From the NCBI GenBank assembly GCA_010405405.1, contig MU004232.1, positions 2,611,038 through 2,675,037 of the forward strand: a DNA stretch of 64,000 nt, written 5' to 3'. Both the position numbers and the translations under genes were made by a program. The DNA is from Microthyrium microscopicum (taxonomy: Eukaryota). This document shows positions 1 through 64,000 of this stretch, piece by piece (position 1 is the first letter of the stretch; every line of letters begins with the position of its first letter). Under the pieces are notes generated by a model. The model was not told where the DNA came from and ran no database searches. It saw only the letters and a program-made list of their open reading frames with translations.

Positions 1-165
1 TCCAACAGCCGACTAGGCGAGCGTATTGACGAGGACGCTGTGACGCCTAGCAGCTATTTTGCTGGCCCAGGTAGTCGGTCTGGCAGTGGACGGTCGACGC
101 CGACGGGCACGAAGATGGCCATTCCGGATTTTGTGTTAGGGGTCAGTAAGGAGCGATTGATCTGA
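1..165 (+). CDS. 3' end of an unidentified gene entering the window (...SRSGSGRSTPTGTKMAIPDFVLGVSKERLI*)
   Basis: Frame 1 is open from base 1 to TGA at 163-165 and is followed by T-rich 3'UTR-like sequence. Confidence 0.6.
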   Translation, partial: SNSRLGERIDEDAVTPSSYFAGPGSRSGSGRSTPTGTKMAIPDFVLGVSKERLI

Positions 166-684
166 GCCAAACTATGAAAAATGGGGCTTCAGGATTTTTC
201 TACGTTGGTTTGCATGTTGACGTGTTTGTTATGGGGCGTTTTCTGGATGCATTTATTATTAGGATACCCACGATTTGGCTGATGACTTTTCCCTTTTTTT
301 GAAACAGCGAGGACAATCTCGTAGCATATATTTATTGTATATATCTTAACTTTTATGAGGCGCGATTTAACGGCCGCACAAAGCAACGACTGCAGAATGC
401 AATGAAGACAATTATATACAATTAGACTTTCTAGCATGCTAACAATACTCCAGTGACTGCAGAGCCATGGGCAGTTTCAATTAGTCCAAAAACCAGTCGT
501 TGACTTGGATGAGAACATGATAATTGCCTCAGTACGGACAAGGTTTTAGTCAAACAGCATAACTGTCTATCTTCCCTGGAGGTTCCTGGGACATAAGACC
601 TTTAACTATTTTCCAAAATGGATAGCGAATACGGCTCACTCTTCAAACCGTCATATCGATGCGGTGATGGCCCATCGTTACAGT

Positions 685-1788
685 TCACCGCACAGCTTTC
701 TCTTTCGCAAGACCATAAATCCCACGGGCCTTGATCAACGACTCCCCAATCTTCACTGATCGCTCACCCTCTGGTAAACATACCGACAGATCTGTTACTT
801 GTTGTTCAAGTAGTTCCCAGAATTGCTCGTTATCCTTTTCTGTCATTGCCATCAACTCAGCCCGCTTGCCTTCGAGAATTTGTTTTTTCGCCTCAATACG
901 ACCAGTCAGCTTCTTCATATTCTTCCTCAACGTAACGAGCTTTGTTCGCCGCGACTTGATCAATTTCCGTCGAACCTTTGGATCAGCCTTATGTTCCAGC
1001 GCCTCCATCTTCTCAGACAGAAATTTGACATCATCCATGGCAGAAGAAAAGTCATGAAGAAGCCTATACGGTCCCGTCACAAATGGCAACGCCTGCCGTA
1101 GCTCAATCAACTCCTCTTTCGACGGACACGCCGGAAACTCGTTCTTGGTAATAGGCGCATGATAGCCCGTGAAGAGGCCAGCTTTCCATATTCCGTCAAC
1201 CTTCTGATAAGTTGCGCGCGAAGAACAGCGTTCCTTCTCCAAGAAGACATTATGCACAACAGTATGCGCATTCTCGAATTGCGCAAGCAGCAAATCCAAT
1301 CGTGGTCGCAAAGGAATGGGCAACTGCGGCCTTGATATCTGCCATGGGCGGCGCCATGGGCGGGAAGTTTCTTGTGGAATTTCGCTCTCCGGGACAAGGG
1401 CAGGGCCAACATCACAAATGGCGTTCCCTAGGATCCAGATATTGCGGATGTGTTTTGCGTTGCTGAGGTTTAGAGGTGGTGCGATTTTGATGGCCTGCGC
1501 TGTGCTGCCGGAAAAGCCATGTTCTGGAGTGCGTGTCATTTGGAAATTGAGAGCTTCTTTGGCTATGAAGCAGTGGGTGGAGTTCCAGCGGAGGTCGAGA
1601 ACGAACCAGGACTTGCGCAGGTATGTGAGCTCAGATTCGGATCGTAAGGTTGGGCCGGCGTTGTGGATTGCGGCGAGGGTTGGGAGGTCGAGCATATCGT
1701 AGATCATCCATCTGAGTTCGAGGGGAAGAGATAGGAAGCGAGGAAATGTTTCTGGAGCGTCCGGTTGCATGATTTTCTGAGGAGGCAT
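685..1788 (-). CDS. Hypothetical protein with N-terminal F-box-like (2EXR-type) motif and C-terminal coiled coil
   Basis: Long ORF; motif FPRFLSLPLELRWMIYDML shortly after Met at 1788 (ORF could extend to 1947); K/E/R-rich helical C-terminus. Confidence 0.65.
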   Translation of the reverse strand: MPPQKIMQPDAPETFPRFLSLPLELRWMIYDMLDLPTLAAIHNAGPTLRSESELTYLRKSWFVLDLRWNSTHCFIAKEALNFQMTRTPEHGFSGSTAQAIKIAPPLNLSNAKHIRNIWILGNAICDVGPALVPESEIPQETSRPWRRPWQISRPQLPIPLRPRLDLLLAQFENAHTVVHNVFLEKERCSSRATYQKVDGIWKAGLFTGYHAPITKNEFPACPSKEELIELRQALPFVTGPYRLLHDFSSAMDDVKFLSEKMEALEHKADPKVRRKLIKSRRTKLVTLRKNMKKLTGRIEAKKQILEGKRAELMAMTEKDNEQFWELLEQQVTDLSVCLPEGERSVKIGESLIKARGIYGLAKEKAVR

Positions 1789-2817
1789 TTTGTCTGAATG
1801 AGAAGTTGGGGTTATCGCAGGTTCAGTGGAGGTTCTGCAGTATCCAAAGCAACATAGGTCGCGGCGCGGAAGATTTGGAGTTTGCCGATACCTCATGTTA
1901 TGAATTGCGAGGTGAAGTTGAGAGATTGAGGTAAAACGTGACCCCATGCAGTCTCACTTGAGGTAGTGAGGTGACAGTTGCAGGAGGACAGGTGCAGTAG
2001 AGGATTGAATGATGGGAATGATATCAATGCTAATAGAAAATAAGGCTGAGTTGTTGAGGCCTGCTTTGAGCATATATTGATATGCATGTCTCTACTTTCT
2101 AGGCTACCGCGGCGTAGCTGCCTTGAGTAAAAGTAGAGTACAGAAGTAACCCTGTTAAGCTTCATCCATAACCAGACATGAGAATAAGATAACGCTTCTA
2201 ATTCTTAGCTAATTGAGCTTGGTAGAACACTCACTTGTGAATCTCAAGACTTGTTGCTAAATACTCTACAAAACTTCAATGCTCGCAGCGATTGATATAG
2301 AGGAGGTAGGTGCCGCATCTACTGCCAAAGACAATAAACTTTGCTCAAATATTGTGTTTCCTTTTTCGGGGCTCTATTTCCATCGACTTATATTTTTCTG
2401 CGAGAGAACAAGTCCATATAAAACGGAACAGAAATATTTCAACGCTAGCGTACAGTATCCTAAGAGGGAGGTTACACATTCGTCAACACAATGCCTTCCA
2501 AGGCTTGTGGTTATTGTGATGTACAAACCTAATTACTTACTATTATTTGCGAACTGAAATTCGGGAGCGGCCGATGAGGGATAATGAATACCCCACAAAC
2601 TGCAATGACAACCACTAACCCAGTGACTAGTTGCATATATCAATGAAGTTTCTCGGCTTGTGTTCCTTCTTCGAGGTAAGTGTGATAGGTCTGCATGCAC
2701 ATAACTGCCGGGGCCTTGAATCGGTGGATTCAATTGTTCCTGAAGTATTCGTTATGCCCACAAAAATTATGCTTCTTGGAGAGTTTCTAGATAACCTTGT
2801 AGACATTCGTGTTCAAC

Positions 2818-4735
2818 ATGCAGCAAGTCGAGGTAAACAATGGTGAAGCCATTGAACTGAACCCTATTTCAGACGAAGCACGACAAAACAAGAGTGCCCA
2901 ACAGTCAATACAGAATGATGATTCAGAAGCATATCCGGAGTCTTCCAAGTTATTCTTCATCTTATCTTCGCTGTGTTTAGCAGTGTTTCTAGTGTCTCTG
3001 GATGAAGGGATAATAACCACGGTAATCACTGCAACTTTATGTCGGAACTACAAGACTTATTTTGTCAATTTAGGCTATTCCAAAGATCACAGACCAGTTC
3101 CAGTCATTGTCTGATGCGGGTTGGTATGCATCATGCTATCTTATCACAGTGAGTGCCAAATTATAGATCTCATGGCGACCCTCTGACAGTATGATTAGAT
3201 GTCCACCTCGCAATTGCTGTTTGGTAAAGTGTTTTCATACTTTCCACTCAAGACCAGCTATGTAGTCTCCATAGGTAAGCATATTCGTTCAGTTTTGCGC
3301 CAATTAACTTACCCATGATGTAGCCATATTTGAGCTCGGCTCGCTGATATGTGGCGTGGCTCCCTCGTCCAGCGCTCTAATCATCGGACGAGCTATTGCG
3401 GGCATAGGAGGCGCTGGAATAATGACAGGAGCTTTCGTCATTATTGCAGTTTCCATTCCTTTGCACAAAAGAGCGGTGTACTTGGGCTTGATCGAAGCTG
3501 TCTTCGCAATTGGATCGGTAGCTGGCCCGTTGCTTGGAGGCGTGTTCACTGATAGTAAACTGACTTGGAGATGGTTTGAATTCTTAACACGCTCATATAC
3601 ACCACGTGCTGATGGAAGTTAGGTGCTTCTTCATCAATTTGCCTTTTGGCGTAATCGCGGCTGCTATCACGCTCTACGCCATCAAAACTAAAGCCTCAAC
3701 ACCCCCGAGTCAGCAGAAGTCTATAATGCAGAAGATCAATAAACTCGACCTTCCTGGACAGTTTCTTCTGCTACTGGCGCTTTTTTGCATTCTCTACTCA
3801 CTGCAGATGGGTGGAGTCGTCTGGCCATGGAACAGTGTCAAGATAATCATCCTTCTGGTGCTTGGAGGTGTCTTCTCACTGGCATACATTGCGTTTGAGA
3901 TATGGAAGGGCAATGATGCTGGATTGCCTCCGAGAATAATAGGCCAGAGAAGTATAGCTTTTGGGGCCATCTTTATGGCCTTTCTAGCTGGGTGCTTGTT
4001 CACATTGATGTACTATGTGAGTCGATAGTAACCTCTCCATGGTTTTGCTTTTACTGATCATGATAATAGATTCCAATTTGGCTCCAGGCTATCAAAGGAG
4101 TTTCCGCTGTTCGCTCTGGCATTCTCAACCTGCCATTTCTGCTTGGCGTCATGGCCACTTCGCTCACCAGTGGCGCTTTAACTTCGTTCGTTGGCTATTA
4201 CAATCCATTCATGATTGCCAGCGGACTGTTCATGGGCTTAGGTGCTGGCCTACTCTTCAGCATCACACCCGATGCCAAAGAAGGCATGTTGATCGGATAC
4301 CAACTTCTTGCAGGCCTAGGAGTCGGCCTAGGCATTCAACAGAGCAACATGGCTGCCATGAGAGTCTTGAGTCCAGAAGACATTCCTGTTGGAGCCGGGA
4401 TTATGCAATTTGCTCTGACTCTTGGTGGTGGTCTCACCGTGGCTATTGCACAGACAGTTTTCCAGAACACCCTCATCTCGCTTATACAGGCTCGAGTTCC
4501 CGAGATTCCGGACGCCGCGAACTTTGTGGTCAATATCGGAGCAACGGAGCTCAAAGCACAGGTAGAGAAACTTGGAGGTCCAGCACTGGTGGTCGAAGTT
4601 TTATTGGCATATAATTCTGCGATTCTAAAAACGTTCCTGTTGGCCACAGTCATGGGCGCTGTTGCTATACTTCCTGCGCTGTCGATGCCATGGATGTCTA
4701 TGAAAAGGCGTAACATGGCTGCAAGTAATACATAG
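2818..4735 (+). CDS. MFS drug/toxin efflux transporter (DHA2, 14-TMS type), multi-exon
   Basis: Exon translations: [79 protein letters not shown]; several GT-AG introns. Confidence 0.92.
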
Positions 4736-4820
4736 CACAAGAATAGAAACTCGTCGTTGTTTCATCAAATCGTTATGTCGTAATATATGCGCGTCGTCTA
4801 ACGACCATCGTCCTCCGAAG

Positions 4821-5479
4821 TTACTTCATGTAAGCAGGCGTTTCTGAGTACGGCCCCGGGTCAGCCATTGCTGTGTCAAACTTTACGTGATGAGTTGAGA
4901 ATAGGATGTTCGCAGGCTCTGCTGTGAAAGAGCCTTTGTCTGAGATGGACTCTTTTGATGAGTCCGAGTCGTCTGGATCTTGAGAACCTAATCGGTCTTG
5001 AACAGTTCTGTTTCTTATTAGCACGGCCTAGATATGAACCAACTTAGAGCTTACTCCATGGCTTTCCAGCAGCTTGTAAACCTCTCAATCATTTCATCCA
5101 ATCGTTGCAGGAAACTTGGCAAATCACGCCGGGCGATTTGCTGCTTCATACTCAATATCCAGCGACCAACAAGAGGTTCGACTGCTTTCTGATAGTCCTG
5201 GCAGAGAGCTCTCGAAAGCTCGACGTATTGCGAGAGTAGGTTTCCAGTCGTGTGCATCGAGACTTGAGAGGAATAATCCAGATCGACACTAGATCTCTTG
5301 ACTTTTCTGATAGTTCTCCAGTACTCAAATGAAGCCAGCTTCAAAACCCCAATCATCGTCTCCAGACGTCTTTGAATCTCCGGGAAAATGTCATGCTGAG
5401 GATATTTGGTGCATAACGTTTGCGTCAAGAGGACCTGCTCTGAGGCTATTCCATGGACTTCCCGCAAGTTTTGCTTCAT
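4821..5479 (-). CDS. Hypothetical protein, two exons
   Basis: ORFs 5051-5479 and 4821-5024 are joined by a probable intron ~5054-5008 (GTAAGC...GCTAAT...CAG). Confidence 0.5.
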
Positions 5480-6197
5480 GTTGATGGTTGAGAGAAATCA
5501 GACTCGAGTACTCAGTAGCCAGTTGAGCAAATCCATCAGGTTCCCTCATTCTTTTTATGAGAGAGAAGGTTGCCTACGACTCCGCCCCTCAGCATTCTCG
5601 TAGAGTTTAGATTTGAGGGAACCTTGGTGGCTGAGTCACAGCCGCCCCCAATTTCAACCGACTTACTGAGCCCCCGCCTCTTGTCTCATGAGTCCTCTTC
5701 CATCATAGTTAGGTGTTCTATATTCCCTCTCGTGGACTGAAATGAGCGGTGATAGGGGAATTAGTCTTGTCAAAGACAGGATCTGGGCGTTGTGAGCCGT
5801 GTCTTGGGCGACGTGTCTGGCAAGTCTGGGAGGCTGGGCTGGCTCCACCAACACGACCATCTTCACGAGACAATGAAGCTATCACAGACAGTTTCACATC
5901 ATATGTGTACCCCTCGAACCCTCTTCGCGATTGCGTCCGTGATGGGAGTAGATTACGGGACTAAAGAGTTATGAGGCGTTACGTCATCTATCTTCGCGGT
6001 TGCAATTTGCCGGTGCCGCCCCGCCCGTTTGTTTGTTTTCAGCTTTACAACGCTGGCGCTGTCAACTTGTCATGTACTCTAGTAGAGTAGAAGATATAAA
6101 CGCACACCAGTCCGGTATCGCTCAAGCCGTGTGAATTCAAGCTGCGTGAACATTCTCGGATATAACAGGCGTAGGATTTCCATACATCGCAATTTCG

Positions 6198-7430
6198 ATG
6201 CTTAGATCCCACCATCTCCTACTTCGATCAACAGCGAAATCCATCTCTTTTCTCCATCAGGGCCAAAGTCTCCATTGCAATTCTCGAAAAGGTGCAGCAC
6301 TCACTACTTATCTTATATGACTCGTAATCATCAGGCTGACATTTTCCAGGTCTGATCAGTACAGCAACCCGCAACGCTTCAAGAATGGCAAACATTCACA
6401 CTCCAATTCCAGCTTTGAAGCTCAATGACGGCACATCAATTCCCATGCTGTCTTATGGCACGGGAACTGCTCGATCCAAGCGTGGCAAGGCTGAAGAGGA
6501 AGTTGATAGGGAAATAGTTGATGGCTGCAAACTTGCCATGAAGCTAAACTACACCCATTTCGATTGCGCCGAAAGTATGTTTACAACTCTTAGCTAGTCA
6601 TTCAGATACTAATTGGTGACAAAGGTTATCGCAATGAGGTAGATCTTGGTGTTGCAATCAAAGAAAGCAAAATCGATCCCAAAAATCTCTACATAACCAC
6701 AAAGGTAAGCGTTTACCAGGGAAGAGGAGTTGCGATCTAACAGATGGCAGGTCATGCACAGTGTTGGCGATATTGATTCAGCTATCAAAACTTCACTCAA
6801 AAAGCTACAGCTGCCAAAGGTTGATCTCTATCTCATTCACGCCCCGTACTTTGCGAACGAAGGAAAGGACGAGCAGAAACTCCAAGAAGCATGGAAAGCT
6901 ATGGAGAAAGTTCAAGCCGACGGACTTGCAACTTCAATCGGAGTCAGCAACTTTTTGCCCGCTCATCTTGAAGCGATTATGAAGACCGCGAAGGTGACTC
7001 CAGCATGCAATCAAGTCGAATTCCATCCTTATCTTCCCCGCAAGGATCTAGTCGCTGCCAACAAGAAGTACGGCATCGCTACCGCGGCCTACGGACCACT
7101 ATCCGCGGTCACAAAGGCAGCGCCTGGTCCAGTGGATGATGAGCTGGCATCTCTAGCGAGGAAGTATGCTGTTAGTCCAGCTGAGATCTGCCTTCGATGG
7201 GCGATTGATCAGGATGTCATTGCAATCACCACGAGTGACAAAGAACAGCGTCTCAGCGACTACTTGAGAGTGACCAAGTTTAAGCTGACGCCTGAGGAGA
7301 TTCGCCGCCTTTCGGGTAAGTCAAGACTTTTTGATCTTAGTCCCAACTAACATATTCATCAGAAGAGGGAGACAAGAAACATTTCCGTGGATTCTGGGGA
7401 GCAAAGTTTGCGAGCGACGAGCGTCTCTAG
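6198..7430 (+). CDS. Aldo/keto reductase, with possible N-terminal mitochondrial presequence (core starts at 6385)
   Basis: LNDGTSIPMLSYGTGT, HFDCAE, VDLYLIHAP, IGVSNF, NQVEFHPY motifs; introns ~6292-6349, ~6575, ~6704, ~7316; stop TAG 7428-7430. Confidence 0.92.
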
Positions 7431-7908
7431 AGTAACAAAATTCCTTTGCGAAAGTGTATACCAACGCAAGTGAGACTTGCGAAATGAGATAGATGTATTT
7501 TCTCAACAACCTGAAAATGAGGTACGCTTTAGATATCCGATGCGGATTATGCCCTGTCGTAAGAAGCGGTGAAAAGTACCGCTATATATGCTTCGTGAAC
7601 CCTCTTGTTCCAACATACAGCATGATGCCAGGTACATCTAGTAGGGCACCAACCACCAGTGCTACCATACACAGTAGTCGCTTGACATTTTGGTGACCAA
7701 TGCGAGATTAGGGACCGATTCGCTATTCCCAATATAGTATTCGCTATATTTCCTACCGAGATATAGATAACTCAAATTGATAGATGATCTAGTAGATCTG
7801 TGCCAAAAAAATGCGCTATCATTTCTTAGGTCTTCCTCATTCGAGATATTGACCAGGCCAAGCGCATCTTCCTCTTCTTGCGCCAGGTACGAAGGAGAGA
7901 CTTGGGAT

Positions 7909-8902
7909 ATGCTGCCCACAATCAGCATTGCCTTGGCTCTAGTGGCGACGGCGTCTTGTCAAGGGTATTGGCAACATGGCCCGACTTTTGGCTGGCGAGG
8001 AAGATCCGGCAGTGGAAAGGCTCATATCGTGAAAGCGGAAACGACTTTATGGCCTGGAGAGCCACCAGCTCTGCCAAAGACGAGTAGCGGTCGATATGAA
8101 AGTGCTAGAGTCGCTCTTTGGCCCGGTTTGGACTCTGCGAAAGGGATATTGATACAACCAATTATTGTGGCAACACAGCCAGGCGAATATGCGTAAGTTC
8201 TAATCATTGCTGCATGAAGCTAGACGCATACAAAGTTTCATTCCTCTAATATTCTGCACAGAGGTTGTTCTGGAGAAGGGCGTTGGTGTGTTTTCGCGAG
8301 TTATCTACAAAGCACGCAGAGAATGGGAAGAACTGCCTCAATGAGTCCAAACGACTCCTTAACCATGAAATGTAAGTCAACCCTTTCTCATTATGGCTGA
8401 AATGAAATAAAATCCTGACATGTCTTTCAAGTTGAATACAAGCCCGAGGTCGATGGATACGATCAGCAGTTATTTCTAGCTGGGAAAATGGTCTCACAAA
8501 TCACATCAAGTGAGCTTCTATACCAAACAACTTACTTTGACATAAGCTAACAGAATTTGAAGAGAGCTCAGGCAAATCTCAATCCTTCTATACTGATGTA
8601 GAGTGCCAGCAACAAGTCCATAGCCGGAGTGTTAATGAACACAGTAAGTTTATGGTGTACTCAATTACATCTAGTGCTTATTGTTTACAGAATATACCAA
8701 CACTGTCATCACACTTTCCGAAGCAGATCCCAGCTGGGGAAAGAAGCCTTCAAATCATTTCATGGCTTGTGCGGATTCGATCACAACACCAGATAACGGA
8801 CTGACCTGGAACATTCCCACGATCACTGTCAGCAAGAGTCAGGCGCCTAGTCATTATACGGCAGGCTCTCATCCTCCTGGTCCCATTATATGTCCTTCTT
8901 AG
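7909..8902 (+). CDS. Small secreted hypothetical protein, multi-exon
   Basis: Signal-peptide-like MLPTISIALALVATASCQG; GTAAGT donors at ~8193, ~8372, ~8644; last exon encodes ..WNIPTITV..PIICPS*. Confidence 0.7.
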
Positions 8903-9279
8903 CGTTTTTGAATATAATTACATCGACGTTCATATGATCAGATTAATACGTCTAAACAGACAACGGCCTGACAAGATGCATGGCATTCTCCCAACGCCTG
9001 CGATGTCTACCATATACTCTCCTCATTACCTGGTGTTTTGTTTCCCTTCTGATGCTTAAAACTACAGATAATCCAGCCAATACGATGGGAAATAGAGCAT
9101 TCTCTCATTAGTAGCGGTAGTGGGAGCCATCTTCCTTAGTGGGCTTGTGCCATTTATTTCGTCACTCGGTTGACGGACATGTAGCGGAAGATACCACCTA
9201 TGAACAGTCTTGATAGCAAGCAGGTATTCCTCCATTGACGAGGATCTTAGGTAGCCTCTGAAGCTGATAAGGAAATGAG

Positions 9280-10290
9280 TCAAAGCTGGATCAAATCAAA
9301 GTCTTGTTCTCTGAGCTTCTTCTCGCTAGTTTCTCTCCATTCAGTCCAGTAATGAAGTGCCACCTGCCGGATAGTCTGCCTGTCCGCTGGGGAAGTCGTA
9401 TTTACCGGGCCACCAAACCAACGAGTCTCATGTATAATCTTGACCTTGTATCCTGCTACGGCCTCGACCATGCTCACAATCTCTGGCCGATCGGGTATCA
9501 AGTCATTTGTCTCTATGACTGTGCGGGCAAACAGAGTTTTATCCCACGTTTTTGGTTCGAACAAAAATTCGGCGGTTGGTACGTTTTCAAGCAGATGATC
9601 ACAGAAGCGCCTCCAATCAACATGTGCCTCGAGCTCCTTCATCAGAGAGTCGGTGGAAGATCGAGACTTTGCATCGACCGGAAAATTCCATTCGATACCC
9701 GGAATCCTATTTCTGTTTCGAAATAACCTGGCTAGCTGGTCGACTTGGTGTTTCCTGGGATTGCTCACACTGTAACAGGGTAGGTAAAAGTAGTCCGGAG
9801 CATGTAGAGGGCTTCTTCCGGACCTCAAGGCAGCCCGCAGAATTCTAGTAAATAGTTCTTGGTCTTCCAGCATCCATTGTGCGAAAAAATGGTCCCTAAC
9901 CTGCATCAAACGTCTATGATTCCAAGGATAGCCCAAGAACTCTGGAAATCCCATCACACGAGGTATACACCAGAATCTTGGTGTTGAATTGTAATCGTGA
10001 ACAATTTGCACCAGGTCGTGGAAGTTTTCTGGTACTGGCAATGTGATCATATCCGCGTTGTCCTTCCTGCCAACTAATCCCAAGGAGAACGTCATGCGGT
10101 GTGGTGGAACATTCTGTTTGACTTTCCAAATATGGGTTTGCCAATCGCGTTTGGGTTTGGTAGAGCCTTCACCAACCACATTGTCCGCATCCCTTCTGGC
10201 GGTCGTTGACTCCTTCTCGTCGGCATACGGTTTCTGATTGTGGATATCGTCTGGCTCACCTCTAGACTTTGAGGATATCGATTTGTTCAT
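9280..10290 (-). CDS. Hypothetical protein (336 aa, intronless)
   Basis: Long uninterrupted ORF with protein-like composition; no family recognised. Confidence 0.65.
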   Translation of the reverse strand: MNKSISSKSRGEPDDIHNQKPYADEKESTTARRDADNVVGEGSTKPKRDWQTHIWKVKQNVPPHRMTFSLGLVGRKDNADMITLPVPENFHDLVQIVHDYNSTPRFWCIPRVMGFPEFLGYPWNHRRLMQVRDHFFAQWMLEDQELFTRILRAALRSGRSPLHAPDYFYLPCYSVSNPRKHQVDQLARLFRNRNRIPGIEWNFPVDAKSRSSTDSLMKELEAHVDWRRFCDHLLENVPTAEFLFEPKTWDKTLFARTVIETNDLIPDRPEIVSMVEAVAGYKVKIIHETRWFGGPVNTTSPADRQTIRQVALHYWTEWRETSEKKLREQDFDLIQL

Positions 10291-10852
10291 GGCTGGATCA
10301 TATGGCGGATGGTGGGTTCAGGGCGGTGGCACTGGAAAGCGAGTCTGTGCAAAACAGCCAGAGGCGGGTATCGATGTTTGGAGAGAAATCCTGAATCGAA
10401 CACCGGAAAAAAATGGAAGTAGGAAGCTGAGGTAAGTTGTAAAGCACGTGCGATAAATCAGCTCAATATTTGATGTGTAGCAAGAGTTAGGGACCTAGTG
10501 TAGTAGTTTTCACGAGGGAGGGCTTATAAGGCTGCCAAGGCAAGGCTGATATGTTACAGCCAATGGTCTGCTGACTAAGTGGCTAGTGCTAAGGACCTTT
10601 TATCCTCAAACTCAAGCTGCTCATGAGAATCCCGTGCACTATTGCCTGAATCATCCATCGACTCTTCTACACGTGTCGCGACATTCATCACATCACTTCT
10701 CTGCTTGTTTGAAGGTATCTGGAACCATCTGGCATACCTCGGATTAGTCTCAGAAGTCACACAGGTAATCGGCACCTATAGAGCTTCATAACTGTTGTGG
10801 ATGCGCCAGCTTCCTCCAGCATAGCAGGTCCAGATCCGACCTTTAAGTTATC

Positions 10853-12631
10853 ATGGCTGCGGCAAAAATCAAGGAATCCAAGAACCAGCGGAGGCGGGCG
10901 CAGAAGAAGGCAAAGAAACTCGAGGTCAGTTGCGCCAGGTTGTCTATTATAAACCACCATACTGATTCATCGCAGGCGATCAAGACTCCTGCAACAGAGT
11001 CTACCGTACAAGATGATAACGAAGTACCTTCGGATTCCGATGCCCAATCCGATTCAAAAGTCAAAGCCGAATCTATACCTCCTCCACCCTCATTCTCCAT
11101 AGACCTCGATACCGATATTGAAGAAGGCGACCCACTCTTTGAACAATTTAAAGACGTTTTAGACAAGTTTCAAAGAGCTGGGGAAGATGCCGAAGCTGCA
11201 GCAGAGGAGGCAGACAAACCTGAGGTGTTCTACGATCAGGATGATGAAATACCTGATGAGGAGGACGAGAAGCGGCCGAAAATGTCGCGCAAAGAGAAGA
11301 AACGTCTAAATCGCCTTTCCATTGCCGAACTTAAAGCGATAGTAGAGAAACCGGACCTGGTGGAATGGACGGATACTTCTGCACCCGATCCAAGATTACT
11401 CCTCGCCATTAAAGCTCACCGCAATGTCGTCCCTGTTCCATCACATTGGGCTCTCAAACGAGAGTACCTATCATCGAAACGAGGTATTGAAAAGGCAGCT
11501 TTCACTCTTCCGAAGTTCATTCTAGATACTGGAATTGCGGAAATGCGTGACGCGGTGCTCGAAAAACAAGCCGAGCAATCCCTAAAGCAAAAGCAGCGCG
11601 AGCGCGTCCAACCAAAGATGGGCAAGCTGGATATCGACTACCAAAAGCTTTACGAAGCCTTCTTTAAATTTCAGACCAAACCAGAGTTGACAAGATATGG
11701 TGAGGTTTACTATGAGGGAAAGGAATATGAAACAAATCTCAAGCATTTGAGAGCAGGCGAGTTAAGCGAAGAGCTCAAAGCAGCACTTAGTATTCCACCC
11801 GGTGCTCCTCCACCTTGGCTCGTTAATCAGCAACGGCATGGGCCTCCTCCGGGCTATCCTGCATTGAAAATACCTGGGCTCAATGCGCCTTTACCACCTG
11901 GTGCAGACTGGGGCTATCACCCTGGCGGGTACGGCAAGCCACCTGTTGATGAATACAATCGGCCGCTTTATGGCGGTGATCTGATTGGTATTTTGCAGCC
12001 TCAGCAAAACCAGCAAATGGGTGAACCTATCGAGAAGTCACTGTGGGGAGAATTGCAAGCACCGGAAGAAGAATCTGAAGAGGAGGAAAGTGACGAGGAT
12101 GAGGATGAGGATGGAGATGATGATGATGACACAGGCATGCAAACTCCAGGAGGCCTTGAAACACCTGGCGGCTTTGCTTCAGCAGCTCCCTCGGAAGTCG
12201 CAGGCACCGAAAGTGTTGCTGGCGAATTCACCTTGCGCAAACAAAAACATGGCACCGAGACTGAAGAGACGCCTCGATCTGCATATACCGTGCTTCCTGA
12301 GCAAGCAATTAATGCTAAAGGATTTTTCGGCAGTGACAAGGTTTACGACATCAAGGCCGCACAGCAGGCCAATCTCCCAATTCTTGGTCAAGAAGATAAT
12401 AGACGGAAGAGAAAGGCTGGTGACGTGGATGTTTCGGTAGACATTGATGCTTTGGAAAGAGAAGATAGGTTGAGCAAAGATGAGATATCCAAGCAGTATG
12501 ACTCGCAGCGCCAACAACAAAGCAGCTCGAATCCATGGGCTCGTGTAGATCAAGATGACTTGAGCCAGATGATTGCAGATGAGGCCCGCAAGAGGCAGAA
12601 AAAAGATGAAGAGAGGCGAGGTAGACGGTAA
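10853..12631 (+). CDS. SF3B2: Splicing factor 3B subunit 2 (SAP145/Cus1)
   Basis: VPVPSHWALKREYLSSKRGIEK, RERVQPKMGKLDIDYQKLYEAFF, PSP domain PPPWLVNQQRHGPPPGYP; 51-nt intron 10925-10975. Confidence 0.96.
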   Translation: MAAAKIKESKNQRRRAQKKAKKLEVSCARLSIINHHTDSSQAIKTPATESTVQDDNEVPSDSDAQSDSKVKAESIPPPPSFSIDLDTDIEEGDPLFEQFKDVLDKFQRAGEDAEAAAEEADKPEVFYDQDDEIPDEEDEKRPKMSRKEKKRLNRLSIAELKAIVEKPDLVEWTDTSAPDPRLLLAIKAHRNVVPVPSHWALKREYLSSKRGIEKAAFTLPKFILDTGIAEMRDAVLEKQAEQSLKQKQRERVQPKMGKLDIDYQKLYEAFFKFQTKPELTRYGEVYYEGKEYETNLKHLRAGELSEELKAALSIPPGAPPPWLVNQQRHGPPPGYPALKIPGLNAPLPPGADWGYHPGGYGKPPVDEYNRPLYGGDLIGILQPQQNQQMGEPIEKSLWGELQAPEEESEEEESDEDEDEDGDDDDDTGMQTPGGLETPGGFASAAPSEVAGTESVAGEFTLRKQKHGTETEETPRSAYTVLPEQAINAKGFFGSDKVYDIKAAQQANLPILGQEDNRRKRKAGDVDVSVDIDALEREDRLSKDEISKQYDSQRQQQSSSNPWARVDQDDLSQMIADEARKRQKKDEERRGRR

Positions 12632-13473
12632 TCAAGGAAGAATGATAGAGAACGTAGTCTGGATTGAGGAGTTGTAAGATATTGGAAGATCAAAGAGGCG
12701 GAATAGACAAGAAGAAGATTCAGACACCCCGAATTGCTCAAACTTCAAATTTACCTGCCTCCAGTTGCATTCCATGACCAAATAGGATGATAAGAATTAC
12801 TTTTGAAGAAAACGCAACACCAGCCCGAGCAAATGAAGATGTGAGGTCGATTGAAATGAGCGAGCGACGAATCGTCCAGAAATTCCCGTGGTTCCTTGCG
12901 CCATTCTCTGTGGAACACGATGCCTCCCCTACAATGAGTTGTGGTCTCTCATGGCATTTCTAAAACCGCGGACAATTAACAACGCCCCTTCAAAATCTCG
13001 ATTGTTGGACCCCTTTGCTCCCATTGGTACGCATAATTAGCGAAAGATACTGAGGACTAACCGACCGATTGCATCACGGGATTATTGTCTGAACCTGCTT
13101 CAAAACGATACAAGCACAATGAGTAGAAGGTCGAACAAGCTGAAGTACCGAGAATTGCAAGAACAAAACCTAAACATAAGGTAAATGACAAGAGGAGGGA
13201 TTTGGTCAAGCACAAAAGCATACAAGGTTCAAATGTTCAAAGAAGATTTGTTGTCGTTGATGCCTTTGTTTTCGCCTTGGGTTTAAGGCCGCAGAGCAAA
13301 TCCACGACGCTTGTCCACTTTCAGCGACTATTGGCTTTTCTCAACTTTCGCAACTTGCAGCTCGTGCCAACGGCCATCTTCGCCTTCTCCTTCATCTCGC
13401 ATTCCGTTCATCCTGACGATCCTGTTTCCTAGTCTTTATTACTTTGACATCTCCGCTTGGAGCTCTCGCCATA

Positions 13474-14855
13474 ATGTACGACCGCGAACGATCATACCGG
13501 CCATCGCGTCGTCCTTCTCCACCTCGCGACAATTATGCTGGTCGAGGCCCTTCAGCGGCAGATAGTTATGTGCCATCTGCCCGACGTCGAAGCCGAAGCC
13601 CACCATACCGTCGCTCGCCACCTAGAGAGTCAACTTGGCGCGATCGCGAAAGAGAGCGGCCTCGATCACCACCTAGACGTCGTTTTGATGATGAAGACCG
13701 TCGAGACACTAGATACCGTTCACCTCCTCGAGAGCCACGATATGCACGGTCTCCCAGACGAGATAGAAGCCGTAGCCCGGGATTCGCTAAGAGAGCTAGA
13801 GACTACTCTCCTCGACCTCGATCTCCACCACCAAAACGCGAGCGACTCGCTTCACCACCTCCGCGTCGATTCGAGAGGTCAGTCTTGAAACGCAATGTAA
13901 AAGAAGTTTATACTAACGTGTATACAGCCCTCCTCGGAGACGATTTTCTCCAGAGCGGCCTCGACCTGATCGCGAATATCCTCGTCGTTCTCGTTCTCGC
14001 TCTCCTCGTCGTGACGATCGATTCGAAGTCCCAGACCGTACCCGATCATACGAGAATGATGCATCGGCACCAATATCTGGCGCAACTTCACGCCGCTCTA
14101 GTCCTCCTCCGGTACATCCGAGTCGCATGAGACTTGTTCCCGAAGAACGTTCAAATCGCCCATCACCAAACCAATCACCTCCTCGCTCACCAGCACGAAG
14201 ACAAGATTCTCGCGACTATGGTGGTCCAGTAGAGAATCCTGGTTATCGCAATGGAGACACTACTCGCGCGCCGCCGTCCGGTCCAGCTGCTTCTCGTGCA
14301 GGAGCCGTGCCTCCATCAGGTCCCGCTGGAAGCTCCGGTTCACGCTTCAACAACCCCGTACTGTCAGCACCATCACGACCACGTGGAGGTCGAGGAGGTT
14401 TCGGAGGAGGATATAGAGGGGATTTTGGCGGTCCATCTCCACGTCGTGGCGATTTTGGACGAGGTGGTTATTTCGGTGGCCCTGCACGCGGCGGATATCA
14501 AGGCGGAAACTTTCGTGGATCTTCCAACTCGAGCTCTTCGACATATCCTCGCTCCCAGCGCTTTGACACGGCCAGCTCTGTTAGACAGCATCTTTCAGAC
14601 TTGCCAGCCATCGTCCCTGGAGGTCAGGCTCTACCTCCACTTGATCCAGCAGGCGCCCAGCGCCTTCGCAGATTGGAAGAAGAGGCAGCGCGACTTCGCG
14701 AGGAGATTGCAGAGAAACAAAAGATCAAACGACAAGGTCTGAAGGAGTGGGACAAACTACAGGCTGATATTGATAGCGCGCAGCGTAAGACGGAATTTCA
14801 GGAGGAGAACTTGCGCATTGGCAATCAAGAAGAGGCTACCGGTCCTGCCTATTGA
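13474..14855 (+). CDS. Arg/Ser/Pro-repeat and RGG-box protein with C-terminal coiled coil (putative RNA-associated)
   Basis: RSRSPP repeats and RGG/FGG tract; intron 13878-13927 (GTCAGT..ACTAAC..CAG) joins the two ORFs. Confidence 0.8.
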
Positions 14856-15020
14856 ATAAGGATGGCAAAGACGAGCGAGAATTTGACTGAGCTGATATGG
14901 TCACCATGGTGGCACTGGGGTATTGTTTGATTAGTCGGTATTGGGTTCTGGCTCATTTCTTTATATCTGTACAAAAGCGAGCCTGAATAGCAATGCATAG
15001 CGAAGATCTAAGGGTACTCT

Positions 15021-15033
15021 AATATATATATAT
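15021..15033. repeat. Short (AT)n microsatellite
   Basis: AATATATATATAT read directly. Confidence 0.6.
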
Positions 15034-15251
15034 CGAAGCTCATATGCTCGCGTCTCTGGGCTACCTGTGAAACGATATATAAAGTCAACTTGACCATTTA
15101 AATGACCTTTCTGGGGAAGAGAAACATTGAAGCTTGGGGCACACTTCGAGCCAAAAGAGCATGGACCCTAGCTTTCATCTTGTGTGGTGCTTCTTGCATG
15201 AAAGCTCGATAATCCTTCCATTCCTCTCCACCTGCACTAGTTGATCGATTG

Positions 15252-18200
15252 ATGCCGCCTTTAGCGTCCAGGTTTGGTTGTGCCGTTTCCGGGGTATGCT
15301 TGACCTCCCGCACCGAGCTGCCCCACTTGGTAGGCAACGCAGCTATCAATCGACGTGTCTCGCGTCTCACCTGGGAAGGTAGTCTACGCTGCTTGTCATC
15401 CTTCGTATCTCCAAGGACCATTCAATCACATATATTGCCAGTGTATACTGTGAGGTCTGCTGCTTTTCGCACCTACAAACATACTCTGCAAACCAACTTC
15501 ACCCACTCAATTAGACATTGCAGCTACGAAGCAAGAGCCATGGCTTCCGATCGCGATGTACTGCCAGACACGTTTGCTTCCCTTCCTACAAGCTATGATA
15601 GTATACTAATGGATTCCATAGGGTTAAACCGTCAAACTACAACCTCTCAATCCACGACATCGAGTTTCTAGGCGATTGGAGCTATCAAGGCACCGTCAAG
15701 ATCGATCTTGATATCAAGAAGAGTGCTAGAGAGATCGTTCTGAATGCCAATCAGCTTACCATTCATTCTGCCCAACTTTCCACAGAACAGACCAAGACAG
15801 AGCAAGCTGCAAAGGCGACAAAGATTGACTATGATGCTCCAAAGCATCGAGTTACGTTCCAGTTCGACCAGGAATTTCCTGTCACCAACAAGGCTGTTTT
15901 GGAAGTCAAGTTTCAAGGCACTATCAATAACGTAGGTTTATCATAACAGTTAGTCTGAGATTTGGATACTAACAAAGTCATTACAGTTGATGGCTGGCTT
16001 CTATCGTTCTCGCTACAAGCCCACCGTTGAGCCCGCGAAATCTGTTCCTCACGACGATGAGCACCACTACATGTTCTCCACCCAATTCGAGTCCTGTGAT
16101 GCTCGACGAACATTCCCATGTTTTGATGAGCCCAATCTCAAAGCTTCTCTCGAGTTCGATATTGAAATTCCCGAGGATCAAGTAGCTTTGAGCAACATGC
16201 CCGAGAAGGAGGTCAAGAAGAGCTCGAAAGATGGCTGGAAGGTTGTGACATTCGAAAAGAGCCCAATCATGAGCACGTATCTGTTTGCCTGGGCTTTTGG
16301 CGACTTTGAATATGTCGAGGACTTTACGAAGCGCAAATATAATGGAAAGAACATGCCTGTGCGCGTTTACACTACTCGAGGACTCAAGGAGCAGGGCCGC
16401 TTTGCGCTGGAAAACTGCCACAAGGTGGTCGATTACTTTTCGGAGATCTTCCAAATTGACTATCCCCTCCCAAAGGTTGATCTGTTGGCTTGTCACGAAT
16501 TTTCTCACGGCGCCATGGAAAATTGGGGTCTCATTACCTATCGAACCACGGCAGTTTTGTTCGATGAAAAGACATCGTCAGCAAGATACAAGAACCGAGT
16601 GGCTTATGTTGTATCGCATGAACTGGCACATCAATGGTTCGGAAATTTGGTGACCATGGATTGGTGGAATGAGCTCTGGCTCAACGAAGGCTTTGCTACT
16701 TGGGTTGGCTGGCTTGCTGTAGACCATCTCTTCCCAGAGTGGAATGTCTGGGGTCAATTTGTGACCGAGTCTACTGACACTGGTTTCACACTGGATTCTA
16801 TTCGCAACTCGCATCCAATCGAAGTCCCAGTTAGAGATGCTCTAGAGGTTGATCAAATTTTCGATCATATCAGCTACTTGAAGGGCAGCTCAGTCATTCG
16901 CATGCTGAGCGCCCATCTAGGCACTCAAACCTTCTTGAACGGAGTTGCTAGTTACCTAAAGAAGCATCAATACTCCAACGCCACTACCACCGACCTGTGG
17001 GATGCTCTGAGCGCTGCATCTGGCCAGGATGTGGCCAAATTCATGGAGCCATGGATTCGAAAGATTGGTTTCCCAGTCATCACAGTTGCTGAGGAGCCTG
17101 GCCAGATCACCATACAACAAAACAGATTCCTCATCTCTGGTGATGTCGAGGCCAAGGACGATGAAACCACTTGGTGGATTCCACTTGGTCTGAAGACTGG
17201 ACCCAAAGCCGAAGCTGTTGAAGGTACCTCTCTTAGCACGAAAGAAGATACCATTCGCAACATTGATGACTCCTTCTACAAGCTGAATGCAGATGCAAGT
17301 GGCTTCTATCGAACCAGCTATCCACCAGAGCGACTAAAGAAGCTCGGAGAAGCTCGTCACCTGCTCAGTCTGCAAGACAAAATCGGTCTCATTGGCGATG
17401 CTGCTGCCACTGCACAATCTGGCAATGGCACTACAGCCGCTTTCCTCGCTCTTGCTGAGCAGTTCAAAGATGAGGACTCTTATTTGGTATGGTCACAGCT
17501 TCTTAGTTCCCTAGGACATATCAAGAGCGTCTTTGCAGATGTTCCCGACATCCAAGACGGACTGCGCAAGTTCACTGTGAAGGTTGTCGGTCCAGTCGCT
17601 GATAAGGTCGGCTGGGAATACGCTCCTGATGAGGACTATCTCAAGGGCCAACTCCGCGCTCTAGTCCTTCTCCACGCCGGTGCCTCTGGCTACGAACCCG
17701 TTGTCGATGAAGCCAAAAAGCGCTTCAAGGCATACATGGGCGGTGAGACCAGCGTCATCCACCCATCTCTACGCACCGCCGTATTCCGCACTGCAGTCAA
17801 AACTGGAGGGCAGGCAGAATTCGACGCGATCAAAAAATTCTATACCGAAACCACAGCAGTTGACGGTAAAGAAATCGCTCTCTCCACACTCGGCCGTGTA
17901 CAAACACCAGAGCTAGCCAAGGCTTTCCTTGACTTTACCTTCTCGCCTGTCGTCGCGGTGCAAGATCGACATACCTGCGGAGCCAGTCTGGGCGGCCACT
18001 CGACTGGACGAACAGTCTTGTGGGACTACATCAAGACCAACTGGGACTCTAAAGTGTTCCCTGAGCTCTCTGGCAACATGGTGGTGCTGGAGCGGTTCTT
18101 GCGAGTCGCACTCAAGCACTTTTCGTCCTTTGAGGTAGAGAAGGACATTGGGCAATTCTTCAAGGACAAGGATTGTCGAGGATTCGATCGTGGCCTTAGT

Positions 18201-18293
18201 GTGGTGCGCGATACAGTCATCAGCAGTGCAAAGTACAAGGAGCGAGATGAGGCGCGAATCCGTGAGTGGTTGAAAGCAAGCGGATATGCTTGA
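15252..18293 (+). CDS. M1-family alanyl/arginyl aminopeptidase (Ape2/Aap1-like); conserved core starts at 15540
   Basis: GAMEN and HELAH-x18-E zinc motif, STQFESCDARRTFPCFDEP, ERAP1-like C-terminus; introns ~15572-15621 and ~15932-15986. Confidence 0.96.
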
Positions 18294-19451
18294 CTCAGAA
18301 GTACGCTCTAAAAGCAAGAAGCATTTCCATTGCCAAACTCATGGGTTGGTTGTGAACATATACTGCATCTCAAAAGATGTATTGTTTACGCCTCTACAGG
18401 GTCAATAAAATAAATTGAATCCAAACCCCTTTTTGTCCATGAGAATATTGAAAGGCAAGTCGAGTTTGTCAACTTCAATCGTCCACAATATATCCTATTC
18501 CAGTAACCACCTCGGCCTCGCGCCACTTGCCACAACTATAACTTGCTCAAAATAGTCCGGCTCGTACTCTGTCAATAGCTCGTAGCAGATAAGCTATCCA
18601 GGGCCACCATTATTCATCCCCTGTTCTACCTTGGCTATACCCCTCCCCAGGGCATACACAGTATCTGCGATTCACTGATGCATTTCCTTCTACAATCGCA
18701 CTCAATCAAGCTTCGGGCCGCACGATAGTCACTGACAGCGCTCTGCTCAGAAGCATGTAGACTTTGTGGAGCAGTTTGATGGAACGAACGACCATGATGA
18801 CCACATTTACGATTTATCCCCAATGCCTGCGGAGTACAGCCTTGTCTCTCGCAAAATATTGAAGTATTAGGCTAGTCTTTGCTGTAAGACGTGCATCCAC
18901 CTGTCACCTAAACACTAGCGAGAATGCGGTTCGCTCTGCGAACCCCGATTCCCGTAGGGAATGTTTTGAAACGGTTGTCGGCAAGTCGGCATTTTTCTCC
19001 ACGAATTGCTTTGCTTTTGCTTTTTTCTAGCCGCTTTTGTATCCTTGCAAACAACGTCTTTGGGTGATCAGCGCGACCGAGGTTAAGCATAACTTTGGCT
19101 TTGTATCTGCAGTTTTGCTGCAGCTTTTGGGCCTGCCACTGGCGTTGAGCTTGCACGGTGCTTATATCCACGGGTTCGGGACGGGCTGTGTAGATCTAGG
19201 CTGCGGTATTGGCTGGACGGTTGTTTATATAGGCGGTTGATTGCCTGAGGGGTGTTCTTGTTCGTTTTTTCTGTTGAATGTTTCTTGTGGTGTTCGTGAG
19301 ATTGATTTTTGGACTTGTGAGCTTGGCTTTTGTGTCAAAGTCTGGTATACCTAGATCAGCAACTAGTGTGAGGCTTTGGACCTTGGACTCCATTTGAGTA
19401 CGATATCATACAACAACCGAAAGTCCACCGGAGAAACGCGGATCATATACG

Positions 19452-21197
19452 ATGGCTGTTCAGACGGAACCGACGACGAATGGCGATGTTGTGGTAGTAG
19501 GGAAGAAGGGCGAGATTGGTATTACGTTGGAGGAGACCAAGGACGAGTCGGAGTTACAGCCTGGCAATGAGAATACAGAGATTACGATTGTCGAAAAGCC
19601 AGCGTACGAAATCGATGGCGATGGGAATATCAGGCAAGAAGCTCTGGCACCTAAATCCAAGGAGGCAGATATCGAGGAGTTGGATGTGATCATCGTCGGC
19701 GCTGGTATCAGTGGAATCAATATGGGCTACCGAACTCAAACGATGCTCAAGAATAAATCCTTTACGATCCTCGAAAGAAGAGGGCGAATAGGAGGAACAT
19801 GGGACTTGGTATGTACAACATCTCATCTTCAGCTATCACGACTTCTAACCCATCACCAGATGAAATACCCCGGCATCCGCTCCGACTCCGACCTCTACAC
19901 CTTCGGCTTCGCCTGGCGACCCTGGAAATACGCCCAACCCATCGCCAAAGGCGAACTAATCCAGCAATACATGATCGAATGCGCACAAGAAACCGGCCTC
20001 GACTCCCACATCCGCTTCCACCACCGCCTCGTGTCCGCCGCCTGGCGATCCCGCGAACAACGCTGGACACTCACCACCGAAATCACCGCCCCCAACACCG
20101 CCGCCATAACAAAGACCTTCCGCACCCAATTCCTCGTCCTCGGCACAGGCTACTACGACCACGACAAACCCCTCGCGACCGTCATCCCCGGCCTCGAATC
20201 CTTCAAAGGCATCATCGCACACCCCCAATTCTGGCCCCAAGATCTAAACTACGCCAACAAAAACATCGCCGTCATCGGCTCCGGCGCAACAGCCGTAACC
20301 CTCACGCCCGCCCTCGCCGAAACAGCAGCCCACGTAACAATGGTCCAACGCAGTCCCTCCTACATCGTCTCGCTGCCAAACCGCGGCACCGCAAAGCCCT
20401 GGTGGATCCGCATATGGCCCATTGAATGGCAGCGCCAAATCGTGCGCTGGCGCTATCTATTCATGGGCTTCGTATATCGACGCTTCCTCTCAAAAGATAG
20501 CGACACGACGAAGAAGTTTCTCGCGCGTATTACGCAGGCTCAATTACCGGAACATATACCGTATGATCCACATTTTAAGCCGAAATATGCGCCTTGGGCG
20601 CAGAGAATGTGTTTGACGCCGAATGGTGATTTCTTCAAGGGGTTGAGGGATAAGAAGGTGTCCATGTGTACTGGAGCCATCGAGTCTGTCGTGGAAGACG
20701 GCATCGTCATGCAAGACGGGACGAAGATTGACGCTGATATCATTGTGACGGCAACAGGATTGCATATGAAATATGGCGGCAACTGTCACTTTGACATTGA
20801 TGGTGAGGAGTTTCGATTTGGCGAGAAATATCTTTGGCGCGGTATAATGGTGCAGGATATGCCGAACGCCGCGCTCGTGCTGGGCTATACGAAAGCATCA
20901 TGGACATTGGGCGCAGATGCGACAGCGTCGTTGGTGGTGCGCATGATCAAACATCTGGACAGAAATGGGCTGGACAGCGCAACGCCGCGGATGGCGAAGA
21001 AAGATGTGGTGCGGATTACGAGTGCGCCGGGCGTGATGGGGTTGACGAGCACTTATATATTGAGGGCGCTACATCGGCTGCCGAAGACGAGTGATCAGAA
21101 GCCGTGGAAGGCGAGAGGGAATTACTTGGAGGATAATTGGGATGCTCAGTATGGAAGTTTGACGACGGGGATGCAGTTTACAAAGTCAGTTACATGA
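19452..21197 (+). CDS. Flavin-dependent monooxygenase (Baeyer-Villiger/EthA-like)
   Basis: IIVGAGISG, GGTWDL|MKYPGIRSDSD, FKGIIAHPQFWP fingerprint, IGSGATA, MVQRSP, IVTATG; intron 19809-19859. Confidence 0.93.
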   Translation: MAVQTEPTTNGDVVVVGKKGEIGITLEETKDESELQPGNENTEITIVEKPAYEIDGDGNIRQEALAPKSKEADIEELDVIIVGAGISGINMGYRTQTMLKNKSFTILERRGRIGGTWDLVCTTSHLQLSRLLTHHQMKYPGIRSDSDLYTFGFAWRPWKYAQPIAKGELIQQYMIECAQETGLDSHIRFHHRLVSAAWRSREQRWTLTTEITAPNTAAITKTFRTQFLVLGTGYYDHDKPLATVIPGLESFKGIIAHPQFWPQDLNYANKNIAVIGSGATAVTLTPALAETAAHVTMVQRSPSYIVSLPNRGTAKPWWIRIWPIEWQRQIVRWRYLFMGFVYRRFLSKDSDTTKKFLARITQAQLPEHIPYDPHFKPKYAPWAQRMCLTPNGDFFKGLRDKKVSMCTGAIESVVEDGIVMQDGTKIDADIIVTATGLHMKYGGNCHFDIDGEEFRFGEKYLWRGIMVQDMPNAALVLGYTKASWTLGADATASLVVRMIKHLDRNGLDSATPRMAKKDVVRITSAPGVMGLTSTYILRALHRLPKTSDQKPWKARGNYLEDNWDAQYGSLTTGMQFTKSVT

Positions 21198-21602
21198 GAC
21201 GCATTTGAACGGTATGGTATAGTTCATTGATTGGTGTTGGCGTATTGGGACATCAAGGGTTGAGATACCAGACTGAAGTATATCGAATGAAATTACAGTA
21301 CAAGAATGAATACAAGGTATATATAACTCCAAACGACCGCCTTGTCCTAATCATTAACATTCCTTCTCCTTATCATGAACGTCTGCCTTCTCCTAAACAG
21401 ACATGCGCTTCATCCCATTTGGACATCCAGTATCCTCCGAATCGCTGCCATCCTCCTGCATGTTACAGAAATCCAACTCCTCTCCAACACAAACACGTGT
21501 GCCCGCCCATTCATGCGTATCGGCCCACTCAATCTCATGGATATCAGGGACCTCCAAATCATGATCATGCAAAGTGAGTGAAGCTCCAGCTACTTCAGCA
21601 TA

Positions 21603-24090
21603 CTACTGCTGAATCTTCGCTCCCTCTTTCGTGGCCTCCTCCTCTTTCACATCCACCTTGGGTACATCTCCTTCCAAGACATCTCTGCAAGCACCATTCT
21701 CGCACAACTGTACGCCAGCCTTCTCAACATCCATAGCCTTGATCAGAGTATTTCTCTCCTTGAGCCACTTGCCTTCCACACCGCCACCAATTCGAACCAC
21801 AGTTCGTCCCCACGGAGTCTTGTCTCTGACCTCGTCGATGTACTTATCCACATTCTCGCCAGAGCCAGTGATGACAATCGTTTTCATGCCCCTAAACTCT
21901 GCCACGACTGATTCCAGCATACTGACAAAGAGGAACGGATGTTGAAGAATTTCGGCATCAAAGGCATGGACAGTGCGCTTGGCCTGCTTGATATATGCCT
22001 CATCTTCTAACATGGCACCCAGGCGGTTCAAGTTTTGCGCAGAGACACCGTTTGTCGATGGCTCCGCGTTGTCCATGCCGTCCTTGAGTCTTAGAATTAG
22101 ATCAGTCTGGTCCATGGAAGTGCTGAAGAAACCACCATGTTCCTCATCCCAGAACAGCTTCGTCTGAGTTTCTACACTCTGTTAGCAAAACATAACACTA
22201 CACCATAACAGAGCCAACTTACTCTGCAAAGAATCCGCCCACTCTAGCCACTGATCATCCCAACTCGCCTCATACAAATCAATCAATCCCGCAATCAAAA
22301 ACGCATAATCGTCCGCAAACGCCGGCGCCTCACCAAGTTGCTCACGCCACACTCTCTTCATATCGCCCTTCGAATCCACCATCTCTCTCTTCACAAACCC
22401 CGCCGCCTTCTCTGCCGCGTCCAGACACTGTTTCGCCACATCCGGCTTAATCTTCGCCAACACCGCCGCCGTCCTCGCCAGTGCTCCAATCGCAAGCCCA
22501 TTCCACGCCAACACAATCTTGTCATCCAGCATCGGCCGCGGCCGTTCCTTCTCCCGATACGCCCGTAATTTCTGGCGCGAACTCTCAAGCAGAGTAACCA
22601 CCTGTTCAGCACCAAGACCAAATTGCTTGCTCAGTTCTTCGGGTGTTCGTGATACGGCGAGCACACTTTGATTCATGAGTTCATCATGTACATCAAAGTC
22701 AGGCGGCACATTGCCATTCTCCTGCACATTCCAGTACGCCGCACAAATGCCTGCATCGCGCTCGCCTAGCACGCTCACAAGCTCCTTTGAAGTCCACACA
22801 TAGAATGCACCTTCTCGCTTCTCCGTATCTGTTGTTGTTGTCTTGCTATCCGCGTCCTCGGAGCTGTAAAAGCCGCCGTTTGGCGCATGGATAGGTGGGG
22901 ATAGTAGGTATGCTGCGATATCGAGAACAGCGTCAAGAAACAATGGGTCTTTGCGGATGAGATAGGCGTCTAGATAAGCAGGCAGTAGCTGGACTTGGTC
23001 GTATAGCATTTTCTCGAAATGTGGCAGACCCCAGTCGCGTGTGACACTGTAGCGCGCGAAACCATGGCCAATTTGGTCTTTGATTCCGCCGCGGTACATG
23101 GACGTGAGTGTGTGAGTAGCGATGTTTGCGGCCTGTTCGATATCTGGCTCGTCGATGAATTCGTGAAGGTTTTGTGGGTACTGTCCGGGACTGAGGAGAA
23201 ATCGGAGGTTGACAGGTGTAGGGAATTTAGGCTGGATGCCGAAGCCGCCGTTGGTATGGTCGTATTTGAGTTTAAAGTGCTCGATGGCGTCGTCCAGGAG
23301 GTCGATTTCAAGATCTTCGTGGCCAGCTTCTTTGGCGATACCTTCACGCGAGATGAGGCCTTCCTGGGCGAATTGCCTCAGTTCGTTGGCGATCACTTTA
23401 GCGCTGTCGATACACTTCTGTCTTTGTTCGCGCCAGACTTGCTCCATCTTCTTTAAAATCGACATGAAATCCACCTGTTCCCGCAAGGCTGGCGAAGGAC
23501 CAGGCCAATATGTGCCGCCAAATAGCGGCTCGCGATCTGGCGTGAGGAACACGTTGAGCGGCCAGCCGCCACCGCCAGTTGTTGCTTGGACATAGTTCAT
23601 ATATATGCGATCTATATCTGGGCGTTCTTCGCGATCGAGTTTGATAGGGATGAAATGTGTGTTTAAGTACTTGGCTACATCGGCGTTTTCAAAAGACTCG
23701 CGCTCCATCACATGGCACCAATGGCAAGCGCTGTAACCCACGCTGAGGAATATGAGGCGATTGTGGTCTTTGGCGAGCTTCAGAGTCTCGGGGTCCCTAC
23801 AATTTGTTAGTTCAAGTTACCAAAGCCAACTCAGGTGGACTAGACCATATGGTCTTGAAGCGCGGCAATCTAGGATGCTTTATAGTATCCATACAGTGCA
23901 ATGGGAGCACAACACGCTATAGTACAAACACAAGATATTTTTTAAAGAGAGCGACTCACCATAACTGCCATGCGACAGGATTCCTCCCATGCTCGCGCAC
24001 ATACGGACTCCGACTCGAACCCGCGCAATTGACAAGCTTCAGCTCCCGCCCCTGTCCCCCAACATCCACATTTTCCGTTACAGTGCTCAT
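21603..24090 (-). CDS. SPATA20/YyaL-like protein (thioredoxin-like DUF255 plus alpha/alpha barrel)
   Basis: SRSPYVREH..NPVAWQLW, GYSACHWCHVMERESF, REERPDID, GGWPL, PHFEKMLYD; introns ~23959-23798 and ~22221-22172. Confidence 0.93.
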
Positions 24091-25462
24091 CTTGCGTGCT
24101 TGACGACGTATATCAAAGTATAACGGGCTATATATGCTCTTCTGGTAGAATGACGACACGACTGGTCTTCTAGCCCGTGGACTCGAAGACTCGACGAAGG
24201 AGGAAAGCGCGCGCGAGTGCGCAACGAAGTGATGGCGTAGAGGATTTATGATGCAAAGATTATTTGCCGTAGGTATCCGGCTGGGCTGGACCCTGTATCG
24301 ATATATCTGGCGAAGAGGTTCCAGGATGGGAGATAAGGAGGAGGAGCAGTATTGTAAGCTATGGCATTCGACGGGCCAAAACACGTTGTTCGTCGAGGTC
24401 GTGATATGATTCAAGTTCGATATCGTCCAGAGGATCCGTTAATGAAAACGTAATAGCCGACTGCGGCTCCGGACTATGAATATCGTAGCTAAAAGCATCC
24501 AACCCGAGGGCTACTATGGTGTAAGTGGCAAGGCTGAGGGTCGATCAAGCTCATAAGAGGGGGACAGGACAAGCGCACAATGACGAAAGGGATCAGGTTG
24601 TCTGCCAAGCTGCAGCAAAGTAGGACATTGAGTTGCTAATTGTAGAAGAGTGTATTGAGTTTGCAAACTGGATGATGAAGTCTGAAGTAGGGAGAGGGAG
24701 TTCGGTACCAAGCACGAAGTACTGCGGGGCTGGGCTCTCACAGGCTTGTGGTTCAGGAGCAAGTGATTCTCAACTTCTTCTTTTTTGTTGCCATGTACCA
24801 TTATTATTACCTCCACAAAGCATGTGCTACGCAGATTTTTCTCTAATGGCTGCTATGTCTACATTCTCTTGTCAATAGACAGTTAAAAAAAAGTGTTAGC
24901 TTACGACCCAAGCTTATGAAAAGTCCAGCTGCTACTGCTTCTTGTGGCGCATCGCTGAGAAAACACTACTCTAGAGTACCTCAAGTGGACGTACCGCAGC
25001 GAACGGAGAAACTACTTGGAAGCGTTGTGTAAAATATTATACCAGAGCACGAGCGAAGGTGAAAAAACATCTGCAAGCAAAATTTGATGCCATTGTTCTA
25101 TGGTACCGAGTCAACTATCATGCATGGTACAAGTGTTTAAAGAGCCGACCGAAGCCAAAACATGATTTGATATTGGCCGTAACACAGCCCAGTCGACTCG
25201 ACGCATGAAATATGCCCATGGTTCCACAAAAGCCGCATGCCGAATACCTATCAATGTATTTCCAGGCTATGCAGGTCCATGACAGAAGGCCCTAGAAGAA
25301 GGCAATAATTTGTACAGTAAAAAAGCCCAAGCATGAAGAAAAAGCTTGGGAAAAAGGCAGGCCGCAAAGAGTAATTCATACCACTGCGGCCGCAAACAAA
25401 AAGTCGTACAAGAGGCATACGGTCATCTCATCCGTGTAGACAAAATAATGAGCAAGAAGCGC

Positions 25463-26430
25463 TTAGGCGTGAACGGTAGCCTTGTTCAACGACTTGAGGA
25501 CGTTCTTGTCGAATTGTCCCATGAAGTTTCCTGTGCGAATTAGCTTAACAAGTACTCAACAAGGTCGAGACAAAACTTACCAGCAGGTTGATAGTTGCAG
25601 ACATGGAAGATCGGGGGAACGTTGGAAGCAACATTAGCCAGACCCTGTTTGGAACAATCGAAAGACGCGCATCCAACAGCGGTGGAGCCAACCCAGACAA
25701 CCTGGGTAAAGTGACCGTATGTCTCAAAGGACTGCTCGAAGTCGGCTGGAGTGGGCTGGCCATAGTCGACAAAGTCATTGACCTCGCCGTTGTAGAATTG
25801 CTCAGTGATGACACTACCAATACCAGAAACTGGGGCACCGGCAGCAATGTTTTGACCGTAGTTACCACCGTTGACGTTCATAGAATGTCCGTAGCTGCAA
25901 GTCTGGGCAATCTGCATGGCAGTGTCAGCCAGAGCCTGGCTCCAAGCTGCGGCTGGGGCAGAGTGGTTGAGACGATGGGCGTTGTGCTGGTCAACAACGA
26001 TCTGAGCGTACGAGTTTGAGGCTGGGGCAGATGGAGCCGATGCTGGAGTCGTAGTGGTTTGGACTGGAGCCGGAGCAGCTGGAGTGGTGGTTTGCACTGG
26101 AGCTGGAGCCGCTGGAGGCTGAGTGTTCTGGACAGGAATTGGCATATGGATACCAGATTGTGGAGCATTCACAACTGGCGCAGGAACACTCGATGCTGGT
26201 GCAGGAGCCGAACTCTTGGATTTGCGACCTCCATGGCTCTGCTGTGGAGTTGGTGCTTGGCTGCTCGCGGGAGCTCCAGTGGCACCACCAGCTGGAATAG
26301 TAACGGTGGTCCAGATATCGACAACTCGGGTGACGGTGATGACACGAGGAGCCGGAGCACGCTCAACAAGTGGAACGGCATTGACTTGGGCGATAGCCGC
26401 GATAGCGGCAACAGCAATGGAGAGATGCAT
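25463..26430 (-). CDS. Secreted CAP/SCP (PR-1-like) protein with Pro/Ala/Thr-rich linker
   Basis: Signal peptide; HNAHR, YGQNIA, GHFTQVVW, VCNYQPAGN motifs; intron ~25580-25532; PAAPAPVQTTT tandem repeat. Confidence 0.92.
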
Positions 26431-29400
26431 GTTTGAGGCTAAACACAGAAGATGATGTTGTTGTGTTTGGTTATGGATTTTCCGGATCGCGGATCACGGG
26501 CAGAGCACTGGAATGAGTGTGAGTAAAAGTCTCCTGCGCCTTGATAACCTAGTGCATGAAGGGAAAGGGGAAATAAGTGATTGAAGATGAGACAGAAGAA
26601 TGATGAACAGTCTCGTCAGGGTCTGTTGATATAAAGTGCTGTCATGCCGAATATGAAGAACATGATCGAACAAATGCTAGTGCGAGCAAAAAATAACAGG
26701 AGTATTCATGAAGAATGGCTTATATGGCTTAGGCACTTGGTGATGGATAGCAATCGGAATGGTGGTGCAAGCAGTAAGGGATGTTGTGGTTGTCTCATTG
26801 CTCGGGATAAAAACAAACGCAGGACGGGTATGTGGGTACAGCTTTGGAGTTGTTGAACTCGGTCCCCTGTTGACCATGGTTTGAGACAAGCGACGAACGG
26901 AAACTTACATTGTTGATTGACTTGATGGAAGATTGCTGCAGTAGATATGGACGACCAGCAGAACTCCGCTAGGGAATCTGATTTGTTGTTTTGGTGGCGA
27001 TTTGGGAGATAAACGAGAGATAATCTTGACAAGCAAGATAAAAAGGCTGAAGAGCTGAAGAGCAACGCAAGCGTGCTGTAGTTCAAAGAGTGTAATGAGT
27101 GACAGAAGTGAAGAAAAAGAGAGTGTTGGTAGCGGTCAGAGCAAAGCAAAGATGGGAATGTGGTGGTAGAAGAAGAAGAAGAGGGAGATGCAGAGAGAGT
27201 CTGGGCGGAGATTTAAGCTGACGGCTACCAAATTTGCCCAAATGTCTTGGGGAAGGTGGAGGGCGTGCTAATATCCCGTTTAGGCTAGAGCGAGGCTCAG
27301 AAAGTGGTTGATGTGGGAAGGAGCGACAGGAGCAGCAGCAGGAGCTACCTAAGGAACCTCCCGTACGGAACCAGTACTGGGTTGACAGGGGGCAGCCGAT
27401 GGCAGGCACGGGGAACAGGAACAAGGAGAATTTCTCAAATGGAAGGAACGGGCTAGTTCCACTGTGCTTGGGCTGATTGTTCTTTCCACCTGCGACTGCT
27501 GGGATTCAGAATCTCATCTTACAATCGGCGGGCTCATTTCACCATCACGGACAGTGCGGACGGACGGCAATAAATCTACAAACGAATTCAAGACAGGTAC
27601 GAAAGACCCGTCTGGCGAGCCGCGGCAAGCTGCTTTCAATTTGCAAAAATTCTAGGAAAACTAACAGTAACAAGGCTGATTGTGCAATGTTGCGTTTCAC
27701 TGGACCTGGTTTGAAGAACGTTACTGGTGTGTGCTCAACTGTTGGAAAGCAACAACTCTAGGCCAGCGGTTGGTGCTCATTGTATGAGGCCCCAAGCTAG
27801 TATAACTAATTCTAGTGGTCAACACGAGTCTGTTGTAGACCCTGAATAATTACGGGCATAACGTCCTTAGCATAGCACGTTGTGATCAGAACGTGGGGCA
27901 CAAGTGAACGTTGACGATGCGATGTAAATAGTTCTAGTCTCAAGGGCTTCTAGACCTTGTGCCAGTATCAAACCGCCAGTCGTTCGTGCTAGTTTTAAAA
28001 GTCATTGAAAAAGTAGGGACCGATTCAAGGAAAGTCTTACTAAACCCCTGCATCACCAGCTTCCTTTCCGATCAGGGGCCATGACTGTCACTGTCAAACT
28101 GTCAATCTTCCGCCTGGTCCATCCTTGCTTTTGATCGATATCATTTCCGAAAGGGCGGAAAGCATCATTCTAACGCTCGGGAAGGCGCCGGCTTGTGGTC
28201 AACAATGTCCAGGACAAAGTGTCGCAACACAAGAGAGCAGTCGCACAGCAAACCAAGCGAGGTTGTTCATACCAGTTGTGATGGTGCCCAAGTGCTCTGT
28301 ACTTAAAGCTTAGCCATTCATCATCACCCCTTGGGTATTTCCAAAGCAACATCAATGTAGCATTTGCATCCCCATGGTACATGTTAGCGCCGTAGCAGCA
28401 AAGTGCAGCAAGGTGTGGTGAATCATCAAGAGCTTGAGAGGAAGGGACGTTGGGGGAATCTCAGATCCCTGCAACTCTCCTGTAAGGTACGCGAGCTAGG
28501 GGTTTGAACGGATCGCTGTTTGGCCAGCCATGCTTTGATCACCCGCCTTCGCACAACTTTAATTTTACCCATCCACGCCATTCACCATGGGCTGATTTGT
28601 TGAAACAGTTGAAAACCACTGCAAGATTGTGATCGTAGAGAAACTTGTCCATCTCCCTTTCGCTTATTGTCGAAACTTTCTTGACGATTTGTTTGATAAA
28701 ACTTAAACAACAAACAATGTTTCTCTCAGTCTGCGAAACAATCTGGACTCAATGGTGCACACTGCACAGCGAAAGCGCAGATGGTATGTCGTGCACAGCG
28801 CAAAGTTCTAGAAAACATCTGTATCGCGTGCTGCGGTGCTCTGTCTTGTTGTACGTTTCAGAATATCAGATTGCCCCGCTTTCATCTCGCTAGCCGTAAC
28901 GCCTCAAGGAGGTTTGAAAGCTCGGCCCTTGGCTGGAGAGATAAAAAGACTGAGGCTGACTCCAAAGTTCAAAACTGCCTTGTCTGCCCCCTTTTTGGAA
29001 GGTGACCCCTCGGCTTTGTGGTGGCGGCTCTGATTCGGCCTACGGGCTATTTTGAGACACTGGAGATTAAAATGACGTCAAGAGACTGGGCCTGAAAAAT
29101 TGATATTGCCTAAAGGAGTAATTGCGATGCTCTGGAATGGTTGTGTAAATCCTTCAGGATTCTTTGTACTTGTTTGTGGTCTAGGAAACAATTGCATTCA
29201 TGTACGTTGATGCATTCCTACAAAGATTTGTTTTGATCCGTGCATTTCATTGGATTGAACTACTGAGATGGAATGAATAATGAAATGATAGCTTGCTTGG
29301 ACAACATTGTCTTGCTAGTTATGATAATTTGCCACATAATTGAGCAGGTGGTGGAGAGAATTCGAATGCAATTTCTAGCATCTACTCTGGTACCTGAACA

Positions 29401-29491
29401 GCACATCAACTGTGTGAGGTATAAAAGTGGTTGATATGCTTATTGTATGTCTTCGTCCAGTCTTGTATGACTGCAAACAATTGTACAAGTT

Positions 29492-31045
29492 TCATGTCGA
29501 AGCATTCTCCTCATCCTCATCAGACGAGGACTCTGGACAATAGTAGTCATCATCGCAGTACATCTCAGGTTCTAAACCACCCATCAACCCCCAAAACGAC
29601 GATGCGTCGAGCTCATCATCCCACGACTCGAAAGCCAACCCAGAGAAAGGAATTCGTTGTACAACAGAAAACGGTTCTCGACCTTCAACCAGCTCCTCAG
29701 TCTCTGACTTTTCATGGTACAGCTGATGGTCAAACTCATCACAAACCTGACACTGAGATTTCCAAAAAGTAACACCGTTCTTGATATAAGGCGGAACATC
29801 CGGCGCCGTATCAGGATCCGAGAAGATTCGACCGCTATCGCTGTGTAGATGGTCTATGGTTTGGTGACTCGACATGTGAATATTGACAGCCTCGAGGTTG
29901 ATATATGGCTGGTAGCTCTTCATCACTGTCCTGACCACCTCCGATGGCTGTGGTGCTACCTTTGACAGCATCTTGGAATGCAGGAGGCCAATTATGTTGA
30001 CATGGGTTCGATATAGCTGTTCGCGCTGTTCAGGAACTAAACGCCAGGCTTGCTCGTAATGGATGACCATTGAGACTGCCAATCGTCGAAGGCCGCTCAA
30101 TCTGGATAGCGAAAAGATGTTCAGTAAGTCTGGTCGAAAGTGTAGTAGTTTGCAGTATTCTGGAAAAGCATTAGTCGTTAGTCACGATATTGCTGGTTTG
30201 CTGTATCAGTTGAGTAACAGCTCGAAATATTGTCGAGTATCTCTTCAAATCCAGTTCAATGCCAGCCCGTTGACATTTTATTCCAGCAGGCCAGCAATGT
30301 TTTGAAATAATGGAACGCAATGGTGCTAGAGGAACTTACTTTCTTCGCAGGAATACGGTAGGGTAGATACGTCGAGGCCCCACGGATTATCATGCTTACG
30401 AAAAGCTGTAAATGTAAGCTCCAGATCATTCACTGCCGTTTTACGAGCAATGAACTCGAAAACTCGTCCATGCTGCCATTGCCTAGGAAGGCTATAGAAG
30501 CTTAGTTTGCGGATATACGGAAGCGTTGATGCAGCCAAGGACGAGAGAAAGTCGAAGCAGATCGCCGTTGCAGACGCATAAGCAGGCCCTACCGCGAACT
30601 CATATTCGTACTGGTTGTCTTCTACGACTAGGAGTTTCCGCTCGTCGAAAGAAAATCGATTTTCGCCGTAGAGAATGGGTACAGCCTCAGAGTTCAGTTG
30701 TCGACATGCGCTGAGCAAGGCCACGTTCGGATACCACGGGCTGTAGTCTGGATGTTCTTTGGAAGCCTCCAGTGGCAGTTTGAGACTGCATGCCCGTTTC
30801 TTTCGAGGTGATGTCTTTGTTTGGCATTGTCGGAGGGCGGGATGAAGATGCCCAGTAAACACGTCCTTTTGATCTTGGCCGTAAAATCTTGGACAGAATT
30901 CGCTGCCCAGATATGTATTGCAGCAACAAAATGATGGATATTTCGTCGTGTTGTATATTGACAGCGGCTTGGGAGAAACTAATGCCAGTCTGTACATCTC
31001 GTCGCGAAGCTCGCGAGGCAGGCGGAGAAACCCGAAGGTGGACAT
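29492..31045 (-). CDS. Hypothetical protein with N-terminal F-box-like motif
   Basis: FGFLRLPRELRDEMYRLAL and LLSACRQLNSEAVPILYGENRFSF; 180-nt intron 30339-30160 joins the two ORFs in frame. Confidence 0.75.
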
Positions 31046-31727
31046 GCTGCGGGACTTGAAAATTGAAGTTAGATGATGCTTGTTGGATTTCCGAAGGAAG
31101 TTGGGAGTTGTAAAGGACAATGAGACTTAAATACAGCTCTCACCTACATCCTTCAGATCCTTCTGGCCCCCATCCCACCAGCTAAGCCGCTTCCATTTGC
31201 AGACACCGTAGGCATTTATTCTATCAAGCAAATGTAATTCGCAGGGTCGGCCATTCTCAGAATGATTTTTTCATCTTTGGTTTAGTAAAAACAATCAAAA
31301 TACTATTGTAGAGTACGAGTTCCCATGGCGGGATTGTCTCAGCGAAGACAATCCTCTTTAAACTTTTCTATGCTTCAAACTTTCATTTCATTAAGTAGCT
31401 GTGAACCGCAGACCTGGATTCGGTTCTTAAAAATAGGGCAGAGAGATGCTTTCCTTCAGGTTGGTGTAACCAGGTAAACCCAGGTTTTAATCTATTCATA
31501 TTGATCCCGAATTTCCGTCAGGCCAGGAATAATCCGGTAATATAGCTCAATACTTCAACCTCACAGAACGCAAGTCCACGCTGAACATATTGTCAGCATG
31601 GAAAAGCGAGTTCCCAGTGTTCCTAAGGATCCAGCAGATCTCGACTTAAAAAGCGTATCTTCTAATCTCAATCTACAACCTGATATCTGATCTCTATCAC
31701 TGGAGACCGCTGGTTCCCTAAACCTTG

Positions 31728-32264
31728 ATGTATTTCCATCTTTTGACCCTCATCTGGGTTTACGCCTCTTTCGCCTCAGCAACCATCACATTCAGGCTAC
31801 AAAAAGCCGCAAATCCAACAGCAGACCAAGCAGATGCATACACTCACATCGAATCCGTTATGCGAACAGCCATCGCACGCTACAGCAAATACGCTACCCG
31901 TCCAAACAAGAACATCACTGTCCAATATGTCCCCAGCGTAGCCACTGCCGACGGAAACTTCAATGGCAACTTGCGCTTCGGTAAAGGCCGTCAATATATG
32001 AACGAGAGAACTGCGCTCCACGAAATAGCCCATACACTGGGGATCGGCCAAACGAAAGCGTTCGATACTAGATGTGCTGCGAACAATTGGCCATCGGGAA
32101 CGAAGCTATTGCGGACATGGGATGGACCGAATGCGAAGATCAATTGTGGTGGAGGACATATTTGGCCGTATGGATTAAATTATGATAAGGAGATGAGTGA
32201 GACGAATGCCGTTCGTCATTGTCAGTTGATAGATGCGTTGCTTGCTGATGGACTGGCCGGATGA
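31728..32264 (+). CDS. Small secreted HEXXH zincin-like protein
   Basis: Signal peptide; ALHEIAHTLGIG motif; GHIWPYGLNY; intronless. Confidence 0.8.
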   Translation: MYFHLLTLIWVYASFASATITFRLQKAANPTADQADAYTHIESVMRTAIARYSKYATRPNKNITVQYVPSVATADGNFNGNLRFGKGRQYMNERTALHEIAHTLGIGQTKAFDTRCAANNWPSGTKLLRTWDGPNAKINCGGGHIWPYGLNYDKEMSETNAVRHCQLIDALLADGLAG

Positions 32265-33117
32265 TTGACTGGATCAAGATCCAACAATGCTTTATACTAC
32301 AGGTAGCATGTATCTCAATGAAGACCCTATCTGGGAAACTAAATCGCATCGCGACTTTCTAGCACAGGTTGACAGCGCACCTATGGCAGATAGCGCTTGA
32401 TACATTGTCTCGCGCCAGATGTAGTGTATTTGCAATCTGTTATACGGAAAGATTCTGCGACTGTATTTTTCATTTTGGTCTACATGATTCAAGCTTTCGA
32501 GATATCTGTAATTTACCTAGTGATTACTCTATCCTGGCGATTCCAGAAGTTATTGAATCCAATTGCTGTCAGGCTAACGGCTCCAACCGATGGACAAAAT
32601 AAATGGCGTGCCCCCATCGACTTCGAGAGCTCCTACACAACACCCGCTTTGGTATCGAGTACTTTATTCATCATATATAGTGTCCAGACTTGGATCGTTT
32701 ATCGAATGCGATGGAAAGTATAACACCGCTTAATTAAAAGCTTTCGTGGGAGCCAGCAAGGTTGATGGGAGAACGCCAGTTATTTTGTCATGCGGTTGCG
32801 GCTCATAACGGCTTCAAGGTTCACAATAATATTTTTTGGACATATTTTAAAAATATAGAAAACTGAAAAAATTCCAATATACCATTTAGCGTGATCGGAA
32901 TTATCAGAAAAAAAGTTAGATGGGGGTGAAGTTGTGAACTAAATCAATTCATTATTTTTATATTTTTGTACCTTTTGGTTTTTTCTGCTGTGAACCACGC
33001 AGCCGATGAGACGTCAAACTTGAGCCAGTCAACAATACTCCATATTCAGAAACTATGTCGCATGTTGGCTTGCGCGAAGGTACTCTATGAAAGCTTCCAA
33101 ACGCACATCATGTCGCG

Positions 33118-35067
33118 ATGCTATTGCTGTCGGCACTCTATCGCGCTCGCTCATGTCGATTGCGGTTCTACGACGTTCATTTTTTGGTCACAAGCTCACT
33201 GATACGGGAATACTCTCACTTCTCAGGCGCTATGATATCCCCGTATGACGACGATAATCACGAATTCTTTCGATACACTTCCGGAAGATGGCTCTGGAAC
33301 GAGAAGGAGCAATTACTTGAACGATACCGACGATTCAATGTTTTGGAACTACAGCTTGCTGCGGCCAATGCTGTAGGCTCGCATTGTGCTAAAATGACCA
33401 AAATCGGCGAAGGGAACTTCAACAAGGTCTTCAAATTGACTATGGAAGACCAATCTACAGTCATTGCTCGAATTCCACACCCGAATGCTGGTCCACCAAG
33501 AATAACAACCGCATCCGAGGTAGCAACAATGGATTTTGTGAGCCTGACGCCTTAGAGCTTCCCCAATATATACATCTGGACTAAATTTTTCACAGGCGCG
33601 ATCTGTTCTCGGTATCCCAGTACCTAGGGTGTTGGCTTATTGTGCCAATACCACAAATCCTGTGGGTTCGGAATACATCTTAATGGAGATAGCAAGTGGA
33701 GCACAATTATCCGAGGTTTGGGACCATATGGAGATTGATGATCAGGCAAAAGTTGTGGAAAGCGTGACAGATGTCGAGACCAAATTCTTATCCATCTCTT
33801 TTGCTCAGTACGTTCCCTATCCCTCGCATCATTCTTGAGCCACTCCATGCTGATGAAGAAGTTTAGATCTGGTGCCCTATTCTATGCGAAGGACATGCCC
33901 AATTGCACGCCTGCGGAGATTAACGGTGAGGTATCGCAAGTGGTCAAAGATGATATTCGACGCCGATTTGTCCTTGGTCCCACTGTCGAGAGAGAGTTTT
34001 GGGAAGAAGAAAGGGCGCAGATGGATCTGGATCGCGGTCCCTGTCAGTGCTCTACACATACTTCGTGCCTCACGTCTTGTTCTAATATATGAGAAGGGAC
34101 TTCGGCAAACGCATATATGGAAGCGATAGCTCACCGTGAAATACGATGGATTCAACAGTATGCAAAACCAAGGACACCTTCAGTTCCTTTACAATCGTCT
34201 GCAGCTCAGGACTCACCTGTGGCGCACACGGACTTGCTACAAAAATATCTCAGCGTCATCGCCAAACTCATTCCTACGGAGAAAGACTTGCTCCTTCCAA
34301 CGTTATGGCATCGCGATCTCCACAGGGGCAACGTGTTTGTAAAGGATGGCGAGGTCTCTTCCATCATAGATTGGCAATCAGTTTGGGTCGGTCCTCGAAT
34401 TCTTCGCGCTCGAAATCCCCAGCTGGTTGATTATGATGGAACAATCCAGACGAAATTACTCGAGGGCTTCAAAGATTTAGGCCCGGAAGAAAAGAACCAG
34501 GTACGTGATGATGTTCGGCGGTCAATCTTATTATATATCTACGAAACGACAACAGCCAGTCGGAATCCCGCTTTGTACAAAGTTATGCGCTGTCCAAACG
34601 GCAAGACATTGGACCAACTGCTCGAATTTGCGAGTGATTCTTGGGATGGAGATATTTTGCCACTCCGCGAGGTTCTTATACGGATAGAAAGGTTTGCCAC
34701 GAGCTCTCAATCGATCCATGAGGCATCAAATTAATCATTTACCAGGGATTGGCACCTTACTGACACCACGTCACAATGCCCGTATCACTTTTCCAAAGAG
34801 GAGATCGCCCAGCATCGTAGAGACGGCGAAGGATTTAACGAGACCGCCGAATTTTGGGAGAACCTCGAGGGTCGTGTCGATCGAACTGGCTATACATTAC
34901 CTCAACATTTCGAAGATGCCGTTGCATATTTTTCGAAGCTAAGGGAAGTAGGTCTGGAAACTTTGGAAGATGAGGAACGCAAGACTTTTGACCTTCAAAC
35001 GCGGTGGCTGCTTGATTATGCGACCGACGATGGGTCGCCAAGTGAAAAGTGTTCCAATGCTCCGTAG
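33118..35067 (+). CDS. APH/kinase-like phosphotransferase (AIM9-like); exact start uncertain
   Basis: FFRYTSGRWL, EGNFNKVF, VIARIP..TASEVATMDF, LWHRDLHRGNVFV, IIDWQ; several introns; stop TAG 35065-35067. Confidence 0.88.
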
Positions 35068-36092
35068 CAAGACAAAACAGCGTGGATGATATTGTATTAG
35101 TAGTTTTTGAGAGCGGCTTCGAGGTAACATAATGGGAGTGGTCTAAGTACTCGCGTCATGTAGTACATGAGCTATTCTTAGCCTATGGAGTAGACAGTGA
35201 CTTGAGTGATTTCCGTTTGATATCTCTTTCAAAGTTCTCAGACTCTTCAGCGCGAATCAAAGTTTTGTTGACTTTCGCATTATAAATGAGTAGATTCGAG
35301 TCGAAGCTTACCAGCTCTGATTATCCAGCAGATACTTCTTTATGTAGAAGCAACATTCATTCATTATTAGCCATAATCTACCAAGAAGATCAAATAAGTT
35401 CTCAGTTGTTCAGGCGGATGTTTGAACGCTTTCAGTTATTGTAGTTCCGTACTACCACCAGTGAGGCAGTTTAGGGTATTCTCATGACTTACCAGAATGG
35501 TCAATGATGGAACAAACTTTATGGCAAAACAAAACATCTACTGATCGTTGCCAAATGATCTACGCCTGTGTAACTTGAAGTCGAAACGGAAATAACACAT
35601 ACCTGGTCCATAAGCACCAATGATCCAGTGACTTCTGTCCAGCATTTCAACACAAGTTCTCGAGATTCTTCCACTTAACCTTCTCTCGCGCGAAAGGAAA
35701 CATAAGGGATGTCAGAAGTACGAGTTTCGCAATGCACTCATTGGTCTTCCTACCGAACATGAAGCGAATGACAGAGCAGTCAAGTTTCGACATGGCCACC
35801 CCTGTTTCTCTCACAACTACTGGTAAAATGCATGTTGGAAAGGGTGTGTAACATGTAGTTCCAAGAAAGCCAGTCCAAATGTGCTCAGGATCCGTGACTA
35901 GTAACCTTGAAGAGTTCATGGAATTCATGCGGGGAAATTGAACAGGATGCACCACGTCCATGTTTTTATTCGCTGTTCGCGATATTCTATCCCGGTCCTA
36001 CGAAGTGGAGATCTCACTGCCTCGTCAAGTTAAAGATATCCCGAATATCCTGTTGAAATGGTACGAATGGCTTATTCTTAAACAATACCAAA

Positions 36093-38242
36093 ATGATGTC
36101 GCAGTTCAAAGAGAAAATCCGAAAAGAGGTTCGAACGGATGCAAACATTCAAAATGCGTTGAAGTTTTCAAGATTTGGCTTGCTAGCATTTCCGCGTGAA
36201 GCTACAAAATATCTTCTGGAGAAATTACCGATCATCCAATGGATCCCGCATTACAACATACGCTGGATAGGAAATGACATTCTCGGTGGGCTTACTGTTG
36301 GAGTTATGCTGGTAAGGACTCAATTCATTTCTCATACTCATCTTGCTGTAGAGCCAACACTAATCGATTGCAGGTACCACAAGGTCTAGCATATGCCAAA
36401 ATTGCGAATATTCCGGTTGCGAATGGACTCTTCTCTAGCTGGCTACCAGCTTTGATCTATACCGTGATGGGGACTTCTAAAGGTGAGCTGCAACATGTAA
36501 TACCCTTCTCGTATTCTTGCTAAAAGTCCAAAGAAATATCAACCGGACCGACCTCAATTCTAGGTCTACTAACGGCTACTATCGTCAAAGATATGAGCAA
36601 GGAAAACTACGCACCTGAAGTTACTGCCGCTGCAGTGGCTTTGATGGTAGGAATATACAGTTTCTTCTTGGGCGTCCTCAAACTTGGGTTCCTCTTGGAT
36701 TTTATATCTGCTCCTGTCTTGACTGGATTTATATCGGGAGCGGCGATAGTCATCATGCTTGGTCAAGCAGCATCTATATTTGGTCTCACTATAACTGGAT
36801 CAGGTTCTGCAGCTATTATCCGGGAAGTACTCAGAAACCTCGGACACTCCAAATGGCAAACAGTCTTGATTTCGTTTTCGGGAATCGCTATCCTTCAAAC
36901 TCTACAATGGACTGGAAAGAAATATGGCAAGAAATACAAGGTATTCAAAGTGCTTTCGATTGCTCGAGCCTTTATTGTCCTCGTTCTGTTTACTGGAATA
37001 TCGTATGGTGTCAATCACAATCGAAAAGCCAACCCAATTTTCGCCATAGTCAAGATCACATCAAAGAGCTTGCCTCATCCGCGCTTACCGGATACTAATT
37101 TATTCAGCAAAGTTGCTCAGAAAGCCATTGCACCATTAATCGCTGCAGCGCTGGAACACATTGCGATTGGAAAGGCATTTGGCCTAAAGAATGGTTATGA
37201 TCTTGATCCATCACAGGAACTGGTTTACCTCGGGGTCACCAACTTCTTCAACAGCTTCTTCTTATCCATGCCTGTTGGTGGAGCCATGTCGCGTACTGCC
37301 GTCAACAGTGATACCGGTGTTAAGTCTCCCCTCAATGGTTTACTGACTGCCGGGGTGGTTCTACTGGCAATTTACAAGCTGTCAGGAGTTCTCTACTGGA
37401 TTCCAAGCGCCACTTTAGCAGCCATCATCGTCACTGCTGTTTATCACCTCGTCGGACCTCTATCTCTGTTTTACCGCTTCTGGAGAACGAGCTTCCTAGA
37501 CTTCATCGCCTCCATGGTTTGCTTTTGGATTACCATATTTGTCTCCGCTGAGACTGGTATCGAGGCCGCTGCTGGATTCTGCGTGGCTTACACACTCGTT
37601 CGCTTTGCATTCTCTTCCCCTGCTGTAGTAAAACCAAGCAAAGCGATGTACGACTCACCCTCCTCATCATATAGCGACTACTCGGACGATGCGAAAGCCT
37701 TTCGATTCAAAGAATCGATACTATTCCCAAATGCACGCCAGGCGAAAGATAAAGTCTTGAGACAGCTCCTTGTCCATCATTTCAACATCAGAGATGCCCA
37801 AAGTCAAAGCGGCTCAGATATAGACCGTTCATGGTCAGTCGCTGGAAAGAACCGCATCAAACGACTTCGAAGCGAAAATAAAGTTACTACGGAAACACTT
37901 AGCTCCCTTCGCATAGTTGTCCTGGATTTTGAGCGGGTGGCTCATGTAGACAGCACTGGCTTGATCGCTCTGAGAGAACTATGCGTAGAAATTTCTCGAT
38001 TCTTTGGAGATGATGTCGAGATTCGATTTGTGGGTTTGAATGATTCGGTCAAGACACGCTTCGCGCGATTTGGAGATTGGGACTTGGTGAACGTTGATAC
38101 AGAATCAATCAGTAGCGACCATGGTATTGGAATCTATCCAAGCATTCGGGCGGCTATGACTGGGCTACGTCGAAAGAACACTAACTCAACAGTATCGGAT
38201 GTGCGGATCATTGACGAACCTAAAATTGATCATTCGATTTAG
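36093..38242 (+). CDS. SulP/SLC26 anion (sulfate) permease with STAS domain
   Basis: DILGGLTVGVMLVPQGLAYA, MGTSKEISTGP, GAMSRTAVNS..GVKSPL, VVLDFERVAHVDSTG; introns ~36312-36373 and ~36483-36533. Confidence 0.93.
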
Positions 38243-39636
38243 TTATACTTCAGGGTCACTCGGACTTTGCGAGAACGCATGAAATAATTTAATGACTTTT
38301 CTTTCATCATTGTTGCTCAAGATACTAGCGAATGTCCATTACTATTGATGACAACCCAGCAAGAGGTGAGAGTTGAAAAGGTGTAATGGAGACTGCGTAT
38401 GATTCTGTCGCACTTGATGGTGGACATAGAGGGCTGCTCTATGGAAGCCACAACGCGCGATGGATGGATAACCGTGAATAGTATATATCCTGCAGAAGAA
38501 CTTACCGCAGGTCGAAGGCGGTAAGGTGTCGTCAAGTCAGGTTTCATTGCTTCCTCCTGATCCAAACTCATTCTTCGATTTGGACGTGCGGTGTCCTAGC
38601 AGAGAAGTTTGACACCCGGTACTGGTATCAGGACATCGAGTATAACAGATACCTCAAAACCTACCTTTAGCAACTGCCAAAAAGAGACCGAGCTGACAGA
38701 TGCCTATGCATAGATTCACAGCTAAGGCAAAGGAAGTCACCAAATAGGTAAGAAAGCCCAGAAATCCACGACCTCAAAAAGAAGCCGTGGCTCCAACACT
38801 GCAACACACCCACATATCTCCTCCAAAACAACCCAACGTCCATCGAAAAAATAAAAATTCAGCGCATTTCCAATCCCTGGATTGGAAATACACCTATAAA
38901 ACCCTCTTTCGAGATTTTTGCATTGTGACGATCCCTTCGCTTGAACCCGTCACCTTCAGCTAGATAATTCTTTGCGCTGGTTTTAGGCTAGTTGAAATGA
39001 TGGTGACTAACAGACCTGCTCCTACCCCAATTGGTAGGAACACCGTTGTTAGCTGTCAAATCAAGCTAGCCCAGGGACATAACAGAGAGCTTGCGAATTC
39101 AATTCTGACTTCGACTAATTGTGCTTGTGTTATTTTTCGGTTAAGAACAAATTACACTGACAACGAATATATACTGCTCTTATGCCCCAATTCTCTATAC
39201 TGTAGAAAAAATCCTGCAACAAATCCCCGTTTCTTGATGCTTGTGGTTCATTTGACTGTGAGAATGAAATTCGCCGTGTCTGTCACTGCAATTTTTGGAA
39301 TCGCTCTTTCGCCAAAATTGATGGCTCTTGCCCCAGAAAGAGCCTGGAGATATCCTTCTGACGCGTGAACACCGAAAGTCGCCCTCCGTTTTGGGAGATG
39401 CCTCCTTCCTGAAAGACATGTCGTTGTTTATCCATAAGGCTGCATGCGAGGCTGAAATGGACGAACTAGTCTAGCATTGATCCCGACCTCGGTCCCTTAT
39501 TCCCGTCCGGAAATGGCAATCAACTCCACCACTCCACATCCAATGACCAAGGTACTAGCTACCACGAAAGCCCAAATGCACCTCGCTTGTACATCACCAT
39601 GATTAAATTCTCTTGTAGAAATTTGTATCAAGCAAT

Positions 39637-41994
39637 ATGGTCGCAAGATTTGGCTCCAGAATTGGGCGTCAAGTAAGACATTTCCAGACCAGTTCGAGCA
39701 CGAAGCTGGGACGCTATGAGGATTCAATACCAAATCTGCTCATTGGAAAAGATACTCGTGTGATCTTTCAAGGCATTACTGGTCGCGTGTCAACGTCTAA
39801 TGCACAGGCGTCTATAGCCTGGGGAACGAATATTGTTGGTGGCACCAAACCTGGTTTTGATGGTCGTCATGAAGTGCTGGATATACCAGTACTGCCTACT
39901 GTTCGCAAAGCAGTCGAGGAACTCAAGCCAAATGCGACGGCAGTCTTTGTCCCTGCCGATACGGCGGCTGCGGCTATCATCGAGGCCATCGAGGCGGAAG
40001 TGCCACTGATTGTTGCTGTCGCGGAACATATCCCTCTCCACGATTTGCTTCGAGTGAGTGCTGGATATTCGTATCAATGGAGGACTGAAGTTCTGACAAT
40101 AGTAGGTTCATGAAGTCTTGGCCACGCAGTCAAAATGCCGACTTGTTGGCGCCAACTCGCCCGGTATTATATCCGCCATGGGGCACTGTCGAATAGGTTT
40201 CCAGCCACTGGCATCGTATTCGCCTGGTCCTGTCGCCGTTGCTGCAAAGTCAGGCACGCTGAGCTACGATGCAGTCACTTCACTGACCGATGTTGGCATT
40301 GGGCAGAGTCTCTGCATTGGTATTGGTGGTGATGTGGTCGCTGGCACTGATATGGTTGACGCACTGAAAACCTTTGAGCTGGACTCGGAAACTGAAGCAA
40401 TAATATTAATTGGTGAAATTGGAGGAACCTCAGAGCTCGAAGCTGCTGACTGGATAAAGGAGTATCGACAGAGAGTATCCGATCCCAAGTGAGTAGAAGA
40501 CTGCGCAATGTTATTGAAGAAACTAACAATCAGACCCATTGCGGCTCTTGTAGCAGGTCTCTATGCCGTTCCTAGGAAGGTAATGGGACATGCGGGTGCT
40601 TGGGCGGGCCCAGGAGAACCAACGGCAGAAGAGAAGTGGAAGGCATTAGAAAATGCCGGCGCCACTATGGTAGGCAAGTTACCCTGTGTGGATTCTATTT
40701 TGATCCTGCTATTTTCGAATGGCGGTGGGGAGAGTGTTGTTTTAAGGCGTCTTATAATGGTCTTTGAGCCCATTGTCACTGCTTCCCAGATGGGAAGAGT
40801 GTTGAAAAGGATGCATAACAGGTGACAATTGAGGTGAGCATTCAGACTAACGAGTGCTCAGATCATACTGCCAAATTTGGCAATGTAATGAAAGGACTAC
40901 TCGCCTCCAAAGGAAGCTTCACTGGCCAAAAGAAGGCCACAAACCAGAGCATGTCGTTTCATACCGCAACACGACGACCAGGACTGGATCTGACAAAGCC
41001 TGAGAGCAACAAGCAACAAACGAGGTCTTTTCATTTAGCGCCGGAGCAGTCTACAGAACTACTCAAAGAGCAGGACGTTACAGTATCTTCTCTAAAGCCT
41101 GTCAGGGGAGCCCACACATTAATGATCACAGTGGACAGAACAGCCAGAAGTCCATGCATACTCGTCGCTCCAAACGGCAGCCTTACAAACATTAAACGCT
41201 ACTCATTTCCATATACCCAAGGTCCAAGCAAACAATCTATTGTCTTTGCACTCAAGCACTTGGGCGAATATGAGAGCGCAACAGACGAAACAAAAGTTGA
41301 ATTCACACAACTAATACAAAGCCTATGGACGCTATTCCGCGCTCACGAAGGCGTTTCTCTATCACTATCACTATCAATAGCACCCGATTTTGATCCCTCA
41401 GAAGGCAATTTTATAATATCAAATCCACAATTTGTTTGCGACGATGCTGGTTTCCGCAGCGCGAAACGCCATACTCCGGAAATACAAGATCAACATGCCA
41501 GTCTCTTCGCTGGACAGGACAGGTCTAAGTTGGACCAGAGTGAAATGGAGGCTGCAGAGCAAGGAATGGTGTATATTCCGGTAAACCTCGGATCAGGACC
41601 ATTCGTCGGCACGCTGGTCAATGGTGCTGGACTGGCATTGAATACTATTGACAGTTTGGTTGCGCGTGGCATATCTGTGACCAACTTTCTGGACACTGGC
41701 GGAAAAGCGACTGGTGCAACTATCAAGTCGTGCATGGAGTTAATTCTCCGAGATGAGCGGGTTAAAGTGGTGTTTGTCAACATCTTTGCGGGTGTGTTAC
41801 TGTGCGACAAGTTGGCGGAGGGACTGTTGGAGGCAGTTGATGAGTTGGCCCCCAAAGCGCCGATTGTGGTTCGGTTGAGAGGAACTCGCGAGATTGAAGC
41901 TCAAAAGGTCATGCAGGCAGGGAGAAAGGGGGTATACAGTGAACGTGACTTTGAGAAGGCCGTTGAGAAGGTGAAGCAGTTGTTAGCCGCGTAG
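39637..41994 (+). CDS. Succinyl-CoA synthetase-like alpha/beta fusion protein with mitochondrial presequence
   Basis: Alpha motifs VIFQGITG, VGGTKP, LVGANSPG, AKSGTL, IGEIGG, MGHAGA (phospho-His); beta motifs LVNGAGLA, NFLDTGG, FVNIFAG, PIVVRLRGT; introns ~40054-40105, 40489-40533, 40674-40861. Confidence 0.85.
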
Positions 41995-42431
41995 CAATGA
42001 TACACTGCTTCAGAGATGATATCTCGCCCAGCAATTGGGAGACATTTCATTTCAATCAAAAGATGGCGGGAGCTTTGCTGAGAACCTCCGTCACGATTTA
42101 TGCTGAAGTCGTTCTCATCTTTGCTAATTTAATTTAAGCCTTCAGAGCTCTGCGCTAATAGGAACCCATATTCTCCCACAGTACCAAAGTTCAACTTAGC
42201 TCCCACGATCATTTCAAATCCATGGTTCACCAAGTACAGACTGCCAGAAACACATTAGAGAAAAACACATTTGTAATGTGTGCCTAGCGGATCAACCAGA
42301 ACTGCCTTTTCTATATGCCTCCCACCGTCTTCGATATTACCCAAAGCTCACTTACCAGCCGTCCAGTCTGATTTAGCTCTTCCCTTATCACGAATAGTAG
42401 CAAGTATTCTTTGTAGTAGTTGCCAGAGTAG

Positions 42432-43919
42432 ATGGCTCAGGCTCAGAAAGCTCTCTTGGAGCTGGGAGATTTGCCCCCGGAGCTAATCATGGAGATTCAA
42501 GGTCATCTCGGCCACTGCGATGCCGTTGCTTTAGCACTCACTTGCAGAGGATTCTACACGTAAGTTATTTCGTTAAGCAGCCTTATTTGCCTTAAAAGAC
42601 CAAATATTGTGTTGGTTCGCGTTATCCTCGATGGTGGTACTATCTTCATGCTCTCACTGCGTTTAACCCATTTCCAAAACACGCCCGAGCTAAATAGTCA
42701 CAGGATATCAAATCGCTTGATGGAGGACCTACGAAAAGATAAGGCTCAGAAATGGGAGCTCCTTTCTCGCCTGAACCCCATTCCAGGTAGGTTATCACTG
42801 CTCAAGATGACTTATTTACAGTAAAAGCGCAATGAGTTCCAAAAGCGCTTTATGTTGAACAAAGCTGCAGTTTCTAGGGAGAAATCCATAAAATTGATCG
42901 TGCAACGCTAAAATATCTTAGGAATGTTTCTTTGTCAATTTGACATCAAGTTCCATCCTACTGGCTCCCAAAAATCTATAAGGCATCAAGAACGTTCCAA
43001 GTCCTTAGGTTGTATACGCAAGAAACACCTTGAATACGGGCATTGGCTGGGCAGCGATAACTTTGAACTTTTATTAATGGATGCCTATCAGCTACTCGAT
43101 CGCCATCTCTATGGACCTGACTTTGGCATATCAAGCTCTCAAATCGGGTTGACGTCGATTTGGAGAGAAATGATCAACGAGAAAGGCTACATGAACCCGA
43201 AATCGTGGACGATAGTCAATCCTTTGAAAGTTCATTTTCACAAGATGGAGTTTGAGCATCTAGCCAAACACAAGGAATTACAAGTCCATATAATTAAGCA
43301 CTTATGGTATCCGGCCGGAAGACGGATGGATGTCCTGGCAGATTTGGAGCACCGAAAACATGTCGACTGGATTGAAACTGACGCAGCCTTTGGATGTCTT
43401 CTTGGATGTCATCATTGTGCAGTTATGCCTCAAAGAGATAAGTTTTGGGACGCTTTCTATCAGCACGTGAGAGCAAAAACGCCATGGTTGAGAAAAGCGA
43501 AGACGGTCTGGGTGGACTGTGATGCCTGTCCCGCTCGTCATGCTTACACAGTTCGCAATCACGGCGAATTGGGACTCGAAATTATTATAGATCTATATAT
43601 GAATATGGGGTCATGTAAGATCGACGAAATGAAGGATACATGCTGGTTTGAGGTCAGTATAATCCCTAAGAATTCATGAACATTTCAGATGCTAACAGCT
43701 GGATAGTCATATCTGTATTCGCGTCTTCATAAAGAGCCTATTGTCTTTTCAGGAGTACCAAATGCGCACGACTTTTCGATTCCGGCAGGGTTAAGTCAGA
43801 TACATCATTCATCTGGTGTTCCCGTTCAGCAGCGCTTCCTCTGGCTTTACAAACAACAATCATGGATCACAAAGCTTAAAGAATTTCATACACGGACTCT
43901 GAAAATTCAGCATCAATGA
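42432..43919 (+). CDS. F-box domain protein
   Basis: LGDLPPELIMEIQGHL..ALALTCR; introns ~42560-42703, ~42787-42921, ~43652-43706; stop TGA 43917-43919. Confidence 0.72.
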
Positions 43920-44505
43920 GCAGCTGGGCGGTATATTTGGCCGCCAGAGTGGTCAGGTCGCTGGCTTAGGATACACCGATGCCAACAAGTCAAAAGTTGT
44001 CCACTAGGCCGAGGACATAGGTAGTTAGATATGCCATACGTCGTACTTTCACGTCGCACTTCTTCTCTTGCTGACCTTTGTCTTTTCTTTCTATCTTCAA
44101 TACCAAGACCCTAGACTTCTTAACTTCAACGTACTCAAAGTTAAACTCTGCTGGGTCACCAAGACTATCATTTCACTCTGTGGCCACTGTTGGCTCCGCT
44201 CCCTAAACCTTGTTCTGCACAGCTGGGCGCAAAGTTGAACATTCAAAGAAGTTGAAAACTGGGATGGAAGTACGTACTCGGCCTCTCTGCGAAGCAAAAG
44301 TTTGGAATGCTCAGGAAGCGTAGGATGAGGCTGTCCAAGCCATTTCTTGACCATCCTCCCCGCCATTGTCGCGGCATTTCACTAGAGGAAAATCTATTGT
44401 GGAAGCTTGTGCATGATTGTCAATGACGAGAGGCCTTAGTGCTCATTGGGCTACGTGATGTATACATGCTCGATTCAATTGAGATGGGTACGCCAGCCAT
44501 TTCGA

Positions 44506-46143
44506 CTAGAGATCTGGATCCTCTACCACTGACATGTTCTGCAGTTCCCATTGCAAAGGAAGGTCTGGATTGCGTTTCTCAATCGCATCTTTGACTCGTA
44601 ACATCGAGTACCGCGCCCAATTCAAGATAATGGCAAGCTCAATGCAATATTCCACCTGCATGCCTGGCTCGCTAAAATCGACAAATGCTAGAGTTCGGAA
44701 ACTACCTGTCGTAGGCTCATGGGCAATGACACCAACAGTAGTCTTCACTATCAAAAAGCCAAAGACAGTGGGCGGATCAATAAGAAATTCTTGCCCATCC
44801 GCGCCCTTCACAGTCAGCTTTGAGATAAGGTCTGATGACATCTCATGTAGTCGATCATGGAGCTTTTGCGATAGATTTTCGGTCTCTTCCAGTGTCATGC
44901 GACCTTCCTCTGCTGCATCAGCCAAAGGTTTTCGATATCGTCTCCACACCGTTGCAACAAACTCGGGGTGGTATGTTGGAGTGGGCTCAAGAGTTCCGGG
45001 AAGTCCTTTGATTCCGACATCGCGATACACCCAACACATGTAATCTCGAATGGCGCGTCGTACGACCACTTCTGGTGTACGAGGAGTGTATCTCTTCTCA
45101 TCTTCCATTCTCAGGCCAGTATCGACTTTCATGCCAACTTTGCAAAGCCTCTGAAACGCTAGTCTGGCTGCTGAGTCTCCATATATCTCTTTGCAAATAT
45201 CATTTTCGTGAGACCCTCTGAGTAAGGCGTGGAAGAAAGGCTTGCTCTGCCAGGGTGCGAAGTAGTGCTCAGGGAAGAGTTGAAAGTCGGTCTTCCAGCC
45301 TAGAGGGAACAGAGGCTCATATCTCTTGCGCAGAAGCTTGAGATATATCATGATGGTGTCGTTGGCCCAACCGTTTCGGACCAATTCCTCAAGCCTTGAG
45401 ACTTGTAGCCGATACATGTCTTGGTGACTCATTACTGGTTCTGGCTCTGTTGCTTGCACGCTGCCATCGAGCAGGTCTCGAGTTACCTGACTGGGCATTA
45501 CACTGGGCGGAATGGTAGACTCTAGTCCGTCTCCAGCTTCAATTGAGCCCGCGACAAATTCCAGCTCCTGATTAAGGCCAAAATCATGTCGGTCGGATTC
45601 AGCTTTGATAGCAACTTGGCCCTCATCATCTTCGTCGTCGCTATTATCACCATCCCAGTGTGGTCTCATACCCATCTGCGAAGATACTGCTCCTGGCTGA
45701 GACTGCATACTTGGGCCCTCAATGCTTTGAATCACGCCGGAAACATCAACATCCCACGGCTCCACAGACTGCGATCCGCCCTCCTGAGGAAGTATTTCGC
45801 GACGAGCTTTGGCAAGCACAGTGGAAAACACCTGGTCGGCAGAAGAGTAGCCGTCCATCTTAAAAGTTTTCACTACTTCTGTGTCCTCTATATCTTCGGG
45901 TAATTCTATAGCCTCATCAAGGTCCATGGCTGTATCGTATGACATGTTGCGCTGTTTCTTGTTCTTGCGCTCAACAGGACTCGTTGTGTCGCCTGGACTG
46001 GTTGTGGAGCGATCAGTGAGTCCGGGTGTGGATGTTGGAGAACTGCTGCGAGGTCGTTTAAGAGATGTTTCCGGATTTTGAGGAGAGGGAACAGCCCTTA
46101 AGAGGCCCTTCAGCTTGTTGGCGAGTCTCGGGAGGAAAGACAT
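44506..46143 (-). CDS. Hypothetical protein (disordered N-terminus, folded C-terminal half)
   Basis: Intronless ORF of ~545 aa from MSFLPRL; YEPLFPLGWKTDF..FP segment; function unknown. Confidence 0.75.
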   Translation of the reverse strand: MSFLPRLANKLKGLLRAVPSPQNPETSLKRPRSSSPTSTPGLTDRSTTSPGDTTSPVERKNKKQRNMSYDTAMDLDEAIELPEDIEDTEVVKTFKMDGYSSADQVFSTVLAKARREILPQEGGSQSVEPWDVDVSGVIQSIEGPSMQSQPGAVSSQMGMRPHWDGDNSDDEDDEGQVAIKAESDRHDFGLNQELEFVAGSIEAGDGLESTIPPSVMPSQVTRDLLDGSVQATEPEPVMSHQDMYRLQVSRLEELVRNGWANDTIMIYLKLLRKRYEPLFPLGWKTDFQLFPEHYFAPWQSKPFFHALLRGSHENDICKEIYGDSAARLAFQRLCKVGMKVDTGLRMEDEKRYTPRTPEVVVRRAIRDYMCWVYRDVGIKGLPGTLEPTPTYHPEFVATVWRRYRKPLADAAEEGRMTLEETENLSQKLHDRLHEMSSDLISKLTVKGADGQEFLIDPPTVFGFLIVKTTVGVIAHEPTTGSFRTLAFVDFSEPGMQVEYCIELAIILNWARYSMLRVKDAIEKRNPDLPLQWELQNMSVVEDPDL

Positions 46144-46656
46144 GATGGCAGAAGATTTGCTGTGATGAAGCTGAATTGGTGTTGGAACACAGAAGATAGC
46201 AAACTGGCAAGCGTGGCAATTTGGTGTCAATCGCCAGTGTTGAACCACAAAGGAAGGACGAGTAAGCTAACGATGGTGGTTGAGTTTGACTTGAAAGAGT
46301 GTGTGGTCAAAACTACTGTTGGGGATGGAACATGTTGGACGAATATTCAGCCGCCTTGAAAGTGTCCTGAATAGGCTACAATGAGGGTGCCAACTTCCTA
46401 GCATAGCAAGAGTGATGATGAGATATGCAAGGTCTCATTGAGCCTGGGCTACTTGAGCCTGCTTCTAACGAATGTTCAGCTGTGATTAGACAGACTCCCA
46501 TTGATCGTGTGACATTCTTTGAAGTTGAAGGCCATTGATAGAGGGCGCAGTAATAAACTGCAGGATGAGAGATGATGTTGGGAAGTCCCAAAGAGGAACT
46601 CGCGATAGACATTCGAGTTTGGGATAGAGCATGATCCCTGCACATACTGGTAATTC

Positions 46657-46676
46657 GATAAGATAAGATAAGATAG
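46657..46676 (+). promoter_or_regulatory. Tandem GATA motif array upstream of the DUF4202 gene
   Basis: GATAAGATAAGATAAGATAG ~90 nt upstream of ATG 46763. Confidence 0.4.
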
Positions 46677-46762
46677 TTTCTACATCAGTTCACTATCTCG
46701 ACTTGACTCCTTTTCTTTCGCCTCTATTCTTTCGTATCTCGTACATCGCACTTAATTGAATT

Positions 46763-47347
46763 ATGTCAGCACCTTATGGTAAAGCTCTAGAAGCAATTGA
46801 TGCTGCCCACGCCGAGGACCCCAAGAAGATTACCAAAGATGGCCAAGAGATACCATACGAGCTACACTATGCGCGCAAAATGAGCCATTATCTGGATCTA
46901 CGACAACCAAACGCATCTCCGGTCCTACGCCTAGCCATTCGAGCACAACATCTGCGACGCTGGGAGGTACCTCGCGACTCTTACCCACTAGGCAAAGTTG
47001 GTTACTACTCCTGGCGAACTTTTCTCAAGAAACGACAGGCCGACATTGCCCAGCAGATCTGTATCGATGCTGGCATGAGCAAAGAAGAAGCTGAAGGTGT
47101 AGCTGCTTTGATAAGGAAAGAAGACTTGAAAAGCAATGATGAGACAATGATCCTAGAAGATGTTGCGTGTCTCGTGTTCCTGGACGATCAGTTTGACGAC
47201 TTTAAGGACGAGTTCGACCAGGACAAAATCATTGCTATTGTTAGAAAAACATGGGTCAAGATGACTGAAAAAGGACATGAACTGGCACTTCAAATACCCA
47301 TGACTGAGGCATCCAAGGGCATCATTGGAAAAGCATTACAATCCTGA
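46763..47347 (+). CDS. DUF4202-family protein
   Basis: AIDAAHAEDP, ELHYARKM, AIRAQHLRRWEVPRDSYP, LEDVACLVFL, KTWVKM. Confidence 0.88.
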   Translation: MSAPYGKALEAIDAAHAEDPKKITKDGQEIPYELHYARKMSHYLDLRQPNASPVLRLAIRAQHLRRWEVPRDSYPLGKVGYYSWRTFLKKRQADIAQQICIDAGMSKEEAEGVAALIRKEDLKSNDETMILEDVACLVFLDDQFDDFKDEFDQDKIIAIVRKTWVKMTEKGHELALQIPMTEASKGIIGKALQS

Positions 47348-47728
47348 CTAGACTTTTCAAATCTCGATAGAAAGTCGTCATGCTGCGATATGTTATATTG
47401 GGAGAAACGGGAGCTCGGCTCGTACAATGTCTATCACTTTGCCCACCACTCCTGGGACAATTACTGTCACAACATCTTGATAGGGCATACGAAGTTACTG
47501 CCTATTTTTGATCGAAATTGCTTGGCAATCCATCGGAATTTCGAAACTGAGATCATCTGCTAAGAGATCCATTTTGACGTCATTTTACAAGGATGGCTTT
47601 CAGCCTTAAAATCAATCGTGTGTCCACATGCACCACGCATCATAGAATTCCCCCACCAAGCACAATCCAATACTTTCCATCAAAATCAATCAATAACACT
47701 CAACTTCGAACTTCTATCACACCTCAAA

Positions 47729-48172
47729 ATGTCTGAACTAGCACAAGACCAGAAGCACGCCAGCAAGCAGGAGAATCAGGATGCAGAGCGATTTCACGAA
47801 GGCACATCCAACAGTCACCAAGCCAATGACTCCAGTTCGTTAGATCTATAACTCCCTGTACCGCGCCCCACCTAACCATGCCACAGAGGACAGCCGAAGC
47901 ATAGCCAACAAACTTGCGGCAGCTGAGCACGAGGAGGCGAAAGACGATCCCAAGAGCCGAGAGAAGAAACTTCTTGACCAAGACGCCACCCTACCAGCGA
48001 AAGCTCATGGCAACAAGCCAAGCAGAGGTGCCGAAATTGACCAGGAGATCCGCGAGGAGGAGGAAGCCATACTCCAGAAGAAAGGTGTGAAGCGAGCATC
48101 AGCTGTTTATTCAAATGTTGCTGCCATGCCCCAGATCTAACTTTGACCTCAGACGCCCAAGGCAAACACTAA
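47729..48172 (+). CDS. Small hydrophilic fungal protein (hydrophilin-like)
   Basis: Spliced (introns 47835-47886, 48085-48152): MSELAQDQ..SHQANDSKDSRSIANKL..PAKAHGNKPSRGAEIDQEIREEE..QGKH*. Confidence 0.82.
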
Positions 48173-48381
48173 ATACGCAGCGGTTCCGAACAGATGATGA
48201 CACTGTATGAGTAAAGAATAAAGATTACCCGATTCGCATAATACTCTCGATCGATACGATGTGGCACTTGTGAGATTCGCGAGGTTTACAAGCTCTTTCG
48301 GAGCCGTGAAAAGGAAAACTCTATTGTATCATCCAACTAGATTCTATGTACAGACAGCTGTCACCTGCCATTCAACCCTGT

Positions 48382-49463
48382 CTATGCAGGCTTTTTATAC
48401 AAATGATTCGGTCCAGCCTAGATCTCGTTAGAAATGCTCCTCTCACTCGAATATACTATGACTTACCTGATGACTCGGAAACACCAACGTATCAGCAATA
48501 ACCACATTCTCCCTCCTCCCCGCCGCAAACACAATAACCTCCGCAATATCCTCCGGTGTCAATGGCTCACAATTTCTATCCACCATTAGCCCCAGCCCCT
48601 AAATTACCCAATTCATATCACTTACGCATAAACCGCATCAGCTTTCGCCTTATCCCCATAAAATCTCACCACACTGAAATCCGTCTCCACCTGTCCCGGA
48701 TCAATCTCAATCACCCGAATCCGCGTCGCAATCGTCTCCTTCCTCAACGCATCCGTAAACGTCCGCACCGCACTCTTTGTCGCACAGTAGATGCTGCCAC
48801 CTGTATAGCCTTCGCGCCCGGCTATGCTGCCAATGTTGATGATGTCGCCAGCTCCACCGTTAGGCCGCGTTTTGTAGATTTCGAGCACGGCTTGGGTCAT
48901 GGCGATGAGACCAGTTACGTTTGTGGCGAACATTACTGCTATGTCGGAGGGGGATATGGAGGGGGCTTGGGCAATGCCTTTTACTAGACCACTTTATGGT
49001 TTGTTAGTGGTATGGGAGGGAAATGGCGGAGTGGGAGGGCGCACGCGTTGTTGACGAGAATGTCAATGTCTTTGAATTCGGCGGGTAGATTTGGAATGAA
49101 TTGCTGCACTTCTTCGACTTTGCTGACATCGAGTTGGACGGGTAGGACTTTGACGCCATCGCCGACTTCTTTGGCGATGTCTGCAGCGACTTGTTTCAGG
49201 ACGTCGAGACGGCGGGCTGTTAGGATGAGTTTGAGGTTCTTGGGACTTGTTTTTGCGAATTCGAGGGCTGTACTGCGACCAATTCCTGAGCTGGCGCCGG
49301 TGATTACGATTGTCTTGCCTTCGAGCCGTTTGCCCATTGCGGAAGCCATATTGCGTTTGAGGAGTCGGTTGACGGTCACTGAGCGATTGAGCAAGAGGTA
49401 AGGGTTCAGTGGGCAATTGAATGTGGCAGAAAGAAGAGTTCTGGTGGTGCGAATAAGATGCAT
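48382..49463 (-). CDS. SDR oxidoreductase, NADP-dependent 3-hydroxy-acid/serine dehydrogenase type (YdfG/YMR226C-like)
   Basis: ITGASSGIG, LVNNAG, NIGSIAG, YCATK, EIDPGQVETDFS; three introns; second Met at 49349. Confidence 0.92.
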
Positions 49464-49892
49464 TCGTTATTGGATCTGATCTCACGACGATGGCAGTTCC
49501 TGGCTCTTCTCATTGCGTGCTCAGTCGTCAAAAGCACCCCCGCTCAGCGGCTCCGCTTAGTAGGATTTATCTCCGCGATAGTGGGATATATCTCCAGCCG
49601 ATTGAAGATGTGCAAAACAAGGTAGCAAGAAACCTCTGCTCTTGGCTAGAACATCACGAGCTGAATCCATTGAGCCAGTCAGCGGAAGCCTTAAAATCAT
49701 TTCCGGTCTTCCCGTGCACCTGATAGGACCAAAAATTCGAGATCCTTCTCCGCCACACCAGAAAGTTGCACCGCCACACATGACGTCGAGCATAAAATCC
49801 TCCATATCAGGCTGCGATCAACCGCAACTTTGACATTCACCAGTTACACACATCACGTCCAATTCTTCCAACAACAACTCAAATCTACAATC

Positions 49893-50090
49893 ATGGGTCT
49901 ACCAACAGAAAGCACAACCCTGAAGGAAGCCCAAAAGCAAGCCTCCGAAGCCATGTCAGCAGCAAGCCAAACACAATCCTCCACTCAAACCCACGGAACA
50001 CAAACCAAGACCAAGGAAGAGCTTGAAGCCGAGAAACGCTACGAAGAAGCAATGGAGGACGAATACGCCAAACGTGAAGGCGGAGCCTAA
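49893..50090 (+). CDS. 65-aa fungal microprotein ending YEEAMEDEYAKREGGA
   Basis: Good start context (ACAATCATGG), biased codon usage, C-terminal motif I recognise from small fungal hypothetical proteins. Confidence 0.8.
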   Translation: MGLPTESTTLKEAQKQASEAMSAASQTQSSTQTHGTQTKTKEELEAEKRYEEAMEDEYAKREGGA

Positions 50091-50233
50091 ACAACACCAC
50101 CAGCATCACCACCTAGCATCACTATACCCCTTAGTCTGGAATGAAATGAACTTAATGCCTCTATATTGGGGTATCTATCCGCCTCTATGCTCGTGAAATG
50201 TGAATTCTCCTCCATCTACTTTTTCGTACATGT

Positions 50234-51678
50234 CTATACAACGACCCTTCTCAGCACATCTGTGCCGCCTAATATCTTGCGTCCTGTGACGGCGTCGCGA
50301 CCTGCTCCACTCTCCCAGCGGCCTTCACGACTTCGTCCGCCGTCTTCTTCTTCACCCCAGCCTTCTTCGCCGCCTGGATTGCCTTCCATGAAAGCTATTT
50401 GGCGGTCATGTTGGCCATCGACCCATTTGTGGATGCAGACGTAGCAGTAGACGTAGCCGTAGGGTGATGCGGTGGGGTTGGTGATTTCGGAGGAGCAGAT
50501 AGGGCATAGACCGGATGTTTCGGGTGTGGGTGCTGGGACGGTATAGATGGGGAGGAGGGAGGAGCCTGATATTGGTGGTTGGGATTGTGGTTGTGTACCA
50601 GATTTCTTGGATGGATCGGTGGTGGTCTTTTCGGATGCGGTGCTAGATTTGTCGGTCTTCTCGGCCGGCGGAGGCGTTGGGAGGAGCCCGGCTACGACAG
50701 GTGGAGGGAGTTCGAGGCCTTCGTTTGCTTTGCGTGACAATTGACGCGCGAAATCAGAGGCGTGCCACCATTCGAGGAACTTGAGCGCGAAGATAGAGGT
50801 TGGCAGTAGGATTTTAAGAGAGGTTGCCAGGCGTGGCCCGATAACGTGTGTGACAATCCTTCTGCTAAATATCGAGTTGCTTTGTCCAGGCCTCGCAGCG
50901 GCTGCTGGTCGTGGTTGTGTCGCTAGCGCAATGGCCTTGTGGTCTGCGTCGCCTAGACGTCGCATTCGTGTACCTATTAACCACATGAATGGCGAGTGGA
51001 ACTTCGAGCTGTCGAACAGATATGCGAGGTTGAATGTAAGAAGCGCGAAGTAGTATGCCGCGTTCACGCTTGGATAAACCTTCCGTAAGAACCACTTGTA
51101 GTAGTACATAAATCGATCCTTTAACTTTGCGTTTGGTGGTAATGTGTCCTGTCGATTCGCGAAGCCTCCGCCTAGGACTGCGGCGTGCGCAGCATATATG
51201 TCGTAGTGCTCATCCAACTTTCGCTTGAGATATGGCAGGCCGACCATAACAGCCAAGTTCTTCCATACATCTGAAGTTCGAAGTTTCAGTGTCTCGCGCA
51301 CTTGGCTTGCCGCTCCGAGCTGAGAGCGTGGTATTTCGCCTCCGCGCACCCGCAGGACGCGCTCTCGATTGAGTCCGTAGAAGTTTTCGGTGAAGCTGCC
51401 ACCATATGTTCGGAGGTAGTAACGCTCGACGAGGAGCATGAGGAAGGCATAGAGCTCATCGAAGTTATTGAGGATGCGGAGAAGATATCGAGGATGTCGG
51501 TGGGTCGCGACGGCTAATAGGTATCGCAATGAAGGAGGAAGTAGGGAGCCCAGCTGTTGCTCTGATAGAATCTCTGATATCTGTTAGAACGGAGGCTGAC
51601 ACCTGATTATCTCGACATACCAAATAACGATGGCTTGAGCTCGTCAAGCCCGCTTTGGAGGTTGGTCATGAACTCCAT
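50234..51678 (-). CDS. PEX12: Peroxin Pex12 (degenerate RING peroxin)
   Basis: [54 protein letters not shown]; one 5' intron. Confidence 0.94.
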
Positions 51679-52042
51679 GATGCAGTGAGAGGAGGAGAAC
51701 CCTACGCTCCTTATAGTGCCAAGAGAATTGTAAAATCAGACGCGATAGAGTGAACAGGAAATCGAACAGAGTGATTAGAAGTTGAAGGTGGCAGGCAAAG
51801 AGATTCGCGGATGTTGGACCGAGGGAGACACACGATGGCTTGTGATTGGTCCACACCCAATCGCGTGAATGAGCGCGAGAAAATATTTGACACGTTCTCT
51901 CTGCAACTGTTTACTGTTGTTGAATGATCTCTTTAAATTCAAAGTAGAGTAAATCCGTAATATCGTTACGAACAAAACCAGAACCTCCGCCCGCTATGCA
52001 ATGAAGGACCAGTACCCACCGCTATTATTATATGCCAACCTT

Positions 52043-54522
52043 TCACAACCACGTCGTATCGACATTGGGAATCCCAGACACCGGTCTCGAGATCTCATAC
52101 GATAGCACCGTGTAGTCTTCATACGTGAGCATCAGTCTCCAACGCCTCACCACACCCGATTCCTCTTTACCCAAACTGCCTGGCATCGGGCTCACAGCCA
52201 GGCCCATCAAAGTGTAACCTGGCCGTTGACCTTGATCCTCCTCTTCTTCCGTTGGAAGTATCCAATCCACGCGGTAGAAATAGTACGGCCCACCGGTTTT
52301 CGACTCGCCTTGCAAAAGACTCATGACTGCACACCGACCATAAGGCGAGGCCACAACAAGCACACCCAGCTCAGGGATGAACGCGTGTAGGGACATGCGC
52401 TGGATGCGATTTGTCCACCACGTGACATGGAAGTATTTGTGGAAGGTATTGTAGATAGCCTGCCGTAGCGGGTGACGCATTACAACTGCTGTTCCCTTTC
52501 CATTACGCGTAGTACGCGGTTGGTGAAAGGCAATCTGTTTGCTGGAAATCCACATAAAAGGGCAGCTCGGCAGCGATGGATTACCGTTGATGCTGAAATC
52601 CCACACAAAGCGGCGTCGAGCTGGCTTTTGAGGGCGCATGTCGTTGCTGGTGTTGCTGTAGATACTACCGGTATCGCTGTCTGAATCGCTATCCTGTGTG
52701 GCGAAGCTGGGGAGAGTGACGTTGTACTTAGGCGCGTCTGGATTAGAGACATGGAAATCTCGAGTCGCGTTTGGAACGGCGTCGATTTCTTTGCTGACAT
52801 CGTAGACCTCTTCTTGACCTGGCTTACGCGGCGCAAAACCGTACTTCATGAAAGCTTTCTTATCCAGGAAATACAGACCCCAAACTGCATGGGCGAATCT
52901 ACCGTCCTCTAGACACGTACAGCCTTCCCACTGCGAGTGAGAGTCGCAGAAGTGAGCCGTCCATCGCTCGAAGCTGAGATTATTCAGATCCCAGATGATG
53001 GTTTTTCCGGTTATATCTCCAACTGCCAAGATCCGGCCTTCCGGATCATCGGATGTATTGCAGAACGTCACGCAGGGTATGTTGTTGCCAGTATCTGGCA
53101 GCCTGAACTTGTAATTGATCATGCGTGTTGACCACTTGGAGGATTTCTCAAGTTCTTCAAGTCTTGTTTGTGCAGGTGGCATGCGCCAAAAGCTCTGCTG
53201 TTCAGTCCTCTTCGAGTTCTCAAGCATAGTGGGCAACGGATCTCCCTCTGGCTGTATGAGAGCAGGTTGAAATATAAACACTTGGTGACTATTGGCGCTG
53301 ACAGCAATTTTCCTCGCTTGTCGATGGACGCTCAACCCCCAGGCACTGACGCCAACCGAATCTGCAAAGTCCGCATCGTCTGGATAGTAATCAATACCTG
53401 TATCAGGATTGGTTTCGATAAACTGCTCGATCTTCCGAATGAAGTAAAATGACACACTGCCGCAATCTGTGCATAACAATAGAATTTCATCGTTACCCAG
53501 GAATTCGGTAATCATGTGGTTGATATCATCAGGTCTGCGACGGTCCATGTAGCCGCTCCGATTGGAGCCTGTTGGTGGAGTTATGTAAGTGGATGGCTCC
53601 GTACCAAGTACTGGAGCTGGGAACTCCGGTCTATAGACAAAGATGTCGCTTCCATGCGCAATAAAGTACAAGTTGTACACTTTGGAAAGCGCTGTCTGAT
53701 AAAACAAGTTAGATAATCGTGTTTTCAGGCATCAATGGATGGGCAAAACAATCAGCGTGCTATCATTCCACGATGGCTATCATGTCACGATTTACTGTCG
53801 AGTGCTCTGTTCGCCATAGAGGCCATTGAGGTCTTCCCACTTCATCGTATAGCATGAAAAACATGATAACTTTGTCGTTGGATAGTAGCATCGGTGTTCA
53901 TAGGAGCGTGACGTTGCTTTCATTTCCGTTGATAGACCTTTTCTTCGTCCACAAGCTGATGCTCGTATCATGATCACAGTTAAACTTACCAGATTACTTC
54001 TTCCCAAAGCAAAATACGGAGCATCTGGCTCCCTATAGAAACGTTAGCCACCTCCATCGGGCATGGATACCTCGAAAGTTAGAGCTACCTCAGATCGAAC
54101 TATAATCAGTGTTAGTCTATTGCATGATGCGATCTGGGGTGAACAATCTCCCAGCGGATGAGCAAAATAACTGGCGCGCTCCTGATAGCTGTCAATTTTT
54201 CTACCTCTTTCGAGCCCTCTGTTTCAACCAAGACGGACAGCTCGTTGACGTCTTGTCCGACGTGGAGGAGGACATCACGTCTTCTCCTTCAACAGCGTGA
54301 TGATGACCATGAAGTTTCGTGGAAGCGATGCCATTATTTTGCCCATCCATTGAATCCTTCAATTTGAACATTCAAAACAAGATTTACACGTACCCTATTC
54401 TCTCCATTTTCGATCCCCAGCGACTTGATCGTCACTTCTTTCGCCCTCGGAGGCAGCTTCGTCGATGCGCCAGGTGAGCCATGATGAGAATCTATCGGTG
54501 GTGGCTTCCAGCGTGAATGCAT
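52043..54522 (-). CDS. CRT10-like protein; predicted exons 54522-54394, 54099-54089, 54032-53990, 53695-52043
   Basis: Spliced RSNL|TALSKVYNLYFIA, INHMITEFLGNDEILL, SAWGLSVH, HAFIPELGVLVVASP.GR, WRLMLTY.D.TVLSYEI resemble the Crt10 family; predicted junction phases are consistent. Confidence 0.8.
53696..54393. repeat. Imperfect inverted repeat formed by two 294-nt introns of the CRT10-like gene
   Basis: 53732-53752 vs revcomp of 54333-54353 match at 20/21 nt; 53766-53773 vs 54317-54324 match at 8/8; further collinear patches. Confidence 0.85.
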
Positions 54523-54966
54523 CCAGTTAGGGTGAAGATAACGCCAACTGGCGAGGATGCGCAAGATAATGATGGAATTGTAAAAGCATCAGATCGTACG
54601 CAAACAAAAGGCAAGGCTGTAGATAGAAGTTGATGTCTTCAGTGCAGTCGCTCGATCAGGAAGTTAGTACATTCTAGACTGCATCACGTGACTAAGAAAT
54701 GAGTCAATTGAATCGCGTTGGAATACAGAGACGAGTGCAGTTTGAATGGAAAAGTTTTTGGTGATTCGGATTGGAAATATGATTTCGAAGGATTTCTGAG
54801 GGAAAGTCTGGGAACAATTGTGGTTGGTATCGTGTAGCTAAGCGCCTGTCAAGACATCCTGTTCAATAGAAAACCAAAGCTTGTGGCCGGAATTCAATTG
54901 TTTGAAGTTTGAATGCTTTAATAGCTTGACACTTAGGACTAATAATACATTGACTGATCGCTACAG

Positions 54967-57419
54967 CTATTTTGACAAGGAGCTCATAACGGCAAACATA
55001 AATTCCTCCAAGCCACCGAGCCCATGAGCTCCCATCCACTGCAAAATATGTCTGCGATAATCCACCCACGAGACATCTGCACCGCCTTCATTCTGTAGAA
55101 GGAATAGACTCCGCAACGTGACCGGGCCTTGGTGCATAACCTTTGTCGACTCCGTAAGCCTTGATTGCTCAAGGCCATCGAACCCCGTAGCCGCCAGCGC
55201 GGACATAAGCGGATTATGCGAAAACATGAACATGGACGGCAGACTGTAATCTCTATTTACAGTGGGCAAGTAGAGTTGCAATGCGTCGATCGTGGAGTCT
55301 GGGCATAGACAGCCAACGCCATTTTTGTCTTCTTTTTTAAAGGCTCTCGAGCGGTAGAAGAGATTGGTGCTGTCGATTATGTAGTGGTTCGCAGTCGGTA
55401 TGAAAGAGGGCGGTAAGGTTTGGGAGTTGTTCTTGCGGATTTGGGTGGTCACAGCGTAATACTGCTTGAGAACGCCGCAGAGGCGCGAGATTGATGAGAG
55501 GGAAGAGGATAGGAGTAGGTTGTAGAATGTGAGATGCTCAGGTAGATTCAGAGGAAGCTTTATCGCTTGATTGCTCAGGACTATTTCGAGAGTGGAAGTG
55601 GACACTTTTTCGAGATAGGTGACGATTGAGGAGGAGGCAGATTCTGATGTCGCTAGAGCGGACAGCATGAGGACTGAGATGTGGGACAGGAGTTCCTCCA
55701 AATGATGGCAAAGGGCTTGAACTAGTTGAGGACTTTGCCTGGAGTGAGTAGAGATTGCTTCAATCCAGCGTTGAACGAGCTTTCCGTAAAAATCGAAGAG
55801 CGCTTCAAATGGCGAGGTAGCACCGCCTAATATGCTCTGTTCTAACGGAGAAAGCATTGTTGAATATATGTCTGACAAACAAATCAATACCATTCCCATG
55901 TCTGTTCAAAAAGAAAATACCTGAGAATTTCCGAGGTGGTAAGTAAGTAAGAAGTTCCAGCACTGGTCCAACATACGCATTACCATCCCATTTCGGAAGA
56001 TAAGTTGCAAAGAAGCTCTCCACAGTCGGGTGTAATTCCTATATCAAATTAGTCTCACTGAGTGCGTTCGAGAGAGTGACGTGTACCTTGATAGTTTCCG
56101 TATAAGACACCAAACCTGACAATATCTCGCCCAGAGAGGTTGACAACGTGAATCCCTCGTTAGCCAATTCGATCTCTTCTTCAAAATATCGTTGAAGCCA
56201 AAAGTCGAGCCGACGCCTAGAATCAGTTGACGGCCGAAGCATCAGGTACTTTCGCAAGAGTGGATCGCGTAAGCCAGCGACCAGCTGGGATGGGAGTTCA
56301 ATCTGGTCCAGATACTCTACGAAATCCTTGACAGAATTGATTTCTTCAAGGGTGACAGATTCCTAGCAAGGTCAGCGATTGTTTCAAAGTCACTCATGAT
56401 TTGACTACCTCTGTGGCAAAGAACGACTGGACTTCAGGAATGGCTCTAGACTTGACCTTTCCGTTTCCATTTCTGGCTACTTTGAAAGTATTTGCAGTTG
56501 TGTTACCGCCCATAGCCATTTGAGAGTTTGCTTCTTGCAATAGAAGCATTCGTTTTCGCCATTCTGAATCAAATGGCTGTGAGGAAGTTAGAAATCTGCA
56601 GCATACTGATCTCAACATTTACTTACAGAGGAGGCACCTCTTCCACCCTGGGCTGGTGGGACTATGATGTCCGGACAAAAGTTCTTGTAAACACGAAATA
56701 GGTTCACCAGAGCATATTCGCCACCAGATTGATTACACAGTTGCATCCTATATTACCCATGTCAGCCTCATGTTGGTTTGTGAGTCAGAACTTGACGTTA
56801 CAATTTTGCAATCCGAAATGGTCGAACATGCTTACGCCGAGTGATGATTCCTAAAAGTTGACATATTGGCGCCCTGAATTAACATCGCGTTAGATTAGTC
56901 TTGCTAAGAAGAAATTGCGATATTAACTTACCGAAGACTAATCATGTCCAGAAGGTTGAAAAGCACTCCATACAGGCGAATTAGGAAGCTAGGGTCCTCA
57001 AGCACTTCATGCACGGCAGTAACCCAACGTACAATGCCGGCTTGGCTGGCAGGAGAAGGTTTCTGAGAGCCTTGACCAAGAGCGCCGATGGCGGTGAGAA
57101 TAACATCAGACGGAACCTTCTCTGCAGGCACCAAATTTCGTATCAGCGTCGTGCAGCTGGTTTGGTCTAATTCTGTTTTGGTTGCCACAAGCTTGATGAT
57201 ACGTCGTTGCTCAGACGCCCGTAGACCGGAGTTGAATCCGTATTCGGTTATTTCCTCGATATATGGAGCCAAGTTTCTAGTCCTTGATCGCGATGGGACA
57301 TTGCAGGCTGTTTTCTAGTCAGTTGATGTAGTCGATGTGCAAGCGGCTCACACAACAGTTGACATACAGGATTCCACGACCTCTAATGCAACCAGGATTT
57401 CATCCAAGTCCTCGGCCAT
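54967..57419 (-). CDS. Centromere protein I / Mis6 (Ctf3) homologue, multi-exon
   Basis: LDQTSCTTLIRNLVP, GALGQGSQKPS, LYGVLFNLLDMISLR..ITRRKHVRPFR, VTLEEINSVKDFVEYLD.IELPSQL. Confidence 0.85.
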
Positions 57420-60122
57420 CCCGATATTATGGTAAGGATGGAAGGTTTGAAAAGAGGCGCCCTTGATTTTGCTGTAATTTCTTGTATTTTCCGGCTGGCA
57501 GATAGATTTGGAATTCAGATGCGTGTAACGATGGGAGGCTGCCTAATCCGCGAACGCGCGATGTACATACGGCCCATCAGTGCATTTGTGGAGGAGAAAC
57601 GCGTTGCATTTGCTTTAGAGCCTGAAAAATGTTGATGATTGGGCAGCTCAAGAGGTAGTAGGGAAATCCCGGCAACACGGTGAATGTTGTACAACCGTTT
57701 GGAAGGTGAAGTTGGGGGCGTTGACGCGCTGGGAACATCGAAGCGAGGTTGCTAAACCCACCACTACGGTAATAATAAACATTTTTTTGGTTGGTTTGTA
57801 CAACTCTTTGTACGACTCTACCTGGACTTCATTCGACAATTTTATCCATAAAAATGAAAACCAAGAATTCGAATCGATCTGGTTCTGTTGGTATCTGATT
57901 CGGGGGCAGTCCTGTTTTCCGGTTATCAGACGACTTCAACTTCCTGTTCAGCATCGATTTTTGAGTAGTTTAAAATCATGAGATGAAAATGCTTCTATAC
58001 GAATGAAGAACCTGACAAAACTTTTCTATGGTTGTAGCTTGTCTATGAACATTGACTTTATTCCACATCTGGAATCCTGGTAGCGATAGCATAAGATTTG
58101 ATTCTTGAAGCACCTACAACAGCATCGTCACACTCACAATTCATCCTCCAAATTTTCATTGGCCACCTCTTGTGCAACCAATGCAGGTATCTAGCGGTTA
58201 AGCAACTTCAAACGTCACTCAATATTGGTCTACGACGACAGCATCCTCAGGATTTCCTATCTACGCCCTCAAGGGGGGTCTCAGACTCTCAGCTCCTCTT
58301 CTCTTCTGGCGCACTGTTCGTCTGTCTGCTGTGTAACAAGAAGCCTGGTTAAAAATTCGGGCGCCCGGCGCGCTAACCGACAGAAAATGTTCTCAATAAG
58401 ATGGCTGCTGGTTATGATGAGCTTCCGCGGCATCTGATATGATGCGCTGTCCACGGTACCTGCCTGTCGATATCTGTTCAAACATTGACGCACGGCTGCT
58501 CAGGCAGACATTCCACGATCTACCATCGGACAGCATTGCCCAATATTCGACAAGTTGCTAGCTCATGGAACCAAGAAGGACTTTGCAAGCAGACTGGCGA
58601 CAGGTCTCGGTAAAAAAAGAGAACATGGAGACAGTACACCCCAGGGGCTTTTGTTGTTACACAAGTAGCAGTATTATTGGAAACCATTGAGTATCCTGAG
58701 GATCGCTGGCAAGTATTGACATTATGGGATATCCCAAACTCCCCACGCAGAATGAATTACACTGCACAGGCGAGATTGTCCGGTTCCGGTAAAAGACCGA
58801 GCTGCATTTCAAACCAGAAGAGGGCTTTCACATTTCTGTGTAACTCGAAGAAAGACTTTACCTTCCTCTTACTGGTTGAATACCGTCAGATTCCTGGCTC
58901 AACGTTGTGCCCGCGTCGTAATAGGCCTTGGGCAAACCACGACTCGATATTGCTGTACTACCCCAAAAATATTTTCTTGTATAACCTGAGGTTAGTCAAA
59001 TCATCAAATGTCAAGCTGATGTGCATAAATAAAATGCTGTCGGCAAACAACCGGTACCAGCTTATGTAGAAGCTAAAGAAAGGACATAAAGCGAGCTTGA
59101 GTTCCTGCGCTTTGGTTCTTGTCCTACATGATCATTATGCATCGATATCAACCAAGCATTTTATAGTTCTTTTTTATGCGAACTGACGAGCAAAAAATAC
59201 ATCATGCACAGTTACCTATAATTTCTCTTTCGCCGTTACATATTTATCCTTTACACCTGCTTTGAACCAGGATCTAGATTTCTCGTCAATTCATTCCTTC
59301 CGGGGACAGGTTCCTCGTGGCAAGCTCAACATTCCCAGGGCCTTCTGTCAAGGGTTCCCTACCTGTTACCACCACTCGACAAGATAACTGGCACATGCAC
59401 CATCCCATCGGTTTCGGTGGTTGTTGTTGTTGAATCTGTAAGTTCAAGTGCTTCTTCTCTCACCGAATATGTTTATTGCTATTCCAGTTCACCAAGAAAT
59501 GGTGGGAGAAAGAAATACGCTTTCTGTAGAAACAGTCGATGGTAACCATTGTCGTTGAAAGGAAGCATGGCAATCATGTTGTCTACCCGTTTGGGGTCAC
59601 CATTGCTTCGGATGGTCCCTGTTTCTCTAACCGTTTGCTTTTTCTGATTGGTCACACAGTCATAATTATCTCATCCTCCGTGTTACTTTTAATTCCTTTT
59701 CGCCTTCCTGGTAGGGATACGAAGCGAAGAGCCGCCTTATTGAGCCACGCTTCGATACGCGGCCTGCTCGTGAAAGACGCAAATACGATATACATTACTG
59801 TACTGGTTCTCGCATATCAGAGCCTCTCCTTTCATATCAAATCGTTTGGTACACAACAGTCTGACTAGCGCTTATCTGACCGCCTTTCAAATCAAGTTTC
59901 TCGTCGAGCTGGGTCCAAGGTTGTTTTGAAGATATTGTCGAGTCAGGATATTACCTCGTGGAACACTAGCATCGGCCCGCCTGAAGTAGTCCGCTGGTCT
60001 GCTACCGAGCGTAGGGTACTGGTACATTAAAAGCCCCTGGTAGATCCGATATTTGGATCCCATCAGGTACCCCATTTGTTTTCGACAAGGCTGAAAAAAC
60101 TACACACCAAGCAAATCCGACC

Positions 60123-60680
60123 ATGGGAGAACAAAAATTCCAAGCGGCCGCATCTAATGCAAGTCGGGTTAACATCAACAATCTGCTCAACGACTTGACG
60201 TTGTCATCAAATCCATTGGAAGATGTAGAGGAGGATGAGTATATTCTACTCCTGACGCCATATCTACACGCGCCGCCTCCGCATATGGCGTCTTCTTCGG
60301 AACCAATGGATCCTTTCGAACCATTTGGACGAGAACTCAGCAAGTACCACGCAAACCTACGGCATGTCCCGTACATTGCCCGGAATGGGATGCAAGAAAT
60401 ACACGAGCAACAGATGGATCACGCCGGCGGAGTGATAGTCGTCATCTGCGAGCCGCCGCCAATGCAAGGTGTATCAAGCAGCCAACGGCTTGACTTGTCG
60501 AAACATCAAGAGCGCTTTGCTGGAGCTGTGGGTCGATATCTCAAAGACTCAGACACGCCTAGCATATTGTTGACCATTGAACACGACGGAACGAAAGAAG
60601 CCAAACGATTTGACGAGGTTTTGCAATTAGATGATTGGGACGAGCTGGAGGATTGCGCAGACCGGATATATGACCGTTGA
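60123..60680 (+). CDS. Hypothetical alpha/beta protein resembling the post-GH3 domain of fungal NagZ/Ngs1-type proteins
   Basis: ILLLTP..DPFEPFGRELSKYH..HVPY..NG..IHE....AGGVIVVI; family similarity recalled, not searched. Confidence 0.7.
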   Translation: MGEQKFQAAASNASRVNINNLLNDLTLSSNPLEDVEEDEYILLLTPYLHAPPPHMASSSEPMDPFEPFGRELSKYHANLRHVPYIARNGMQEIHEQQMDHAGGVIVVICEPPPMQGVSSSQRLDLSKHQERFAGAVGRYLKDSDTPSILLTIEHDGTKEAKRFDEVLQLDDWDELEDCADRIYDR

Positions 60681-61029
60681 TGTCGATTGAGATGCGTGGT
60701 TCTTGGTGTACATGGTCGTTGACAACAAAGCGTTGGAGTTCTTGGGTAATATCCTCTTCGAAAGTCGCCCGGCTTGATACTCTTGTACATATGAATGAGT
60801 ATCATGATCCTGATTAAGCATTTCTGCTCTTCAAAGTTTTCAATGCTTTTTTCGGCATCAAGTCTTTCATGTGATCTCCGGTGACAGTGGACGTTGAAAG
60901 GAATCCTGCCAAATCCCGAAGTATCGTTGCAAGGGTTCCCTCAAAGGGTCCCTATCGGCTTCCACGAGGTCTGACCAGATTCATGTCCCCTTCTAGGGTG
61001 CGCCGTTTCAAAAACGGAGATCATTCCGT

Positions 61030-61685
61030 TCATACCTTGCCATCTTCCTCATCCACTGCCTTTGATGCGTCTGACCCGCTCCCATGCTCTCTGATATGTT
61101 TCAGCCTCTCACTCAATACCTCGCTGCTCTTTTGCTCTGGGATCTTTTGCTCGTCGTCATCCACCTCGTCTTCGTCAGCCTTGCCTTCCTCAAGAGCCCG
61201 GTACTTCCGGCGTGACTTTTTGGCCTTGCTGGCCTTTTTCCGCGCGGCCTCTCGTTCTTTTAGGGCGCTCCGGCTTTGCGTGCCGTTGATCTGGTCATCG
61301 AGCCGAGCTTCCAGGAGCCGGCGCGCGAGTTTGCGGTTCTGGTCGCGGGAGCGCGTCTCTTGGCATTTGACGACTATGTTAGTTGGGATATGACGGAGTT
61401 GGACGGCGGAGCTAGTTTTGTTCTGTAGAGAGATGTATGCATTAGCTGAATGTGCATTTAATGTGCTATATAGGGGGACTTCGGACCACTTACAATTTTC
61501 TGCCCTCCTGGTCCACTGCCTCTTAGAAAGACTTCTTCGATATCTGTCTCCGGTATCTGAATGCGCGGAGGGAGTTGCTTCGCTGCTAATACAGCAGACG
61601 CGCTGAAGGACCGCGTCGAATGAGCAAAGACAGGAGGCAGTGGACCTGAGCAACGTCTAGCGACATATCTTATAGAATTCATCAT
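61030..61685 (-). CDS. Mitochondrial GGQ release-factor homologue (C12orf65/MTRFR/Pth3-like)
   Basis: Presequence; EEVFLRGSGPGGQKI|NKTSSAVQLRHIPTNIVVKCQETRSRDQNRKLAR; basic tail; intron ~61492-61424. Confidence 0.92.
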
Positions 61686-61994
61686 AAGTCATAGCGACTT
61701 TTGAGTAGCCAATTGAGTCAAATTGTAATCGTATGTAGGTAACATGTACAACTTCGTTGCGTCAAAAAAGGTACAACAAATTTCCCATAAATTCGGCAAT
61801 GAGCACAGACCAATTTGCCGCAACTACCTCATGCAACTCCTGAGTGCCATCCCATCAATTCCCATCAACCAACTTCCACAATCTACAGTACAACAACACT
61901 AACAATTCCACTCGTTCCTCCACCAAACACCACACCCTAGATCTCCAGCATTCCCATCCATCTGTCCCGTCCCACCGCCAAACCCATCCCAACA

Positions 61995-62382
61995 ATGTCG
62001 ACAAACACCCTCGAAACCTCCACCCCAATCGCCATGCTAAACCCAACAACCATCACCCTCCTCCTAATCTCCCTCGCCCTCCTACCCGCCTTCTTCGTAA
62101 AGTCCGATCCGCTCGTCGCATGGCTAAAGCGCAAACGCTATCAATATGAAGTCACAGTGCCGCTGTACATGTTGACGCCGACGGAACAATTCATCTTCAG
62201 TGCGTATATTTCTCCAACGACGGAACAAGGGAAGTGGAATAAGCTAATCTGGTGTTTTTACTTTAGATTCGCTGCTATTTCTGTGTCTGGCGATCATGTT
62301 TATTGCGGCTGGGCTATATCTGCCTGACCACATTATGAAGATATCGGGCCGAGTATACTATTACGTTAATGGGGATTCATGA
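61995..62382 (+). CDS. Serine palmitoyltransferase small-subunit-like protein
   Basis: WLKRKRYQYEVTVPLYMLTPTEQFIF|NSLLFL..LYLPDH; intron ~62200-62267. Confidence 0.85.
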
Positions 62383-62782
62383 TTGCGATGCGGGAGAGTG
62401 GTTTTGGAGAGCGAGTTCTTGGTTGTATTAATGGATTAATTGCATCATACGGCGTTGGACGGTGCTGGGGCTGGATATAGGAATCAAAGATGTATAATAC
62501 TTGCAGCATCAATGGAACGCACAGCGCATAGAAGAAACAATCAATCAGCGAAACTTGAACCACAGGAATACCAGACAAATGCAATGCACATATGGTTTGA
62601 ATTATTTGCTAAAAGCAGAGGCTATCGTGACATTCATAATCAGATATTATCCTTTTAAACCGAGGTATATCTTGAAAACGCCGCTCATACAGAGCATATC
62701 AAACAGAAAACAAAGGTGAAGTCCGTCCTCTCGATGGGTATCACGCGCTAGGAATTGTCGACTTCTTTAACATCTGGAATCT

Positions 62783-64000
62783 TCAGTCCCAGTTCGTCAG
62801 ACCACTTTCATATTCTAGGCCTGCCTTTTCCATCCACTCGTGGCAAAACGTCATGCCGAAACGAACTGCTTGAGAAGGCGTCATCGTCTCATTCACCGGT
62901 AGATAGAATGATGTTGCAATACCCTTGGACTGTAGCAAATCGTCGCTTTTAGGTTCTTCAACCCGTCTCTGGGCACCAGCTGCACTCGTGACCGGGAATT
63001 CTTGCTCAATCTTACCATGCGGTAACTTGAATTGCGCATGGTTGAGATAGGTTATACCATCGGTCTGCAGCTTGACTGCTTTTGCCGGCAAAGTCTCCAT
63101 CAGTGTCGAGGGCGATTCGTCCGAAGGTGTGCCAGTGTTGCTAGGACCATCATTTGTAACAGGTACAATGGTCTCAACGTTGAATTTGGCAGCAGCGATC
63201 ACAAGATGAGCCATCATGTTTGTGTGTGCGCGATAGTTGACGATGTACGTAAGATAGTGACGAAGTCCTTCGAGGTCAGGGTGGTTTCTTGTGATGTGCT
63301 TGGCAAAATTGATCAGAGGGAACAGCGTGCACCAGCTTCCATTATAATCTTCTGGTAAGCCACGAAGACGGAGACGAGCGTCATTGAAGCTATACGCTAC
63401 CATGTATGACATGACAGATTCGAGAGTGAGCACAGCTTTGCGCTTGTAATCTGGAGAATTTACGTCGTCGGTTTTAATAGCCTGGGATCGATGCTTGAGT
63501 TCTCGACCACGAGCATTGTATTTCTTTGACCACTCAGCAAGCTCAGATGCGTTGGCTGATCTGCTTGGGTTCACATTTGAGGACTTGGTAATACGGTCAG
63601 TGGCGGTTCGCGGTGGTGGTAGAGGCGTAAGATTGCGCGGTGTTGACAAGTGACTGGTGTTGGAGGTTGATCGTTGCATCGAGGTTGAAACTTCTTTGGG
63701 TGTGAGTAGTTGACGTTTACGTTGCGAGTCGACTCCATTCTGCGATGGCTGTGAAGGAGTGGAAGGTTCATCTGGTGAGCTGGAGCCATTCTTATGCCCA
63801 TTAGCGGTTCCATTTGCAGATTTGAGCTTCTTTGCGGGATGTGATGTTGGAGCCTTCTCGGCAAGTCGCTTTTTGTTGTTCTCAGGAGTAGCAAGATCAG
63901 AGTTGGGAGGTTTCTTTCCCGCTGAGGGACGAGGAGATAGTGGACGTGTAGTGCGTGGCTTGGGACTGTCGTCGTGCTTCTTCTCTCTGCTCGAGAAAGG
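62783..64000 (-). CDS. C-terminal part of a large protein, possibly Ell-binding Ebp1-like; runs off the window
   Basis: Frame appears open to the window edge; disordered region followed by helical domain GRELKH..AVLTLESVMSYMVAY..W.TL.PL. Confidence 0.6.
   Translation of the reverse strand, partial: PFSSREKKHDDSPKPRTTRPLSPRPSAGKKPPNSDLATPENNKKRLAEKAPTSHPAKKLKSANGTANGHKNGSSSPDEPSTPSQPSQNGVDSQRKRQLLTPKEVSTSMQRSTSNTSHLSTPRNLTPLPPPRTATDRITKSSNVNPSRSANASELAEWSKKYNARGRELKHRSQAIKTDDVNSPDYKRKAVLTLESVMSYMVAYSFNDARLRLRGLPEDYNGSWCTLFPLINFAKHITRNHPDLEGLRHYLTYIVNYRAHTNMMAHLVIAAAKFNVETIVPVTNDGPSNTGTPSDESPSTLMETLPAKAVKLQTDGITYLNHAQFKLPHGKIEQEFPVTSAAGAQRRVEEPKSDDLLQSKGIATSFYLPVNETMTPSQAVRFGMTFCHEWMEKAGLEYESGLTNWD

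Follow-up and report, generated by a model that had tools for sequence, protein, structure and literature searches.

In animals, transposon-derived reverse-complementary matches in the introns flanking an exon have been reported to drive back-splicing and exon skipping (PMC8330042, PMC8938519). Introns of Saccharomyces cerevisiae are reported to contain zipper stems, and an alternative, mutually exclusive partner of such a stem has been described for RPL7B (PMC12350175, PMC12311795). Introner-like elements have been reported in Dothideomycetes (PMC4457414), and the internally symmetrical (stw)introns reported for Hypoxylaceae possess inverted repeats of 45-55 nt that are about 73% alike and about 100 nt apart (PMC8469720). 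A preprint on fungal circular RNAs attributes the formation of circular RNAs through repeats in flanking introns to mammals, and states that these rules are not transferable to single-exon fungal genes. The CRT10-like gene of Microthyrium microscopicum was found to harbor two introns of equal length, termed A and B, that are partly complementary to each other and enclose a short coding cassette. We consider it likely that these long introns arose when MITE-like elements were inserted into two short introns already present, and that their cross-pairing is a by-product.

The gene is located on the minus strand of the 64-kb window, that is, the whole stretch of 64,000 nucleotides that was analysed. 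Its annotated protein, P0001, corresponds exactly to the gene model of the initial annotation and contains a PF08728 (Pfam) match of 62.1 bits (curated cut-off 23.6, E 4.4e-17), which is carried by 45 of the 45 homologues of P0001; the closest of these, P0002 and P0003, are 54-56% identical. The coding part of exon 1 (54394..54522, 43 codons, MHSRW...GENR) forms the N-terminus of P0001 and is followed by intron A (54100..54393, 294 nt, phase 0, GTACGT...ACTAAC...TATAG), with ACTAAC beginning at index 277 of the intron (counted from 0). Next are micro-exon 2a (54089..54099, 11 nt, TTCGATCTGAG, encoding FDL and two bases of R), a mini-intron (54033..54088, 56 nt, phase 2, GTAGCT...GCTAAC...TATAG) and exon 2b (53990..54032, 43 nt, (R)EPDAPYFALGRSNL, present in P0001), which ends in the R-x-N-L motif. 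Intron B (53696..53989, 294 nt, phase 0, GTAAGT...TCTAAC...TATCAG) separates exon 2b from the last exon (52043..53695, 550 codons plus stop), which encodes the CRT10 domain matched by PF08728 and shares 100% identity with P0001. The unit between introns A and B comprises 110 nt, including the 54-nt coding cassette FDLREPDAPYFALGRSNL. Homologues have kept the sequence W-R-x-N-L-T-A-L-S, and the R-x-N-L at the end of exon 2b is conserved.

Information on splicing is provided by a single assembled transcript-like contig of run X5; such contigs drop rare isoforms and circles and give no strand or level. In the X5 contig, position 53695 is joined to 53990, exactly the 294 nt of intron B being skipped, and 54032 is joined to 54394 via the 11 nt of the micro-exon, so that intron A and the 56-nt mini-intron are missing, whereas exon 1 is contiguous, exon 2b is covered and the 54-nt cassette is kept. 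Run X5 is only tentatively assigned to RNA; its contig was taken as a spliced transcript because exactly the three GT..AG introns are missing from it. This one transcript-like contig shows normal splicing of the CRT10-like gene, in which each of the three introns is removed and the cassette is retained. The observation made in the initial annotation is largely borne out, and the sequence agrees with the details given there, namely, two introns of 294 nt with the signals GTACGT...ACTAAC...TAG and GTAAGT...CTAAC...CAG, both in phase 0 and enclosing 54 coding nt that equal P0001. A search of positions 53500-54600 against Rfam on both strands retrieved no match at E <= 1, and hence no known intron-hosted small RNA; a distant-mode search of a plasmid collection gave no match either, and none was expected.

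The 21-nt core through which introns A and B can pair, described in the initial annotation as containing a single U-G, was recovered with 20/21 matches and one U-G. It is found at two sites only in the 64 kb (0.00 expected), and the 8-bp pair TTCCACGA/TCGTGGAA that was noted next to it is also present. The local score for complementarity between the two introns was 37, as compared to 18.3 +/- 2.2 with a maximum of 27 in 500 shuffles; a match of the core by chance was rejected, since it lies far beyond the shuffle scores and the expected occurrence of 0.00. An alignment of the left arm of intron A with the right arm of intron B covers 63 columns, gaps included (z 6.25, 0/300). With gaps, the core pairing extends to about 57 bp with a predicted energy of -70.5 kcal/mol, which is similar to the -72.0 kcal/mol predicted for the best-preserved arms in the element family described below and is to be compared with a background of -28.7 +/- 7.6 kcal/mol. 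Folding of the 698 nt against shuffled controls, as had been suggested, resulted in -209.9 kcal/mol, with a z of -2.5 for 20 shuffles and of -2.9 for 60 shuffles, none of which was as low. In the equilibrium fold of the unspliced RNA, the A left arm is predicted to pair with the B right arm with a core pairing probability of 0.996, and blocking of the B core resulted in a predicted fold of -189.2 instead of -209.9 kcal/mol, which is about 20 kcal/mol worse. By prediction, the stability of the cross-intron duplex (-70.5 kcal/mol) far exceeds that of the own hairpin of intron A (-43.2 kcal/mol). Donor A is predicted to be located about 36-45 nt from the stem and the branch point of intron B about 14 nt beyond it. 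Such a duplex would draw donor A near branch point B, which makes a splicing switch or a circular RNA physically plausible according to these predictions. When intron A was folded alone, a stem of positions ~46-72 with 212-238 was predicted (-88.2 kcal/mol, z -2.17, 5/200 shuffles); for intron B alone, no such stem that would shorten the path from the 5' splice site to the branch point was predicted (z -0.10, 95/200). A nearly identical DNA contig, assembled from run X6 at a depth of about 3, has a T>G at 53740 within the core that would break a pair; this is a single low-depth contig and the change may be an error.

The homology between introns A and B is confined to an embedded element of about 200 bp with terminal inverted repeats of about 60 nt. 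The MITE-like copy in intron A (54152..54352, 201 nt) is an inverted repeat with a left arm at about 54300-54358 and a right arm at about 54146-54204, and that in intron B (53733..53932, 200 nt) has a well-kept right arm (53727-53783), containing a tandem 16-nt duplication, and a decayed left arm (about 53883-53913). Both arms of intron A match the arm profile (E 5e-10 and 1e-9), as does the right arm of intron B (E 1e-9), although all three were used in building the profile; the left arm of intron B was found at B77-107 in the expected orientation with an E of 0.017 in a search of 588 nt. The own hairpin of the intron A element has a z of 4.5 (2/300 shuffles), and both of its arms pair when intron A is folded alone. 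The ends of the element are located 37-57 nt inside the introns, which are composed of 41+201+52 nt in the case of A and 57+200+37 nt in the case of B, so that about 93-94 nt of host intron sequence remain in each once the element is subtracted. Beyond the element ends, only one of 45 flank pairs had a z>2.5, and this was not an A/B pair, so that there is no likeness between the flanks of A and B. Comparison of the element interiors of A and B gave a z of 0.0 for the reverse complement (212/400 shuffles as good) and of 1.6 for the direct orientation (35/400), and the stretches just inside the A right and B right arms are alike in direct orientation (z 3.5, 1/300). The orientation of the elements is tentative, as the repeat symmetry reaches far inward. 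The introns had been described as imperfect, collinear reverse complements; significant complementarity was found to be limited to the repeat arms of ~60 nt. Patches of complementarity do exist, as pairings among palindromic element arms, but the introns in their entirety are not collinear reverse complements. Aligned globally, A and the reverse complement of B give a z of 4.9, or 3.2 after removal of the core, and the direct alignment of A and B is also significant (z 3.7-4.05), as is expected for palindromic elements.

Five copies of this element family, of 200-235 bp, were identified in the 64-kb window, none of which contains a specific ORF of at least 60 aa. Apart from those in introns A and B, three copies are located in ORF-poor DNA. 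The best-kept one (32584..32798, 215 bp) is situated in DNA that is ORF-poor according to the ORF map, has 53-nt arms that are 75% complementary and 109 nt apart, and is the only one of the five copies with a clean 6-bp flanking direct repeat (CGGCTC on both sides). Similarity to this copy was seen for intron A, with z of 5.7 and 5.8, and intron B is similar to the reverse complement of the copy, with a z of 6.4 (0/300 in each case). A decayed copy at about 8961..9176 has an inverted arm pair with a spacing of ~215 bp and was detected by a 5-arm profile, in the building of which it was not used, with E of 0.014 and 0.053; another, at about 59364..59598, has an inverted arm pair at the expected spacing (5-arm profile E 0.0079, other arm E 4.9). 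For the remaining copies, inspection of the flanks by eye gave only 4/5-type or shifted matches, and none for the copy in intron B. The motif GGATGRGCAAAAYAA (<= 2 mismatches) has 7 matches in comparison to 0.45 expected, a number reached by none of 100 shuffles. Nine arms of the family align to one consensus. The identities are 40/46 for A left/A right, 46/54 for A left/B right and 37/47 for B right/A right, and 29 of the remaining 33 arm pairs are 62-84% identical; three of the other four were aligned over 5-17 positions only, and the fourth, A left with an arm of the copy at 32584, gave 45/56. Duplex energies of own arms in the family range from -42 to -72 kcal/mol, the own pair of intron B having only -35.5 kcal/mol. 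The pairwise identity of whole elements is only 47-51%, and the copies are, as far as can be judged from their sequences, old. DNA runs contained, at a likeness of at least 80% to the 2-kb stretch, only the source contigs and hence no close extra copies of introns A and B. Four 14-letter arm strings (two variants, both strands) did not occur in the literature searched, in which reports on MITEs in Dothideomycete introns contained nothing specific to this arm family. The family appears to be undescribed, which is unsurprising for MITEs of a little-studied fungus.

The intron positions were compared with those of relatives, represented by 60 metagenome loci with a best segment identity of at most 46%, a set that does not include P0002 and P0003. 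The position of intron B is common to 9 of these 60 distant loci, in which the tblastn match begins at residue 62 and is directly preceded by bases ending in AG. Where a WRxNL exon followed by GT was found, the equivalents of intron B are 70 nt (L004), 156 nt (L005 and L006) and 55 nt (L015) long. At the position of intron A, all seven loci with an alignment across it (L003, L017, L014, L024, L039, L043, and L042) read unbroken, which is a point against a MITE-like insertion into a pre-existing intron A. The idea that intron A and the micro-exon are the footprint of an insertion into an exon was rejected, since the ...ERF... of relatives runs uninterrupted over the junction of exons 1 and 2a. 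Judging from the unbroken reading in L003, L017, L014, and L024, the cassette is ancestral coding sequence. The element arm motif was found in none of the 60 loci.

The predicted strength of the cross-intron duplex may suggest a functional RNA switch, in which pairing of A left with B right would compete with the hairpin of intron A, so that the cassette would be looped out and either an isoform without R-x-N-L or a small circle would be formed. Such a switch agrees with the equilibrium fold of the 698 nt, which picks this duplex (0.996 for the core; -209.9 versus -189.2 kcal/mol; z -2.9, 0/60 shuffles as low), with its 57 bp and -70.5 kcal/mol being on par with the best-kept arm pair, with the positions of donor A and branch point B relative to the stem, and with the report that reverse-complementary matches promote back-splicing and exon skipping in animals (PMC8330042). 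In addition, skipping of the cassette would be in frame because introns A and B are both in phase 0. However, the cassette is included in the sole transcript form recovered, and the transposon repeats fully account for the pairing of the arms. A special conservation of A left and B right, considered at one stage, was dropped, because the gapped identity of 46/54 is matched by the 40/46 of A left and A right. The premise of a looping duplex is borne out as a predicted pairing, but A left also has a partner in its own intron that is transcribed about 400 nt before the B arm, so that intron A may fold and be spliced before the B arm exists. The absence of the arm motif from the 60 relatives' loci and the T>G in X6, which would disrupt a core pair unless it is an error, also count against a switch, which we regard as unlikely. 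The same degree of doubt applies to a three-way kinetic switch, in which A left would pair either with A right, acting as a zipper for the normal removal of intron A, or, should the B right arm emerge before intron A has been removed, with B right in the thermodynamically preferred 57-bp duplex. The latter pairing would lead to the joining of donor A to acceptor B, and thereby to a CRT10-like isoform that lacks R-x-N-L, or else to back-splicing of the 110-nt unit into a tiny circle.

Two further explanations concern the origin of the introns, and both are considered very improbable. According to one of them, a whole-intron inverted duplication, one of the two introns, B or A, originated as an inverted copy of the other and subsequently decayed. 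The equal lengths of 294 nt, the almost symmetrical placement of the matching patches about the cassette and the z of 4.9 (3.2 without the core) for A globally aligned with the reverse-complemented B are in its favor, but it was rejected on account of the dissimilar interiors (z 0.0 in reverse-complement orientation), the flanks, as neither A 5'/B 3' nor A 3'/B 5' are significantly similar, and the inner edges of A right and B right that are alike in direct orientation (z 3.5, 1/300). The significant direct alignment of A and B (z 3.7-4.05) and the presence of intron B at the same position in distant relatives also argue against it. The other explanation is that an intron-generating element, either an introner or introner-like, was inserted twice and created introns A and B. 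Long structured introns of one length in a Dothideomycete, a class for which introner-like elements have been reported (PMC4457414), the reported proliferation of ~207-nt introns with 45-55-nt inverted repeats in Hypoxylaceae (PMC8469720), and the absence of an intron from all seven relatives' loci aligned across the intron A position would be consistent with this. Nevertheless, it was rejected because the homology is limited to a unit that stops 37-57 nt inside the introns, leaving splice-site flanks that are non-homologous between copies, and it is also countered by the 3/5 copies in ORF-poor DNA, the intron B position shared with 9/60 distant loci and the 6-bp flanking direct repeat at one copy, which fits DNA transposition. 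Both origins had been put forward in the initial annotation, and, of its ideas, a repeated element that was inserted twice comes nearest to what was found: such an element is present in both introns, but it is not intron-generating.

The two MITE-like insertions that we favor would make each long intron an ordinary short intron plus one non-coding element of ~200-215 bp with terminal inverted repeats of ~60 nt. Since the A and B copies are each other's closest relatives, they probably share an origin, either because one copy gave rise to the other or through a common source. Two near-palindromic copies side by side permit four pairings: left with right arm within intron A, likewise within intron B, A left with B right, by which the outer arms span the cassette and which contains the 21-bp core, and A right with B left, by which the inner arms span it and which contains the AGGAGCG patch. 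During transcription, the own arms of intron A could pair first, which would place the branch point at an effective distance of about 85 nt from the 5' splice site and may make the enlarged intron tolerable. The cross-intron duplex would cause at most some skipping or back-splicing of the cassette, and, as the only transcript form recovered keeps the cassette exons, the pairing looks like an ordinary by-product of insertion. The equal length of 294 nt (41+201+52 versus 57+200+37) is a coincidence. Several observations stand against two insertions: the near-symmetric placement (41/37 outer and 52/57 inner nt) must, together with the equal lengths, be coincidental; the whole-element identity is low, the interiors are not significantly alike and the target-site duplication is clean in 1/5 copies. 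Furthermore, a functional effect is possible, as the cross-intron duplex is predicted to be stabler than the A hairpin.

The locus illustrates how small hairpin transposons may enlarge fungal introns while the gene stays intact, and how two such copies in neighboring introns can mimic a designed RNA switch. Caution is therefore needed in sequence-only scans, because palindromic repeats can yield complementary introns of equal length. Should the pairing alter splicing, the mechanism of repeat-driven exon skipping and circular RNA formation of animals and plants would be extended to fungi, and a kinetic switch, if true, would represent transposon-built alternative splicing or circular RNA formation via complementary introns in a filamentous fungus.

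Like MITEs, the element described here is short (200-215 bp) and non-coding, has long terminal inverted repeats capable of hairpin formation, occurs in several dispersed copies in genic and ORF-poor DNA, and has a short flanking direct repeat at one copy; it differs from them in that a target-site duplication is clean in only 1/5 copies and in that the copies are old and diverged. As in the reported cases of animal flanking-intron repeats, a long duplex (about 57 bp predicted) could loop exons out, and intra-intron and cross-intron pairing are in competition. Unlike these systems as they are reported, the host is a fungus with short introns, the enclosed unit is a tiny 110 nt that itself contains an intron, and the complementarity stems from the inverted repeats of two copies instead of oppositely oriented whole elements; here, the pairing is known from prediction, and the sole contig recovered includes the cassette. 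Intron A alone resembles the reported zipper-stem introns of yeast in that a long-range stem is predicted to lie between its 5' splice site and its branch point and in the alternative, mutually exclusive partner of this stem, whereas it differs in that transposon repeats make up the predicted stem, which surpasses shuffled sequences only marginally (z -2.2, 5/200). The copy at 32584-32798 (53-nt arms, 75%, 109 nt) numerically resembles the intron repeats reported for Hypoxylon, and both cases concern long fungal introns with repeats. However, introner-like elements and (stw)introns are portrayed in the available text of the reports as whole introns with their splice sites, located in genes and devoid of flanking duplications (PMC4457414, PMC8469720), whereas the unit identified here resides inside an intron, apparently also occurs outside genes and has a flanking direct repeat at one copy.

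The CRT10-like gene, located on the minus strand of this sequence from Microthyrium microscopicum (Dothideomycetes), is spliced normally. Its 550-codon exon (52046-53695) contains the CRT10 domain PF08728 (E 4.4e-17) and is 100% identical to the deposited M. microscopicum protein P0001 (611 amino acids), which reads ...GENR|FDLR|EPDAPYFALGRSNL|TALSKVYNLYF... across the junctions, in exact agreement with the gene model of the initial annotation. Intron A (54100-54393, minus strand; GTACGT...ACTAAC...TATAG) and intron B (53696-53989, minus strand; GTAAGT...TCTAAC...TATCAG) are, as stated there, of equal length (294 nt). The region between them comprises, on the same strand, an 11-nt micro-exon (54089-54099), a 56-nt intron (54033-54088), and a 43-nt exon (53990-54032). 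The micro-exon is thus sandwiched between introns of 294 and 56 nt; internal exons as small as 11 nt are unusual in fungi. In sequencing run X5, for which the RNA label is only a guess, a contig of 4783 nt (depth ~660) joins 53695 to 53990, continues through 53990-54032 and the 11 letters of the micro-exon, and then proceeds to 54394, whereas the unspliced stretch is present in the DNA runs X1 and X3. Because this contig lacks exactly three GT..AG segments, it is best read as a spliced transcript, and the introns are real: all three are removed, and the cassette of 54 coding nt is retained in the recovered transcript form.

The complementarity noticed initially between introns A and B is real at defined arms but was mis-described. 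The 21-nt core, in which 54353-54333 within the left arm of A faces 53752-53732 within the right arm of B, matches at 20 of 21 positions and was found at these two sites only within the 64 kb (0.00 expected); its single non-Watson-Crick position is, as reported, a T/C difference that corresponds to U-G on the transcribed strand. The local A/B score was 37, compared to 18.3 +/- 2.2 (maximum 27) across 500 shuffles, and, once gaps are allowed, the arm match spans 63 alignment columns (z 6.25, 0/300). The 698-nt pre-mRNA segment folded at -209.9 kcal/mol with the A/B duplex in both the minimum-energy and centroid structures, and the comparison with shuffled controls suggested earlier was positive (z -2.5 with 20 shuffles; z -2.9 with 0/60 as low), z -2.9 being also obtained when intron B alone was shuffled. 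However, the claim that the introns are collinear reverse complements does not hold over their whole length, since the parts of A and B between the arms showed no significant similarity (z 0.0 as reverse complement, z 1.6 directly). Direct alignment of A and B (z 3.7 and 4.05) is about equal to the reverse orientation without the core (z 3.2). Judged from sequence, the A/B complementarity is repeat homology of a transposon, a MITE-like unit of ~200-215 bp with inverted-repeat ends of ~60 nt, a copy of which is present in each intron.

The left arm of A has a second partner 163 nt away within its own intron (15 nt at 93%). With gaps, the left and right arms of A share 24 matches across 26 alignment columns (z 4.5), and both are paired in the predicted fold of intron A alone. 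The motif GGATGRGCAAAAYAA, allowing up to two mismatches, was matched 7 times in the window against 0.45 expected. The best-kept copy, a 215-bp unit at 32584-32798 with 53-nt arms (75% complementary, 109 nt apart) and CGGCTC on both flanks, resembles both introns (A, z 5.7 and 5.8; B, z 6.4). Searching the window with a profile of the five clear arms identified inverted arm pairs at ~8961-9176 (E 0.014 and 0.053) and ~59364-59598 (E 0.0079, the other arm having only E 4.9), both spaced as in the copies already described. A single consensus of ~60 nt fits all nine arms; a control of 20 shuffled windows, which covered this nine-arm profile, gave 12 matches at E<=1. A search of 588 nt located a decayed left arm in intron B at B77-107 (E 0.017), with the position and orientation that the element predicts. 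The genome-wide search for extra copies proposed initially was carried out for the 64-kb window and added three, all outside the CRT10-like gene and in stretches without long ORFs; five copies of a ~215-bp hairpin element in 64 kb hint at an abundant, old family. When 60-nt outer flanks were compared in 45 pairs, a single pair, which was not A/B, showed similarity at z 2.5. Homology ends at the element ends, so that intron A is composed of 41 nt, a 201-nt element (54152-54352), and 52 nt, and intron B of 57 nt, a 200-nt element (53733-53932), and 37 nt. The right arm of the intron B element also carries a tandem 16-nt duplication (GCTATCAT..CACGAT, 88% alike) at 53759-53774 and 53776-53791. 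An arm-like motif with two mismatches, GGATGCGCAAGATAA (plus strand), is located in the 5' leader of the CRT10-like gene at 54555-54569 and may be due to chance, given that the nine-arm profile did not match it at E<=1. A lone weak arm-like match at 50737-50774 (E 0.066 with the five-arm and 0.81 with the nine-arm profile), without an inverted partner and inside a long ORF of the neighbouring gene, is probably a chance match.

An element with inverted-repeat ends resembles its own reverse complement, and two of them in neighbouring introns generate nested complementarities that look like a collinear inverted duplication, namely, an outer one between A left and B right (the 21-bp core together with TTCCACGA/TCGTGGAA) and an inner one between A right and B left (the AGGAGCG/CGCTCCT patch). 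These patches, all listed initially, belong to the element arms, whereas the innermost one, TCG.ATCATG, does not: it lies in non-homologous flanks, for which the A/B comparison was not significant, and its 9/10 match has a chance of ~0.09 by our rough estimate. Under the MITE reading, it must be a coincidence that both introns measure 294 nt and that their elements lie at similar distances from the intron ends, and it is here that the account is weakest.

The sequence ...G.ERF....W-R-x-N-L-T-A-L-S... is uninterrupted in the homologous proteins P0007 and P0009 and in the distant metagenome loci L003, L017, L014, and L024, and the cassette is ancestral coding sequence. Of 60 distant metagenome loci, nine share the position of intron B (NL|TA); in these, the match begins at residue 62 and the bases immediately upstream end in AG; in four of the nine, an upstream WRxNL exon is followed by GT, resulting in introns of 55, 70, 156, and 156 nt. 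Since this position is found in distant loci, intron B most likely predates the arrival of its element. At the intron A position, no intron was seen in any of the seven loci with alignments crossing it, where read-through is unbroken. In the loci L039-L043, L050, and L051, gaps or stop codons in tblastn alignments of distant CRT10-like relatives place an apparent intron between YN and LYF and not at NL|TA. Among themselves, the three clear arms at the CRT10-like locus have identities of 40/46, 46/54, and 37/47. Of the 33 other arm pairs, 29 are at 62-84% and one is at 45/56, and the alignments of the last three cover just 5-17 positions; in each of the remaining copies, its own two arms are at 69-77%. 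As the three locus arms are more alike than most other pairs, the two intronic copies are likely sisters, which would be consistent with a local hop or with descent of both from one recent source.

It had been proposed that a duplex between the two introns serves as a splicing switch or gives rise to a circular RNA. The predicted A left/B right duplex (-70.5 kcal/mol, 57 bp; background -28.7 +/- 7.6) compares with -43.2 kcal/mol and 37 bp for A left/A right, the probability that the A-left core is paired with B right is 0.996 in the predicted equilibrium ensemble, and blocking the B core in folding costs ~20 kcal/mol. If this duplex formed, donor A and branch point B would be within ~50 nt of each other, and the proposed in-frame skip is therefore geometrically reasonable. 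The predicted energy of the duplex equals that of own-arm pairing in the best-kept copy (-72.0 kcal/mol), and intron B alone has no significant predicted structure (z -0.10). During transcription, the own-intron partner of A left would emerge ~400 nt ahead of the B arm. The A hairpin would place its stem ~45 nt after the 5' splice site and ~39 nt before the branch point, making intron A an effectively short intron, and if this intron is removed co-transcriptionally, the cross-intron duplex would never form. A-left/B-right is no better kept than A-left/A-right, so that selection on cross-intron pairing need not be invoked. Run X6, which dates from 2025 and bears another organism label, contains two 151-nt DNA contigs near-identical to the locus (depth ~3) that differ by 53707 A>T and 53740 T>G, which could reflect a related strain or sequencing error; the difference at 53740 falls within the core and, if not an error, is a weak point against constraint. 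A splicing switch or a circular RNA is improbable.

The element identified here is short and non-coding and has inverted repeats, as MITEs do; several dispersed copies of it are present in the 64 kb, and flanking duplications are clear in one copy only. An introner-like element was rejected, since the defining feature described for this class is the whole intron as repeat unit (PMC4457414), which is not the case here. The symmetrical (stw)introns of Hypoxylaceae, as described in PMC8469720, have similar repeat numbers (48-nt repeats, ~73% identity, 102 nt apart), but there too the repeated unit is the whole intron. The putative hairpin-shortened intron A may be likened to the zipper stems described for yeast introns (PMC12350175, PMC12311795). 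In animals, repeat pairs in flanking introns are described to promote exon skipping and back-splicing (PMC8330042, PMC8938519); the architecture here resembles them in its predicted pairing. In the account of a 2026 preprint that deals with circular RNAs in fungi, circle formation aided by complementary flanking-intron repeats is ascribed to mammals, and mammalian rules are considered not transferable to single-exon fungal genes. The present case is of a known kind, namely, MITE-like insertions in introns with incidental complementary matches.
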